NCBI GenBank assembly: GCA_951406725.2 | Contig: OX597825.1 | Coordinates: 43,400,001 to 43,464,000 of the forward strand | DNA length: 64,000 nucleotides | Reading direction: 5' to 3' | Origin: Octopus vulgaris | Taxonomy: Eukaryota | In this document: positions 1-64,000 of the stretch, one piece after another | Layout of the letters: every line of letters begins with the position of its first letter | Position numbering within the stretch: position 1 is the first letter of the stretch | Notes under the pieces: generated by a model | Told to the model about the DNA's origin: nothing | What the model saw: only the letters and a program-made list of their open reading frames with translations | Database searches by the model: none | Made by a program: the position numbers and the translations under genes

Positions 1-1980
1 TATCTGTATTAGTTTTCTTTGCTTCTAAAGTAGGTGATTCTGTAGTCCTATAGGGTTTATTTTGTAATAGTTTTCTAGCTGAATAAGGCATCTACCACCA
101 TCGATATATTGTATATATAACCTTTCTGTGTCAGATTTTGGATGGTGAATCCTAAAATATATTTTTCTAAACCAAACGTCATGTTTATTTCTTTGGTAAA
201 TCTATGCACTCACTGTAGTAATGTTTCCAGCTGTTTATAATTTGTAGCATACAGTTTTATATCATTCATATATAAGAGTTGACTGAGTGTTTTGCCGTAA
301 CAGTTTTATCCACATCTAGTTCCGTTTAGAATGTCAGATAAATGTGTCAGTGCGAAGCAGAAAAGGAGTGGAGAGAGAGCTTGTCTTCATGAAATATTAT
401 TATCATTATTATTATCATTATTATTATTATTAAAAATCTTTTACACCCAAATTTATGTTGTAGTTATATTATCTTGACGAATTCATATGTGTCTACTCAA
501 GTCTCATAAAGGTTACTTAGGAGTCTTGCAGAAATCAGGGCAACATTTGGGGTCTAAAGATATCCTTTTGTGATATCTTACTACCATCAGATATAATATT
601 TCGATTTCAAAACTGCGCATATATTCACCCCAAACCACTTAACAGTATACTAGCTAAATATACTTACTGCTTAAGAGAACACAGGCTTCTTTCAAATTCT
701 ATGCAGAATTTGAGCTTTTTCATTTATATGTGTTTGTGCGCGTGTGTGTGTGTGTGTTTTAACAAGCTGAGACAGTTATGCATTTGTTATATCATTTTTA
801 GAGGAATCAACACAATTATAGAAAGTACCAGGGAGAGGGAGCGTTCGTGAAATATTTCATTTTGCGTTTTCACACTTCCTAATGATTTAATTCTGCTCTT
901 TAGGTCTGTTCTCAGGATCTCATCGTTTTTGTTTTCCTAACCACTCTTAATCTTCTTATTAACTTCCGGATCTCCTCAGGCACTAAAACATCATTGCTCT
1001 GGGACATCATTGAGTGATTTCTTGCAGTCTATCTGACATAAGTTTGTTTATCTTATTTGTACTTCACTGAACACATTGCTAGTGATACAGACTAGATAAG
1101 CATTTCTCTTTGTTGTCTTTCTGCACCTTTTCTTTTTATTTTGAACATATATTTTGGAAATATACAAATAATCATCTGTAAGGACAGTTAATAATTTCTG
1201 TAGCAATGCTAAGCCTATAATAAATCTATGAGTACCGACATTCTCTCATATTTTTTGTGCTTTTATATTCCTATTCCTACAATCCTTCGTTATGTCATCG
1301 ATGTTGGTATTCCGTTTTCTATAAAGATAAATAAGAAGTGGTTGCATATTATTGTACATGTTTGTGACAATTTAAACCAGTCTCTGAAGAACATTGGGTT
1401 TAAAAGCTTTCCGCTTCGGTACTTTTTTAATTATCACTTGCAGCTTCTCTTCTGTAACTTTTATATTTACTTCTTTTGATCTGTTTCACTTTTAGATTCC
1501 TGTAACTAAACCGCCTTACCCTTTTGTCAGCTACTGATCCAAATATCGGACCAAAATCGATTCTCCTTATATAAATTGTCTTTGATGGTAAAGTGTCCTT
1601 TCATTCTCTCTAAGGAAACTGCTTTGTTGAAACTGATTTATTCTTTGATGGTGCCCAGTTGTTTTTTATTGCTTTAATATTTTTGCCTCATCCCATCTGT
1701 AGCTATCAGTAATCCTCTGTGTCTGATGTTATACTTTCTTGTAGCTCGTCCCTAAGTCATTCATTTTTCGTCTTGTTTTGAATTATAGCATTTATTATTT
1801 GAACATGTCTAAAGAGAATTCAACGTGATTCTCAAGTCTCCATTTATAACATGAGACTTTCCTCATTTTTCTGCTTGATATATTGCACGTCAAGAATCTC
1901 CACAGCAACAAAAGCTTCGTAATGTGTAATGCCATTTACATCTATTGTATTTTTAGTTCTGTATTTCGTTGTTTATCCAG
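1..1980 (-). mobile_element. Decayed Dong/R4-like (RLE) non-LTR retrotransposon, RT region
   Basis: Minus strand ~215-290 reads LSQLLYMNDIKLYATNYKQLETLLQ (HLLYMDDIKLYA motif). An LSPLLF-like motif lies at ~360-385. Many stops and frameshifts; upstream extent uncertain. Confidence 0.65.
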
Positions 1981-2053
1981 TCTATTTATCGCTTCACACA
2001 ATTCATTACTTTCGATTTTTTAATAATAATCATAATAATAATAATAATAATAA

Positions 2054-2608
2054 ATGCCCTGATGCAATACCAGGCAGTGGCTCTCATGGCTTCTGATCTT
2101 AACTGATTGGAAGTGTTATCATGTACATTGTTTTGTCTTGGTATAAAAGATGGGCTACAGCAAATATTCTGCTCAATACCACAGATTTGCTTGTCAGTTG
2201 TTTGACCTTAACCAGTTGAGCATGTCCCTTAGTGGCTGACGATATGTGCATCTCTGATCATAAGCAGAAGTAGTGGGGGAGCATCATAGCCCTGTGTTGA
2301 AAGGAATTCATAGAGGTTTGGATAATTCACCTTTGGAAACATGGGTGTTTCGTTCAACATCCTTAAACAACCCTTATTCAGGGACCTTTCGAGTGGGATG
2401 GGTTACTCAACCTAAAGAAAATTCTAACTGGGCCCCACCTGCAAGGTCATGTGATGTTTATCTCGATATGAGATCACCATGTCGCGCACATATGGTTGTG
2501 ATGCATGTGCCTAGTGTACCCTTATCAGACGGGTAGTCATGATGGGCATACTGGGCTTCGTATATTTTACCCCAGTGTCACTTTGATAGCATGCACTGCT
2601 CTCTCACT
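2054..2608. repeat. Unclassified ~555 bp interspersed element inside a (TAA)n tract
   Basis: Sharp, more GC-rich block flanked on both sides by (AAT)n; no convincing ORF. Confidence 0.5.
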
Positions 2609-2950
<342 letters not shown>

Positions 2951-2951
2951 A

Positions 2952-3154
2952 TTCCTATCTACTATAGATACAAGGCATGAAATTTTGGGGAAGGGGATAA
3001 GTCGATTACATCGACTCTAGTGTTCAACTGGTAAATTTTTTATCGACCCTGAAAGGATGAAAGGCAAAGTCGGCCCCGGCGACATTTGAACTTAGAACGT
3101 AAGAACGGACGAAATGCCGCTAAGAATTTTGCCCGGTGTGCTAACTATTCTGCC
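2952..3154 (-). mobile_element. tRNA-derived SINE, family C
   Basis: Reverse-complement homolog of 9853-10085, including the TTTGCCTTTCATCCTTTC(G/A)GGGTCGATAAA core. Confidence 0.8.
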
Positions 3155-3169
3155 TATAACATAATCAGT

Positions 3170-3510
3170 TCCATCTACACACAACTGAAGTGGGATTGAG
3201 TAAAGAACGGGACACTGAAAAATAAGACTGGGAGTATCATACAGCAGCGCAAGGCCATGCTTTGGTCACAAATAAAAGGGCTATCCTTCGGAATGGGCAC
3301 GTGTCTCCTTTCTGTCGCGTCTGTAACAGTGGACGAAACCATTGCCCATATCGTGAACGAATGTCTTAAACTTGTCGAAAACCATTGCAATTTGTGGCGA
3401 CACGATGAGGTAGCGTACTACATTGGAAACTGTGTGTAAAGTGGAGTCTAGAAGAGGCAAGATGTGGTATGAGCACAAACTGCAGAGAGTGGCGGAGTCG
3501 GAGATTATAT
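3170..3510 (+). mobile_element. Dong/R4-like C-terminal fragment (CCHC knuckle and start of RLE)
   Basis: CRVC, a frameshift, then ETIAHIVNECLKL..RHDEVAYYI, matching the ETxxHIxxxC/RHD signature of RLE-bearing LINEs. Confidence 0.75.
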
Positions 3511-4830
3511 GCTAGTGGTGGTGGACATGGTGTACTGTGTCGGTTAGACGAGCTCATTTCTTGCTGTTGCTAATATTGCAACACGCTTACATGCTACAGA
3601 ATGGTGACTGATTCATTAACACTTTATTTGTTCTACAACGTGTTGTATCCAATGTAAAAGACTGATGTCGCTGATGCTGAATCTCGAGAAACCGATGCCA
3701 AAATCCTGTCTTTTCTACCACGTAGTTATTATAACAAGAAAATTATTTATACTACTATGATAGCAAAAGCAACTACATGCAGTGAACTCCCTAATGCCGT
3801 TATATATTTCTTTTAGGTAATCTCCACCCTGACTTCGAACATTTGATGAGTTGGATGCGTCTTACACTTGCAAAATTTTAAGTGATAACGGTTACAGTTA
3901 GACTGTTACTAAATACATGTAACACAAATCAAATGTGTTGAACGCTACTTTCTTTGCTTGTTCAATTATATATGTAAATATATGTATATGTGAGTATGTA
4001 TGTACGTACGTATATATGTATGTATACAAATATGTTTGATTATTTGGAACAAATGAGATTATTCTTCAATGCACGGTGAAAAGAAGACGGTTTATTGAAA
4101 CGGAATTCTATTTTGCGACTCGAGACTCATGCCTGTACGATCTCTTGTTGATGTTTTGGTGGTATGTTTATATTTATTGATGAAGGCGTGGTCTCATGAA
4201 GGTCTTTTTTTTATACGTTGGTGTTTTGAGGTTGCTTTTGGGCGTTTTTTTTTCTGTCAATTCATTTACATTTGGCCTCAATATATAGTACTTGTGTTAG
4301 TAGGTGAGTGAGCGTTATGAATTTCTTCATTTGTTCCATATTTATCTGTTAAAAAGGCTCTCCATTTTTCACGTTATTCCATGATTCTAATCTAGTTTGT
4401 TTTGATATATTGCTTTTATCGTATTGCAGTAGTAAGTGTTGTTTCGGTCAGCATTAGAGGACATTTAAACTGTAAAATTAATTAGGACTTCATAGGTGCA
4501 TCTGCTTTCCATACGTTTGTTGATGTTGTAGTTCACTGCTTATGACTAAAATGGCTGACAAACTTTATTTCATCCAGTGGACAAAAAGATAATGAATTGT
4601 TATTTGATTCTGCATGCGCTCGATTGTGTCAGCATCTGGTTGTCAGTTACTTGGTGATGGTTCTGTACGTCATGGTTAAATGGTTACCATTAAACTGTTT
4701 CGAATTTTATACTAGTGCATGTAACCGAAATAAATTTAATTTTGGTTAGTGATCAAAAACTATTCTACATACATGATTTTGAAATATCACTTTACTTGGG
4801 TATATTTGATTACATGCATGTGCACGCATG

Positions 4831-4855
4831 TATATATATATATATATATATACGC

Positions 4856-4896
<41 letters not shown>

Positions 4897-4946
4897 ATAT
4901 ACAATATATATACCATATACAAATATATACATATATATATACACAA

Positions 4947-5014
<68 letters not shown>
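4831..5014. repeat. (TA)n/(GA)n compound microsatellite
   Basis: Directly visible. Confidence 0.95.
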
Positions 5015-5017
<3 letters not shown>

Positions 5018-5140
5018 CGTACACATACATACATAACAAACATGCGAACAGTGCCTCTGTCTTTCATTCGTGTATTCACCTGTACAAGTACTCCAGATCC
5101 TGTTGAGTTCCATCCACAAACCTCTGATAAATAGTTTGCG

Positions 5141-6450
5141 ATGGAAAGACAACGGCTGCCGTACTCGTTCAAAAAAAAAATTCGGATACCACCGAGAAAA
5201 CTTGACTTGACGAAAATCACGTAGAAGACAGAAAGTGTCATGAAGTGTATCCGCTCGAAAATCTTCTTTTTCGATAATCATCCACTACTACACCCGAAAA
5301 CAAGTTCAGCTTTAAATCCAGAAAGTGCCCTCCCTACATAAAGGTTCTTGAGATTTTAGAAGCTTATATATGGAATATCATGAAGAAGGTACATTTTAGG
5401 CATCATCCTAACCTATTCCTCAAATTTTTATATGACTAAATGGCACAAATTAAGTCACTCTTCTAATGTACATATCCTCGCAAACAAAACAACGAAAATT
5501 TATGTAACAAGCATTTCCACACACACAAGACGTAAGGCCAAAATTAGCACCACCTAAATGACATATACAGAAGTGAAGGAGATAACCATCCTTTTTAATA
5601 GATGATTGTGTATACTACCCCGCCGTATTCAACTTAAGATCACAAACCCAGTTCCCTCGTCGACTCTAACTGCAGGTTGATCAACCCCTCTAAAAGCGAG
5701 ATAGACATTTTCAGTAAGCACATTTTTGATGATAAACCCAGATATAATAAGGGCTATAGTTCTGATTTAATGGGTTTCCAGCGCAGTTGCGATAGACCGG
5801 TACCGCAGTATCGTGAATAAATCAGCTTGCAGAATCGCACGGTATGACATCATAGACTCCAAAATCATACTCTTCGATGCCGAAACCTCTTCTTTTAAAG
5901 GCCCTGGATTTCGCAAAGCGATTGCCTAGTATAAGTGACCTCAATATCAAAATTATGATGAATGCCAGAAAGTTAATCTTGGTTCACGACGATCCTTCTG
6001 GGTGAAGAAAGAAGGCGATCCAATGTTCGACATTTCCATGGGGAGATATGTCGGGGCTGCGATTGTCGACTTCGTCGAGTTCTTTGTCTTGAATACTCTC
6101 AAGAAACACACACACCCACAAAAGTCAGCTCTTTAATTGGACGGTGGCCTGGCAACCTCAACCCACATGAACATTCTCGCTATGGAAATGCTTCGGAAGA
6201 ACCTAATAAAATATTTTTAAACTTCAGAAACTGTATGTATCCATAAAAGCTCGAATCCCTACCACCACCACCACGCTGTAATTAGAAACTTAGTTAAAGG
6301 CGTTTAGCAGGTGACTATGAAAACTTTTAGCTAATGAGATACTTTTATTAGAGACTCACCGCACTTGACCAAATTGCTTGTCCTTCAGAAAATAGACAAC
6401 GATACTGAAATAACGATAAAACATTTTTCTGGAATTGAGCTTAAAATAAA
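5141..6450 (+). mobile_element. Decayed Penelope-like element, Naiad-type, N-terminus and RT
   Basis: [28 protein letters not shown]; KDHKP..CRLINPSKSEIDIFSKHIFD (~5635-5730); FDISMGRYVGAAIVDFV (~6025); LDGGLA (decayed YRDDGL). Confidence 0.75.
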
Positions 6451-6689
6451 CGTGTATAAGACGGATGGAAAAAAACCTATTGACAGATTGTTGTGTAGAG
6501 CGGTAAAAACAATCGCTTAAAACGACCAAAGAAGGCGATAGTTTGTAATCAAAGTCGATTATTTTTTATGTAGGAAAGTGCACGATAAAAATGGAAATAC
6601 ATGGTAAAGTCCAAAATAAAGTATCCATATGGAACTGTCTAGCTGCTCATAACATACCAAGAAACACGTCTGCAAAAACCTAGGAATTC

Positions 6690-7023
6690 TGTCTTGCGAT
6701 TTAATGCATGTTTATATTGCAAAAGGATAAAATCTTCGCGTTCGAACATAATTGACATCTCATTGAGTAAGATCGGAGCTTGTATGAAGTAGCCTTCTCC
6801 AATATGGACCAATAAATTTTGAATGGGAAAATCCTGCTTCGTTTGACTGCCATATACTTTTGGCCAGATTCGTTTTCCGGATATTTGAAATAATTCCTAT
6901 GCAAACTGTTGTAACCTCCATATCCGATGTTGTGATACCACCACGATATAGTGACGGATGGTTTTGATACAATGTATTAGTGTAGTAACAGTAAACATGA
7001 TAAAGATGCATCCGTATTAACAA
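6690..7023 (-). mobile_element. Naiad-type PLE GIY-YIG C-terminal fragment
   Basis: TNLAKSIW; WSILEKATSY..CQLC. Continues the fragment at 7985-8570. Confidence 0.65.
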
Positions 7024-7215
7024 TGTAACGATCCAACAATCTCTTCACGAACCAACAATCAATATTCCAAACGAACTAATAAACCTACATCTTCCGACTT
7101 CACTGCGAACTGAACTCGGACTAATTCACACAAACTTCACTCCAACCGCTACTATTTATAATCGCGCGGTCCAGTCTATTTCTTCCAAGGGGGCGTCGTG
7201 ACTCTCATCACAACA
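7024..7215 (-). mobile_element. Gypsy 3' LTR (~192 bp)
   Basis: On the minus strand it follows the polypurine tract AAAAGGGGAGA, starts TGTTG, ends TTACA and contains TATAAATAG. Confidence 0.7.
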
Positions 7216-7980
7216 TCTCCCCTTTTCGACTACCGTAGGAAAGGGAATAAGTCCTCAGAACATATTTTATTTTTTTTTATTTAGAAAATTTAATACCTTT
7301 TTCGTTTGGAAATTATTTCTAGGTGTACAGTATGTTCACTTTTTATGCTGCTGCTTCTACGAGGCTCGGTCTCTTTCGGTGCTGGCACCTCAGACATGCC
7401 ATATCAGACTTGCATGGGAATTTCCTTCCGTCTTTCGGTATGTCTCGTCTTTAATTGGTTATGGTGGCTCTAATGTTCCAACGTTGCCTTTCAGTTACAT
7501 ACATGATTCCTAATCTTTTAGATACAAAACCAACCGCCCAGCCCTCTTGATAATTTTTGAAAATTTCAAAATGAACTTTATCTCCTTCTTCGAAATGTTT
7601 TGTTGCCTTTTCTGTATTTCCTTTAAATATATGTTTTCGTGGCAATAATTTATCGAAGATCGGTTTTATTTTTCGTGCGAACATTAACTCTGCCGGAGAC
7701 TTTTCTGAACTGGTATCCTGATTAGGTGTTACTCTATATACCTTCAGGAATTTCGTTAGCGTTTCCGCATTTCCTACGTCATTCTTTACATTTTTAATGC
7801 CGGCTTGAAAGTAGTGACGAAGTTTTCTACCTGTCCGTTTGAACTTGGGTGGTAGGGCGGAGTAAAAATATTTTGCAGAATTTTTTGAATTCACTTCCCT
7901 TAAATTGTGCTCCATTATCTTATACCAACGTGTCTGGAACACCGTGTCGGGAAAATAATTCATGCAGGAACTTTATTGTT
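7216..7980 (-). mobile_element. Gypsy/Ty3 integrase fragment with PPT
   Basis: TIKFLHELFSRHGVPDTLV*DNGAQF; PPYHPSSNGQVENFV; YRVTPN..SPAELMFARK. Confidence 0.85.
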
Positions 7981-7984
7981 GTCT

Positions 7985-8570
7985 TTACTGGACCTTCCAC
8001 CTATATACAATATCTTTAATTAAGAAATTTCCACTTAAAGGTCAGCTAACCGCATCTTTACAATTACATTTAGAATCAGGTTCTTCCGCAGCACCGTTAG
8101 TTTTGTGAATTTAAGAACGGTTGTACTATGTTGGTTTATAAAAGAAGCTAAAATTTTGCAAAAAGAATAGCTAACCTTTAGCGTTCTTTATTTGAAAATT
8201 CTATAATATTTATGACTCACTAGAAAGTGTCTAGAAACTAGATTTAACAATTCTCTACCTACATTGGTTCTAACAGTAATGCTAAATATTGAGTTGTACC
8301 ACATATCCTTTCTAGTTCTAGTTCTACGGGTTGTACTATGGTTAGTTCCGTTATCAATATATTGGATCTTCTTTGAGAGCCCACTTTTTCGAAAAGCATC
8401 ATTATAATACGATAAGGCATCACGAAAGGCTTCCTCGTCCGATGACAACGATGAAATGTGCTTTCCTATATTACTTGCCATATTTCTAAGGATAGCGGGT
8501 GGGTGATTAGACACTTTATCAGTGTAGAATGGCCTTTCATTAGGCTTACAAATGAGTTTAAAACTATGTG
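7985..8570 (-). mobile_element. Naiad-type PLE thumb, linker and CNC zinc finger
   Basis: KPNERPFYTDKVSNHPPAIL..ISSLSSDE..RKDMWYN..TNVGRELL..HF; CNCKDAVS*PLSGNFL..IVY. Confidence 0.8.
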
Positions 8571-9781
8571 ATCCTACACATATATGGAAACATGTACATG
8601 CTTATATACTATCGTATATTTACAGAACGATGTACCAAAGGGAATAAGTCCTCAGAACATATTCTAGGCATGCCAGATTAGCTTCTCAAGGCTTTTCGCA
8701 AGTCTTTTACGTATATTTTGGTTTATCTCTTTTTAACAATCGATGTTTCTGCAAATTTTAGACGGTATCTTCTTCATGAAAGAGGATTTTAAAGATTTTT
8801 CCAATTTGATAATCTATTGTAATGTCCTTGTGCATTAGAGACGAATCTGTTTCGTTTGGAATAAGTTCTAAATATTAATTCTCCTTGGTAAAAACAGTAC
8901 CAGATACCACTCTCAGATATGTGGTATATGAGGCTTTCAGTTTCAACCCTAAGAGATGAATATCGGTCAGGTTTTATCAGACATGATGATAAAGCAATAT
9001 GATATAGTAATATAGTCATGTCAACTTAACATCTCCAAATTTGAAGCCCTTGCAGTTATACATTCGTATCTAGCATTTCTGGCATTGCCATATGTGACAT
9101 GAACCTGTAACATTACAGTGCCAAGGATTGGTCAGGGAAACCACCCTGGATGTCATGGGAAACATGGACGGAACAGTACGAGGTTCTGCCGGGCAGCCTT
9201 GCCCGTTACTTCATCGAAGCCATCATTGGGAGTGCAATCGACTGTATTGGCCAGTTTCTTTGATGCATCTAGTGGAAAATGTGAGCCATTTTATCCAGGA
9301 ATAAGTTACATTTTCTCTTTTGAATTTTTGAATTTTCTCTTTTGCTTTGCGACAAAATACTGAGCCAAGCCCACATATGAAAATAAATAAAGTATATATA
9401 TGCGTATTGAGACCTATACATGTTTGTCTATCTATGTGTGTTTGTGAATGTATACCTTCATGATTATATTTGTATCCATTAAAGTCAGTATTGTAATATG
9501 TTGTGCGATTTTATATCCCGTTCTCGGAACACCACATCGAAATATGTCTTTGCAATATGACTAACCGAGCCGCTGTATTCAACATCACTATAGTTAAATT
9601 ATTGAAATTAGTACAAGAGTAAATGGTATTGTCTAAACTCCCACTGCTTACTTACACACGTAAATAAATATATCCATACAAAACAAATTTTCCCCATATA
9701 CACAAGGCGTATATGCTTTGGCATGTGCACATCTCTTTATGCATACGTAATAATTTTCTATCTTAATTAATTTCATTCAGG

Positions 9782-9820
<39 letters not shown>

Positions 9821-9852
9821 CACACACACACACACATATATATATATATTTA

Positions 9853-10080
9853 AAGGCGGCGAGCTGGCAGACACGTTAGCACACCGGGCGAAATGCGTAG
9901 CCGTATTTCGTCTGCCGTTACGTTCTGAGTTCAAATTCCGCCGATGTCGACTTTGCCTTTCATCCTTTCGGGGTCGATAAATTAAGTACCAGTTTCGCAC
10001 TGGGGTCGATGTAATCGACTTAATCCCTTTGTCTGTCCTTGTTTGTCCCCTCTATGTTTAGCCCCTTGTGGGTAGTAAAG

Positions 10081-10085
<5 letters not shown>
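9853..10085 (+). mobile_element. tRNA-derived SINE, family C, full length in (TA)n
   Basis: Head GGCGGCGAGCTGGCAG with B-box-like GAGTTCAAATTCC; conserved core shared with the 2952 and 39826 copies. Confidence 0.85.
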
Positions 10086-10145
<60 letters not shown>

Positions 10146-12420
10146 CATGTATGTATTTATAATGTAGTTATGTATATACATGTATAAGAACAGCAAAAAT
10201 ATATTAATTCATCCAGTAATTTTTCTATAAAGTACATAAATAGCCAACATTTTAGAGCAAATTTTGTATTTGAAATGATCGTTTCCTTTGATTTGGAACG
10301 TTATAACTTAATTTTTAACTTATTATAATTGTATTTCCTTTTCCTCGTTGATAGTCAAAGATTAATCAAATTTTCTCATTTTCATTTCGCAAAGGTCTCC
10401 CTCGTTTAAGGTATGTTTTCTGTTTATAACGTCAATTAAATTTTTTTAATATTTTATTTATTGTAATTGGTTCGTTGTCATTTTTACATATTTGATATAC
10501 TTTGTTTACACAGTCGTAAGTCATTTATTTCATAATCTAATATAAATTTCGAGAAAATCGATTGAGAAATTGGTTAGTTCTTTTGGTTGCTGCCTGGTAA
10601 AAATATCAGAACGATGGTAGGAATTGCAGAAGACGAAGGTAATCAGTAAAATAGTAATAAATGCACTAACCGAAACAAGACTTTCAGTCTCTAATACCTT
10701 TTCAAAAGAATTAAAACACTGGTATATATCTTAAAGTAATGGCCACTCATAGACAAAACGCTGCAACAAATATAACGCAATAGCTTTTTCTCTAAATGTA
10801 AACAAAGCAACTAGACTGGTTGTTGAACGATGTGAGCGGATATGTTAATGGATATCAGGTTATGTTCTGATTTGCAACCATGATTGGGTTTCGAATTACG
10901 TTTGGACTACTACCATTTTAGTTTTTTGCATATGGCATGAGTGATACTATCTGCCATTTTCCACAACTTCAATTATAATAAATTTTTCTATAGTTTTAAA
11001 AACTATTATGTTTATCTAAATTTCTATTTTATTATCAACAGATTCTTTTATTCTTTTGCTTGCTTCAGCACCTTGAAGAATTTTTAGTCGAACAAATCGA
11101 CCCTGGCACAATTTTATAAATCGGGTAACATCCTATTAGTCGACCCACCAAATTTCTCTTAGTAGGCTTTCCCCGACCAACATCTGTAGTAGAAAGTATT
11201 TGCTTTAGTAGAAAATATTGGGCAAAACTATATATGTGAGATCTGTCAAGCAAGAATCAATGATCCACTTATCAGAACAATAATTCCAAGCGCAAAATTA
11301 TCTTAGTATTGAAAACATTATAAATGCTTTTCGTTTTCCTATCTGAAACATATCATTCGGGAATTCTAGTCAAAGAATTTGTCGTTTGATCGTTGACTAT
11401 GTTAAATATCAGATTCGTTGTATAACTCTTTATTCGTCATTAGAAAGTCTGATTCTCTTGTATGAGTATAATAAACTACAGCCTACTCATTTGTACATTT
11501 GTGCATAGCCACGAGATTATAAGAACCTATCTCATATGGCCATATCTACGGGAAAATAGGCAGGTAACACTATAATCTAAGGAAATAAAAGAGCAGTAGA
11601 TATGGAAATATCAGTAGATATGGAAATATCAGTAGATATATGAGCAATTGCAATATCAGTAGCTCATGTCTTAAAAGCAGTACTGAGCTATATAGCATAG
11701 TCCTTCAAAATCAAGGTAGGCACACATCTTTCGATACAAGATATTTATTTTTAGTAGCGAAAACTTTGGCGACTATTTAATCAGCATAAATTTGATTAGT
11801 TTGATATCATTTGTTGGACCTATTTTCACAGATGACTATAGTTGATTTCATCAGCCCAAACATTTTATCAACAATCCCGGGGATATGGCAAGCAAACAAG
11901 ATCCCCTAAAGATCTGAACTAATAACTTAACTGAACAAAATGAAACACTGTCATGAATTTATTTAGCTGCTATATAACATCTGGAAATTATGCTAGATTA
12001 GGAAGTAGGAAGAAAGAGTATCAGTATCAGTGTAAATGTCTCATAGTATTTAGGTTAAGCTATGTGCTCAATTCCCCGGGGCTGTCATATTATCCATAAA
12101 TAAGTACCAGTAATTCTGGTATTGATTCAATCACTTTTTCCTTTACTTTGAAAGTTGGCCATGAGCCTACAGAAAAGTAATTAGATATTATATTGGCTTC
12201 TCTTTCAGGTTTGCAATATGAGATACTTATTAGAGAACATGAAATATCTGAGATAAATGATATTTTCAACAACATTTGTGAACTGGAATAAACTTGTGGA
12301 AACAAGTTTATCTCTTGTTCTGCAACTGTCAACAATATGTATATGTCGTATCATAATAGGCACCGTAATAGGAATATTGTTGCAACCTGGTTTCAATTTG
12401 AAGCTTTTCATGCTTCAGAA

Positions 12421-12461
<41 letters not shown>

Positions 12462-12475
12462 TACATACATGCATA

Positions 12476-12550
<75 letters not shown>

Positions 12551-12551
<1 letters not shown>

Positions 12552-12772
12552 GTACTTGTTTCAGTCATTTTGACTGCGGCCATGCTGGAGCACCGCCTTT
12601 TAGAGTGGTGAAAGAGTACAGCAGGGATCACCACCTCCTGCCGGAGCCTCGTGGAGCTTTTAGGTGTTTTTTTCGCTCAATAAACACACACAACGCCCGG
12701 TCTGGGAATCGAAACCGCGATCCTCCGACCGCAAGTCCGCTGCCCTAACCACTAGGCCATTGCGCCTCCACA
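12551..12772 (-). mobile_element. Chimeric SINE: family A tRNA head with family B 3' tail
   Basis: 12602-12772 matches 56441-56606. 12551-12600 (GTTTCAGTCATTTTGACTGCGGCCATGCTGGAGCACCGCC) matches the family B tail at 33691-33728. Confidence 0.75.
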
Positions 12773-12786
12773 TATATATATATATA

Positions 12787-14082
12787 TTGTTGTTGGCATC
12801 CTTTTTGTCTCGGGAGACAATGGAGTTGCGCATAAAATAGTCCAGACCGGCTTTTACATTTCATGTCCTGATACATTTCTTGCTGTGGCTGTGTAGTCCT
12901 ATCCTGGACAAACACTCCCTCTGGCAGGTACCGTAAATGTAGCGAAGACTGTTCCTGGCTGGTTGTAGTGTCATAGTTTCTTGTTGACGTCTTTTCTTGT
13001 CTTTCCATTTCTCCTCTCTCTCTCTCTCTCTCTCTGTCACTCCTTTGTATTCCCTCTTTTACGGTACGTCGCCAATCTCCACGGTTGCTTGCAATTGCTT
13101 CCCAAATGCTAATATTGATGTTGCAGGCCTTCATGTCCCTTTTGCAAACATCCTTGTAACGTAAGAACGGTCTACCCACAGACCTAGTACCCCTAGCAAG
13201 CTCTCCGTAGAGTATGTCCTTGGGGATTCTGTCATCTTTCATACGGCTAACATGCCCAAGCCATCTCATATGTCTTTGTGTGAGGAGTGCAAACATGCTT
13301 GGTATTCCTGCTTGCTTGAGGGTATCTTTGTTGGGGATATGATTCTGCTATTTGATGCGGAGGATTTTCCGGAGGCAGCGCAGGTGAAAGATGTTTAGGC
13401 GACGCTCTTGGCGTGTGTATAGCGTCCAAGTCTCACTTCCATACAGTAGAGTGCTAAGTAAACATGCCTGGTAGATCTTCCTTATCGTGGTCTTGGTCAG
13501 CTTATTGTTGTCCCATGCCCGTTTGGAGAGTTGGGCCATCGCAGCAGCTGCCTTGCCAATGCGTATATTGAGCTCAGCGTCAAGGGATAGGTTGTAGGTG
13601 ACGGTAGAGCCAAGATAGGTAAACTTCTCCACCTCCTGTAATCTGTGGTCTCCAATATGTATGTTTGGGATATCCGATGTAGCCTGACCCATTATGCTGG
13701 TCTTCTTAAGGCTGATAGCTAAGCCAAAGTCGTTACATGTTTGCTCAAAACAGTTAATGAGCCTTTGGAGGGCTTCTTCTGTGTGTGATACCAGAGCGGC
13801 ATCATCAGCAAATAGCATCTCCTTGATCAGGACGTTTCTGATTTTGGTCTTGACGCGCAGGCGCGAGAGATTGAACAGTTTCCCGTCACTTCTACTGTGC
13901 AGAAACACTCCATCATCTAATGTCTGAAAGGCATGTGAGAGCAAGAGCGAGAAGAAAATGCCAAATAACGTAGGAGCGAGGACACAACCTTGCTTTACCC
14001 CGTTTTTTATTTGGAAGGCGGCTGATGTTGAACCATTGTGGTGTATGGTGCCTTGCATATCATCATGGAAAGACTTGGCCAC
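12787..14082 (-). mobile_element. 5'-truncated RTE-clade LINE (RT and 3' end)
   Basis: GVKQGCVLAPTLF, MLFADDAAL, FTYLGS, LLYGSETW, RWLGHVSRM..RIPKDILYGEL. 3' end CCATTGTCTCCCGAGACA..GATGCCAACAACA. Confidence 0.92.
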
Positions 14083-15735
14083 TGTCTGGTCCAAAATGTA
14101 ATTTATAAATGTACAATAATGACTTTAAATAATAGCTATCTTTATTCCGGTTGTTCGGTAGATCTAAAAACACGTTTAAACAACCATTTAAATATAAGGC
14201 AGGTTGCACAACATTCTCCAGTAAAATTTGGGAACTGAAAAGAAATAATATAGAATTTAACCTGAAATGGGATATAGTAAGAAAGGCACGGCCTTTTAAA
14301 AATAGTAGAGAGGGTTGTGAACTTTGTTCTATGGAAACATATGAAATTTTAAAACATAGGAATAATAGAAACTTGTTAAATAACCGTTCTGAACTAGGAG
14401 CATCTTGCATACATTGCACAACCCGTACGTTTAAATATTTTGAATAATAATATTGGGACCATTCCTAAATTTTCAAATTCTAATACTTTATAACTAAATA
14501 AGAATGAATATACCATACTAGCTTTTATTCAACATGCACAGATTACTAAAAAACTTCATTGCATATTTAGAATTAAATTCTCTTTTTTTTCTGATAATCT
14601 CCTATATTAAATAGAAAACATTCTATGTCTCTAAGGAAATTATTCAGTTCATCTTGATTACCTCACTTCCATATTTTAATATATTATTGACCCCGGATAT
14701 TTTTACCTAACTGATTAGTTTTTTCTCTGCGGGTAGTAAATATTATGTCTAACAGATTTTTTAATTTAATTCATTAATAACAAATCACCATCAACTAAAT
14801 CTAAGAAAATTACTCTTCTTGATTACTTCTCTTCCTAAAAATAAATCACCATCTACTAAACCTAAGAAAATGACTCATCTTGATTACTCCTCTTCCGCTT
14901 TTTCCATTATATATTATCAACTCCTAATATATTCACTTAATTAATAAGACTTTTGTTATTGAATATTATGCCTACTCATAATAAATGATAGTTTTTTTCT
15001 CTAAACTTAATAAATATTAGATTTAAAATTCTCTTTTAATCCAACTTATTAAAATAATCAGCACCTACTAGCTAAGTATAAATCTGATACATATTGGTAT
15101 ATGTTTGTATAAGTGTAAAGGAATCTCTGTATTTTCTATAACTATTTAGTATATAGATGATTATTGTGACCATTTAGCATTGACCTAGTTTTCTTGATAC
15201 AAAATCTGATTGCCAAATAGTAGGATACAGCCTCTAAGACAGTATAATCCCCCTTCCACTTTAATTTCTTCAGGAATAACTTTTGACATTTATTTCACCC
15301 CTACCTATTTCTATAAATAGAAAATCTCTTTTGTCTCCATTCAACAGAATATCCCTCCCCACTTTCTAGCAGATCAAAATAACTTAAAGAAAATCTTCAG
15401 TCAGAAGATAAATTCTAATACCTTAATGTTCTTAACATTTAAATCAACATCTCTGTCTGTATATCTACCCTCTTTATAATGTTATCAATTAACATGAAAA
15501 TAAGTATATGTATTGATGGAAAACCTCTATAAATGTCTGATGATTGCTCAATATTTTTAAAATGTTGTAATACTTACAATGTTTAATAAAATGATATAGC
15601 GTGAAACGATCATACCAAATTACCGAAGATATTCTTGTTGCTTATTTTGATTATAATCACCCTATGGGTTTATATAGATAACACCGTACAAAGTTCTGGT
15701 GCATCTGATTCATTTGAATCTAAATTTTGCTGAAT
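14083..15735 (+). mobile_element. Naiad-type PLE 3' part: GIY-YIG, long 3' UTR and pLTR with degenerate HHR (~15537-15613)
   Basis: CLVQNVIYKC..YSGCS..KTRLNNH; KWDIVRKA..CELC..LLNNRSEL..CIH; CTGATGA...GAAACGATCATA. The tail is homologous to 20087-20240 and 58100-58265. Confidence 0.75.
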
Positions 15736-16407
15736 ATACATAGAAGTAAATATATGGCACAACGAAGTACCGATATTTACTGGAAATAGCGAACGTAATA
15801 ATACGACGCTAATGTATAGCTTCACCGCTATTAGCATTAGCGTCGTATTATTACGTTCGCTATTTCCAGTAAATATCGGTACTTCGTTGTGCCATATATT
15901 TACTTCTATGTATAATTTTTACCTCGCGGGCTATTCTTTACTGGAAAGCAATACTTTCGTATTGCATTACTAATTTTATTGAAGCTTCTTCACCGTTCTC
16001 GTTCTGTTAGCGTTTCGGCGTTTCAGTCGAGTGTATTAGCATTGATGTGGTAACATCTGAAATGTTGTCGTGGTATATGTTTGGCTGACGAAGATAAATC
16101 AAGTATATGTGTGGAGGTATATCTTGAAAAATCTGAAACCGGCTCCGGTCCCACATTATCCTTTTCTAGGTATTTCATCTTTCAGATGTTCTCCCTGGAG
16201 GTAAGACAATTTTTTTCAAGTTTGTTGCACTCACGCATTTTTGCTAGTACATACGCGGTGAAGCTATACATTAGCGTCGTATTATTACGTTCGCTATTTC
16301 CAGTAAATATCGGTACTTCGTTGTGCCATATATTTACTTCTATGTATAATTTTCCCTCGCGGGCTATTCTTTATTGGAAAGCAATACTTTCGTATTGCAT
16401 TACTAAT
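15735..16407 (+). mobile_element. Non-coding HHR element: 434-nt unit x1.3 plus inverted partial copy
   Basis: Direct repeat 15835-15974 / 16269-16407; 15735-15828 is the reverse complement of 16255-16348. Confidence 0.8.
16082..16153 (+). ncRNA. Type I hammerhead ribozyme
   Basis: TGG-CTGACGA-AGAT..ATCT-GAAA-CCG GCTC CGG-TC-CCA; cleavage triplet GUC. Confidence 0.8.
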
Positions 16408-16779
16408 GTTATATATCTCTTATTATAAAAGGCAGATTTTATCTGCCTCCCTTTGTATCTTATGGAAATCTACAATATAGGATTTCTTCAATTACAATTT
16501 ACCTAGCATTTTTAAGAGTAGAATGCATCGGGTCGTGCCAGGTCCAGTTTTTAAAATTTCAACCCCAATTAAGCAAAATTTAGAGAAAACTCACATTGTG
16601 GTGTGTATGTCAAATGCTTTTCTTAGTGTGGGCTACAGCACACGCAAACGCACACACACACAAACGGAGCGAACTGTTTCACTGACGCTATCACCCTAAT
16701 TTCTCCTCCTCCTTTCTCTTTGCAAGTGTGCAACGATTAAAGTGAAAACAGTGTATCCGACAGCGATAAAGAAAATGAA

Positions 16780-17402
16780 TTGGCACCTGAATGGAGGGAA
16801 AATTTAAAAACTGTTTCTTTCGGTGATTTTTCTGAAGAAACTGGACCAAGCCACAGACTTTCCCAGGAGAGTAAAGCCTTAGACTATTTCTTTTTACTTT
16901 TTCGAATGAGCCTATTTGAAATTATTACGGCGGAAACGAACTGTTACGCTAAACGTAAACAAAGCGAAAGAAACGATAGTTTGTTATTTCCCACAGCCTT
17001 AAATGAAATTAAGGCCTATTTTGCCATAAATATTATTATGGGTATCAGAAAGTTACCCAGAATAACAAATTCTATCGTAAAATTTTGTTGTATACCCAAT
17101 TGAATATTAGCTAATAACCCATTTTCTATAGCGATGTTTGAACAAAATTTCAATAATTTTATATTTTGTTGAATTTACCTGTATCTACCTGCAATTAGAG
17201 TCACTTTGTGACAAAAATTATAGTATAGAATTGGTTGAGAACATTTCATTAAATTATCTTCCAAAATTTACGTTAATATATTGATAAATAAAAAAGTTAT
17301 TGTTGTTTAATGAAACCAGAATAAATTTATGATTATATTAGAAATTAATTGAAACACATAAGGGGTGTATTTTGGTCAGAAATATAGTAACGAAAGGGTT
17401 AA
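16780..17402 (+). mobile_element. piggyBac transposase fragment and piggyBac-type terminus
   Basis: DYFFLLF..IITAETNCYA..EIKAYFAINIIMGIRKLP; ends in AAAGGG followed by TTAA at 17399-17402. Confidence 0.7.
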
Positions 17403-17510
17403 GAAAAACCAAAAAATATTTTATTCTTTATAAATGTTGTGTTCAAAATAACATTTTCTTTTAAGAATGTGTATATAACAAAGTATGTGTATATAACTAC
17501 GTGGCTTATA

Positions 17511-17906
17511 TCTTTATATATAAAACTGAAGTTGTGTGTCTGTCTCCTACGATTTAGATTCATAACTACTCCCACATTTTGCGGTGCAGTGTAACCAAAC
17601 CCGGGTATCTTATAGTCGTGAGTCATATCGAGCCCTTCTGGGTATTAGCGCGCGTCTACGATGAGTCTACGATTTTAAAAAAAATTACCATCATATTTTT
17701 CCATTTTAATGCATTTTATTCGCTATTATATAAGGGAAGTAACTCTCTAAAAATATCTACGATGTGTCAACGATTTAAAAAAAAATTTACCTTAATTTTT
17801 TTTCCATTTTTAATGCATTTTTTGCTATTTTTTGGCTATAACTCTCTAAAAATGCTTATATAGTTATTTCCCTTACAAACCCGAGCAACGCCGGGCGATA
17901 CTGCTA

Positions 17907-17907
<1 letters not shown>
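17511..17907 (+). mobile_element. Non-autonomous Helitron
   Basis: A|TC start (TCTTTATATATAAAA), 3' hairpin CCCGAGCAACGCCGGG, CTAG|T end, internal ~90 bp tandem duplication. Confidence 0.8.
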
Positions 17908-17965
<58 letters not shown>

Positions 17966-17969
<4 letters not shown>

Positions 17970-18160
17970 GGTCCCGGGTTGATTCGGGGTTAACCACAGT
18001 AAATAAGGTACTCAATACATAGCAGAGTAAAATTAATTTATTATATAGAAGGAGCTTCTACAGGACTAGAACTGTTTCATTCAAGAGAAATCATCAGGAA
18101 GCTCCAGATGATTTCTCTTGAATGAAACAGTTCTAGTCCTGTAGAAGCTCCTTCTATATA

Positions 18161-18170
<10 letters not shown>
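17966..18170 (-). mobile_element. Minimal palindromic HHR element in (TA)n
   Basis: Arms ~18034-18096 and ~18108-18170; unique tail 17966-18033; (TA)n on both sides. Confidence 0.8.
18051..18105 (-). ncRNA. Type I hammerhead ribozyme
   Basis: GGAGCTTC-CTGATGA-TTTC TCTT GAAT-GAAA-CAG TTCTAGTC CTG-TA-GAAGCTCC; 8-bp stem I; triplet GUA. Confidence 0.85.
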
Positions 18171-18206
<36 letters not shown>

Positions 18207-18210
<4 letters not shown>

Positions 18211-18790
18211 AAAGAAATGGAGCAATAATAAACAGTGAGGAGTTGATCATTGGTATTAAAAGGTTATAGTTTAGTTGTAGTTCAGAAATGGAAGTAAAGC
18301 GAACTCTACCGCACTAAGTAGTTACATCTGGAAACCGAAAGGCAAGAACACTTTATATAGATTAGAACGGCGTATCCTAGCTTAAACATCTTCATATAAC
18401 CTTCATGATAATCACTGTAATTTATGCATAAAAGAGAAAAAGCCTCATTTTAATAGCCAAATCAGAATTACTTAATAAACAAGACGAGTAAAATTAACAT
18501 GTTAGCATAAAGATAAATTCTTATTCTCTGAATACCGCGAATACCCATATTACAGGTTGCTATCTGACCTTCCAAACATCTTAGTACCTCCCTAACCATC
18601 CCAGCTACCACAAAGCATAATTTGAAAATTCTACGTTCTACGTTGTACAGCTGGGCATATAATCCTCTATAATATATTTACTTTAAAGCTAGATTGCCGA
18701 CTCACACAACACGTTATATTTCTATTGATTTTTATTAATTTCTCTGCTCTTTATCTTTTTTATTCTTTTACGTAGCCCGTATATATATAA

Positions 18791-18846
<56 letters not shown>

Positions 18847-19390
18847 TATGTCGTACTAACTTTGAAAAAGTATTCTTAGTTTTTAACAAGGGCATTATTT
18901 GTAATCATAGATACTAACCTAGCTGTCACTAACAGCGTTATATATGACAATTACAAACACCGGATATCTCCACCAAGTATAACTCCTTCGATGAACACCG
19001 CCGGTCGACTAGACATTTTCTCCACTTACCGCTCCATTCACCTAATTGAAGAAACGTACACACACATGGAAAGTCACTAAAATGTAAGCCTAAAGACTTA
19101 ACGAAATTTTTTTTTTCTTTTTCCTTTTCCTTTCATTTCCCTTTTTCTCCTATTTCTTTTCCGCTAAATCATTCTGACGATGTTTGTTAAATGAAACGAG
19201 ATAAATACAAATTTACTTCGATTTGATAAACAGAAACAGCTGTAAATGTTTCTGAAATACAATTAAACTATGACTTTTTAATGCCAATGATTAACTTCTC
19301 ATTGTTTGTTATTGCTCCATGTATTTTATTTTCTATATATAAAACCACGATTTTATCTTTCAGTTACCAAATACTGTATACCTTATAACT
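18207..19390 (+). mobile_element. Naiad-type PLE 3' fragment with inverted terminal copy
   Basis: NSTALSSYIWK..HCNLCIKEK..LLNKQDE; 18208-18278 is an imperfect reverse complement of 19258-19333. Confidence 0.75.
19170..19248 (+). ncRNA. Type I hammerhead ribozyme
   Basis: CATT-CTGACGA-TGTTTGTTAAAT..ATTTGATAAACA-GAAA-C AGCT G-TA-AATG. Confidence 0.85.
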
Positions 19391-19900
19391 AAGAATATAC
19401 TTTTAGATTTTAAATCAAGTCTATTATATTAATTCTAATTATATTAATTTATAAATTAATTCCTTCATATATATTTTTTTCATTTTTAAATATTTTTCTC
19501 TTTATATTTTTTTCCATTTGTTTTTTCATATCTTTGCATATCTTCATTCGTATGTTTCGCGTAACATTCACCTGAATTTTTGTCATTTGTATTTTAGTTT
19601 GGATATATGTATCTTTTTAATGTTTTCATTCTTATAATTCTATATTTTCTTCTCATTAATATATATTTTTTCTGCATTCGTATATATTTTCTCATTCGTA
19701 TATATTTTTCATTTATATATATTTTTTAGGCGTAATTCACATTTAATTCTTAAATTAATTATGGCTTAAACTGCAAGATTCAATGAATTTATCTACACAT
19801 CTATATGTTTTGACATACCTACCAGAAATTTATTTATACATCTGTATAGTTTGATATACCTGTAAGCTGAAATATATAATGATAGATAAAATTATAAATG

Positions 19901-19965
19901 GTGGACCTGAAGATTGGGTGTCTCAAGAACATAGTGCACAACCTCATGAAACACGTGTAGTCGAC
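19901..19965 (+). ncRNA. Type I hammerhead ribozyme (imperfect stem II)
   Basis: GTGGAC-CTGAAGA-...-GAAA-C ACGT G-TA-GTCGAC. Confidence 0.7.
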
Positions 19966-20218
19966 AACTTTGAACATGAATAGTAAGTATTAAATATAAT
20001 TTTCTATGACATGGTTGAATTTATATTCTGATTTCATGAATTTATGGGGATTTCTGTCTCTAGTGACACTTTGATATATATATATAAGTTCAGTAAAATT
20101 TAGATTCAGATGAATATGGTACTTAAGTTAAAGACACCAGGATTTAGTATAGTATTATCCATATAATTCAAAATGGCGTGATTATAATCAAAATAAGCAT
20201 CAAGGATATCCAGAGGTA

Positions 20219-20308
20219 ATGCAGTACGATCGTTTCATGCGACTCACATTTATTTGAACAATGCATACATTACGTCAATTTAAAATGTGGAGCAATCTTT
20301 AGCTGCAT
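20219..20308 (-). ncRNA. Hammerhead motif with G5A core change, in a PLE pLTR
   Basis: ATGCAG-CTAAAGA-...-GAAA-C GATC G-TA-CTGCAT. Confidence 0.65.
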
Positions 20309-21154
20309 AAAAATAGAGAATTTAGTTAAATTCGAAGGACCCATTTGTATAATTTTCTTTTTCTCCAAAATCACCAAGAGTATAAATAGATAGACAAAGA
20401 ACATGTTTTATCAATATCACAGTTGTAACTGAGATTTTTTCAAAGAAGACTCTGCTTATCACTGATTATTTGTGTTATTCATTTGCAGGCTAATGCTAAT
20501 GGAGTAGGGAGAGTGAAATCTTAAGTATAAAGCATTTACCTACTATAAAACAATGTTGTCTGTATACACACAGATATATTTTAGAGTTAATTATAAAGAG
20601 CACCAAGAAGAATATACATACAGTATTATCAAAACTTTTTACACAATAGTGGGACAGAAAATATAGAAATAATTCCATATTTATATATTTCTATACTAAT
20701 TTAACATATATTTATAGTTATTTATTAAATGGTAATTATTGGTATTAATAAAGGAAAGTTAGGTTAAAGGGATATGTTAAAATTTATATATTAAATATTA
20801 ACAATTATAGTTTGAGCATTTCTCTTATATCATAAACAGTTAATATACCTGCATAGTTTTATATAAGCTAAGTGGTGATATTTGTGGCGAATGTGTTGGT
20901 GAGCATGTTTGTGTTTCAAGTGACGGTGGATGAGTATATACATATAGGTACATGTACGTGGTTGTGTGGGCGCGCATGTGTATGTATGGACAGGCGCGCT
21001 TACGCGATTACTAGGAACATTTTTACTCCCTTATCTTTACTCCCTCCCCTTACTTAGCGGTTATTCTAATAGCTCTTTTGTCTTAGTAACGGTCAATCCC
21101 AGTAATTTCCATTTGTTTTAACGGTCATTTTCATAGCATTTTTTTCGATGGTCC

Positions 21155-21215
21155 GATAACTGAAGAGATGCCGGCGTGGGTTTCCGCCCCAACATCCGAA
21201 ACTCGGAGTCTTATC
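21155..21215 (+). ncRNA. Type I hammerhead ribozyme (slightly decayed)
   Basis: GATAA-CTGAAGA-GATG..CATCC-GAAA-CTCGGAG-TC-TTATC. Confidence 0.7.
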
Positions 21216-21317
21216 ATGGCGACCGGATAACTGTCACATATTATATTTACAGATAAATTCCTCTATTTACATAATATCGAGGTCTCTTTCATTCTTTCGT
21301 TGTCTTGCCAGTTCTAT

Positions 21318-21349
<32 letters not shown>

Positions 21350-21352
<3 letters not shown>

Positions 21353-21545
21353 AAAAAGGGACAGGCAACAGGTTGCTTGGCCGCATACCGAAAAAGTAGA
21401 AATAGCAGTCAAGAATGCTTATTTCTATTTTCCACAAGTGGGGCTCTACACACGACAAACCCTGCAATTCACATATGCAAAACAGAAAACGAAGTCTGGC
21501 GGTTATCTGCGAACATCATGTTTCTGGATTATAAACATATTGAAT
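21350..21545 (-). mobile_element. Diverged fragment of the 548-nt HHR element family
   Basis: Collinear similarity to 52040-52243 (CATACCGAA..TAGAAAT.GCAGTCAA..AAGTGG..TGTTTCTGGAT). Confidence 0.65.
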
Positions 21546-22701
21546 ATATATTTCATATATACTTCATATATATATATCGGTAAATGGATATGTTGGTAAA
21601 CAGATAGATACATAGGTAAGTAGATAGATAGGTACATAGGTAATACGGACAGACAAGCACACACAAACACACACACAAAGAGATACGGAAATACATGACC
21701 ATATATACACACACGCATACAAACGCACAAACATCCACCCAGGATCACATGAATATGCAAAATACATACATACGTACACACGCGCATACATACATATATG
21801 CATACACATATATATATGTGTGCATATATAAGCACACATGCACACTGACGCGTGCACATGTCCGCATACAGGCAGAAAAGAACACAGCTCCAATAACGGA
21901 CAGAGTTAACACACATTGGCAAGGTTCGAAAAGCAATGAAAATTTTGCAAGCAAAATACAAATATTAAATGAGTGGAAATTGAACCAGTGAGTGTGCTAG
22001 ATAATAAGGCATTAAGACAATATGACTCTCCCGACACACAATATATAAAATAAGGAAGTAGTCTCCCAGTAGTGTCGTTTGATTGTTTGATGTTTTTTCC
22101 CTCGGATTCCGCAAATGTTGTGTTTTTCTTTTACATCTTACAAAAATATCTCTAGAGTTGTGTGTGTATGTGTGTGTGGCGGAGGAAGTAAAATAGAGAA
22201 TTAATTGAATCGATATGCATTTGTAACACTGACTTTAGTATTGTAGGTATAGGAACACTTGTCATTGAGCAGATACTTACGATTTTTTTATTCACTGTAT
22301 GATCAATATCTATTTGTTGTGTAGTTTCTTCTTTTGTTATATGTCAATCTATCAGTACCGTAATATAACATTACACAAAATAAAATCACTCTAAATCCCT
22401 ATATTTTTCGTATTAGCACGTATAGTTAAATAAAGCTTATGGCTTCTTATTCTTAACATGACTGCTGTTGAGATAACGGAAATATTTTTCTTTCAATATT
22501 AGCATTTCTTTATCCAAGTTTTAAGTTTTATATTAGCTTTTTGTATATTTTTAATTCTAAACTTCTCCATCTACTTTCCGTTATCAATAAATTGTACCAA
22601 TCAATAAACGTTTTTGTTTGTGTTTTTTTTTTTGATAGAACATATATATACATCTACACCTACCTAGTTACCTACCTAGACATACACACACACTCAAACT
22701 C

Positions 22702-22719
22702 ATACACACACATATACTA

Positions 22720-22791
<72 letters not shown>

Positions 22792-22975
22792 CATATATAC
22801 ATACATACACAAATTTTCATTTCTATACCTATATATTTGAATATGCAGAGATACTAATGTTCGTATACGGATACGTGCATATATACAAATATAAACAGGC
22901 ATGAAGTATATATACTTATATATGCTATATTCTATGTGTGTGTAATCATATGTATAAACATACACTATAAATACA

Positions 22976-23039
<64 letters not shown>

Positions 23040-23130
23040 ATATATATATATATGTGTATGTATATATATATATATATATGTATACGTATACATACATATA
23101 TACATATACATATATATATATATATGTATG

Positions 23131-23180
<50 letters not shown>
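22702..23180. repeat. (TA)n-dominated compound microsatellite
   Basis: Directly visible. Confidence 0.9.
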
Positions 23181-23182
<2 letters not shown>

Positions 23183-23890
23183 TATATGTACGTTTCTGTC
23201 CTCATATAAATCTGTTCGACTTTCTGTCTCTGTATTCCGATAAGCTTTTACTCACCAAAATGAAACTATACGGAAGTAATTAAAAACATATTTCAAACAT
23301 AAACAGAGAATCAGTTACTTTTTTAGTTAACATTAGATGAAGCAAGAAGTAAGAAGAATAACAGTTTTCAAATGAAGATGACTAAGTAAAAACATATATT
23401 AAAGATGTGTGTGTCAAATCTGACATTTCTACTGACATTATATTATCACAGAATGCAACGGAAAAATTAAATTCGTTCATCGAATTCTGACATTCTGTTG
23501 CCAACACAAAAACTTCAATTGTTTCAAACTGTAGTTATTTGCTGCTAGACATTTGAGATATTAGACATTTTCCCTTCTTTTACTCGTATATATTGCAAAC
23601 GTATGCACACGCACACACACACACATACACACACACACACACAAACACACAAACACACATACACACTCACACACACACACAAACACACACACACACACAC
23701 ACATATTTATATATCTCCTGCTATGTGTAGATGTATACATAACTATATATATGTATGCATATACATTATATAGTCGAATAGAAAACACATACACACATAT
23801 GTGTGTGTGCGCGCGCTGTTTGTATTCGGCTATATAATGTATATGCATACCTATATATAGTTATGTATGCATCTACACTATCTGGCGATA

Positions 23891-23926
<36 letters not shown>

Positions 23927-24262
23927 TATATATATTTGGCCCGACGAGTAGCTAGTGGACTACCCCTCGTTTGTGTAATCACTTCTTCCGTGATTCTGGT
24001 TGCTATGAAGCATATGTGGCCGGCATTTTATCAACTCCATTCCCCACTTTGGGGTTTTTATTCGCATACAAAGCAACCCCAGCTACTAACCGTGACCTAT
24101 AAAATAACTTTTTTCAGTTTATCGAACTTCGATAAGGGAAAAGTTTACAACCTTCTACGTCAATAAACCATTATTGTTCCTGAAAGTTTTTCATGTGTTC
24201 TACGGACTGCTCGATGTTTACTAACTTCCTAAGCGTTTATCTTTTGCATAATATATATATAT

Positions 24263-25268
24263 ATTACAATGAAAATTGCGGGCGTATGCACGTTAATATC
24301 CTTAAGCTATTACACCTGGAAAAGTACAGAACAAGATTTCTACAGTAGAACCTGCCTAATTTGTCACCTCTGCAGGAAACTAAAAAGTAATTAAATTGAA
24401 AATTCTACTGTATTGCATCCGAGAATAACATTTTTAAAATGTATTATATTTTATAAAAGCAAAAATTATAAAAACATCACTGGGTTTTTCCAAAAATTGG
24501 TCCATTCGATTTTACGCCTATGGGCTTATATTCAGAAACTCTTTTCATGTACAGTCTCAGTAATTTTTATCATATTCAGAAATAAAAAGTTTGCTAAGCA
24601 AAATTATTTTAGTCTGTAGTTAAGCAGTATTTCAAATGAAATAGAGTAGAATTAATTTTCAAAAATACAGTAGAATTCGCCTAATTTGTCATCCTTATGG
24701 AAAACCGAGAGTGACGAATTAGGTGAATTAAAGAATTAGCGAAAGACGAATTAGGCTAATTCTACAGTATTAATGCTATCTAATAAAGTTTACTTATGTT
24801 TTATTTGTCAGATTTAATTTTTTTAATGTAGAAGAAGTAACTGAGCATATGGTTGATTTGAAACCATTTAATGACCATTCTACTACAATCAATTTTTTTT
24901 TCTTATGGAATTTCATTTCAAGTGGAAAAAAAGTATTTGATACAGCTAAATAAAATGACTATTTTCATTGTATATTTTTTGCTTATTTTTTTTACCGTGT
25001 TTTTAAAAATTTGCTTGTTTTTTAGATTCTAATAATAAATAAAATAAATTATCTCAAGTTTACTCAATATAATACATTTTGATTTTAGAAATCTTATTTT
25101 CGGCTGCAATATTTTAGGTAAGTAGAATTTTAATTCGAAGTACTTTTTAGTTTCCTTTTAGAGATGACGAATTAGGCAAATTCTACTGTAGAAATCTTGT
25201 TCTGCACTTTTCCAAACGTAATAACCTAAGAATATTAATATGCATGCGTCCGCATTTTTCATTGTAAT
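24263..25268. mobile_element. MITE/foldback element with ~190 bp imperfect TIRs
   Basis: 24263-24450 is the reverse complement of ~25066-25268. The TACAGTAGAA..GCCTAAT motif recurs internally at 24667 and, inverted, at 24745-24770. Confidence 0.75.
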
Positions 25269-25627
25269 TCACTTTTTCCAGGCAATGCAATAAAGATAAT
25301 AGATATTTTTTTGTTAAAAAAAATCTTAAATATTTTTCATTATTAATAATTGAATTCAAATAAGAATATTATGATGTGTTTTTATTTTAAATTTCACATA
25401 TTTTTCTTAAATTCTAAAAATAAGAAAACGTTATTTGCTGCAATGGCTAATATAAAAAGGATTTTTTAAATGTCAAAATAGCCATTGTATCCAGCGTTAG
25501 GCACGAGGAGCCATCTGCTCTTTTGCTTTTTCTGAACAGCATTACGAGAAACCTTCAGGTATCCCATTTAAATAAAAAAACAATAACAATATTGTATCTT
25601 CTTCATTTCTTCATCATTCAATACAGT

Positions 25628-25702
25628 ATCCCTCATATTATTTTTTTCATTATTATTGTTGTTGTTGCTGTTGTTGTTATAATGATAATAATAATAATAA
25701 TA

Positions 25703-25750
<48 letters not shown>

Positions 25751-25780
25751 GTTGTTGTTATTATCATTATTATTATTATT
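25628..25780. repeat. (ATT)n/(AAT)n/(GTT)n microsatellite
   Basis: Directly visible. Confidence 0.9.
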
Positions 25781-26189
25781 AGGCCCTGTATTCAATACAG
25801 CACCCCAGTATAGAGAGGCATCAAAATTAAAGCATGCATGCGATATTTATGATAAATAAACAAGTACTTGTTTTGTGTTAATTAAATGAAACCTACTTGT
25901 ATATTTATTTCGTTTAGAATTAATAATTTGTTTAGGATAATGAGAAATATAATTATAATTGTAAAAATTATTACTTCCTATAACTGCACTGTATATAAAA
26001 TGTTTATACTGAAGCAAAGTTCATAGTACGAACGCGCCAAAAAAATAAAGTGCGAACATTCATTATGAAAAATAATTTTGTATATGATAATGAATATTAA
26101 TGTAATATTAATTTTATAGTAAAATCAAGGAATAAATGAGCTATATCTATGTATATTAAGAAGAATTAGCAAGAAGAGGTATGAGAATA

Positions 26190-26490
26190 GTTTTCATAGC
26201 CAAGGCAATCACCAGATATAAACCCTATTGAACACTTCTGGGACATGATGGACAAGACACTTCATGAAAAGAACAAGAAAGTGTCTTCAAAGGCAGATCT
26301 TTTGAGATTACTGCATGAAACTTGGCAAGAAAAATCGCAAGAGAATATTCGTCATGTGATCAGTAACATGCCAAATAGGGTCCTTGCATATAAAATATTA
26401 ACATTATAACGTGTAATAAATATTTTGAATGTATAATTTCAGATTGAGATAAATTTTAGTGATTATAAGTTTGTCTATTTGCTTCTATCA
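26190..26490 (+). mobile_element. Tc1 transposase C-terminal fragment (inverted duplicate of 31118-31420)
   Basis: QSPDINPIEHFWDMM motif. Confidence 0.8.
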
Positions 26491-26543
26491 TGTGTGTGTG
26501 TATGTGTGTGTATGTGTGTATGTATGTATATGTATATATATAG

Positions 26544-26605
<62 letters not shown>

Positions 26606-27171
26606 GTAAGTAAGAAGAAAATCTGGTCATATGAATAGTTTAGCCATGGCTAATACAAAATTTTTTTAAATGCAAAAATAGTCAATGCACCCACCGTAAG
26701 ACAGGAGGAGCCACCTGCCCTTGTTAGGGCAAAGTTAGCTTGTTAGTCGAAATTCATGCAAAATTTAAAAAAAGCCTCTAATTCAGCTACTGTTCTTATC
26801 AACTTGCCTGAAAATTAAAAAAATCTAAATCCTGTTACTCTGAAAATCGAGTTATACTATCTGAAAGCAAAAACTTTGTTAATTTACCCCAAAAAATAAT
26901 AATTTAAATTTTGCTACTCTACTCTTAATATTGAATTAAAGTTTAAAAGCAAACAAAAATACTTAGCAAAACTTCAGAAGTTCTTACAACTTTGGTCTTT
27001 CGTTTATTGAATAAAAATTCCTCCTCGTATAATGATTTTGGTCTCATTTTGTGATAGACAACTATCATGCAGAAAATGCCAGTTTGTAAATCCTGTTTTC
27101 TGACAAGGATTAAACTATAAAGCCTCAGTAAAATTTTTCTGCAATAAGTATATATGTATATGTACGTATGT

Positions 27172-27229
<58 letters not shown>

Positions 27230-27230
27230 A

Positions 27231-27261
<31 letters not shown>

Positions 27262-27434
27262 TTTATTTACGATGGACACCAGAAAAGAGTCCACTTGTCA
27301 TCAGTTGTTGTCATCTTATCCCCTCTCTCCTTAAAGCTACGTATTCGTCAAACTCACATTTGTTTCGCTTCACATGCGTTTTAAAAGTTATTCTGGACCC
27401 GATATTAAAAAAAACACTCTAATATTCTTTTATT

Positions 27435-27810
27435 CCATTATTTGTTTCTGTCATTTGACCGAGACCATGATAGAACACTGTTTTAAAGTGTTTTAGCCGA
27501 TCAAATCGACTCCTGGATATTATTTAAGCCTGGTACTTATTCTACTGGTTTCATTTGCCGAACAACTAAGTTACGGGAACATAGACACATCAACAGAGGT
27601 TCTCAAGTGGTGATGAGGCCACAAACAAGCGCTCACACACACACAAACACACATACGACAGGCTTCTTTCAGCTTATGTCTACTAAATCCACTCACAAGG
27701 CTTCCGTAGGCCTGAGGCTACAGTAGAAGTCACTTGCCCAAGGTGCCACTCAGTGGACTGAACCCGGAACCTTGTGGGTTGGATGCAAGCTTCTTACTAC
27801 ACGGCCACGC
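27435..27810 (-). mobile_element. tRNA-derived SINE, family B (CORE-like)
   Basis: Head GCGTGGCCGTGTAGTAAG..GGTTCAGTCC followed by GGCACCTTGGGCAAGTG; homologous to the 33680 and 38424 copies. Confidence 0.8.
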
Positions 27811-27849
27811 ATACATATTATATATATGTACATATATACATATAGATAC

Positions 27850-27888
<39 letters not shown>

Positions 27889-27897
27889 CATATATAT

Positions 27898-28003
<106 letters not shown>

Positions 28004-28037
28004 TTAATCAAAATAAAAACATGATGCCAAGGAATCA

Positions 28038-28117
28038 GCGGTACATATGTTTCGGGCCTTTATTAGACGGATTTATATAACAATGCATAATGTGTGTCTA
28101 TGGCCTTCTTCAGCCGC
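28038..28117 (-). ncRNA. Type I hammerhead ribozyme
   Basis: Mirror copy of 30853-30930. Confidence 0.8.
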
Positions 28118-29329
28118 GCACAATTACTACCTCAAGGACATGTATTACATCAAAAACTCTACGTTGGGGATGCAAATCCTCTCATTCGCGTACGACATAA
28201 TGCGGCAACAGCATAAAAATGAAGCGTCCATCTCGTCCTTCTCTCAATGTAGAATGAGGAAGTTTGGATGTTGAGGTAATATAAATAAATGAATAAATAA
28301 ATATATACATATATAAATACAGACAGACGTGAAGGAACCTGGTAATAAGAGTAAATGGGGATAAAGATGGAGGGGCGAGAATTCAGGACGAAGGATAAAA
28401 AAATATAAAAATGTGAAAAATAAGAATATAAGTATAGAAAAATATAAAAATATAGAGTATAAAGATATAAAGAGATATAAAAAAGATATAAAAAAATATA
28501 AATGAATGTAAAGATATAAAGTTATAAAAAATATAAAAAAATTATCAGAAATATTATCAGAAAATTATCAGAAAGGATATAAGAATATAAAAATGTAAAA
28601 GAATATAAGGATAAGGGATATAAAGTTGTTACGGACCAACATGATGGTCAGGAAAATGACAAATTCTGTTTGTAGAAGCCGTGGGTGTCATAAATCAACC
28701 GGGGCGACTGGGGGAGTGTATTGTAAATTAGAGTCGTTTGGTTAAACCGCTTATCTAGTTCCTCGTAACGTATCAAGTGGTCATCATGTACATACGTACA
28801 CGCATGGATACATACACTCATATACACGCGTACATATACGCACGCAAACGCAACTACACGCATACAAGCATACATACGTACTCTCGTGTAAACATATACA
28901 GATATATATGGAAAAAGGCGCATGTAGTTGGGTACACGAACCGACGCGCATACGTACGTATATACATACACGCACATGCGTTCATATAGGCACACTCGCA
29001 CTTACACGCATGTACAAGACGAAGTGAATCTCTATGCGTGTGGGCAGAAATATGTATACACCTGTACTCACGACCACACCCACGCACACGGGGGAGTAGA
29101 TCCCTATGCCTATACACAAAAGTATGTATATGCACAGACACAGGTATAACAAAAAGATCCATTCTCGCACACGGGCACGATACGGAATTATAGTGGGTAC
29201 AGAAGGTAGACATGAATGTAAGAGACTTGCGGGGCAAAAAATTATGACAGAATATACATATATATACACGGACAATATACATATACATATATATACACAC
29301 ACACACATATACGCATATATATATACATA

Positions 29330-29401
<72 letters not shown>

Positions 29402-30852
29402 TATATACATACACGCACATACACACACACATGCCCGCACACGCACATATAAATGTGCAAACATACACACATACGTGTACATACATACACGCATATATAC
29501 ATACACACGGACCCACGCACACGTATCCACACGCACACACACACACATCTGTGTGTCTATATGCGCGTGTACACACACACTTACATACACAGACACACAC
29601 ACATATAGGTATAGATATAAGATATTAAAAGATGTATTAAAAAAATATATATAAAAAATATACAAAAGCATGTAAAAAAATTATTAAAAAAGTATAACAA
29701 GGGGGTACACATATAAACACAGATACTTACTCATACATACGCATATACATATATATACATATACATACACAGACACACGTATAAGCATAAAGCGGATACA
29801 TAGATAAGTAAATAAGGAAAAAAGAGCTAAAAATAGACATATATAGAGATATAAAGTGATAAAATAGGGGTAAAAATAGAAGTAAGAATAAGGGTAAAAA
29901 TAAGAATTAGAAATAAAAATAAGAAATAAAATATAAAAAATAAAATAAAAAATAAAAATAAAAATAAAAATAAAAATAAAATAAAATAAAATAAAATAAA
30001 TGTGGGCGTGAGTACAGGTGTATACATATTTCTGCCCACACGCATAGAGATTCACTTCGTCTTGTACATGCGTGTAAGTGCGAGTGTGCCTATATGAACG
30101 CATGTGCGTGTATGTATATACGTACGTATGCGCGTCGGTTCGTGTACCCAACTACATGCGCCTTTTTCCATATATATCTGTATATGTTTACACGAGAGTA
30201 CATGATGACCACTTGATACGTTACGAGGAACTAGATAAGCGGTTTAACCAAACGACTCTAATTTACAATACACTCCCCCAGTCGCCCCGGTTTATTTATG
30301 ACACCCACGGCTTCTACAAACAGAATTTGTCATTTTCCTGACCATCATGTTGGTCCGTAATAACTTTATATCCCTTATCCTTATATTCTTTTACATTTTT
30401 ATATTCTTATATCCTTTATATTTCTGATAATTTTTTAATATTTTCTATAACTTTATATCTTTACATTCATTTATATTTTTTATATCTTTTTATATCTCTT
30501 TATATCTTTATACTCTATATTTTTATATTTTTCTATACTTATATTCTTATTTTTCACATTTTTATATTTTTTTATCCTTCGTCCTGAATTCTCGCCCCTC
30601 CATCTTTATCCCCATTTACTCTTATTACCAGGTTCCTTCACGTCTGTCTGTATTTATATATGTATATATTTATTTATTCATTTATTTATATTACCTCAAC
30701 ATCCAAACTTCCTCATTCTACATTGAGAGAAGGACGAGATGGACGCTTCATTTTTATGCTGTTGCCGCATTATGTCGTACGCGAATGAGAGGATTTGCAT
30801 CCCCAACGTAGAATTTTTGATGTAATACATGTCCTTGAGGTAGTAATTGTGC

Positions 30853-30930
30853 GCGGCTGAAGAAGGCCATAGACACACATTATGCATTGTTATAAATCCG
30901 TCTAATAAAGGCCCGAAACATATGTACCGC
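30853..30930 (+). ncRNA. Type I hammerhead ribozyme
   Basis: GCGG-CTGAAGA-AGGCC ATAGAC..GTCTA..GGCCC-GAAA-C ATAT G-TA-CCGC. Confidence 0.8.
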
Positions 30931-31032
30931 TGAATCCTTGGAATCATGTTTTTATTTTGATTAATTTACTCCACCACCTACACCACCAAACGGTATATAC
31001 AGGTGCTTACAATTATCAAGTACTCACCCTGA

Positions 31033-31112
<80 letters not shown>

Positions 31113-31117
31113 TACAC

Positions 31118-32260
31118 ATAATAGAAGCAAATAGACAAACTTGTAATCACTAAAATTTATCTCAATCTGAAATTATACATTCAAAATATTTATTACACGT
31201 TATAATGTTAATATTTTATATGCAAGGACCCTATTAGGCATGTTACTGATCACATGACGAATATTCTCTTGCGGTTTTTCTTGCCAAGTTTCATGCGGTA
31301 ATCTCTAAAGATCTGCCTTTGATGACACTTTCTTGTTCTTTTTATGAAGTGTCCTGTCCATTATGTCCCAGAAGTGTTCAATAAGGTTTATATCTGGTGA
31401 TTGCCTTGACGATGAAAACTTCTTAATGCCATTCTCACCCAACAAATCTTGTATCGTTTTAGCCGTGTGACAAGAGCCCCATCATCCATAGATAAGAGTC
31501 TTCTTTAATAATTTCACCACTGGAGGAATTTGGAAGGAGTCCTTTCTGTAATATGGACACATATTTATCTGAGTTCATGTTTTCCTCACACTCCACCAGC
31601 TCTTTTGAACCATTGCACCGAATTGCTCCTCAGACCATTTCAGAATAGCTGCCGTGTTTCATTATTGGTTGCAATCTTTTCACATAAAATTTTTGATCAC
31701 AGAATCTCCAGACCCACACTCGACCACTGTCAAGAAATACAGCAAATCTGGACTAGTCTGAGAATATGACAGTATCCTAAAAGGTAGTGGCCTCTCCACC
31801 ATCTCACTAGCCCAATCTTTTCTCCTCTTGGTGTTGGCTTGTCGAAGAAGTTGGTTGCTTCTTCCAGGTCTGCCATAGTAACCAAATTTGTGCATATACC
31901 TGACAACTGTCTGAGACTGACATCAACTTGTTCTGCTATGTCTTGCAAAGACTCGCAACGAGGATTATCCTTCATGCTTCTGTTAGTAATGAGAAAGGTC
32001 TTGTCAGAGGGACCTGGCTGATCTGGCCGAGGTTATGTGGACTCCGTGCCCTCTCTGGTGAATTGCACAATCAATCTATTAATCGTAGAAGACGGGATCT
32101 CAAGGTTTTCTTCGATTTTACATTAACTAGGTTTACCTTCAAAATGACCCACAATGAGCCCCCTTTCAAATACATGGCATGACTAAACAGTCACATATAG
32201 AACCTAAAACATAAAAATATCAATTTATAATAATTATAAACCTGTACATGTTAGAATAAA
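31118..32260 (-). mobile_element. Decayed Tc1-like transposon
   Basis: MKDNPRCESLQDIAEQVDVS (HTH); KRRKDWA; QSPDINLIEHFWDIM. Confidence 0.75.
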
Positions 32261-32332
32261 CATAAAACGATGCTTTATGAGGTGTCTATTTACTTCTGGC
32301 ATGTGTTTGTGTATGTGCCTGTGTGTGTGTGC

Positions 32333-32386
<54 letters not shown>

Positions 32387-32834
32387 AGAAGTAACAACAT
32401 TGTAGCTCTTCACTCCGACATTCAAAGCTACGAGCACTATGACAACCTTTTACTGTTTGTTCTCGATTATAACACACAAACACACACATATATATATACA
32501 CACATATACATATATATATATATATATATATATGTACGTGTTTGTATGTATGTATATATATACATACATATATGTGTATATGAATATACGCATATATATA
32601 TGTATGTATACATACATACACACGCACAGACACATATATACAGCTGCCTGGCACCTGGATGACGAAAAGAAGAAAATACTCCATTTCTTTATGAAGATAA
32701 TCGGTGCTCAGTACCATAGCATACAAAATACATTTACAATTACAACCGTACAATAATACAGTATATTACATTTGTATTTGAAACATGTGTGCTTCAACCT
32801 TCGTGAATATTACGCACATTGTATGTATATATAC

Positions 32835-32893
<59 letters not shown>

Positions 32894-33611
32894 AATGTGT
32901 GTGCTTAATTATATTTGCATGGTTGAATACATATGTGTAGAAATGCATGTTTACAAGCGTATATGTTTACCATATTCGTGCATGTTATATCTTTATGAAG
33001 TGGGCCGTAAGCATACATGGCTACTTGCTTTTATGTACTAATATATGTATACAAATGTAAGCATTGTTGTATCATTTTACACATTCGATGCATCTTATTT
33101 ATGTATGTAGATTTTATATTGTCAATGGCAATATATCTGAGACAATATTTATGCGCTACTAATGTTTCTAAATCTATTTTCTCACCTATACACGCACACA
33201 TGCGCAGATGAAGGCAGAGCCACATGCACAAACATTTACCCATACGGAAATCTTATGTTATCTGTTCCTAGATTTCTTCTATTTTACTCTAAATATGCTT
33301 TCTTCTTATCCAATTTATTTATCTAATGTTTCTTTAAAATGCTTCACGAATCTTAATCTTCATCTAGGATTCATGCTATATCCGTTAATGTTGTTTCTGC
33401 AACTGCTATATATAGTCAATCCATTATTTTCGGTATATGTATTTTGCAGCTACAGTACCAGAATGCTCTCAAAAACCATCAATTAATCACTACTCGTAAC
33501 TCCATGCAGTGGGATTTATAAAACAATCACTTCAAGCATTCCCAACAATCGACAAAACGGTAGTCACATACGATCTGACACACTATCTTACTTCTCACTC
33601 CTTTTAACTTA

Positions 33612-33644
<33 letters not shown>

Positions 33645-33679
33645 ACATACAAACACACACACACACTCATATATATACA

Positions 33680-33893
33680 TTCTTTTACTCGTTTCAGTCA
33701 TTTGACTGGGGCCATGCTGAAGCACCGCATTAAGTTGAACAAATCGAGCCCAGGAATTATTCTTTTTAAGCCTAGTACTTATTCTATCGGTTTCTTTTGC
33801 CGAACTGCTAATTTACGGAGACGTAAACACACCAACATGGATTGTCAAGTGATGGTGGGGGAGAAAACACATGCACTCACACAAACACACACA

Positions 33894-33965
<72 letters not shown>

Positions 33966-34124
33966 CAACGGGCTTCTTTCAATCTCCCTCTACCAAATGT
34001 CCTGACAAGGCTTTGTTCAGCCTTCTAAAGTAGAAGACACTAGCCCAAGGTGCCGAGCAGTGGGACTGAATCTGGAACCGTGTAGATGGGAAGCAAGCTT
34101 CTTACCACCCAGACATTTCTGCGC

Positions 34125-34126
<2 letters not shown>
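33680..34126 (-). mobile_element. SINE family B with internal (CA)n expansion
   Basis: Homologous to 27435-27810. Confidence 0.8.
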
Positions 34127-34167
<41 letters not shown>

Positions 34168-34168
<1 letters not shown>

Positions 34169-34611
34169 AGCCTTGACCAAAAATATTAGGCTACCTCAAT
34201 GTTTTGGGGTTCTGCTCTCTCAGTGTTAATGAAACTTGCACATGGTAGATTATAGTATATTTCAAAATATACATTACTTTTAATATCTAGTTGATCCTCC
34301 TTTAGCATCAGTTACTCATAATTGGTTGCATATGTACTGTACGTATGCAACCAATTATAGGTAAGACCAACGTCCAAAATTAACTTATATTTCCTTGATT
34401 ATTTCTGAGTTTTATGCTGAAATACGTTCTGAATACAGATAATAAACAGTAAAATGCCTAAAACAAAGGAGTTGAGTGAGTGAGCGAAGTCAAATCGTAC
34501 CTCATCATGAAGATGGAATTTCTCAAAGGCAAATTGCTCATAAGTTAAAAAGTTATCGATGTGCGATGCAAACGACTCTCAAGCGCTTCAGGAAAACAAA
34601 AGATGTGAAGA
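34168..34611 (+). mobile_element. Tc1-like 5' end (TIR and paired-like HTH start)
   Basis: TA followed by CAGCCTTGACCAAAAATATTAG; MPKTKELSE..DGISQRQIAHKL..QTTLKRFRKT. Confidence 0.7.
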
Positions 34612-35880
34612 AAGATATTCTTAGGTTTAGTAGAAAGTGATATTTTATAATATGAAGAGAGGTCATTTGGAAGAGTAAATTATTCAAATTTCATCGATAG
34701 TGAGTTGATATTAATGAATTAAAGTATAGGATCTATTGGGATTAAAATTTACTACCTGCGGATAAAAGTTAATTAAATAGGTAAAAATATCTTAGGTTAA
34801 TTATATATTAAGAAATGGGAGTGAGATAATCAGGATTAACCAAATAGTTTCCCTAGGGACATAGGATTAACACTACTTAGTATTGGAAAACATTATAAAA
34901 AAGAAGAATTTATTTCTCAGTTTGCAGTGAAGTTTTTTAATCATTTATGAGTGTTAAACTAAAACCAGTATGGTATATTCGTTCCTATTTGGTTAAATAT
35001 ATATTGTGTAAAGATATCTTAGACTAATTATATATTAAGAAATGGAAGTGAGATAATCAAGGTGAATCGAATAGTTTCTTTAGGGACATAGGATTTATAC
35101 TATTTAGTATTCCTACTATTTGGGATTCATACTATTTAGGGTTCCAACTATTTAGATTCATAGAGTTTAATTTTAGAAAAAAGAAGGATTCAATTTTAAG
35201 TTTGCAGTGAAGTTTTTTAGTCATCTATGAATGTTAAATTGAAAGCCAGTATGGTATATCCCTTCCTATTTGGTTATAAAGAATAAAAATTTGAAAAATA
35301 TAGGAATATTCACAAAATTATTATTTAAAGTATTTAAACGTTCGGGTCGTACGATGTTTACAAGATACTCACAGCTGCAAACGGTTATTCAACAGATTTG
35401 TATTACTCTGATGTTTTAAAATTTCATAAGTTTCCATAGAACACAGTAGATAGTTAATTTCCTAGACGTTACCTTAGACTTAAATTCAAAGTTACATTAC
35501 CCATTTAGAAAAGAGGGCGAAATTACCAAATATGTAAGTAAGTCATCCAATCACCCCCTGAATATACTAAAATCATTAGTTAAAATATTTCTCAGAGAAT
35601 TTCAAAATTATCATCAAATAGTGAAATCTTTAACTCTACTCTTCCAAATGACCTCTCTTTATATTATAAAGTATCACTTTCTACTAAACCTATAAATATC
35701 TTCTTTCTTTGATTTTCCCTCTTCCATCTTTCTTAGTATATATTTTGACCCCTAATATGTTCACTTGATTAATAAGGCTTTTCCCCCTAGTTAATAAGTA
35801 CTATGCCTACTCATAATAAGTGATAGTCTTTTTCTCCAAATTGAATAAATTTTGGATTTATATTTTTTCCTTTATTCTAA
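34612..35880. mobile_element. Rearranged Naiad-type PLE: minus-strand EN end and 3' UTR, plus-strand thumb
   Basis: 35280-35446 is a reverse-complement homolog of 14325-14480. 35452-35635 reads [34 protein letters not shown]. Inverted repeat 34612-34677 / 35636-35702. Confidence 0.75.
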
Positions 35881-35938
35881 CGTGTCAAAGTACTTGGAAC
35901 TTATGGACTAACTGTTGTGATGATGTGCCCGTTAGGCA

Positions 35939-35981
35939 TCTGGAGACATGTTTCAGGGTATTTTCCCTTTATCAATGCAGA
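35939..35981 (-). ncRNA. Minimal hammerhead, U3-A8 variant (stem I mismatch)
   Basis: Direct repeat of 36300-36342, 361 nt away. Confidence 0.65.
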
Positions 35982-36299
35982 GTAGCCGAACCCAGCAGGC
36001 GTCGCTGCTGACCGTCTGTTCGAAGGATTATTCACCTAATTTCAGTGGAATGCATCCACTGGTTTTCAGAAATAGAAATATTATTATTTCTAATTCTCTC
36101 TAAAGTAGACTATGGCAGCGGTACTGAATACTAACAGCTATCACCGAGCTAATATGGCAGTCCATAAATATAGGACGAAAGCTGCCGTTGATTAGCTCCA
36201 AGAGGCCATCGCCTCTAGCTAGCTATATGACACACGAACCTGTGTCCATTATAACCTTCGAACAGGGGAGGTCAGTCGCTTCCCCTTGCTTGTCAGGCA

Positions 36300-36342
36300 T
36301 CTGCAGACATGTTTCAGGGTATTTGCCCTTTATCAATGCAGA
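36300..36342 (-). ncRNA. Minimal hammerhead, U3-A8 variant
   Basis: TCTGCA-TTGATAA-AGGG CAAATA CCCT-GAAA-CATG-TC-TGCAGA. Confidence 0.8.
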
Positions 36343-36928
36343 GTAGCCGGTGACAATCTGCCTGGCATCTGTATAACGAAAAGAAGAAAATACTCCATTT
36401 CTTTATGAAGATAATCGGTGGCAATCTGTTCGTTAGCAAATAGGAATAGAAATGTTTTTAACGATAGAACCAGTAATATTTTTGGGAAGATTTCAATTCT
36501 TACTTACGCATTTAAGGTTATTTAAGAGTTTGTAGTACGGTTCTCATACTCTTCTCCAAATTAACTTTTAGAAAATTCATTTTACTATCTTCATTTTCAA
36601 CGATTTAAAGAGTCTTTACCAGGATCTCCCTAGATTTACATTAGTAGCTTTAGATACAGTAAGATTCATGATCCCTAGCCTAGAATATGATTACATTTGA
36701 ATTCTAAAATCTCTTCACCCACCTTGAAAAAAGCTGCATGGGAATGTCTGCCTCGGATGAATGTGTACTGCAACTGAATCAACTAAATTAATATAAATGT
36801 TATATCAAAGAAAATTAGAACACTTATCAAGCAGAAGCATGTCAGATTGGAATTTTACGCGAATAATACTGTAATAAACAAATTTTGAAGATGTATAATT
36901 CTACATTCTTCTTTATAATGTCTTGATC

Positions 36929-37005
<77 letters not shown>

Positions 37006-37006
37006 C

Positions 37007-37055
<49 letters not shown>
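36929..37055. repeat. (GATA)n microsatellite
   Basis: Directly visible. Confidence 0.95.
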
Positions 37056-37176
37056 CACATATACATACATATATACACACACATGGAGACAGATAAAGAT
37101 ACATTGATTGATTGATTATTAGATTTATAGGTAGACAGATAGATTTATAGATAGACCTACATACACGCACTTACAC

Positions 37177-37211
<35 letters not shown>

Positions 37212-38423
37212 GTATATATTATGTGTTTGTGTGTGTATACAATGAAATTTTATGGCACAAGTAATAATATTGAGTCTCTGAAAGTGCGCAAATGACGAGG
37301 ATTCAATAAACTTTTGTCCATCTTACGAATTATTATTCTCAGTTTTTAGAATAACATGTAACATTTAATCTGATAAAAAGTGGTTCGATTGCATCAGCTT
37401 TAGGAATGTAGCTATAGTTGATTTCTATGGAATAGAAATTGGCTACATTGAGGAGAAATGGGAGTTTAGGATGCTGCCATTAGTGAAAAATATAAATAAA
37501 CTTTCACTAGAAATTGAAACTTACTCATGTGTTTGCTTATCAGGAGATGATTTTTGGTTAACGTCGCAATACAGATTTTTCATAATGAACATAAATTTAT
37601 ATAATTTAAAATTTCACTTACGAATGTGTTTGATTTGTTTATTTTTCCTACAAAATTTATGGAATTAAGGACACTTAAACATAGAAACTCACATAGGCAA
37701 ATATACACGCGATATATATTAATGAAAATTGATGAAAATATAATATTATGATAGGATATAAACATTAATTCCCATAATTATGAAAACAAAAAAATTGCTT
37801 TCAAAAAGTAGATGAAACAAAGAAACGGAAAGTCATAATAAATTCAAATATATTTTCATATTCCCCAATTTAGATTACACTCTCTTGACAAACTTTAAAT
37901 CACTGATAATTCCACTTCGAAATACGATTTACAAAATAAACAAACAATTATGGATGTTAATAATATTATTAGCTTTTGTGTTATTTATTTTGTTTTGTTT
38001 TTTACGAGAGAAGCTATTTAATTATCATTATATTTATTTTCATTATCATTAATTTCAATTTATGAAAGGAAAGGAAAATTTTTCTGAAAAAGCTTTTTAT
38101 TCAAATTGGTAAAAATGTAATCATTTACACGTGTATTTGATAAGGAAATTATTTCATCTGGCAATTTATCATGATCGTGATGACCATCGTCTTCATCGTC
38201 ATTGTAATAATCATCATCGTCAATTATTCGGTAATTTTTTTTTATTTTCATCGTCATATTTGTTGCATTTAATATTACTAGTAACTCCTTAAAGCGCTGA
38301 ATAGTGTTCGATTGCTGCATAAATGTTACTTTTTTTAAAATCAAACATCAACAGTGTAAATTTCATTGACGTGGCACATAGAAATTTAATCCTACTTTAT
38401 GTAAACCCTTTAGGATTATATCT

Positions 38424-38787
38424 TTTTTCTTTTACTTGTATCAGTTATCAGACTTCGACCATACAGAATTTTAATCGAACGAATCGACTCCAGTACATAT
38501 ATTTTTAGAGCCAGGTACTTGTCCTATTGGTCTCTTTGCGAACCGCTATGTTACGAGGGCGTAAACACACCAACGTCAGTTTTCAAACTGTGGTGGCGAA
38601 AAACACACAAAAATACGCATAGATACATACACACACACACACACACACACACATACACACAAATCTACTCTCAAATCTTTGGTAGGCACGAGGCTGCAGT
38701 AAAAAGCACTTGCCCAATGTGCCACGCAGAGGGACTGAACATAAAACCTAGTGGTTGGGAAGCAAGCTTCTAACCACATGGCCTAAT
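38424..38787 (-). mobile_element. SINE family B (diverged)
   Basis: Homologous to 27435-27810. Confidence 0.75.
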
Positions 38788-39642
38788 GCATACTCATACA
38801 CACACACATAAACGAAATTACAGCACATACAAAAATATATGCATGTATACATGAAACCTATTTCGTATAAAATGAAGATACCATCAGCAGTAATTAATTT
38901 TCTCCTCACGACGTACATATATCTTAATCCCAATTTTATAAGGAAAATTGAATTGTCTTTTATCTCTGAATTAAATGTATTGCATTTCTAATATATTATA
39001 TATTAAGAAGAATCATCGCTCTATTTTTTCAAAAATGTAATTTAACTTCATAATTGCTCTTTAGTGGATATACATACACATTCATGTATTTGTGTGTGTG
39101 TACGCGTATGATAAAAATTGTACATGAATGCAAATGGATAAATCGACTTAGCGAAATATATAATCTTAAAATTAATTTATATGAATTAATCTAAAAATTG
39201 AGATTGGTTATTCACAAATATGAATATTTGAAGAACTGCTACGCAAAATATATTACATACAGATGCATGTCAAGTGTAACTAATTTGTAACAAAATTCCA
39301 GTGTATATCTGATATGTTTGATAATGAAAAATACAACATGTACTCTTCGATAGATTACCCTATTTATAAATTATGATGAAGCACTTAATAATACCTGATG
39401 CTACAACAATGAATGCAGTGGGCTTCTTAAACATTGATAATGAGCACATAATTGTGCCACTCATTAAAATCAAAGTGATCTATTTGCGTTGTTTTAATGT
39501 ATGAACGAAGAGATATTATATTATCTAATTAATGACAGTAATGTTTAGAAAATCATGATTATATGCTTTCATCAAGTGTATCTACGCTTTGTCCAAATTA
39601 TGATTGTTTTTTAATGGGTATTCATACCCGAGCGCGCGCGCA

Positions 39643-39694
<52 letters not shown>

Positions 39695-39825
39695 CGTGTG
39701 TGTGAGTGTGTGTGAGTTTATGTATTTGCGTTCTTGAAAAGAGCATGATGGTGATATGATGCATAAAGCTGTCTGTTACCATGACAGCATCGTTGCATGA
39801 GGTTATTCCTCTTTTCTTTCAAACA

Positions 39826-40024
39826 ATTCTTTCTACAATAGGCACAAGGCGTGAAATTCTGGGGAAGAGGCTAGTCAAGTTCACCAACCTCAGGGCTCAA
39901 CTGGTACTTATTTTATGGACCCGGAAAGAGTTAAAAAGCAAAATCAGAGTGTAAGGCCGGAACAAATATCGCTAAGTATATTGTCTGGCATGTTTACGAT
40001 TCAATTCTGTTAGCTCGCCGCCTT
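39826..40024 (-). mobile_element. SINE family C (diverged)
   Basis: Ends GCTCGCCGCCTT; contains CAACTGGTACTTATTTTAT. Confidence 0.7.
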
Positions 40025-40829
40025 ACTTCTCTTTCTCTCTCCCCTTCTCTCCCTCTCACTTTTTCTCTCTTCCACCCTAAGCCCGTAGATTCATACTGTA
40101 AAGCTTATGCCGTTATGTTACAGCCAAGTCAGTTAAAAGATGCCTTTCTCTCTAAATATGTACTGTCCTTAAGAGTTAAACACTGCAGACTAATGAAATC
40201 TTTATTTTATAGATTTTCCGCTGTCAGGTTTGTCAATACTTGAATTTCATGGATATGGCAAATTTCGTCGTCAATATAGTAATAAATAAAAAAATTTTCT
40301 ATGTAGAACATACCATCATCTCCATCTACAGGGGCAAACATAAATAAAAGCAAAGCATATAATTATGTATCTACAGAGATATATGATAGCTATATATAGT
40401 ATTTAGTGTTTGGGTGACTATTCAAAGTTAATGACTACTTACTTAAAATTAAGAATATCCGTATTTAGAACAGAAAAAAGGAAATAAAAAGTGTAACGTC
40501 TGAAGAAGTATAAGTGATCGAGTAGCAACAACAGAGAACTGAATCTGAACCAGCGTAAGTAAATTATATTCTTAATCCATGATATCAAACAGATGCAAAA
40601 TTTAGTATAAGATTATTTTCAGTAGACATAATGGTCTTTAATTTAAGGTAGAGAAAGCTAAAAACGTGACATACTGCAGTTCTGAAGAGAATTCAAGCTG
40701 TAAATAATTTCTATATATAATTGAAATCTGATGTGTCTAATTCAGCTCACCAAAATCTTACCTCTAAACTTTAAAACACACTGTAAAATATATCTCTCAA
40801 TCGATCTTCGGCCTAAATATACATTCCTC

Positions 40830-40873
<44 letters not shown>

Positions 40874-41263
40874 ACTATCTATCTATCTATCTATCTATCT
40901 ATCCATCCATATTTATATACATATATATACATACATATATATGTATATATACACATATATATCTACATATATATACATATATATATTTATACACACACAC
41001 ACACATTACTGATATTGCATTCTCACAAGAGAATTAATTCATATATCTCTACTTTGTAGTCATTCAACCGGTTTTATTCTCTTTCCATATAGATATTGAG
41101 CACAAGCAGACATTGACTTGGATATGAGAGGGAAACAGCGGGAAGTCAAGAAAAATAAGCGAGAAAATGAGAGATAAAATTAAAGAGAAATATTAACACA
41201 CACAGTCATACATAGATGCATATCAACATATACATAGATAGATGTATTTATACATACACCTGC

Positions 41264-41296
<33 letters not shown>

Positions 41297-41361
41297 CATA
41301 CATGCATACATAAACATATATATATAAATGCATATACAAATATATATATATACGTATATAA

Positions 41362-41406
<45 letters not shown>

Positions 41407-42466
41407 TATATATATATATATATATGCATATATAGAAGTATATATATGTATGTGTGTGTTTGTGTGTATGTGTATATATATATTTGTGTGTGTGTTTGTA
41501 TAGACACACACACAATCTTTGAATATATTTCTCCGAAGTGTACAGGTTGAAAAGACCAAAAGAATACAATTTGTAACCAGGCAAACAAATATACTTCTTA
41601 CTTTTATTGCATTTCTTTCAGAAGACATCCATTATAGCAAAAACAGTACCCCTCGTTATTATTCTTTGTATTCTCAGAAACTTGTTTCCATCACAATGAA
41701 ATTATTTGAGGTAATAAGTGATATTGAGCCAAGAATACTGCAGCATTTGCTCATACGTAGTAATATAAATGACTGCTTTGATGCATGCATTTCTTACCGC
41801 AGAAAATGATTCTGTCCAGACACTAGAGTGGATTGGATGGAAATACGTATTGACAGTGACTACTATTAAACAGAATTTGTCGGAAAATATTAATGGGAAT
41901 ATCTCTGCAAGAGCTAAAGGTCATTGCTAGTTGTAAACAACCAAACAACTCTAATGTGAATAACTAGGAAACTGATGTCCACTGATGATGTGATTTCGAG
42001 GATGGTTTAAATCTGAAATTGCTTTGAAAGCAGAATCGTTATATAAAATACTTCTGAGATATAAGTCGATAGCAATTCTTAATGATATTTAGCACATAGA
42101 ATATGTTTTTAAAGTAAAATGTCTCCTCATTTCATATAAACAGTTAAATCAATGTTTGTTACAATTCGTCTTTGTACATACAACACTATCTTGAGCTCAA
42201 AGACTCGAACCTGGAAGAAAGAAAATATGTCTATATTCCACGTTATTTCTAATTGATCGGTTTACAACGATGTTTTTCCTAAATTACCTCTTTTGTATTG
42301 AAAATATATGAAAAAATTCTCATCACTGTCCTTCTCCGACACTTGTATTAGTACGTATATGTGTGTCAGAGAGTATATGTTGTGTCTATGTATGCATGTA
42401 TATATACACGTATGTGTGTATGTATGTACGTATGAGCGTATGTATGTATGCATGTATGTATTTATG

Positions 42467-42502
<36 letters not shown>

Positions 42503-42531
42503 CATATATATATATATGTATGTGTGTGTGT

Positions 42532-42571
<40 letters not shown>

Positions 42572-42666
42572 ATATAATTCTTTTATTAATCTTACTAGCG
42601 AGAAGTGTATGAGAATTGTATGTTGCTAATGACATAAGCATATATAGCCTTGGAGAGAACGTGAAA

Positions 42667-43990
42667 TATTAGCTTGTTCGGAAAATAATGGCCGATTTTA
42701 AAAATCATCCTATATCCTTGAAAAACTGAACTGGTGCAAAGGTTTAATTATTTGAAATATGATCTCTGCACATCTATACATTTCTCCCATCAACTAACGA
42801 GGTCCTTTATGCCTCTTCAATAAAAGTATAAAGGTTTCGCTGCCAACAAATTCTTGAATTCAATTTCAACCTTTGTTTTGCAACATAATGTGTTTTGCCT
42901 TAAAAATGCATCTAGATGCTTGAAAAAGTGGTAGTCGGTGGGTGAGAGATCGGGAGAATTTGGAGGATATAGTAAAGTCTTGTATCCAAGCCTGTGAGAT
43001 TCTACTGTGTCATTCTGAAACAATGAAGCTCGAAGCCTGTAATGCTATAAATAGTTGCCCAATACTTACACGCAATTGTTTATTAGTAGCAACTAAATAT
43101 AAACTTGGTAAAAAGTGAAGTTTCTGAAATTGACAGGGGAATTCAAAAGATTGTTTTTGTCTAATGGTAGAACATCTGATGTAGATTCGAGTCTTACAGT
43201 GAGAATTCGTCCTTTTCTCTCTAAAAGTTTTTTTTTTTTTTACCAAACATTGCTTATTCGAAAAAATAATTCACGTGCTCTCAAACTTTATAAATGCTTA
43301 TTATGTCAAATATATATATGTACTAGACTACCCATGACCTGTTGGATCACTTGGGAAGTCTGAGTTTCCTAACAGCGAAATTTTGTTTCGTGGGTTATTT
43401 TTTTTCTTTACCAGATTATTTCACATACTTTCAACGAATGTGACATCGAAATCACGCGTAAACGGTTCCTTTCCCCTGAAAAGGAAAGATTTGGCTGCTA
43501 TTTCTTGCACGCCCTCCTACCATGTAACAGGTATTTTGGGTCCTTTATCGCAAAAAGCTGTTACGTGGTAGCAGATCGTACTAGAAATAGCAGCCAAATC
43601 TTTGGAACTGAGATACGTTGCATACACTCGAGACAACTTTTGTAGTGGTATTCCCTTGGGCGATCTTTCGCTTTGACTTTATGCGGGATCTGGAAAACTG
43701 GATACTGTATGATAATGAAAAGAGGCATGGGAAGTTTTGGTTGAGCGTCATCGATGATAGATGGGCGTCCACTACACTCACGATCTCAAGCCTCAGGTCT
43801 CCACTGCGAAATCGTTTAAACCATTTTCGAGCTGACCACTCGTCATTTCCTCATTAAACGTTTTGTTAATATTGCGAGCAGTTCCAGCTACTTTACGTCC
43901 GTTTTTGAAGTTGAATAGCAAAATTGCTCGAATATCACACTTTGACAGTTCCATATCAGACAATTCTAACAACGGTGAAAAGAAATACAT
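42667..43990 (-). mobile_element. Fragmented mariner element
   Basis: MELSKCDIRAILLFNFKNGRKVAGTARNINKTF..KWFKRFRSGD (43780-43960); LLYPPNSPDLSPTDYHFFKHLD (42900-42980); TIR-like TATTAGCTTGTTCGGAAAATAATGGCCGATTTT at 42667. Confidence 0.75.
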
Positions 43991-44059
43991 CAATGTGGCC
44001 CACATAATTGTGACCACAACCTAAGGTTGGAGGGGGTTTCTGGACCTAATTACAATAAA

Positions 44060-46630
44060 CAACGTTTTTAGACAGAGTAGAGAGACACAGGGACACAAGT
44101 TGGAACATATCTTACGGGAGAAATCCAAAATAATCAATTTATCTAAGAAAACTCTCTCCCCAACAAAAGTCCATATTTAAAATTTACACCCATTCCACGT
44201 AGACCCAACGCCAATTAGATTAAAGATAATATTGCAGAATTCTGTAGAAAACTTCGATTGACAGAAGCACTAACAAACTACAACAACGATGACGAATCAC
44301 TAGTGAGAAACAAAAGTAATTATCTATCGCCCAAAGGAAGGAATAAAACACAAGACGACTTCTGCATCCGTATCCAAAATTTTCCTCACACTATCTATAA
44401 ACCAAATATTGTACCTAACTTCAACAACATACAATGGAATCCCCTACTACAGCTAAAAAACGACAAAGACCTGACAGTCAAAGAAGCAGACAAATGTAGT
44501 GCTGTAGTAGGGATGGATACAGAATACTATAAAAACCTAGCATTGTCCATACTAGAAAATGACTCTTTTATGAAAAAGTTGCAAATTATAGGCAGTAAAA
44601 ATCTTTTTAAAATCTTGGAACTTTACTACTCCAACACGGAAAAAGCCTGATAGAAAAAGTAAAAGACTACATCACAAAGTTCAAATGCAAACCAAGCCTT
44701 TTCTATGGCCTCCCCAAAATCCACAAGAGTCAAATAATTACTAATGCCTGCAAATTATACATAAATATTGCAACACCAGAAGACTTAAAATTAAGGCATA
44801 TTATTGCTGGCTCAACCTGTGAAACACCGCGTAACCAACTTTCTGGACATACTATTGAAACCTTTCCTCAAATACATTAAAAGTTTCATTAGAGACGATC
44901 TGGACATGCATCTACCAAAAACCACCAACGAAGAAGCTATATTAGTCTCCTTCGATGTCATCAACCTCTACACTAACATTCCACATGACTACGGAATAGA
45001 GGCAAGAAAATTCTGGTTAGAAAAATACCTCGAAGTTCTTCTGGGCCATATAAACCAGATTTTTGTCATTGAATCCCTGAAGTTCATCCTACAAACAATT
45101 ACTTCATATTCGATACACCATACTACCGCCAAAAATGCGATATTGCAATGGGAAAGAAAGCAGCAACTGTCCTTGCGAACCAAATAACAAGTTTCTTTGA
45201 ATCTACCCTATATGACCTTTCGCTCCAAAAATTTGGAATCCCATTCCACCAGTATATAGGAGAAAACTGGAATAGGTACCAAGACGATTGTTTTATCATC
45301 TGGAATGAAACCGATGATAAACTCCTGGATTTTAAATTCACACTGAACAATATAAACCCCAACATCCAATTTACAATAGAATATAGCAAGGAACAGCTCC
45401 CATTTCTTGACATTTTGATTTTAAAATAGTCCAACAACCATATTACAACCGACATTTACTACAGACCAACAGACTCAAAACAGTATCTCCTTTTCAGTTC
45501 ATGCCATCCTAAACACACCAAAATAAATATCCCCTTCAATCTACCAAGAAGAATATGTACAATTGTATATGACACAACCACTCGGAAACTTCGCCTACAA
45601 GACCTCAAAATAACACTCATAACACTCATTGAACGACAATACCCACCTACAGAACATGGATTTAAACGTACCAAGAAACTGGACACAAACACACTAAGGA
45701 CAATAAAACAAAGCACCACACCTCACTTTAAATCATTCCCATACATATCAACCCACAACCCCAGAAACAATGAAGCGTACAATACAATTGTACAAAATCT
45801 CCCTCTGCTCACTCAAGACCCGAAAATGAACAGCATCCTAAATACACACAAACTACTAAAATGCAAAACACAAGACAAATCACTCAAGAGACTCCTAAAA
45901 ATGCAAAACTATACTCAATACATAGGATATCAACAGTTAAAAAATGTAGGCGACCTAATTGTGGTACATGCCCATACCTTACTGAAGGCTCGGAATTCAC
46001 ATTCCAGCAAGGAGAAAAATTCTCAATTAAGACCAACTTCAAATGTCCTAACCTGCTCAGGTTGTGGTCACAATTATGTGGGCTAAACGAGTCTTACTTT
46101 GAGACGCAGAGTCCCGCGGCATAAAGAACAGATTCGTTTCCCTCAATACAAGCAGATAGCACTGAGCGGACATACCGACAGTTGCGCAAGTAATAAAACG
46201 CCGAATTTTCATATCTTCCCATTATACCAATGCAAAGATTCATTCTCAGTACAAGAACGCCTAAACAAGGAAAACCTATTCATACAAAAGTACAGACCAC
46301 ACCTCAATATACAAATTTAACCATTTTAAAAATTATACCAAAGAGCCAGTTGACCCCTTGCCACCTGTTGCTTCCCTAGGTTCACTCTCTAGACTCATTT
46401 TTATTTTTCAAACATCCAAAATGACGAAACCTCTCAGTCACGAGAATTGATTACTGTACAATGTTCCTTGAAAAGCTAATTTAAATAGTAGAAACCGGTT
46501 GGATTTCACGACATCCATATAATATGTATATATTTATATAATGATTTTAAACTATATGAAACGAAGGCATTTCGTTTCTCTTCCACTTTTTATATTTTTC
46601 CACATATTTTCAACTCATAATTTTGAAACG
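44060..46630 (+). mobile_element. Near-complete decayed Penelope-like element (Neptune-type), RT and GIY-YIG
   Basis: KEADKCSAVV; FYGLPKIHK; SFDVINLYTNIP; WNRYQDDCF; LPFLDI; YRPTDS..SCHPKH; CRRPNCGTC; CSGCGHNYVG; KENLFIQKY. Confidence 0.9.
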
Positions 46631-46675
46631 TGGTTTATACTGCATCTTCAGTATACTTGCGCCTTGTATATTTTT

Positions 46676-46779
<104 letters not shown>

Positions 46780-46780
46780 C

Positions 46781-46817
<37 letters not shown>

Positions 46818-47125
46818 TAAAATATATATTGGTAAAATGAGACATACTTATCTACATGGCCGAAACAGCTGTAAGATGTAATCTATACTTATATTTATAT
46901 TTACTTATATTTATATTCTCTTTTATATACATTCCACTTATTATACAACATTACTCTTTTATGTACACTTTTTTATGTACATTCCTTTCTATACACTGTT
47001 TTGTTCTGCTTTTATATTTAACCCTACAGTCTCTTATGTAGTGGTTTAATAAAGTATGTGATTGAGTATTATCTGGTAATTGATATTTGATTTAGATGTA
47101 TTTCTCCATTTTCTTATCTTGTATA

Positions 47126-47165
<40 letters not shown>

Positions 47166-47212
47166 TAAATAAATAAATGGAGTTGAACGAAGATGTTAAC
47201 AAAATTCCTTTA

Positions 47213-47294
47213 CTCTCGACATATGTTTCGAAGACAACATGGTTTTATTCCAAAGGAATAAACAGCGCATGATGCAATCTTCTCATCAGAAAAG
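47213..47294 (-). ncRNA. Type I hammerhead ribozyme in a short (TA)n-embedded insert (47163-47395)
   Basis: CTTTT-CTGATGA-GAAGA..TCTTC-GAAA-C ATAT G-TC-GAGAG. Confidence 0.8.
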
Positions 47295-47392
47295 AAAGGG
47301 AGCCTCTCTCAACAAGACAAAACAAAAATTGCTAGCCTGTATCGGTTCATCGAATTTTCCATGTTGACGGTAAACATAGGATAATTCATTCA

Positions 47393-47444
<52 letters not shown>

Positions 47445-47801
47445 CGTAAATGTCGAACGATAAGATGAGTGTTCAACGCCACATTGGTGGATATATAATT
47501 TATTTCACAGTGATTATATATCATCCGAGGATATACAATTGAATCCCGTTATACAGGTAAACCATTGCGTAATCCAAATCCTGTGTATATGTGGATCTAT
47601 GTTGTATCGAAGCATGTGTAGTGTTTATAAAATAGCTGTCTAAACGTACTCTCTAGACTATTTATTCAATTATACATACATACATACATACATATATATA
47701 CATACACACACACAGACATACAGACGCACACACACATATATATATATATATGAAAAAACAAGTCAAAAATAGAAAATGCTAAGATGATTTTATAGTGAAT
47801 C

Positions 47802-47845
47802 TTTCAGTACCGGTTTCGGTCATTTTGAGACCTTTTCAACTGTAA
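47802..47845 (-). ncRNA. Minimal hammerhead, U3-A8 variant
   Basis: Mirror copy of 51401-51444. Confidence 0.75.
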
Positions 47846-49300
47846 CGATTAAATAATTAAATTTAGAAAAATTAGAAGAAAAGTTTTTTTAAAAGAATAT
47901 TTCTGTAGTAGTGTTCAGATATAAGTAGCATTCTGCCTTTCTCTGACTCCCTTGTTTGCACTTGTGTGTTCGAGGTCGTTTTGAGTTCTTGGTAGGATAG
48001 GTGAAGAATAATGAGGCTGATGTGGAGAGGGGTGGGGAAATCTGGGAATGCCTTAATGGTCGTATTTTGAATGGTCAGTGGCTGACAGTGGCTGACAGTA
48101 GTCGCAGTTCAATTCAGGAATTGTTTATGGAATTTGCGTAGGCGTTATACTGAAAGACATTAGTGACAAGGTTAAGGGGTGGAAGGTGGAGAAGTAGAAG
48201 AAGAAGAAGATGACAATGTTGATGATGATGATGATGATGAAGAAGAAGAAGAAGAAGAAGAAGAAGAAGAAGAAGAAGAAGAAGAAGAAGGAGAAGGAGA
48301 AGATGGTGGTGATGATGGTGGTGATGATGATGACGACGATGATGATGATAATGATGATGATGAAGAAGAAGAGGAAGAAGAAGAAGAAAAAAACAGAGAA
48401 GGGAGAATATGAATGGGTGTAAGTATAGCTTTGATGGGGCTGATTAGTAATGGATTCTATGGAGTGTAATATTTGTGTGTGTATATATATTTCTTTTATT
48501 CTAAAGTTGAGGTATATTAATTGTTTGTCGTAGACCCGTTAAGAAGTGGCTTGTATTTTGTAATAAAGAGATTTTCTTTACTTATTCGTTGTCTCGAGGT
48601 TGTATCGTCCCTAAATTGGTAGAGGGGGAAAATTCTGAAGTTTGGTGTTTTTTTGTTGGCGCAAGTATCTATGTGTTGGCTAAAAGCTATTTTTCTGTTT
48701 TGGGGAATTTTTATCTGGGATCTGTGCAGGGCCATTCGTTTACGCAAACCATTTTTTGTTTGGCCTATGTACTGCTCTTGACACCCAGATCAGGTTAGTG
48801 AGTATATTAGGTTCTCCGAAGCACATGTGAAGTTGCTTTTCACTGTAAACCGTTGTCCCTGTTTGAAGGAGAACTCTGATCCCTCAATTAGGTAGTCGCA
48901 TATCCCGCAATTGGGTCTTCCACATTTTTTACTGTCGGCTTCTGTGTTGAAGAGTGAATTCGGGCTTGTGTAAGGGAGACTTTTCATGGATCTAGGCTGT
49001 CTTTTGCTTTTTATGATCGTGTGTGTTTGGAGGATTGTGTTCATTCTGTGGTCTTTTTTTAGGAGGGGTATGTTGTGGGGGATGTTGAGTAGGGTTGTGT
49101 GTGGAGAGGTAAGGCTTTTGGTTGTAAGTTTTTCTTTGATTTGGGATGTCTCAGTTCCTTGATGTTAAGTTGAAGGGCACGTTGAATGCACTTGTCAATA
49201 AGTGAAGGTGGATAGTTCCTGGTGATAAGGGTATCTTTTAGTTCTTGTAGTCGTGTGTCTCTGGTGTTTGCGTTAGAGACTATAGTGCATATCCTTTTTG

Positions 49301-50056
49301 CTAGATTGAAGGGATATTCATCCTGGTGTGTCTGGGGTGGCATGAATTGAATGGAAGATATTGCTTAGAGTCTGTAGGCTTATGGTATATGTCTGTTTCT
49401 ATTATATTATTAGCTTTCTTAATGAGGATATCGAGGAAGGGGAGTTGTTGTTGGCTATATTCCATCATGAATTGGATATTTACGTCCAGTCCGTTTAAAA
49501 TTTTCTGGAATTCTATGAGTTTTTCTATATTTTTATGCCAAAGGATGAAACAGTCATCTAGGTATCTCTTCCAGTTGTTTTCTATGTAGATGGAGAAAGG
49601 GCTGCCATATCTTTCTAGAACCTTACGATACAGACTGATCTCTAGGTATCCTATGACTAGGTTGGCAAAGGAGGGGGCCATTCGTGTACCCATCGCAGTC
49701 CCCGATTTTTGTCGGTAGAAGTTGTCATTGAAGGCGAAGTTATTTTCCAGGTTGAATTTAACCCCTTCTATCACAAATTCTTTTTTGATGCGGTGTGGTA
49801 GTTCGTTGGCGTGATTCTCTAGCCAGAATTGGATTGCCTCTAGTCCTAGGTTGTGGGGGATATTGGAGTAGAGGTTGACTACATCGAAGGATACCAGTAT
49901 GGTGTTTTTGTTTATAGTATTCGGTAGGTGATTGAGTATATCTAAGTCGTCCCTTATATAGCTTTTGACATGTTTGAGGAGTGGTTTTAACAGGGTGTCT
50001 AAAAAGTTACTGAGGCGGTGGGTTTCGCATGCGGGACCTGCTATTATGGGTCTCAA
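49301..50056 (-). pseudogene. Penelope-like reverse transcriptase (5'-truncated, frameshifted)
   Basis: 251 aa ORF with RT motifs 3-7 and thumb (YHKPTD..NSCHPRH). Confidence 0.9.
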
Positions 50057-51400
50057 TTTGAGGTCATTAGGATTAGGGACTTTAATTATTTTGTCTGTAG
50101 CTATCTTGCATGCGTTGCGTATTTTTTAACTTTTGTGGATCTTAGGTATACCGTCCTCCACAACATACCCCTCCTAAAAAAAGACCACAGAATGAACACA
50201 ATCCTCCAAACACACACGATCATAAAAAGCAAAAGACAGCCTAGATCCATGAAAAGTCTCCTTACACAAGCCCGAATTCACTCTTCAACACAGAAGCCGA
50301 CAGTAAAAAAATGTGGAAGGACCCAATTGCGGGATATGCGACTACCTAATTGAGGGATCAGAGTTCTCCTTCAAACAGGGACAACGGTTTACAGTGAAAA
50401 GCAACTTCACATGTGCTTCGGAGAACCTAATATACTCACTAACCTGCTCTGGGTGTCAAGAGCAGTACATAGGCCAAACAAAAAATGGTTTGCGTAAACG
50501 AATGGCCCTGCACAGATCCCAGATAAAAATTCCCCAAAACAGAAAAATAGCTTTTAGCCAACACATAGATACTTGCGCCAACAAAAAAACACCAAACTTC
50601 AGAATTTTCCCCTCTACCAATTTAGGGACGATACAACCTCGAGACAACGAATAAGTAAAGAAAATCTCTTTATTACAAAATACAAGCCACTTCTTAACGG
50701 GTCTACGACAAACAATTAATATACCTCAACTTTAGAATAAAAGAAATATATATACACACACAAATATTACACTCCATAGAATCCATTACTAATCAGCCCC
50801 ATCAAAGCTATACTTACACCCATTCATATTCTCCCTTCTCTGTTTTTTTCTTCTTCTTCTTCTTCCTCTTCTTCTTCATCATCATCATTATCATCATCAT
50901 CGTCGTCATCATCATCACCACCATCATCACCACCATCTTCTCCTTCTCCTTCTCTTCTTCTTCTTCTTCTTCTTCTTCTTCTTCTTCTTCTTCTTCTTCT
51001 TCTTCTCATCATCATCATCATCATCAACATTGTCATCTTCTTCTTCTTCTACTTCTCCACCTTCCACCCCTTAACCTTGTCACTAATGTCTTTCAGTATA
51101 ACGCCTACGCAAATTCCATAAACAATTCCTGAATTGAACTGCGACTACTGTCAGCCACTGTCAGCCACTGACCATTCAAAATACGACCATTAAGGCATTC
51201 CCAGATTTCCCCACCCCTCTCCACATCAGCCTCATTATTCTTCACCTATCCTACCAAGAACTCAAAACGACCTCGAACACACAAGTGCAAACAAGGGAGT
51301 CAGAGAAAGGCAGAATGCTACTTATATCTGAACACTACTACAGAAATATTCTTTTAAAAAAACTTTTCTTCTAATTTTTCTAAATTTAATTATTTAATCG

Positions 51401-51444
51401 TTACAGTTGAAAAGGTCTCAAAATGACCGAAACCGGTACTGAAA
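51401..51444 (+). ncRNA. Minimal hammerhead, U3-A8 variant
   Basis: CAG-TTGAAAA-GGTC TCAAAAT GACC-GAAA-CCGG-TA-CTG. Confidence 0.75.
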
Positions 51445-51528
51445 GATTCACTATAAAATCATCTTAGCATTTTCTATTTTTGACTTGTTTTTTCATATAT
51501 ATCAACTCGTGTGTTCCCTTCCACCCTT

Positions 51529-51586
<58 letters not shown>

Positions 51587-51853
51587 GTGTTTATTTGTCC
51601 CTTGTTAACAATTAACACGGAAACAATAGATAAATAGTTACCTAAATAGTTACAAAAAGTAGATAAATAGTTAGCAAAAGATCAACTCCTTACTTTTAAA
51701 GGTAGAAACTTCGGGTTCACGTGAAATTTTTTTGTACAATATATAAATAAATAAATGGAGTTTAACTTTGGAATAATATCAGTAATATCTTCGAAACATG
51801 TGTCGGAAGTAAAAGTATTTGAATAACACCTGCGTTAAACTTCCTTTATTTTA

Positions 51854-51907
<54 letters not shown>

Positions 51908-52211
51908 GCAATAAAAATGGTAAATAATTTTCCTGTGGTTTTTCATGTAACCAACAATTATTTACCGGTAAATTTCGGTATGTAAATACGACAAATTAAT
52001 TGTCAGGACCTTTGTAAGGTTCAGTATATAGTAAAGTAAATAAGATGGCTAGCAGCAGGCTGTTTCGCCTCATACCGAAGGAATTAGAAATGGCAGTCAA
52101 AGACCGTTTTTTCCATTTTCTATAAGTGGAGATTCCAAAAACGAAGGCCCTTGCGGCTCACATACACAAAACCGGAGTAGCAGATAGACGAAAGCAGTCA
52201 CTTACCGTTAA

Positions 52212-52275
52212 TAACGAACACGTGTTTCTGGATCACAAACATAGAAAAGCAGTTTGATTTCCGTCATCGGCGCTA
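52212..52275 (-). ncRNA. Hammerhead-like motif with CCGAUGA core
   Basis: Mirror copy of 52958-53021. Confidence 0.6.
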
Positions 52276-52957
52276 TATTCGATAGCTTTACCAAATGCCA
52301 CCAGCCCTCACTTCTGACCCAGCGACATCAGATAGTGGGGGAAGTGCGCAGATGTTAAAACTAAGTAACGACTGGGAACGTAAATTTTCCCTCCAAAATT
52401 CTGCCATGCGCGCCTTCTGGGTAATCGTAATGGAATGAGGAATCCACATGGTAATGCAATAAAAATGGTAAATAATTTTCCTGTGGTTTTTCATGTAACC
52501 AACAATTATTTACCGGTAAATTTCGGTATGTAAATACGACAAATTAATTGTCAGGACCTTTGTAAGGTTCAGTATATAGTAAAGTAAATAAGATGGCTAG
52601 CAGCAGGCTGTTTCGCCTCATACCGAAGGAATTAGAAATGGCAGTCAAAGACCGTTTTTTCCATTTTCTATAAGTGGAGATTCCAAAAACGAAGGCCCTT
52701 GCGGCTCACATACACAAAACCGGAGTAGCAAATAGACGAAAGCAGTCACTTACCGTTAATAACGAACACGTGTTTCTGGATCACGTGGATTCCTCATTCC
52801 ATTACGATTACCCAGAAGGCGCGCATGGCAGAATTTTGGAGGGAAAATTTACGTTCCCAGTCGTTACTTAGTTTTAACATCTGCGCACTTACCCCCACTA
52901 TCTGATGTCGCTGGGTCAGAAGTGAGGGCTGGTGGCATTTGGTAAAGCTATCGAATA

Positions 52958-53021
52958 TAGCGCCGATGACGGAAATCAAACTGCTTTTCTATGTTTGTGA
53001 TCCAGAAACACGTGTTCGTTA
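52958..53021 (+). ncRNA. Hammerhead-like motif with CCGAUGA core
   Basis: TAGCG-CCGATGA-CGGA..TCCA-GAAA-C ACGT G-TT-CGTTA. Confidence 0.6.
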
Positions 53022-53806
53022 TTAACGGTAAGTGACTGCTTTCGTCTATTTGCTACTCCGGTTTTGTGTATGTGAGCCGCAAGGGCCTTCGTTTTTGGAA
53101 TCTCCACTTATAGAAAATGGAAAAAACGGTTTTTGACTGCCATTTCTAATTCCTTCGGTATGAGGCGAAACAGCCTGCTGCTAGCCATCTTATTTACTTT
53201 ACTATATATATATATATATATATACATGTAATATACTATTGAAAACGAAGAGGAACGTGAAGATTTATTCACATCCAAAACTTTTTATCAAAAACGTTTT
53301 CTACGGCATATATAACAACGACCAACATATGTTTCAATTGTAGCAACCACACACTGCTGCGTATGCAACTATGCATCCTAGTCGCTGCAATTTCATCAAG
53401 GTCCATCATGACGTTTCCAAAGGGAATTAATTCAAATAAGCGTCCTGCGTTGGTATTCATTTGAAGGTTATAGGTTTGCTTTTTAAATCAAATTTAATTC
53501 TGGTCTTATAATCGGCTCTACTGGTATTACAGTTTAATCGTGGTTTATAAAATGTTGATCCCTATTACAATCAATTGTAGCAGTTTTGTTTACATTTTAC
53601 TGTATGGAGTACATTATTTATTCAGAGCTAATTCACTGTTTGTGTTTATACCCTAAATTCATATCATTTTTTGTTATTACTAAAATTATTTTAGTATTAT
53701 TTGCAAAAATATCATTAATTATCACAATCATGTTAACTAGTATAATTACTATAAATGGTAATCTATGTTTCTTTAAATCGTTCATTATACATGTAATATA
53801 TATATA

Positions 53807-53879
<73 letters not shown>

Positions 53880-53881
<2 letters not shown>

Positions 53882-54495
53882 ACAATATAAGGAATGGCCC
53901 TAATAGGCCATTCGACTCACTAGAAAGAGCAGCCAAACTCAAACCGCTAAATAGTTGTAATTCTGAAATTGAAAGAGAAATAAAAACATTTACCCTTTTC
54001 ATCTCTGGACTATGCATAGTTTCGACAAACTTTGGTAAACAAATTAATTAAATTAAATTAAACTTATTTACAACTGGCGTGTCTCGTCAGCAGAGAAGCC
54101 GAGGACGAGTATATGTCCACGAGGCGACGGCAAAAAAGCCTCCAGTCTATATGCTCTAAATTTTCAAAATCCAACTCCACCGCGCGGTCTTCTCAGCAGC
54201 AAATATAAACTGCTGATTTAATTTCAAAATTAGCCAAAAAATCATTAATTAATAAATATAAGGGTAGCAAAAAAATTCTAGAAAAAATTCTCCGCTACCA
54301 GCGGTCTAGTGAGAAAGAAAAGATAGTCAAAGACTATATAATATACATTCAACAATATAAGGAATTGCCCTAATAGGCCATTCGACTCACTAGAAAGAGC
54401 AGCCAAACTCAAACCGCTAAATAGTTGTAATTCTGAAATTGAAAGAGAAATAAAAACATTTACCCTTTTCATCTCTGGACTATGCATAGTTTCAA
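53880..54495 (-). mobile_element. Non-coding HHR element: 470-nt unit x1.3
   Basis: Direct repeat 53880-54023 / 54350-54493; starts at (TA)n. Confidence 0.82.
54002..54096 (-). ncRNA. Type I hammerhead ribozyme
   Basis: TCTCTG-CTGACGA-GACA..TGTC-GAAA-CTA TGCA TAG-TC-CAGAGA. Confidence 0.88.
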
Positions 54496-55293
54496 CAAAG
54501 TTAGCAAAGTATGAAATATGTAAAAACCAACATGACTAAGCTCTCTTCTACAACATCTAGATTATATCCATTTACACTACACCCTTTTCATTTCTCATAT
54601 TCCACCCTTTATTCTAACAAAGTTCCGATTGCAAAGCAAAACAAAATGAAATAAATATATAAAGAAGCAATAAAAGATATCCTAACCTATTCTAAACGAC
54701 AAACAAGCGTTTTATGTACAGTATAAAGTACTATTCTGTAGCTTTCTAATTTAGATTTATAAATATATCATCAGAAGCAATCTATAGATAAATAATAAAA
54801 TATGGCTTTATACTTGTTCGATGTTTGTTTTACTGTTCTCATTTTGATGTTATTGTTATTATTATTGTTGTTATTTCAGTATAAGTATTGATGCATGTAA
54901 ATTTTCATTTTCATTTCTTAAATTTTTTTTTTTTTTTGGTTCTGATAAATTCCGTATTGTTTGGGAATTCTTTGTTGTCAGAATTTCTGCTTTGCTTTAT
55001 TTTTTCTCCTTTCGCCATGAAGAAATCCGAAGATAAACTTAAATATAAATCACTTAGAAAGATTTTATTTAAGAGAAAATTTTATAATAGCATTGGAAAA
55101 ATTACATTTGAAAAATTGTTAACAATCAAGATATTTACACAAAATTTCACTTATATTTAATATTTTGTTTACGCTCTTTTTCTCACTTGCATATATATGT
55201 ATGTATGTATTTATCTGCATATATATATATACATATATATATAATAAGTACACACGCACACACATACATATATATTTACATATGTGTGTGTAT

Positions 55294-55338
<45 letters not shown>

Positions 55339-55359
55339 CATATATAGGCAGACAGACAG

Positions 55360-55360
55360 G

Positions 55361-55441
<81 letters not shown>

Positions 55442-55442
55442 G
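55360..55442. repeat. (GATA)n microsatellite
   Basis: Directly visible. Confidence 0.95.
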
Positions 55443-55699
55443 CATGGATACATATTTACAGATACACAGATATATTATATTATATTATGTTATATTATAT
55501 ATCCTAGCACGAACATTTACAAATGTATGCACGTTAGTGAATATGTTATGAGTATATAAATGTACACAAGCAAATATAAATGAACATCGTGCCCAAATAT
55601 CTATATATGTGTGCGTGTGAGTATAAATATATACATGTATGTATGTATATATATGTGTGTGTGAATATCATGCGTGTAAATCTGTATGTATACTACTAT

Positions 55700-55739
<40 letters not shown>

Positions 55740-56012
55740 CAATATAATTCAATTTTATATAAACAGAAACATATATGTCTATATACGTATGCGTATGTAT
55801 GTGTAAAAAAAACAGGTGCATGTGTGTTTGCAGAAAAAAAGAATATTTCAAAACATTAAGGACGAAGAAATATATATCTACATTAACTGTTTAACTTTAT
55901 TTCTTTGGTATGCATTTATTTTATTTCTATATCTTCCATTTAGACATTCCTGTAGAACAATTGTCTGCACATTTTGAGCTATTTTGCATTGTATTTTCCT
56001 TCCACTCACTTC

Positions 56013-56016
<4 letters not shown>

Positions 56017-56064
<48 letters not shown>

Positions 56065-56140
56065 CTCTCTTGCTCTCTCTCTCTTGCTCTCTCTCCCTCT
56101 CTCTTGCTCTCTCTCTCTTGCTCTCTCTCTCTCTCTCTCG
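56017..56140. repeat. (CT)n microsatellite
   Basis: Directly visible. Confidence 0.95.
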
Positions 56141-56310
56141 ATTCTCTCGCCTTCTCATACTATTCTTATTTCCCTTTTCTTCTTCCATTCTCTTAATAAC
56201 TCTGTAATTGTGAGTCGTTTCCTTAACTCAATTCAAATATATGTATACATGTTTGTATGCATGTGTGTATGTATCTGTGCCTTTCTCTCTCTCTCTGTAT
56301 ATATATATAT

Positions 56311-56606
56311 ATCACGTGATCACGTGACTGACCAGGCCATCAGATGTTGCTAAACATCGCTGGTCACAATGCGTTAGCATAGTTTTAGCCTTCGAATGAC
56401 GCCATCTCGCTGGCTAAGTGAGCAGGCCAACAGAAGAAAGAATGGTGATAGAGTACAGCAGTGATCACCCCCCCCTCCCTGCCGGAGCCTCGTGGAGCTT
56501 TTAGGTGTTTTCGCTCAATAAACACACACAACGCCCGGTCTGGGAATCGAAACCGCGATCCTACTACCGCGAGTCCGCTGCCCTAACCACTGGGCCATTG
56601 CGCCTC
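56311..56606 (-). mobile_element. tRNA-derived SINE, family A, full length
   Basis: Head GAGGCGCAATGGCCCAGTGGTTAGGGCAGCGGACT..GGTTTCGATTCCC with A and B boxes. Confidence 0.85.
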
Positions 56607-56680
<74 letters not shown>

Positions 56681-56788
56681 TGTATATATATATACATCTA
56701 TATGTATACATCTATATGTATACATCTATATATATATATATATGTTGTATTTAGGAATGGTCATTTTGCCAGTTTAGCCAAATATATA

Positions 56789-58077
56789 CAGGGTGAGGAA
56801 GCAAAATTTACAATATTTTGAGGCAGGGATTGAAAGACAGTGTATGACCAATTATTTTATTGAAAGTTATGAGAATTTATTTGCCACAAGAAAATTTACA
56901 TAATAGAAAATGTTTTTATTCTATGTGTCCTCCTTCTTTCTCAATAACTGCCTTCACACACTTCCTGAAACTTGTACAAGTGTTCCTCAAATATTCGGGA
57001 GACAACTTCTCCCATTCTTCTATAATAGTATCTTTAAGAGAGTCGACATTGCTGTGTGATGTTCTATTGGTAGCATGTTCTAAAACGCCCCAAATAGCAT
57101 AATCCAGAGGGTTTAGATCTGGGCTAGAAGGCGGCCATAAATATGATTCCCAAAAATCGCTAAAGTTGGATTTGCAGAAATCTTGTATTTTTCTGGCTGT
57201 GTGGGCTGGAGCACCATCCTATGTCCATACATAATTACCATCTGGGTAGTTTGCTTTAGGCCATGACAATACCTGGTATCTCAGAGTCTTGTAGTAAGTA
57301 TTAACATTGATCTTTTCATCAGCTTTGTAGAATTTTATAGGCATTTTCTTTCCATCGGAAGCCACAACACCAAAAGCCATAACTTGTGCAGGATGTTTTG
57401 TTTTGAATGTCCCCTTAACCTCAGCTGTTGATTTTGCAATAACTCTGTCATTTCTGCGGTTCAGAACAGCATCGACAGTGAAAATCCTTTCATCTGAAAA
57501 GATTGTTACAATGGAGGACTTTTTCTTGAACCATGTAATAATTTTCTTGCACCTCTCCAATCTCTTTTCCTTCATAGCTGTTGTCAACAAATGTTTTGGT
57601 GTTCTTGTGTACGATTTTAACCTCAAATCATATTTTACTGCATTTCTAATGGTCTTCTTGTCTACCTCAAGTTCAATTGCATTTTTCTCATTGATTTGGT
57701 TGGATCCTTTAGGATTTTGGATTTGAGAGCTTTAATAAAAGCTTTGGTACGTTTTTTGTTGATTCCTCCACTTCCAGACTTCCTCGTAATAGTTTTGCTC
57801 ATAGTTATTCTATTCTTTACATTATAAACAGTCTTTATGGACACTCCAACTATCCTTGAAATCTCCTTTGGTGTGACGAGTGCATTCAGCAAATCACACA
57901 CTCTTTGACGTTTGCTTTCCTAATTACTCATATGGGCAAAAGTTTCTGAAAAGGTAAGGATAATAGTGTTAGATATGAGTATGACATCAGTATATGCTAG
58001 GTTTCAAAGCAATTGACTTAGTGCCTCCTGAGAAAAAGCAACTTAACGTTCATTGTAAATTTTGCTTCCTCACCCTG
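56789..58077 (-). mobile_element. Full-length maT (DD37D) Tc1/mariner transposon with pseudogenised transposase
   Basis: 26-bp TIRs CAGGGTGAGGAAGCAAAATTTACAAT with TA on both sides. FSDE..*DGAPAH..WPPSSPDLNPLDY has 37 residues between the 2nd and 3rd D. In-frame TAGs and a frameshift. Confidence 0.92.
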
Positions 58078-58097
58078 TATGCATATATATATATATA

Positions 58098-58576
<479 letters not shown>

Positions 58577-59075
58577 TGTATGTATATGTATATGCAGGGG
58601 AGGATATGTGTGTGTTTGGCTGTGGCTGTGGATATCTTTATGTTTATGTACGCCTTTACCTTGTCCAACATTCATATGCATATACATTGAAAAAATATGT
58701 ACATGCATACAGGCAGGCCTCTCTCTATATATATGTGTAGTCTGTGTGTGTGTGTCTGTGTGTGTGCTGTGTGTGTGTGTCTGTGTGTGTGCGTGGGCGT
58801 TTGTGTTTTCGATTTGTATACAGGAATGAAGGTTCCATGGGCTCTGTCATCCATACGTATACAAGTTACATATAACATTGAAGACACTATTTGAATGCGA
58901 AACACCCAATTACTCAATACTTCTAATCTCTATTCTTTGTCCGTCGATTTGTCGGCGGTATGTGTGTGCGTATGTATGTATGTATGTATGTATATATTTA
59001 TGTATGTATGTATGTATGTGTGTATGTATATATATATATATGTATGTATGCATGTATATATATATATATGTATGC

Positions 59076-59122
<47 letters not shown>

Positions 59123-60149
59123 TGTGTGTGAGTATGTTTATATGTGTGTATGTAGACAGACACTTAGATATACATTTTTGTATTTTGTGTAATTTTCTAT
59201 TTCACAATTTTATGTTTAGTTCATTCCACTATTTGTCATTCCCTTCTAATAACTCCCTGCTGCATTGAAAGTATTTATTATATATTTACTTTTATAAATG
59301 GTTTCAAACATTCATCAACTGAGCCATGAAAATTTACGCAAATATCCCTACACAAACTGACACACTTGCAAACACATGCACATCTTCATACATATACATT
59401 CCTGTATATGTATATATGAATATGTATATACATACATGTATGTGTCTATGCACCTACATGTCTATAACTACAACTACACAGACGGCCGATTGCTTTATTT
59501 TGTTCTAAACGTTACTATATATGAATTTATTTCGTATTTTCTTAAATTTTGTTTTCTTCACCTCTTGTTTTTCCTGTTGTTATCAATGTAAGGTTTGTTC
59601 TAATATCATAACCGAGAATATGCCAGAGTGATATTCTGTTCTATTCCATTTGAGTTCAAATCACACTTGATATTCTGATATTCTGTTCTATCCCATTTGA
59701 GTTCAAATCACACTATGATATTGGCTCTCTGAAACGTCAGGATTGCGCAGATAAACGAGACTCTCTCGATGAGATAACCCTTTTTATGCGATTGTAATAA
59801 ATTATAATTTTTTACACAACCGTGGGTGGTGTACAATTAAGTATTATTAATACTTTTATCATAACTATAAACCTCAAGATATCTTTTCATCTGTATCGGT
59901 ATGTACCGCTGTTTTAACGAAAATGAATTATTGTTATTGAGTGGTAATTCAGATTTTAACTTAAGATAATCTATAAAAGAATGCAGGGTCCGATTTTACC
60001 TTTTTTAAAATTGAATGAAATTTAATAGTATTTTAGAAAGTCTAATGCAATAAAAAATTATTTTTATGTATTTGTGTATACTTAAACTAATTAAATATTA
60101 TTTTACAGAATAATAGAATTAAAATTTCTTTGATTAAAACCCTTTCTAA

Positions 60150-60521
60150 CATGGAAGTATTCGAAAAGGGTACTTAACGTACATAATGATTTATGAGTAT
60201 AAAAAAGAAAACTCTGCAGCCGAAGCGACTCGAAACACACACTCAGCTTATGGGAAAGAATGCTTGAATGAAAGAGCATGCAGAAGACGGTTTGCAAAAT
60301 TCAGAAGTGGAGATTTAAGCCTTGAAGATGAAGATCGAACAGGACGTTCAGTTGAGTTTGATGATAAGCTGCTTGAGGCATTACTTGAAGAAAATCCTGC
60401 ATTATCAGTTTCAGAATTGGCAATAAAGCTTAGTTCAAACCCTACAACTGTTCATCGTCATCTTCAACAACTTGGAAAGTTTCCTAAACTTGGAAAATAG
60501 GTGCCTCATGAATTGTCCGAA
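60150..60521 (+). mobile_element. Mariner transposase N-terminal fragment
   Basis: AAEATRN..FAKFRSGDLSLEDEDRTGRS..TVHRHL..KLGK*VPHEL (WVPHEL motif). Confidence 0.85.
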
Positions 60522-63500
60522 ATCAGTGGTAAATCATTTAGGTTGGTGGCTGTATGTGCGCCTTTTGATGGCGGACAGTTTTATTTCTTTCGGGACCTGG
60601 AGAATTTTCTAGGTACATCGCATTCTATAGTTTTATTGGGTGATTGTGTTAGCTCAACACAGGATAAAAGGGGAAACTCATGCCTCAACGATCTTCTATG
60701 TCGATTTCAGCTGGCAGATCGATACAGACTAGAATTCCCGGACGTCCCAGTGTGAACATGGACAAACGGCGACAGGTCTTCAAGATCTTGCTTAGAATTT
60801 CTGACAAAGATACTGCTAAGTGTCCTCAATTTACGTACGTCAGCTACAACGACCACAAACTTGTAATTGTATGTTTAAAATAGATAAGCTAGGTATATTA
60901 GGGTCCGGCTACATGTCCCCATCGGCAGATAGGGAGTACAGGAGCCGGAATAAGATACTTATTCAAAGGGAGTTAATAGACACCATCATTAGCAACAAAT
61001 GGTAGTACGCCCTAAAGCGACCCATCAAGTTTGAGTCAATTAGATTCAGTAAGGATCTAGTGGCTAAGAAACACAGAGTAGAAAGGGATTTAGTTAAAGA
61101 CTTAGAAGAGGCAATGCGTTCTGGCTCTGCAGACCGAGTTTTGGCAACGAGACTGGTTCTCAACCAATATCTCGAAACCAAATACGAGGGATGCTTGGTT
61201 AGAGCAAAGTTACGTGCAATGAGACAAGAAGGAATTAGGGCTGCTGGATGGGCCCGCGTTATTGAAGCTCAATGTGGCAATAATATCACTATAAGGTTTA
61301 TAGGTATCAAGATACCAAGGTATCTTGGTAAACAAACCCGAGGAAACGTCTAAGGTCTTCCAGTAGCATTTCGACCAGCTTTTCGGGAGGAGCGGTGAAC
61401 CGGAGTGTAGAAGGGACATCTCGGACTTCCTTGCCGGTTTTCCGCGTCTCCTGGGACAGGATGTGGGGTGCTGTGACGGACCGATCACAGCCACGGAGGT
61501 GGAGGAAGTTTTGTTGGACTGCGACAGGGGCAACTCGCCGGGGTTAGATAGTCTTCCCCACGAACTATATAACAGTATGCCAGACTTGCTTGGGCACTTA
61601 CTGGCTTGCGTTTACACCAACTGGCACCAGAATAGGTTCATCCCAGATCTGAGTCGAGTGGCGGTTAGAAAGGACCCAAACAAGGAGGACTTAGCTGATA
61701 ATTTCCAACCCATCACTCTGCTAAACGCATAGTTGAAGATTTTGTCCAAGGTTTTAGGAAAAAAGGTTGGCGCTTGTCGCGGATGGACTCGTCGGAGAGG
61801 TGCAAACATGTGCCAATCCCGGCAGATCCATTCAGGACAATCTCCACCTAATACGCTATATCATAGTGGGCGCAAACAGATCTAGTAAGGGTGGGGCTCT
61901 GGTCCATTTAGATTAGTCAAAAGCGTTCGATTGGGTGGACCATCGTTACCTGGTTTCGGTCCTTGCGGCGTTTGGGCTGGGCCCTGCCTTCCGTAGTTGG
62001 ATCATCACCATATGTGATCACATTGTCTCGATCGTTCAGGTGAACGGTTCCTTTCGAAGCCGTTCTGCATCAAGCGCTCGGTTCGTCAAGAATTCCCCCT
62101 CTCCACACCTCTATACGTACTAGCCCACGAGGCTCTGCTGCAGAAGTTGAAGGCGATAAGGGGCGTCCCGCGTAATTTAGATCGTGGTAAGTCTATGACG
62201 GCGTATGCGGATGATATCATCATCATCATACCCGAGGTCAATCACCTACAGAGAGTATGTGAGGCCATTAAATAGTACGAGGCAGTGGCAGGAGCAAAAT
62301 TTAACCGTGAAAAATCAGTCGGGTTGCAGCTCAGCACTTGGAGAGGCAAGATGATACCTCCCAACAACGTCGTGGGCCGTTGGACGGAGGGGCCGCTTAA
62401 AATGCTTGGGGTCTGGTTTGGATCGGATCTCCAGATAGAGAAGAATTGGAGTGAGGTGACGAATAAAGTGGACGCTCTAATTCAGACCTGGTCTGAGCGA
62501 TGGTTATCCTTGAAAAGGAGGGCCGTGGTTGCAAATGTGTATACCGCATCTGTAATTATCTGATACGTAACAGTCGTTCCTTTCCCTAATTTGTGGCTGG
62601 ATAAGCTGGAACTTTTCCGCTTTTTGTGGAAAGGCTGCAGACCACTTGTGAGGTGCTCTATCTGTTGCCAACAGCCGCTTAAGGTTGGGCTAGGAATGCC
62701 GTGTCTAATAATGCGTAGGCAAGCGCTGAGGCTAAGGCATCTCTGGCTCTACCTGGATGGTGAACAGGTGTGGTCTCCGTTCCTCAAATCGATGTTTCCA
62801 AGGTTTGCCAGTTTTGGTAGACTTGAACAATGGATCAAGCGTAAATCAAGGTTAGGTGTCTGGCAAGCCGAGTGCCGTGCGGCATTCGTGCTCTTCGGTC
62901 GCGCGGGCAACGCCAGAGGATTTGGTTCCACTGCATCCTTTTATAGAATGTTGGTAGAAGTTAAATGCGACGATACTCTGGGGAAAAAACCTGGGTCACG
63001 ATAGTAATCAACTTGCGGGCCTGTTCCAAAGAACATTCGGGCCGGGACCTATGGACAGCTTCCAGAGGTCTCTAGCCTGGCATTGTTTCCGACGAGCCTT
63101 GCCTGTTCGGGATAAACTTGCAAAGCAGGTGCTAGAGTCTTGCCTACCTGTCCAAGATACGAGCAGGACAAAGAAACTGTTTTGCACGCAATTGTAAAGT
63201 GTCCGGAATTTCGGAGATGTGGGTCAATGACGAACAGCTGCAGTCCCGTACGAGAAAAGTACAGTTATCCTCCTAGTCAAACATAATGATTGTCCCTCCT
63301 TCCTCCTTTGACAAAGAAGGAAAGGCATATTTTCTCGCAGTGGTAGCTGTAGCAATAGAGGCTGTATGGAAAACTCGTATGAAAGGTGTGGCGACAGGCG
63401 ACTTCATCTTCAGCCTGGGACTAGTAAGTTATTTTTTACTTTTTACTTAGAAAGGAATATAAGACTAGAGCAAAGATGTCTGTTGCATGAAGTGTTTGGT

Positions 63501-63560
63501 GAAACATGGATGAAGGTCGTAAAAATGTTGGGGATGAGTGTCCCTACATGAATATATATT
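60522..63560 (+). mobile_element. Decayed L1/Tx1-clade LINE ORF2 (EN-RT)
   Basis: FRLVAVCAP; SPGLDSLPHELY; FQPITLLNA; SKAFDWVDH; AYADDI; GAKFNREKS; KMLGVWFG; GLGMP. Confidence 0.85.
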
Positions 63561-63779
63561 ACTGAATAATCTGAAGGTCCAAGTGGAGAACCGAGGCAAA
63601 ATCGTTGTATTGTCTCTTCTATGCTGGCCCATAGTGGGTAATAAAGTAACTGAGGACACTTGAAATGAGGAGAGCCGAGTGGACGCGATCTTGTTAGGCT
63701 TGGAAGAGAAAGTGATAGTCCTCCAAGCCACATACATGACCCATAAAAACTGGCAGGGACAAGGGCTCGAGATAGTGAT

Positions 63780-64000
63780 TCAAGCAACCCATGAAGAAAT
63801 ATGATTGAAAACATCATGGTGTAAGATGTAGTGCTGAAGGTTAAAGTGGAAGGCAGAATCCCTAGGTGTCGCCAATATGGCCAAAAGAGTCACATTAGTG
63901 TTGATTGCCCCTCACAACCTGCTGACATCAAAGACAAACAGACAGCCTCGCCTCTACCTCCACTAGAAAACAACATAGAGACATCGAAGGATCTAAAAGA
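63780..64000 (+). mobile_element. Probable Tx1-type ORF1 zinc-knuckle fragment
   Basis: VKVEGRIPRCRQYGQKSHISVDCP (degenerate CX2CX4HX4C). Confidence 0.5.

Follow-up and report, generated by a model that had tools for sequence, protein, structure and literature searches.

We find that a 64,000-nt stretch of Octopus vulgaris contig OX597825.1 (hereafter the window) in all likelihood holds a truncated hammerhead retrozyme with a U3-A8 core, whose RNA is predicted to be self-cleaving, likely in dimeric form. The element belongs to a family likely inserted in trans at TA microsatellites in the manner of Penelope-like elements (PLEs), and its U3-A8 pair most likely goes back to the repair of a mismatch. 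The motif variant and the element class are known, and the family itself is new. The locus and its U3-A8 swap are ordinary in themselves; related subfamilies with a C3·A8 mismatch are a testable side result.

Two U3-A8 hammerheads lie on the minus strand

The minus strand from 36342 to 36300 reads as a type I hammerhead in the order UCUGCA (stem I), UUGAUAA core, AGGG/CCCU (stem II), GAA, AC-AU-GU (stem III), C17 and UGCAGA (stem I). U3 lies at 36336, A8 at 36331 and C17 at 36306, and GUC is the putative cleavage triplet, with the predicted cut after C17 at 36306. Against the core consensus 3-UGA-N-8-A...GAAA...UH the motif has UUGAUAA/GAAA/GUC, its Watson-Crick 3-8 pair being U3-A8 and not C3-G8. 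Stems I, II and III (6, 4 and 2 bp) surround the core and stem I is open-ended, which is the type I architecture. The 2-bp stem III is closed by AU, and its ACAUGU is predicted to be able to form a 6-bp self-duplex. The second motif, from 35981 to 35939 on the same strand, is spaced 361 nt from the first and is 94.8% identical to it over 58 aligned nt. The initial annotation had described two UUGAUAA motifs at this spacing, with a perfect 6-bp stem I and 4-bp stem II in the 36300 copy, and the sequence agrees on each point.

36300..36342, minus strand: intact type I hammerhead, core UUGAUAA, minimal stem III with palindrome; cut predicted after C17
35939..35981, minus strand: second hammerhead with the identical core and a C-C mismatch in stem I (35943); predicted impaired

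The mismatch at 35943 affects the second stem I pair from the cut, and the pair probability of the innermost two stem I pairs is about 0 in the second motif vs 0.85-1.0 in the first. The locus thus holds two consecutive hammerheads with intact cores, the second of which is broken in stem I beside the cut and is predicted from the fold to be impaired; the active-copy criterion of Li et al. (2026 preprint, 10.64898/2026.07.22.740005) is two complete ones. The window matches the core-and-stem pattern twice vs 0.01 expected, and none of 100 shuffles reached 2. Rfam reported no hammerhead in the 1-kb region at E <= 10, where it gave 4 weak unrelated matches, nor among the 150 of 205 matches listed over the window. 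A GUCC...GGAC-GAAA look-alike at about 36160-36186 was considered as a second hammerhead on the opposite strand and rejected, since it lacks the CUGANGA box and its GAAA is not conserved in the family alignment.

The unit between the cuts belongs to a dispersed retrozyme family

A search of the genome (G000, 2.8 Gb) showed that the sequence between both motifs is one monomer of a dispersed tandem family with a period of about 361 nt and at least 112 matches, many of them in tandem (40 of 2,763 candidates scored). In the window's own lineage of this repeat family, which we call lineage A, arrays consist purely of units set head to tail, with at most about 2.7 copies. The hammerhead had been described as duplicated; the second copy is real, but it is the overlap of a tandem retrozyme unit and not a separate duplication.

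35931..36349, minus strand: truncated retrozyme insertion, 1.16 units of the ~361-nt family, lineage A (genome family matches)
35945..36305, minus strand: predicted 361-nt monomer from cut to cut, non-coding, 45% GC (circular fold, ORF scan)
36008..36031, unstranded: inverted-segment arm 1, long stem of the predicted circular fold (fold, family copies)
36250..36275, unstranded: inverted-segment arm 2, partner side of that stem (fold, family copies)

The longest ATG ORF of the monomer is 51 aa. Folded as a circle, in a register shifted by 2 nt, the monomer has a z of -5.5 and none of 60 shuffles folds as well. The two arms, noted earlier as a small inverted segment between the hammerhead copies, are real and are retained across family copies, but they are better read as the two sides of one long stem in the unit's own predicted fold.

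The family shows the traits of non-LTR retrozymes: a tandem unit within 170-400 nt, one type I hammerhead in each, dispersal in many copies, no protein, GC below 50% and a strongly self-paired prediction. It also has the 1-2 bp stem III with palindromic loop of dimeric hammerheads. Because the 361-nt unit is ORF-poor, 45% GC, self-paired, tandem and dispersed, we liken it to the metazoan non-LTR retrozymes in the available text of Cervera and de la Peña 2020 (PMC7229834), such as the 350-390-bp Mytilus and 330-350-nt axolotl families, which share its unit size, single type I hammerhead per unit, tandem arrays, lack of ORFs, GC below 50%, self-paired predicted circle and short palindromic stem III. 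Unlike the retrozymes described in that text, the octopus family has a U3-A8 core and two fixed 3' ends into (TA)n. The words 'cephalopod' and 'octopus' are absent from the text of PMC7229834, and our search of main-text literature found no cephalopod retrozyme study. Four putative RNA runs hold family contigs among their assembled contigs, with a depth shape like that of four large untyped runs. A separate, very young retrozyme family of 352 nt (L183:820-1430, G000:C20) combines a canonical C3-G8 core with a palindromic loop 3 of 4 nt; 25 of its 46 matches are identical across 226 nt.

The window copy has probably lost its tail and lies beside a probable 63-bp templated insert

The lineage A copy in the window ends about 14 nt past the second cut, and both a TA flank and an inverted half are absent at the locus. 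Its left neighbour is a repeat remnant that itself ends mid-element: all 40 genome matches stop at 35927-35928, and beyond 35928 the 13 relatives of the left repeat that were examined all continue with sequence absent from the window. Because the neighbouring repeat is cut mid-element at 35928, the junction between retrozyme and neighbour is most likely a deletion, in which the normal 3' tail of the window copy was likely lost, and the ribozyme-to-ribozyme outline of the copy is for that reason partly accidental. The empty site was not recovered in assembled contigs; one contig spans 36320-36728, with only 30 letters on the element side, one fewer than the bridging rule demands. A further copy of the left-flank repeat, 72-81% alike, lies at 14321-15056 of the window.

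34591..35928, unstranded: neighbouring repeat remnant, one half inverted and one direct, with matches in sequence flanking Penelope-like ORF loci (genome matches)
36358..36420, plus strand: 63-bp insert outside the family, likely a template-switch copy of 32644-32706 (genome search, flanking repeats)
32644..32706, plus strand: likely donor of the 63-bp insert (95% identity)
36348..36360, plus strand: left 13-bp direct repeat, sharing 3 nt with the left end of the insert (12/13 vs 36416-36428)
36416..36428, plus strand: right 13-bp direct repeat, overlapping the insert's right end by 5 nt (12/13 vs 36348-36360)

The reported recurrence of 36358-36420 at 32644-32706 was confirmed at 95% identity over a distance of 3,714 nt, and it lies outside the retrozyme element. 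With only 2 matches in the genome search and none at the other fetched loci (224 searched), the 63-bp sequence was rejected both as a part of the family and as a target duplication. The 36358-36420 copy sits between the two 13-bp direct repeats (12 of 13 identical), and with up to 2 mismatches allowed the window has this repeat nowhere else. Local templated repair, copying from 3.7 kb away, most likely inserted the piece, by analogy with microhomology-mediated template switching. The three differences between the two 63-bp copies all fall in a 7-nt span close to the left end; they leave a word of 8 nt that the insert shares with the ribozyme's 3' side.

The insertion footprint of the family is of Penelope type

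Forty loci found with the pattern were examined for their ends; 30 belong to lineage A (two being overlapping duplicates) and comprise 42 segments, with positions counted from 2 nt after the predicted cut. The 5' ends of the initial family survey are biased by the query. Fixed ends were found in 28 of the 42 segments, 11 at about 175 nt past the cut and 17 at about 232 nt past it, and the other 14 end elsewhere. (TA)4 adjoins 27 of the 42 segments, and an inverted half is present at 12 of the 30 lineage A loci. A Penelope-type footprint of 5' truncation, partial tandems, inverted halves and (TA)n targets is therefore found family-wide and is absent at the window locus. These features are shared with PLE insertions, for which the available text of Craig et al. 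2021 (PMC8557442) describes 5' truncation, partial tandems, inverted 5'-truncated halves and (TA)n targets. Retrozymes are proposed as non-autonomous PLE derivatives in the accessible part of the preprint of Li et al. (10.64898/2026.07.22.740005). Unlike the PLE insertions of these two sources, the octopus family has no partner PLE in the one PLE-like group that we examined.

The same footprint would be expected if the unit were the pseudo-LTR (pLTR) of an autonomous Penelope-like element and its copies the truncated ends of that element, so that no stand-alone retrozyme existed. Precedents fit this alternative as well, since hammerheads in the pLTRs of PLEs have been reported with U3-A8 (Cervera and de la Peña 2014, PMC4209133) and Xenopus retrozymes are related to pLTRs (10.64898/2026.07.22.740005). 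We nevertheless regard it as highly doubtful, because lineage A arrays are pure head-to-tail units, no ORF is joined to a unit in a scan of 138 loci with flanks of mostly 1.5 kb, and the two PLE-like fragments that lie near units (L100, L136) are set apart from them by TA repeats. No unit flanking an ORF with reverse transcriptase and GIY-YIG was seen at these 138 loci, and none of 32 PLE-like stretches of one PLE-like group shares a terminal repeat with the monomers. These 32 stretches are called PLE-like on the basis of sequence motifs, and Pfam gave no match for the PLE-like ORFs of the partner search. An autonomous partner was not found in this group, and a truncated retrozyme copied in trans remains the preferred reading.

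Several other elements were recorded alongside. A young PLE-like family (L197-L201, L203, L205, L208) has ORFs of up to 981 aa with a near-identical C-terminus; the ORF of L197 has no Pfam match, and a relaxed scan found no hammerhead in this family. Within the window, reverse-transcriptase remnants lie at 49304-50125 on the minus strand (RVT_1 at 5e-9) and at 45430-46083 on the plus strand (no Pfam match), both with PLE-like motifs, and a LINE-type remnant lies at 12748-14124 on the minus strand, of which 13351-14124 matches RVT_1 at 1e-14. A long near-perfect hairpin adjoins a TA repeat at 18049-18153. Two open frames of about 170 aa each, at 57222-57731 and 7454-7972 on the minus strand, have no Pfam match; the former resembles a piece of a Tc1-type transposase.

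The 3-8 pair occurs in several states, including an amplified C3·A8 mismatch

The genome was scanned with a pattern of one fixed geometry, in which most core letters and the geometry of stem II are preset; the conservation of either therefore cannot be read from it, and subfamilies of other geometry are undercounted. In G000 it gave 1,426 matches, with 0 control matches: 80 C3-G8, 16 U3·G8, 56 C3·A8 and, by subtraction, 1,274 U3-A8. The earlier statement that CUGANGA-type searches miss the variant agrees with the lack of a hammerhead match in Rfam and with these counts: as only 80 of 1,426 matches have C3-G8, a search by CUGANGA would overlook the majority of the genome's hammerheads with this geometry. 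A family consensus with CUGANGA, or with only one of the two changes, had been named as evidence against a covarying pair; in lineage A neither was found, and U3-A8 is the norm.

Natural U3-A8 has been published and is not new. According to the portion of Perreault et al. 2011 (PMC3088659) available, C3-G8 covaries to U3-A8 in several natural ribozymes, and earlier in vitro activity of covarying pairs is cited there; the accessible text of PMC4209133 reports about 1,300 U3-A8 minimal hammerheads in the Cercyon Penelope-like elements of Schistosoma mansoni. The Cercyon hammerheads resemble ours in the U3-A8 covariation, the dimer architecture, their escape from a C3-G8 descriptor and their copy number of about 1,300. 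They lie in a pLTR beside a reverse-transcriptase ORF, as described in that text, whereas the octopus unit is non-coding and tandem, with 6-bp and 4-bp stems and a 2-nt palindromic loop. In contrast to the examples given in PMC3088659, the octopus superfamily includes an amplified C3·A8 family and a series of subfamilies linking the states. The search of main-text literature found no other amplified natural C3·A8 family.

The two mismatched states are distributed differently. Within the geometry of this pattern, subfamilies are formed by three states, C3-G8, C3·A8 and U3-A8, but not by U3·G8. The 16 U3·G8 matches are isolated copies spread over several backgrounds, whereas 29 of the 56 C3·A8 matches share one background and form a young subfamily of 21 loci that are 95-99% alike. 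Its 5' ends vary, its 3' ends are mostly the family's fixed points, and its tandem arrays carry C3·A8 in every matched unit. It is 98% alike to a C3-G8 subfamily, with stem I and the stem III palindrome common to both. Two C3·A8 insertions on one contig, 160 kb apart (L124/L125), have the same internal inversion junction and different flanks, and one may be a copy of the other. For an old C3·A8 subfamily, a C3·A8 query was used and the best 40 of 1,243 candidates were followed, giving 24 loci; among 34 matches examined, 14 were unreadable and the 20 readable cores comprised 16 C3·A8, 3 U3-A8, 1 G3 and 0 G8. Members of this old subfamily (L153-L176) have an A·A mismatch at the closure of stem II and often G at position 7, and judging from these letters its ribozyme may be weak or in another register.

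Two routes by which the young mismatch might have arisen or been rescued were considered. A-to-I editing, whether it turned A8 into G8 or rescued C3·A8, is not supported, as the locus-private changes show no A>G excess (7 A>G vs 4 T>C in 19 C3·A8 loci; 6 vs 9 in 12 C3-G8 loci). Both A/G sites are CpG, but an origin of young C3·A8 by decay of C3-G8 at CpG is disfavoured, since C3·A8 has the letters of its U3-A8 relatives at columns 91 and 182 and this reading needs extra reversals.

Subfamily relationships place young C3·A8 between the paired states

The main tree was built from 58 hand-chosen rows and 215 columns with positions 3 and 8 masked; an earlier tree had dropped 8 of 145 rows. Lineage A forms a single clade (100/100) whose sister is a group of old single-copy C3-G8 elements (98/81), with C3·A8 copies next (100/99). 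This old C3-G8 subfamily (L099-L104, L106-L109, L111-L113) consists of single truncated copies. In the distant lineage B, which is 51-53% alike to lineage A over the 215 columns, young C3·A8 has U3-A8 copies on one side (99/99) and a C3-G8 clade on the other (96/87). Topology tests rejected one clade of all C3·A8 subfamilies (p-AU 2e-6) and one of all U3-A8 subfamilies (1e-4); they did not reject lineage B rooted on the C3-G8 branch (p-AU 0.30), a single origin of A and B (0.16) or the old C3·A8 grade as a clade (0.09). Deep branches are weak because deep identities are 51-76%. On this tree, C3·A8 subfamilies spread at least twice, and the young one sits between both paired states, whichever direction the change ran.

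These placements bear on how the U3-A8 pair is to be read. The initial annotation took C3U plus G8A as a covariation that suggests selection for activity, which implies a strict compensatory pair whose single revertants are dead. The pair is indeed kept as U-A, with U3-A8 predominating (1,274 of 1,426); the U3·G8 matches are scattered singletons on several backgrounds, and single changes at the pair gave low activity in PMC9901934. C3·A8, however, forms coherent amplified subfamilies in which every matched tandem unit carries the mismatch, and the strict model can hold only where such RNAs are cleaved in trans by partner molecules or can do without cleavage; we consider it somewhat unlikely. 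Because C3·A8 subfamilies were amplified, the double change alone is no proof of selection for activity, and because relatives spread with a half-swapped, mismatched core, the 3-8 pair is likely not essential for jumping.

A more radical alternative holds that the hammerhead is largely dispensable, uncut multimeric transcripts of master arrays being copied directly while the 3-8 states drift under little selection. It would account for the repeated spread of C3·A8, for an old C3·A8 subfamily that also has the A·A mismatch closing stem II, for the many copies that are 5'-truncated fragments and for the poor in vitro cutting by PLE minimal hammerheads reported in the consulted part of PMC4209133. 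Yet the 3-8 pair is Watson-Crick in 1,354 of 1,426 matches, both neighbours of young C3·A8 are paired, and compensatory changes have preserved stems I and II as well as the palindrome of stem III among subfamilies that are only 51-76% alike. Base pairs of stems I and II are exchanged from one subfamily to another (A-U/G-C, C-G/G-C), and 133 of 145 motifs have a palindromic dinucleotide in loop 3, of which four versions occur (CG 51, AU 47, UA 30, GC 5). As far as sequence comparison goes, the compensatory stem swaps argue for long-term selection on the fold, and we judge dispensability unlikely. The preferred reading is that U3-A8 is most likely the second-site repair of a tolerated mismatch and not a jump across a dead state, because C3·A8 subfamilies stayed mobile.

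Proposed mechanism and implications

Transposition of the family would begin with transcription of a tandem array, followed by cleavage after GUC through an intermolecular stem III made by the palindrome, ligation into a self-paired circle and target-primed reverse transcription from two preferred points into TA microsatellites. Cleavage as a dimer is proposed because the stem III palindrome is kept (133 of 145) and in view of PMC6765202 and the accessible text of PMC4209133. Reverse transcriptase and endonuclease would be Penelope-like and act in trans, the source of the enzyme being our inference. The U3-A8 pair would have been inherited from the founder of the lineage, with nothing special to the window locus, and the 3-8 pair of the superfamily would have moved among C-G, C·A and U-A with C·A subfamilies staying mobile. 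In one type III hammerhead (PMC9901934) only a G3-C8 swap rescued activity, and the activity of U3-A8 here is accordingly a prediction.

For the spread of C3·A8 three readings remain: residual activity, trans-cleavage by relatives that have stem I and the palindrome in common with it, or dispensable cleavage. The second leads to a tentative and rather unlikely proposal, in which the pair walked through C3-G8, C3·A8 and U3-A8 and C3·A8 RNAs were mobile at least twice as 'cheater' retrozymes, cut in mixed dimers by relatives with a paired core. If this is true, such cheaters would bridge the fitness valley of a tertiary pair in a catalytic core. The family offers natural constructs that are almost identical apart from the 3-8 pair, which would allow testing both how much cleavage an animal retrozyme needs to spread and how a ribozyme core pair can change without a lost state.
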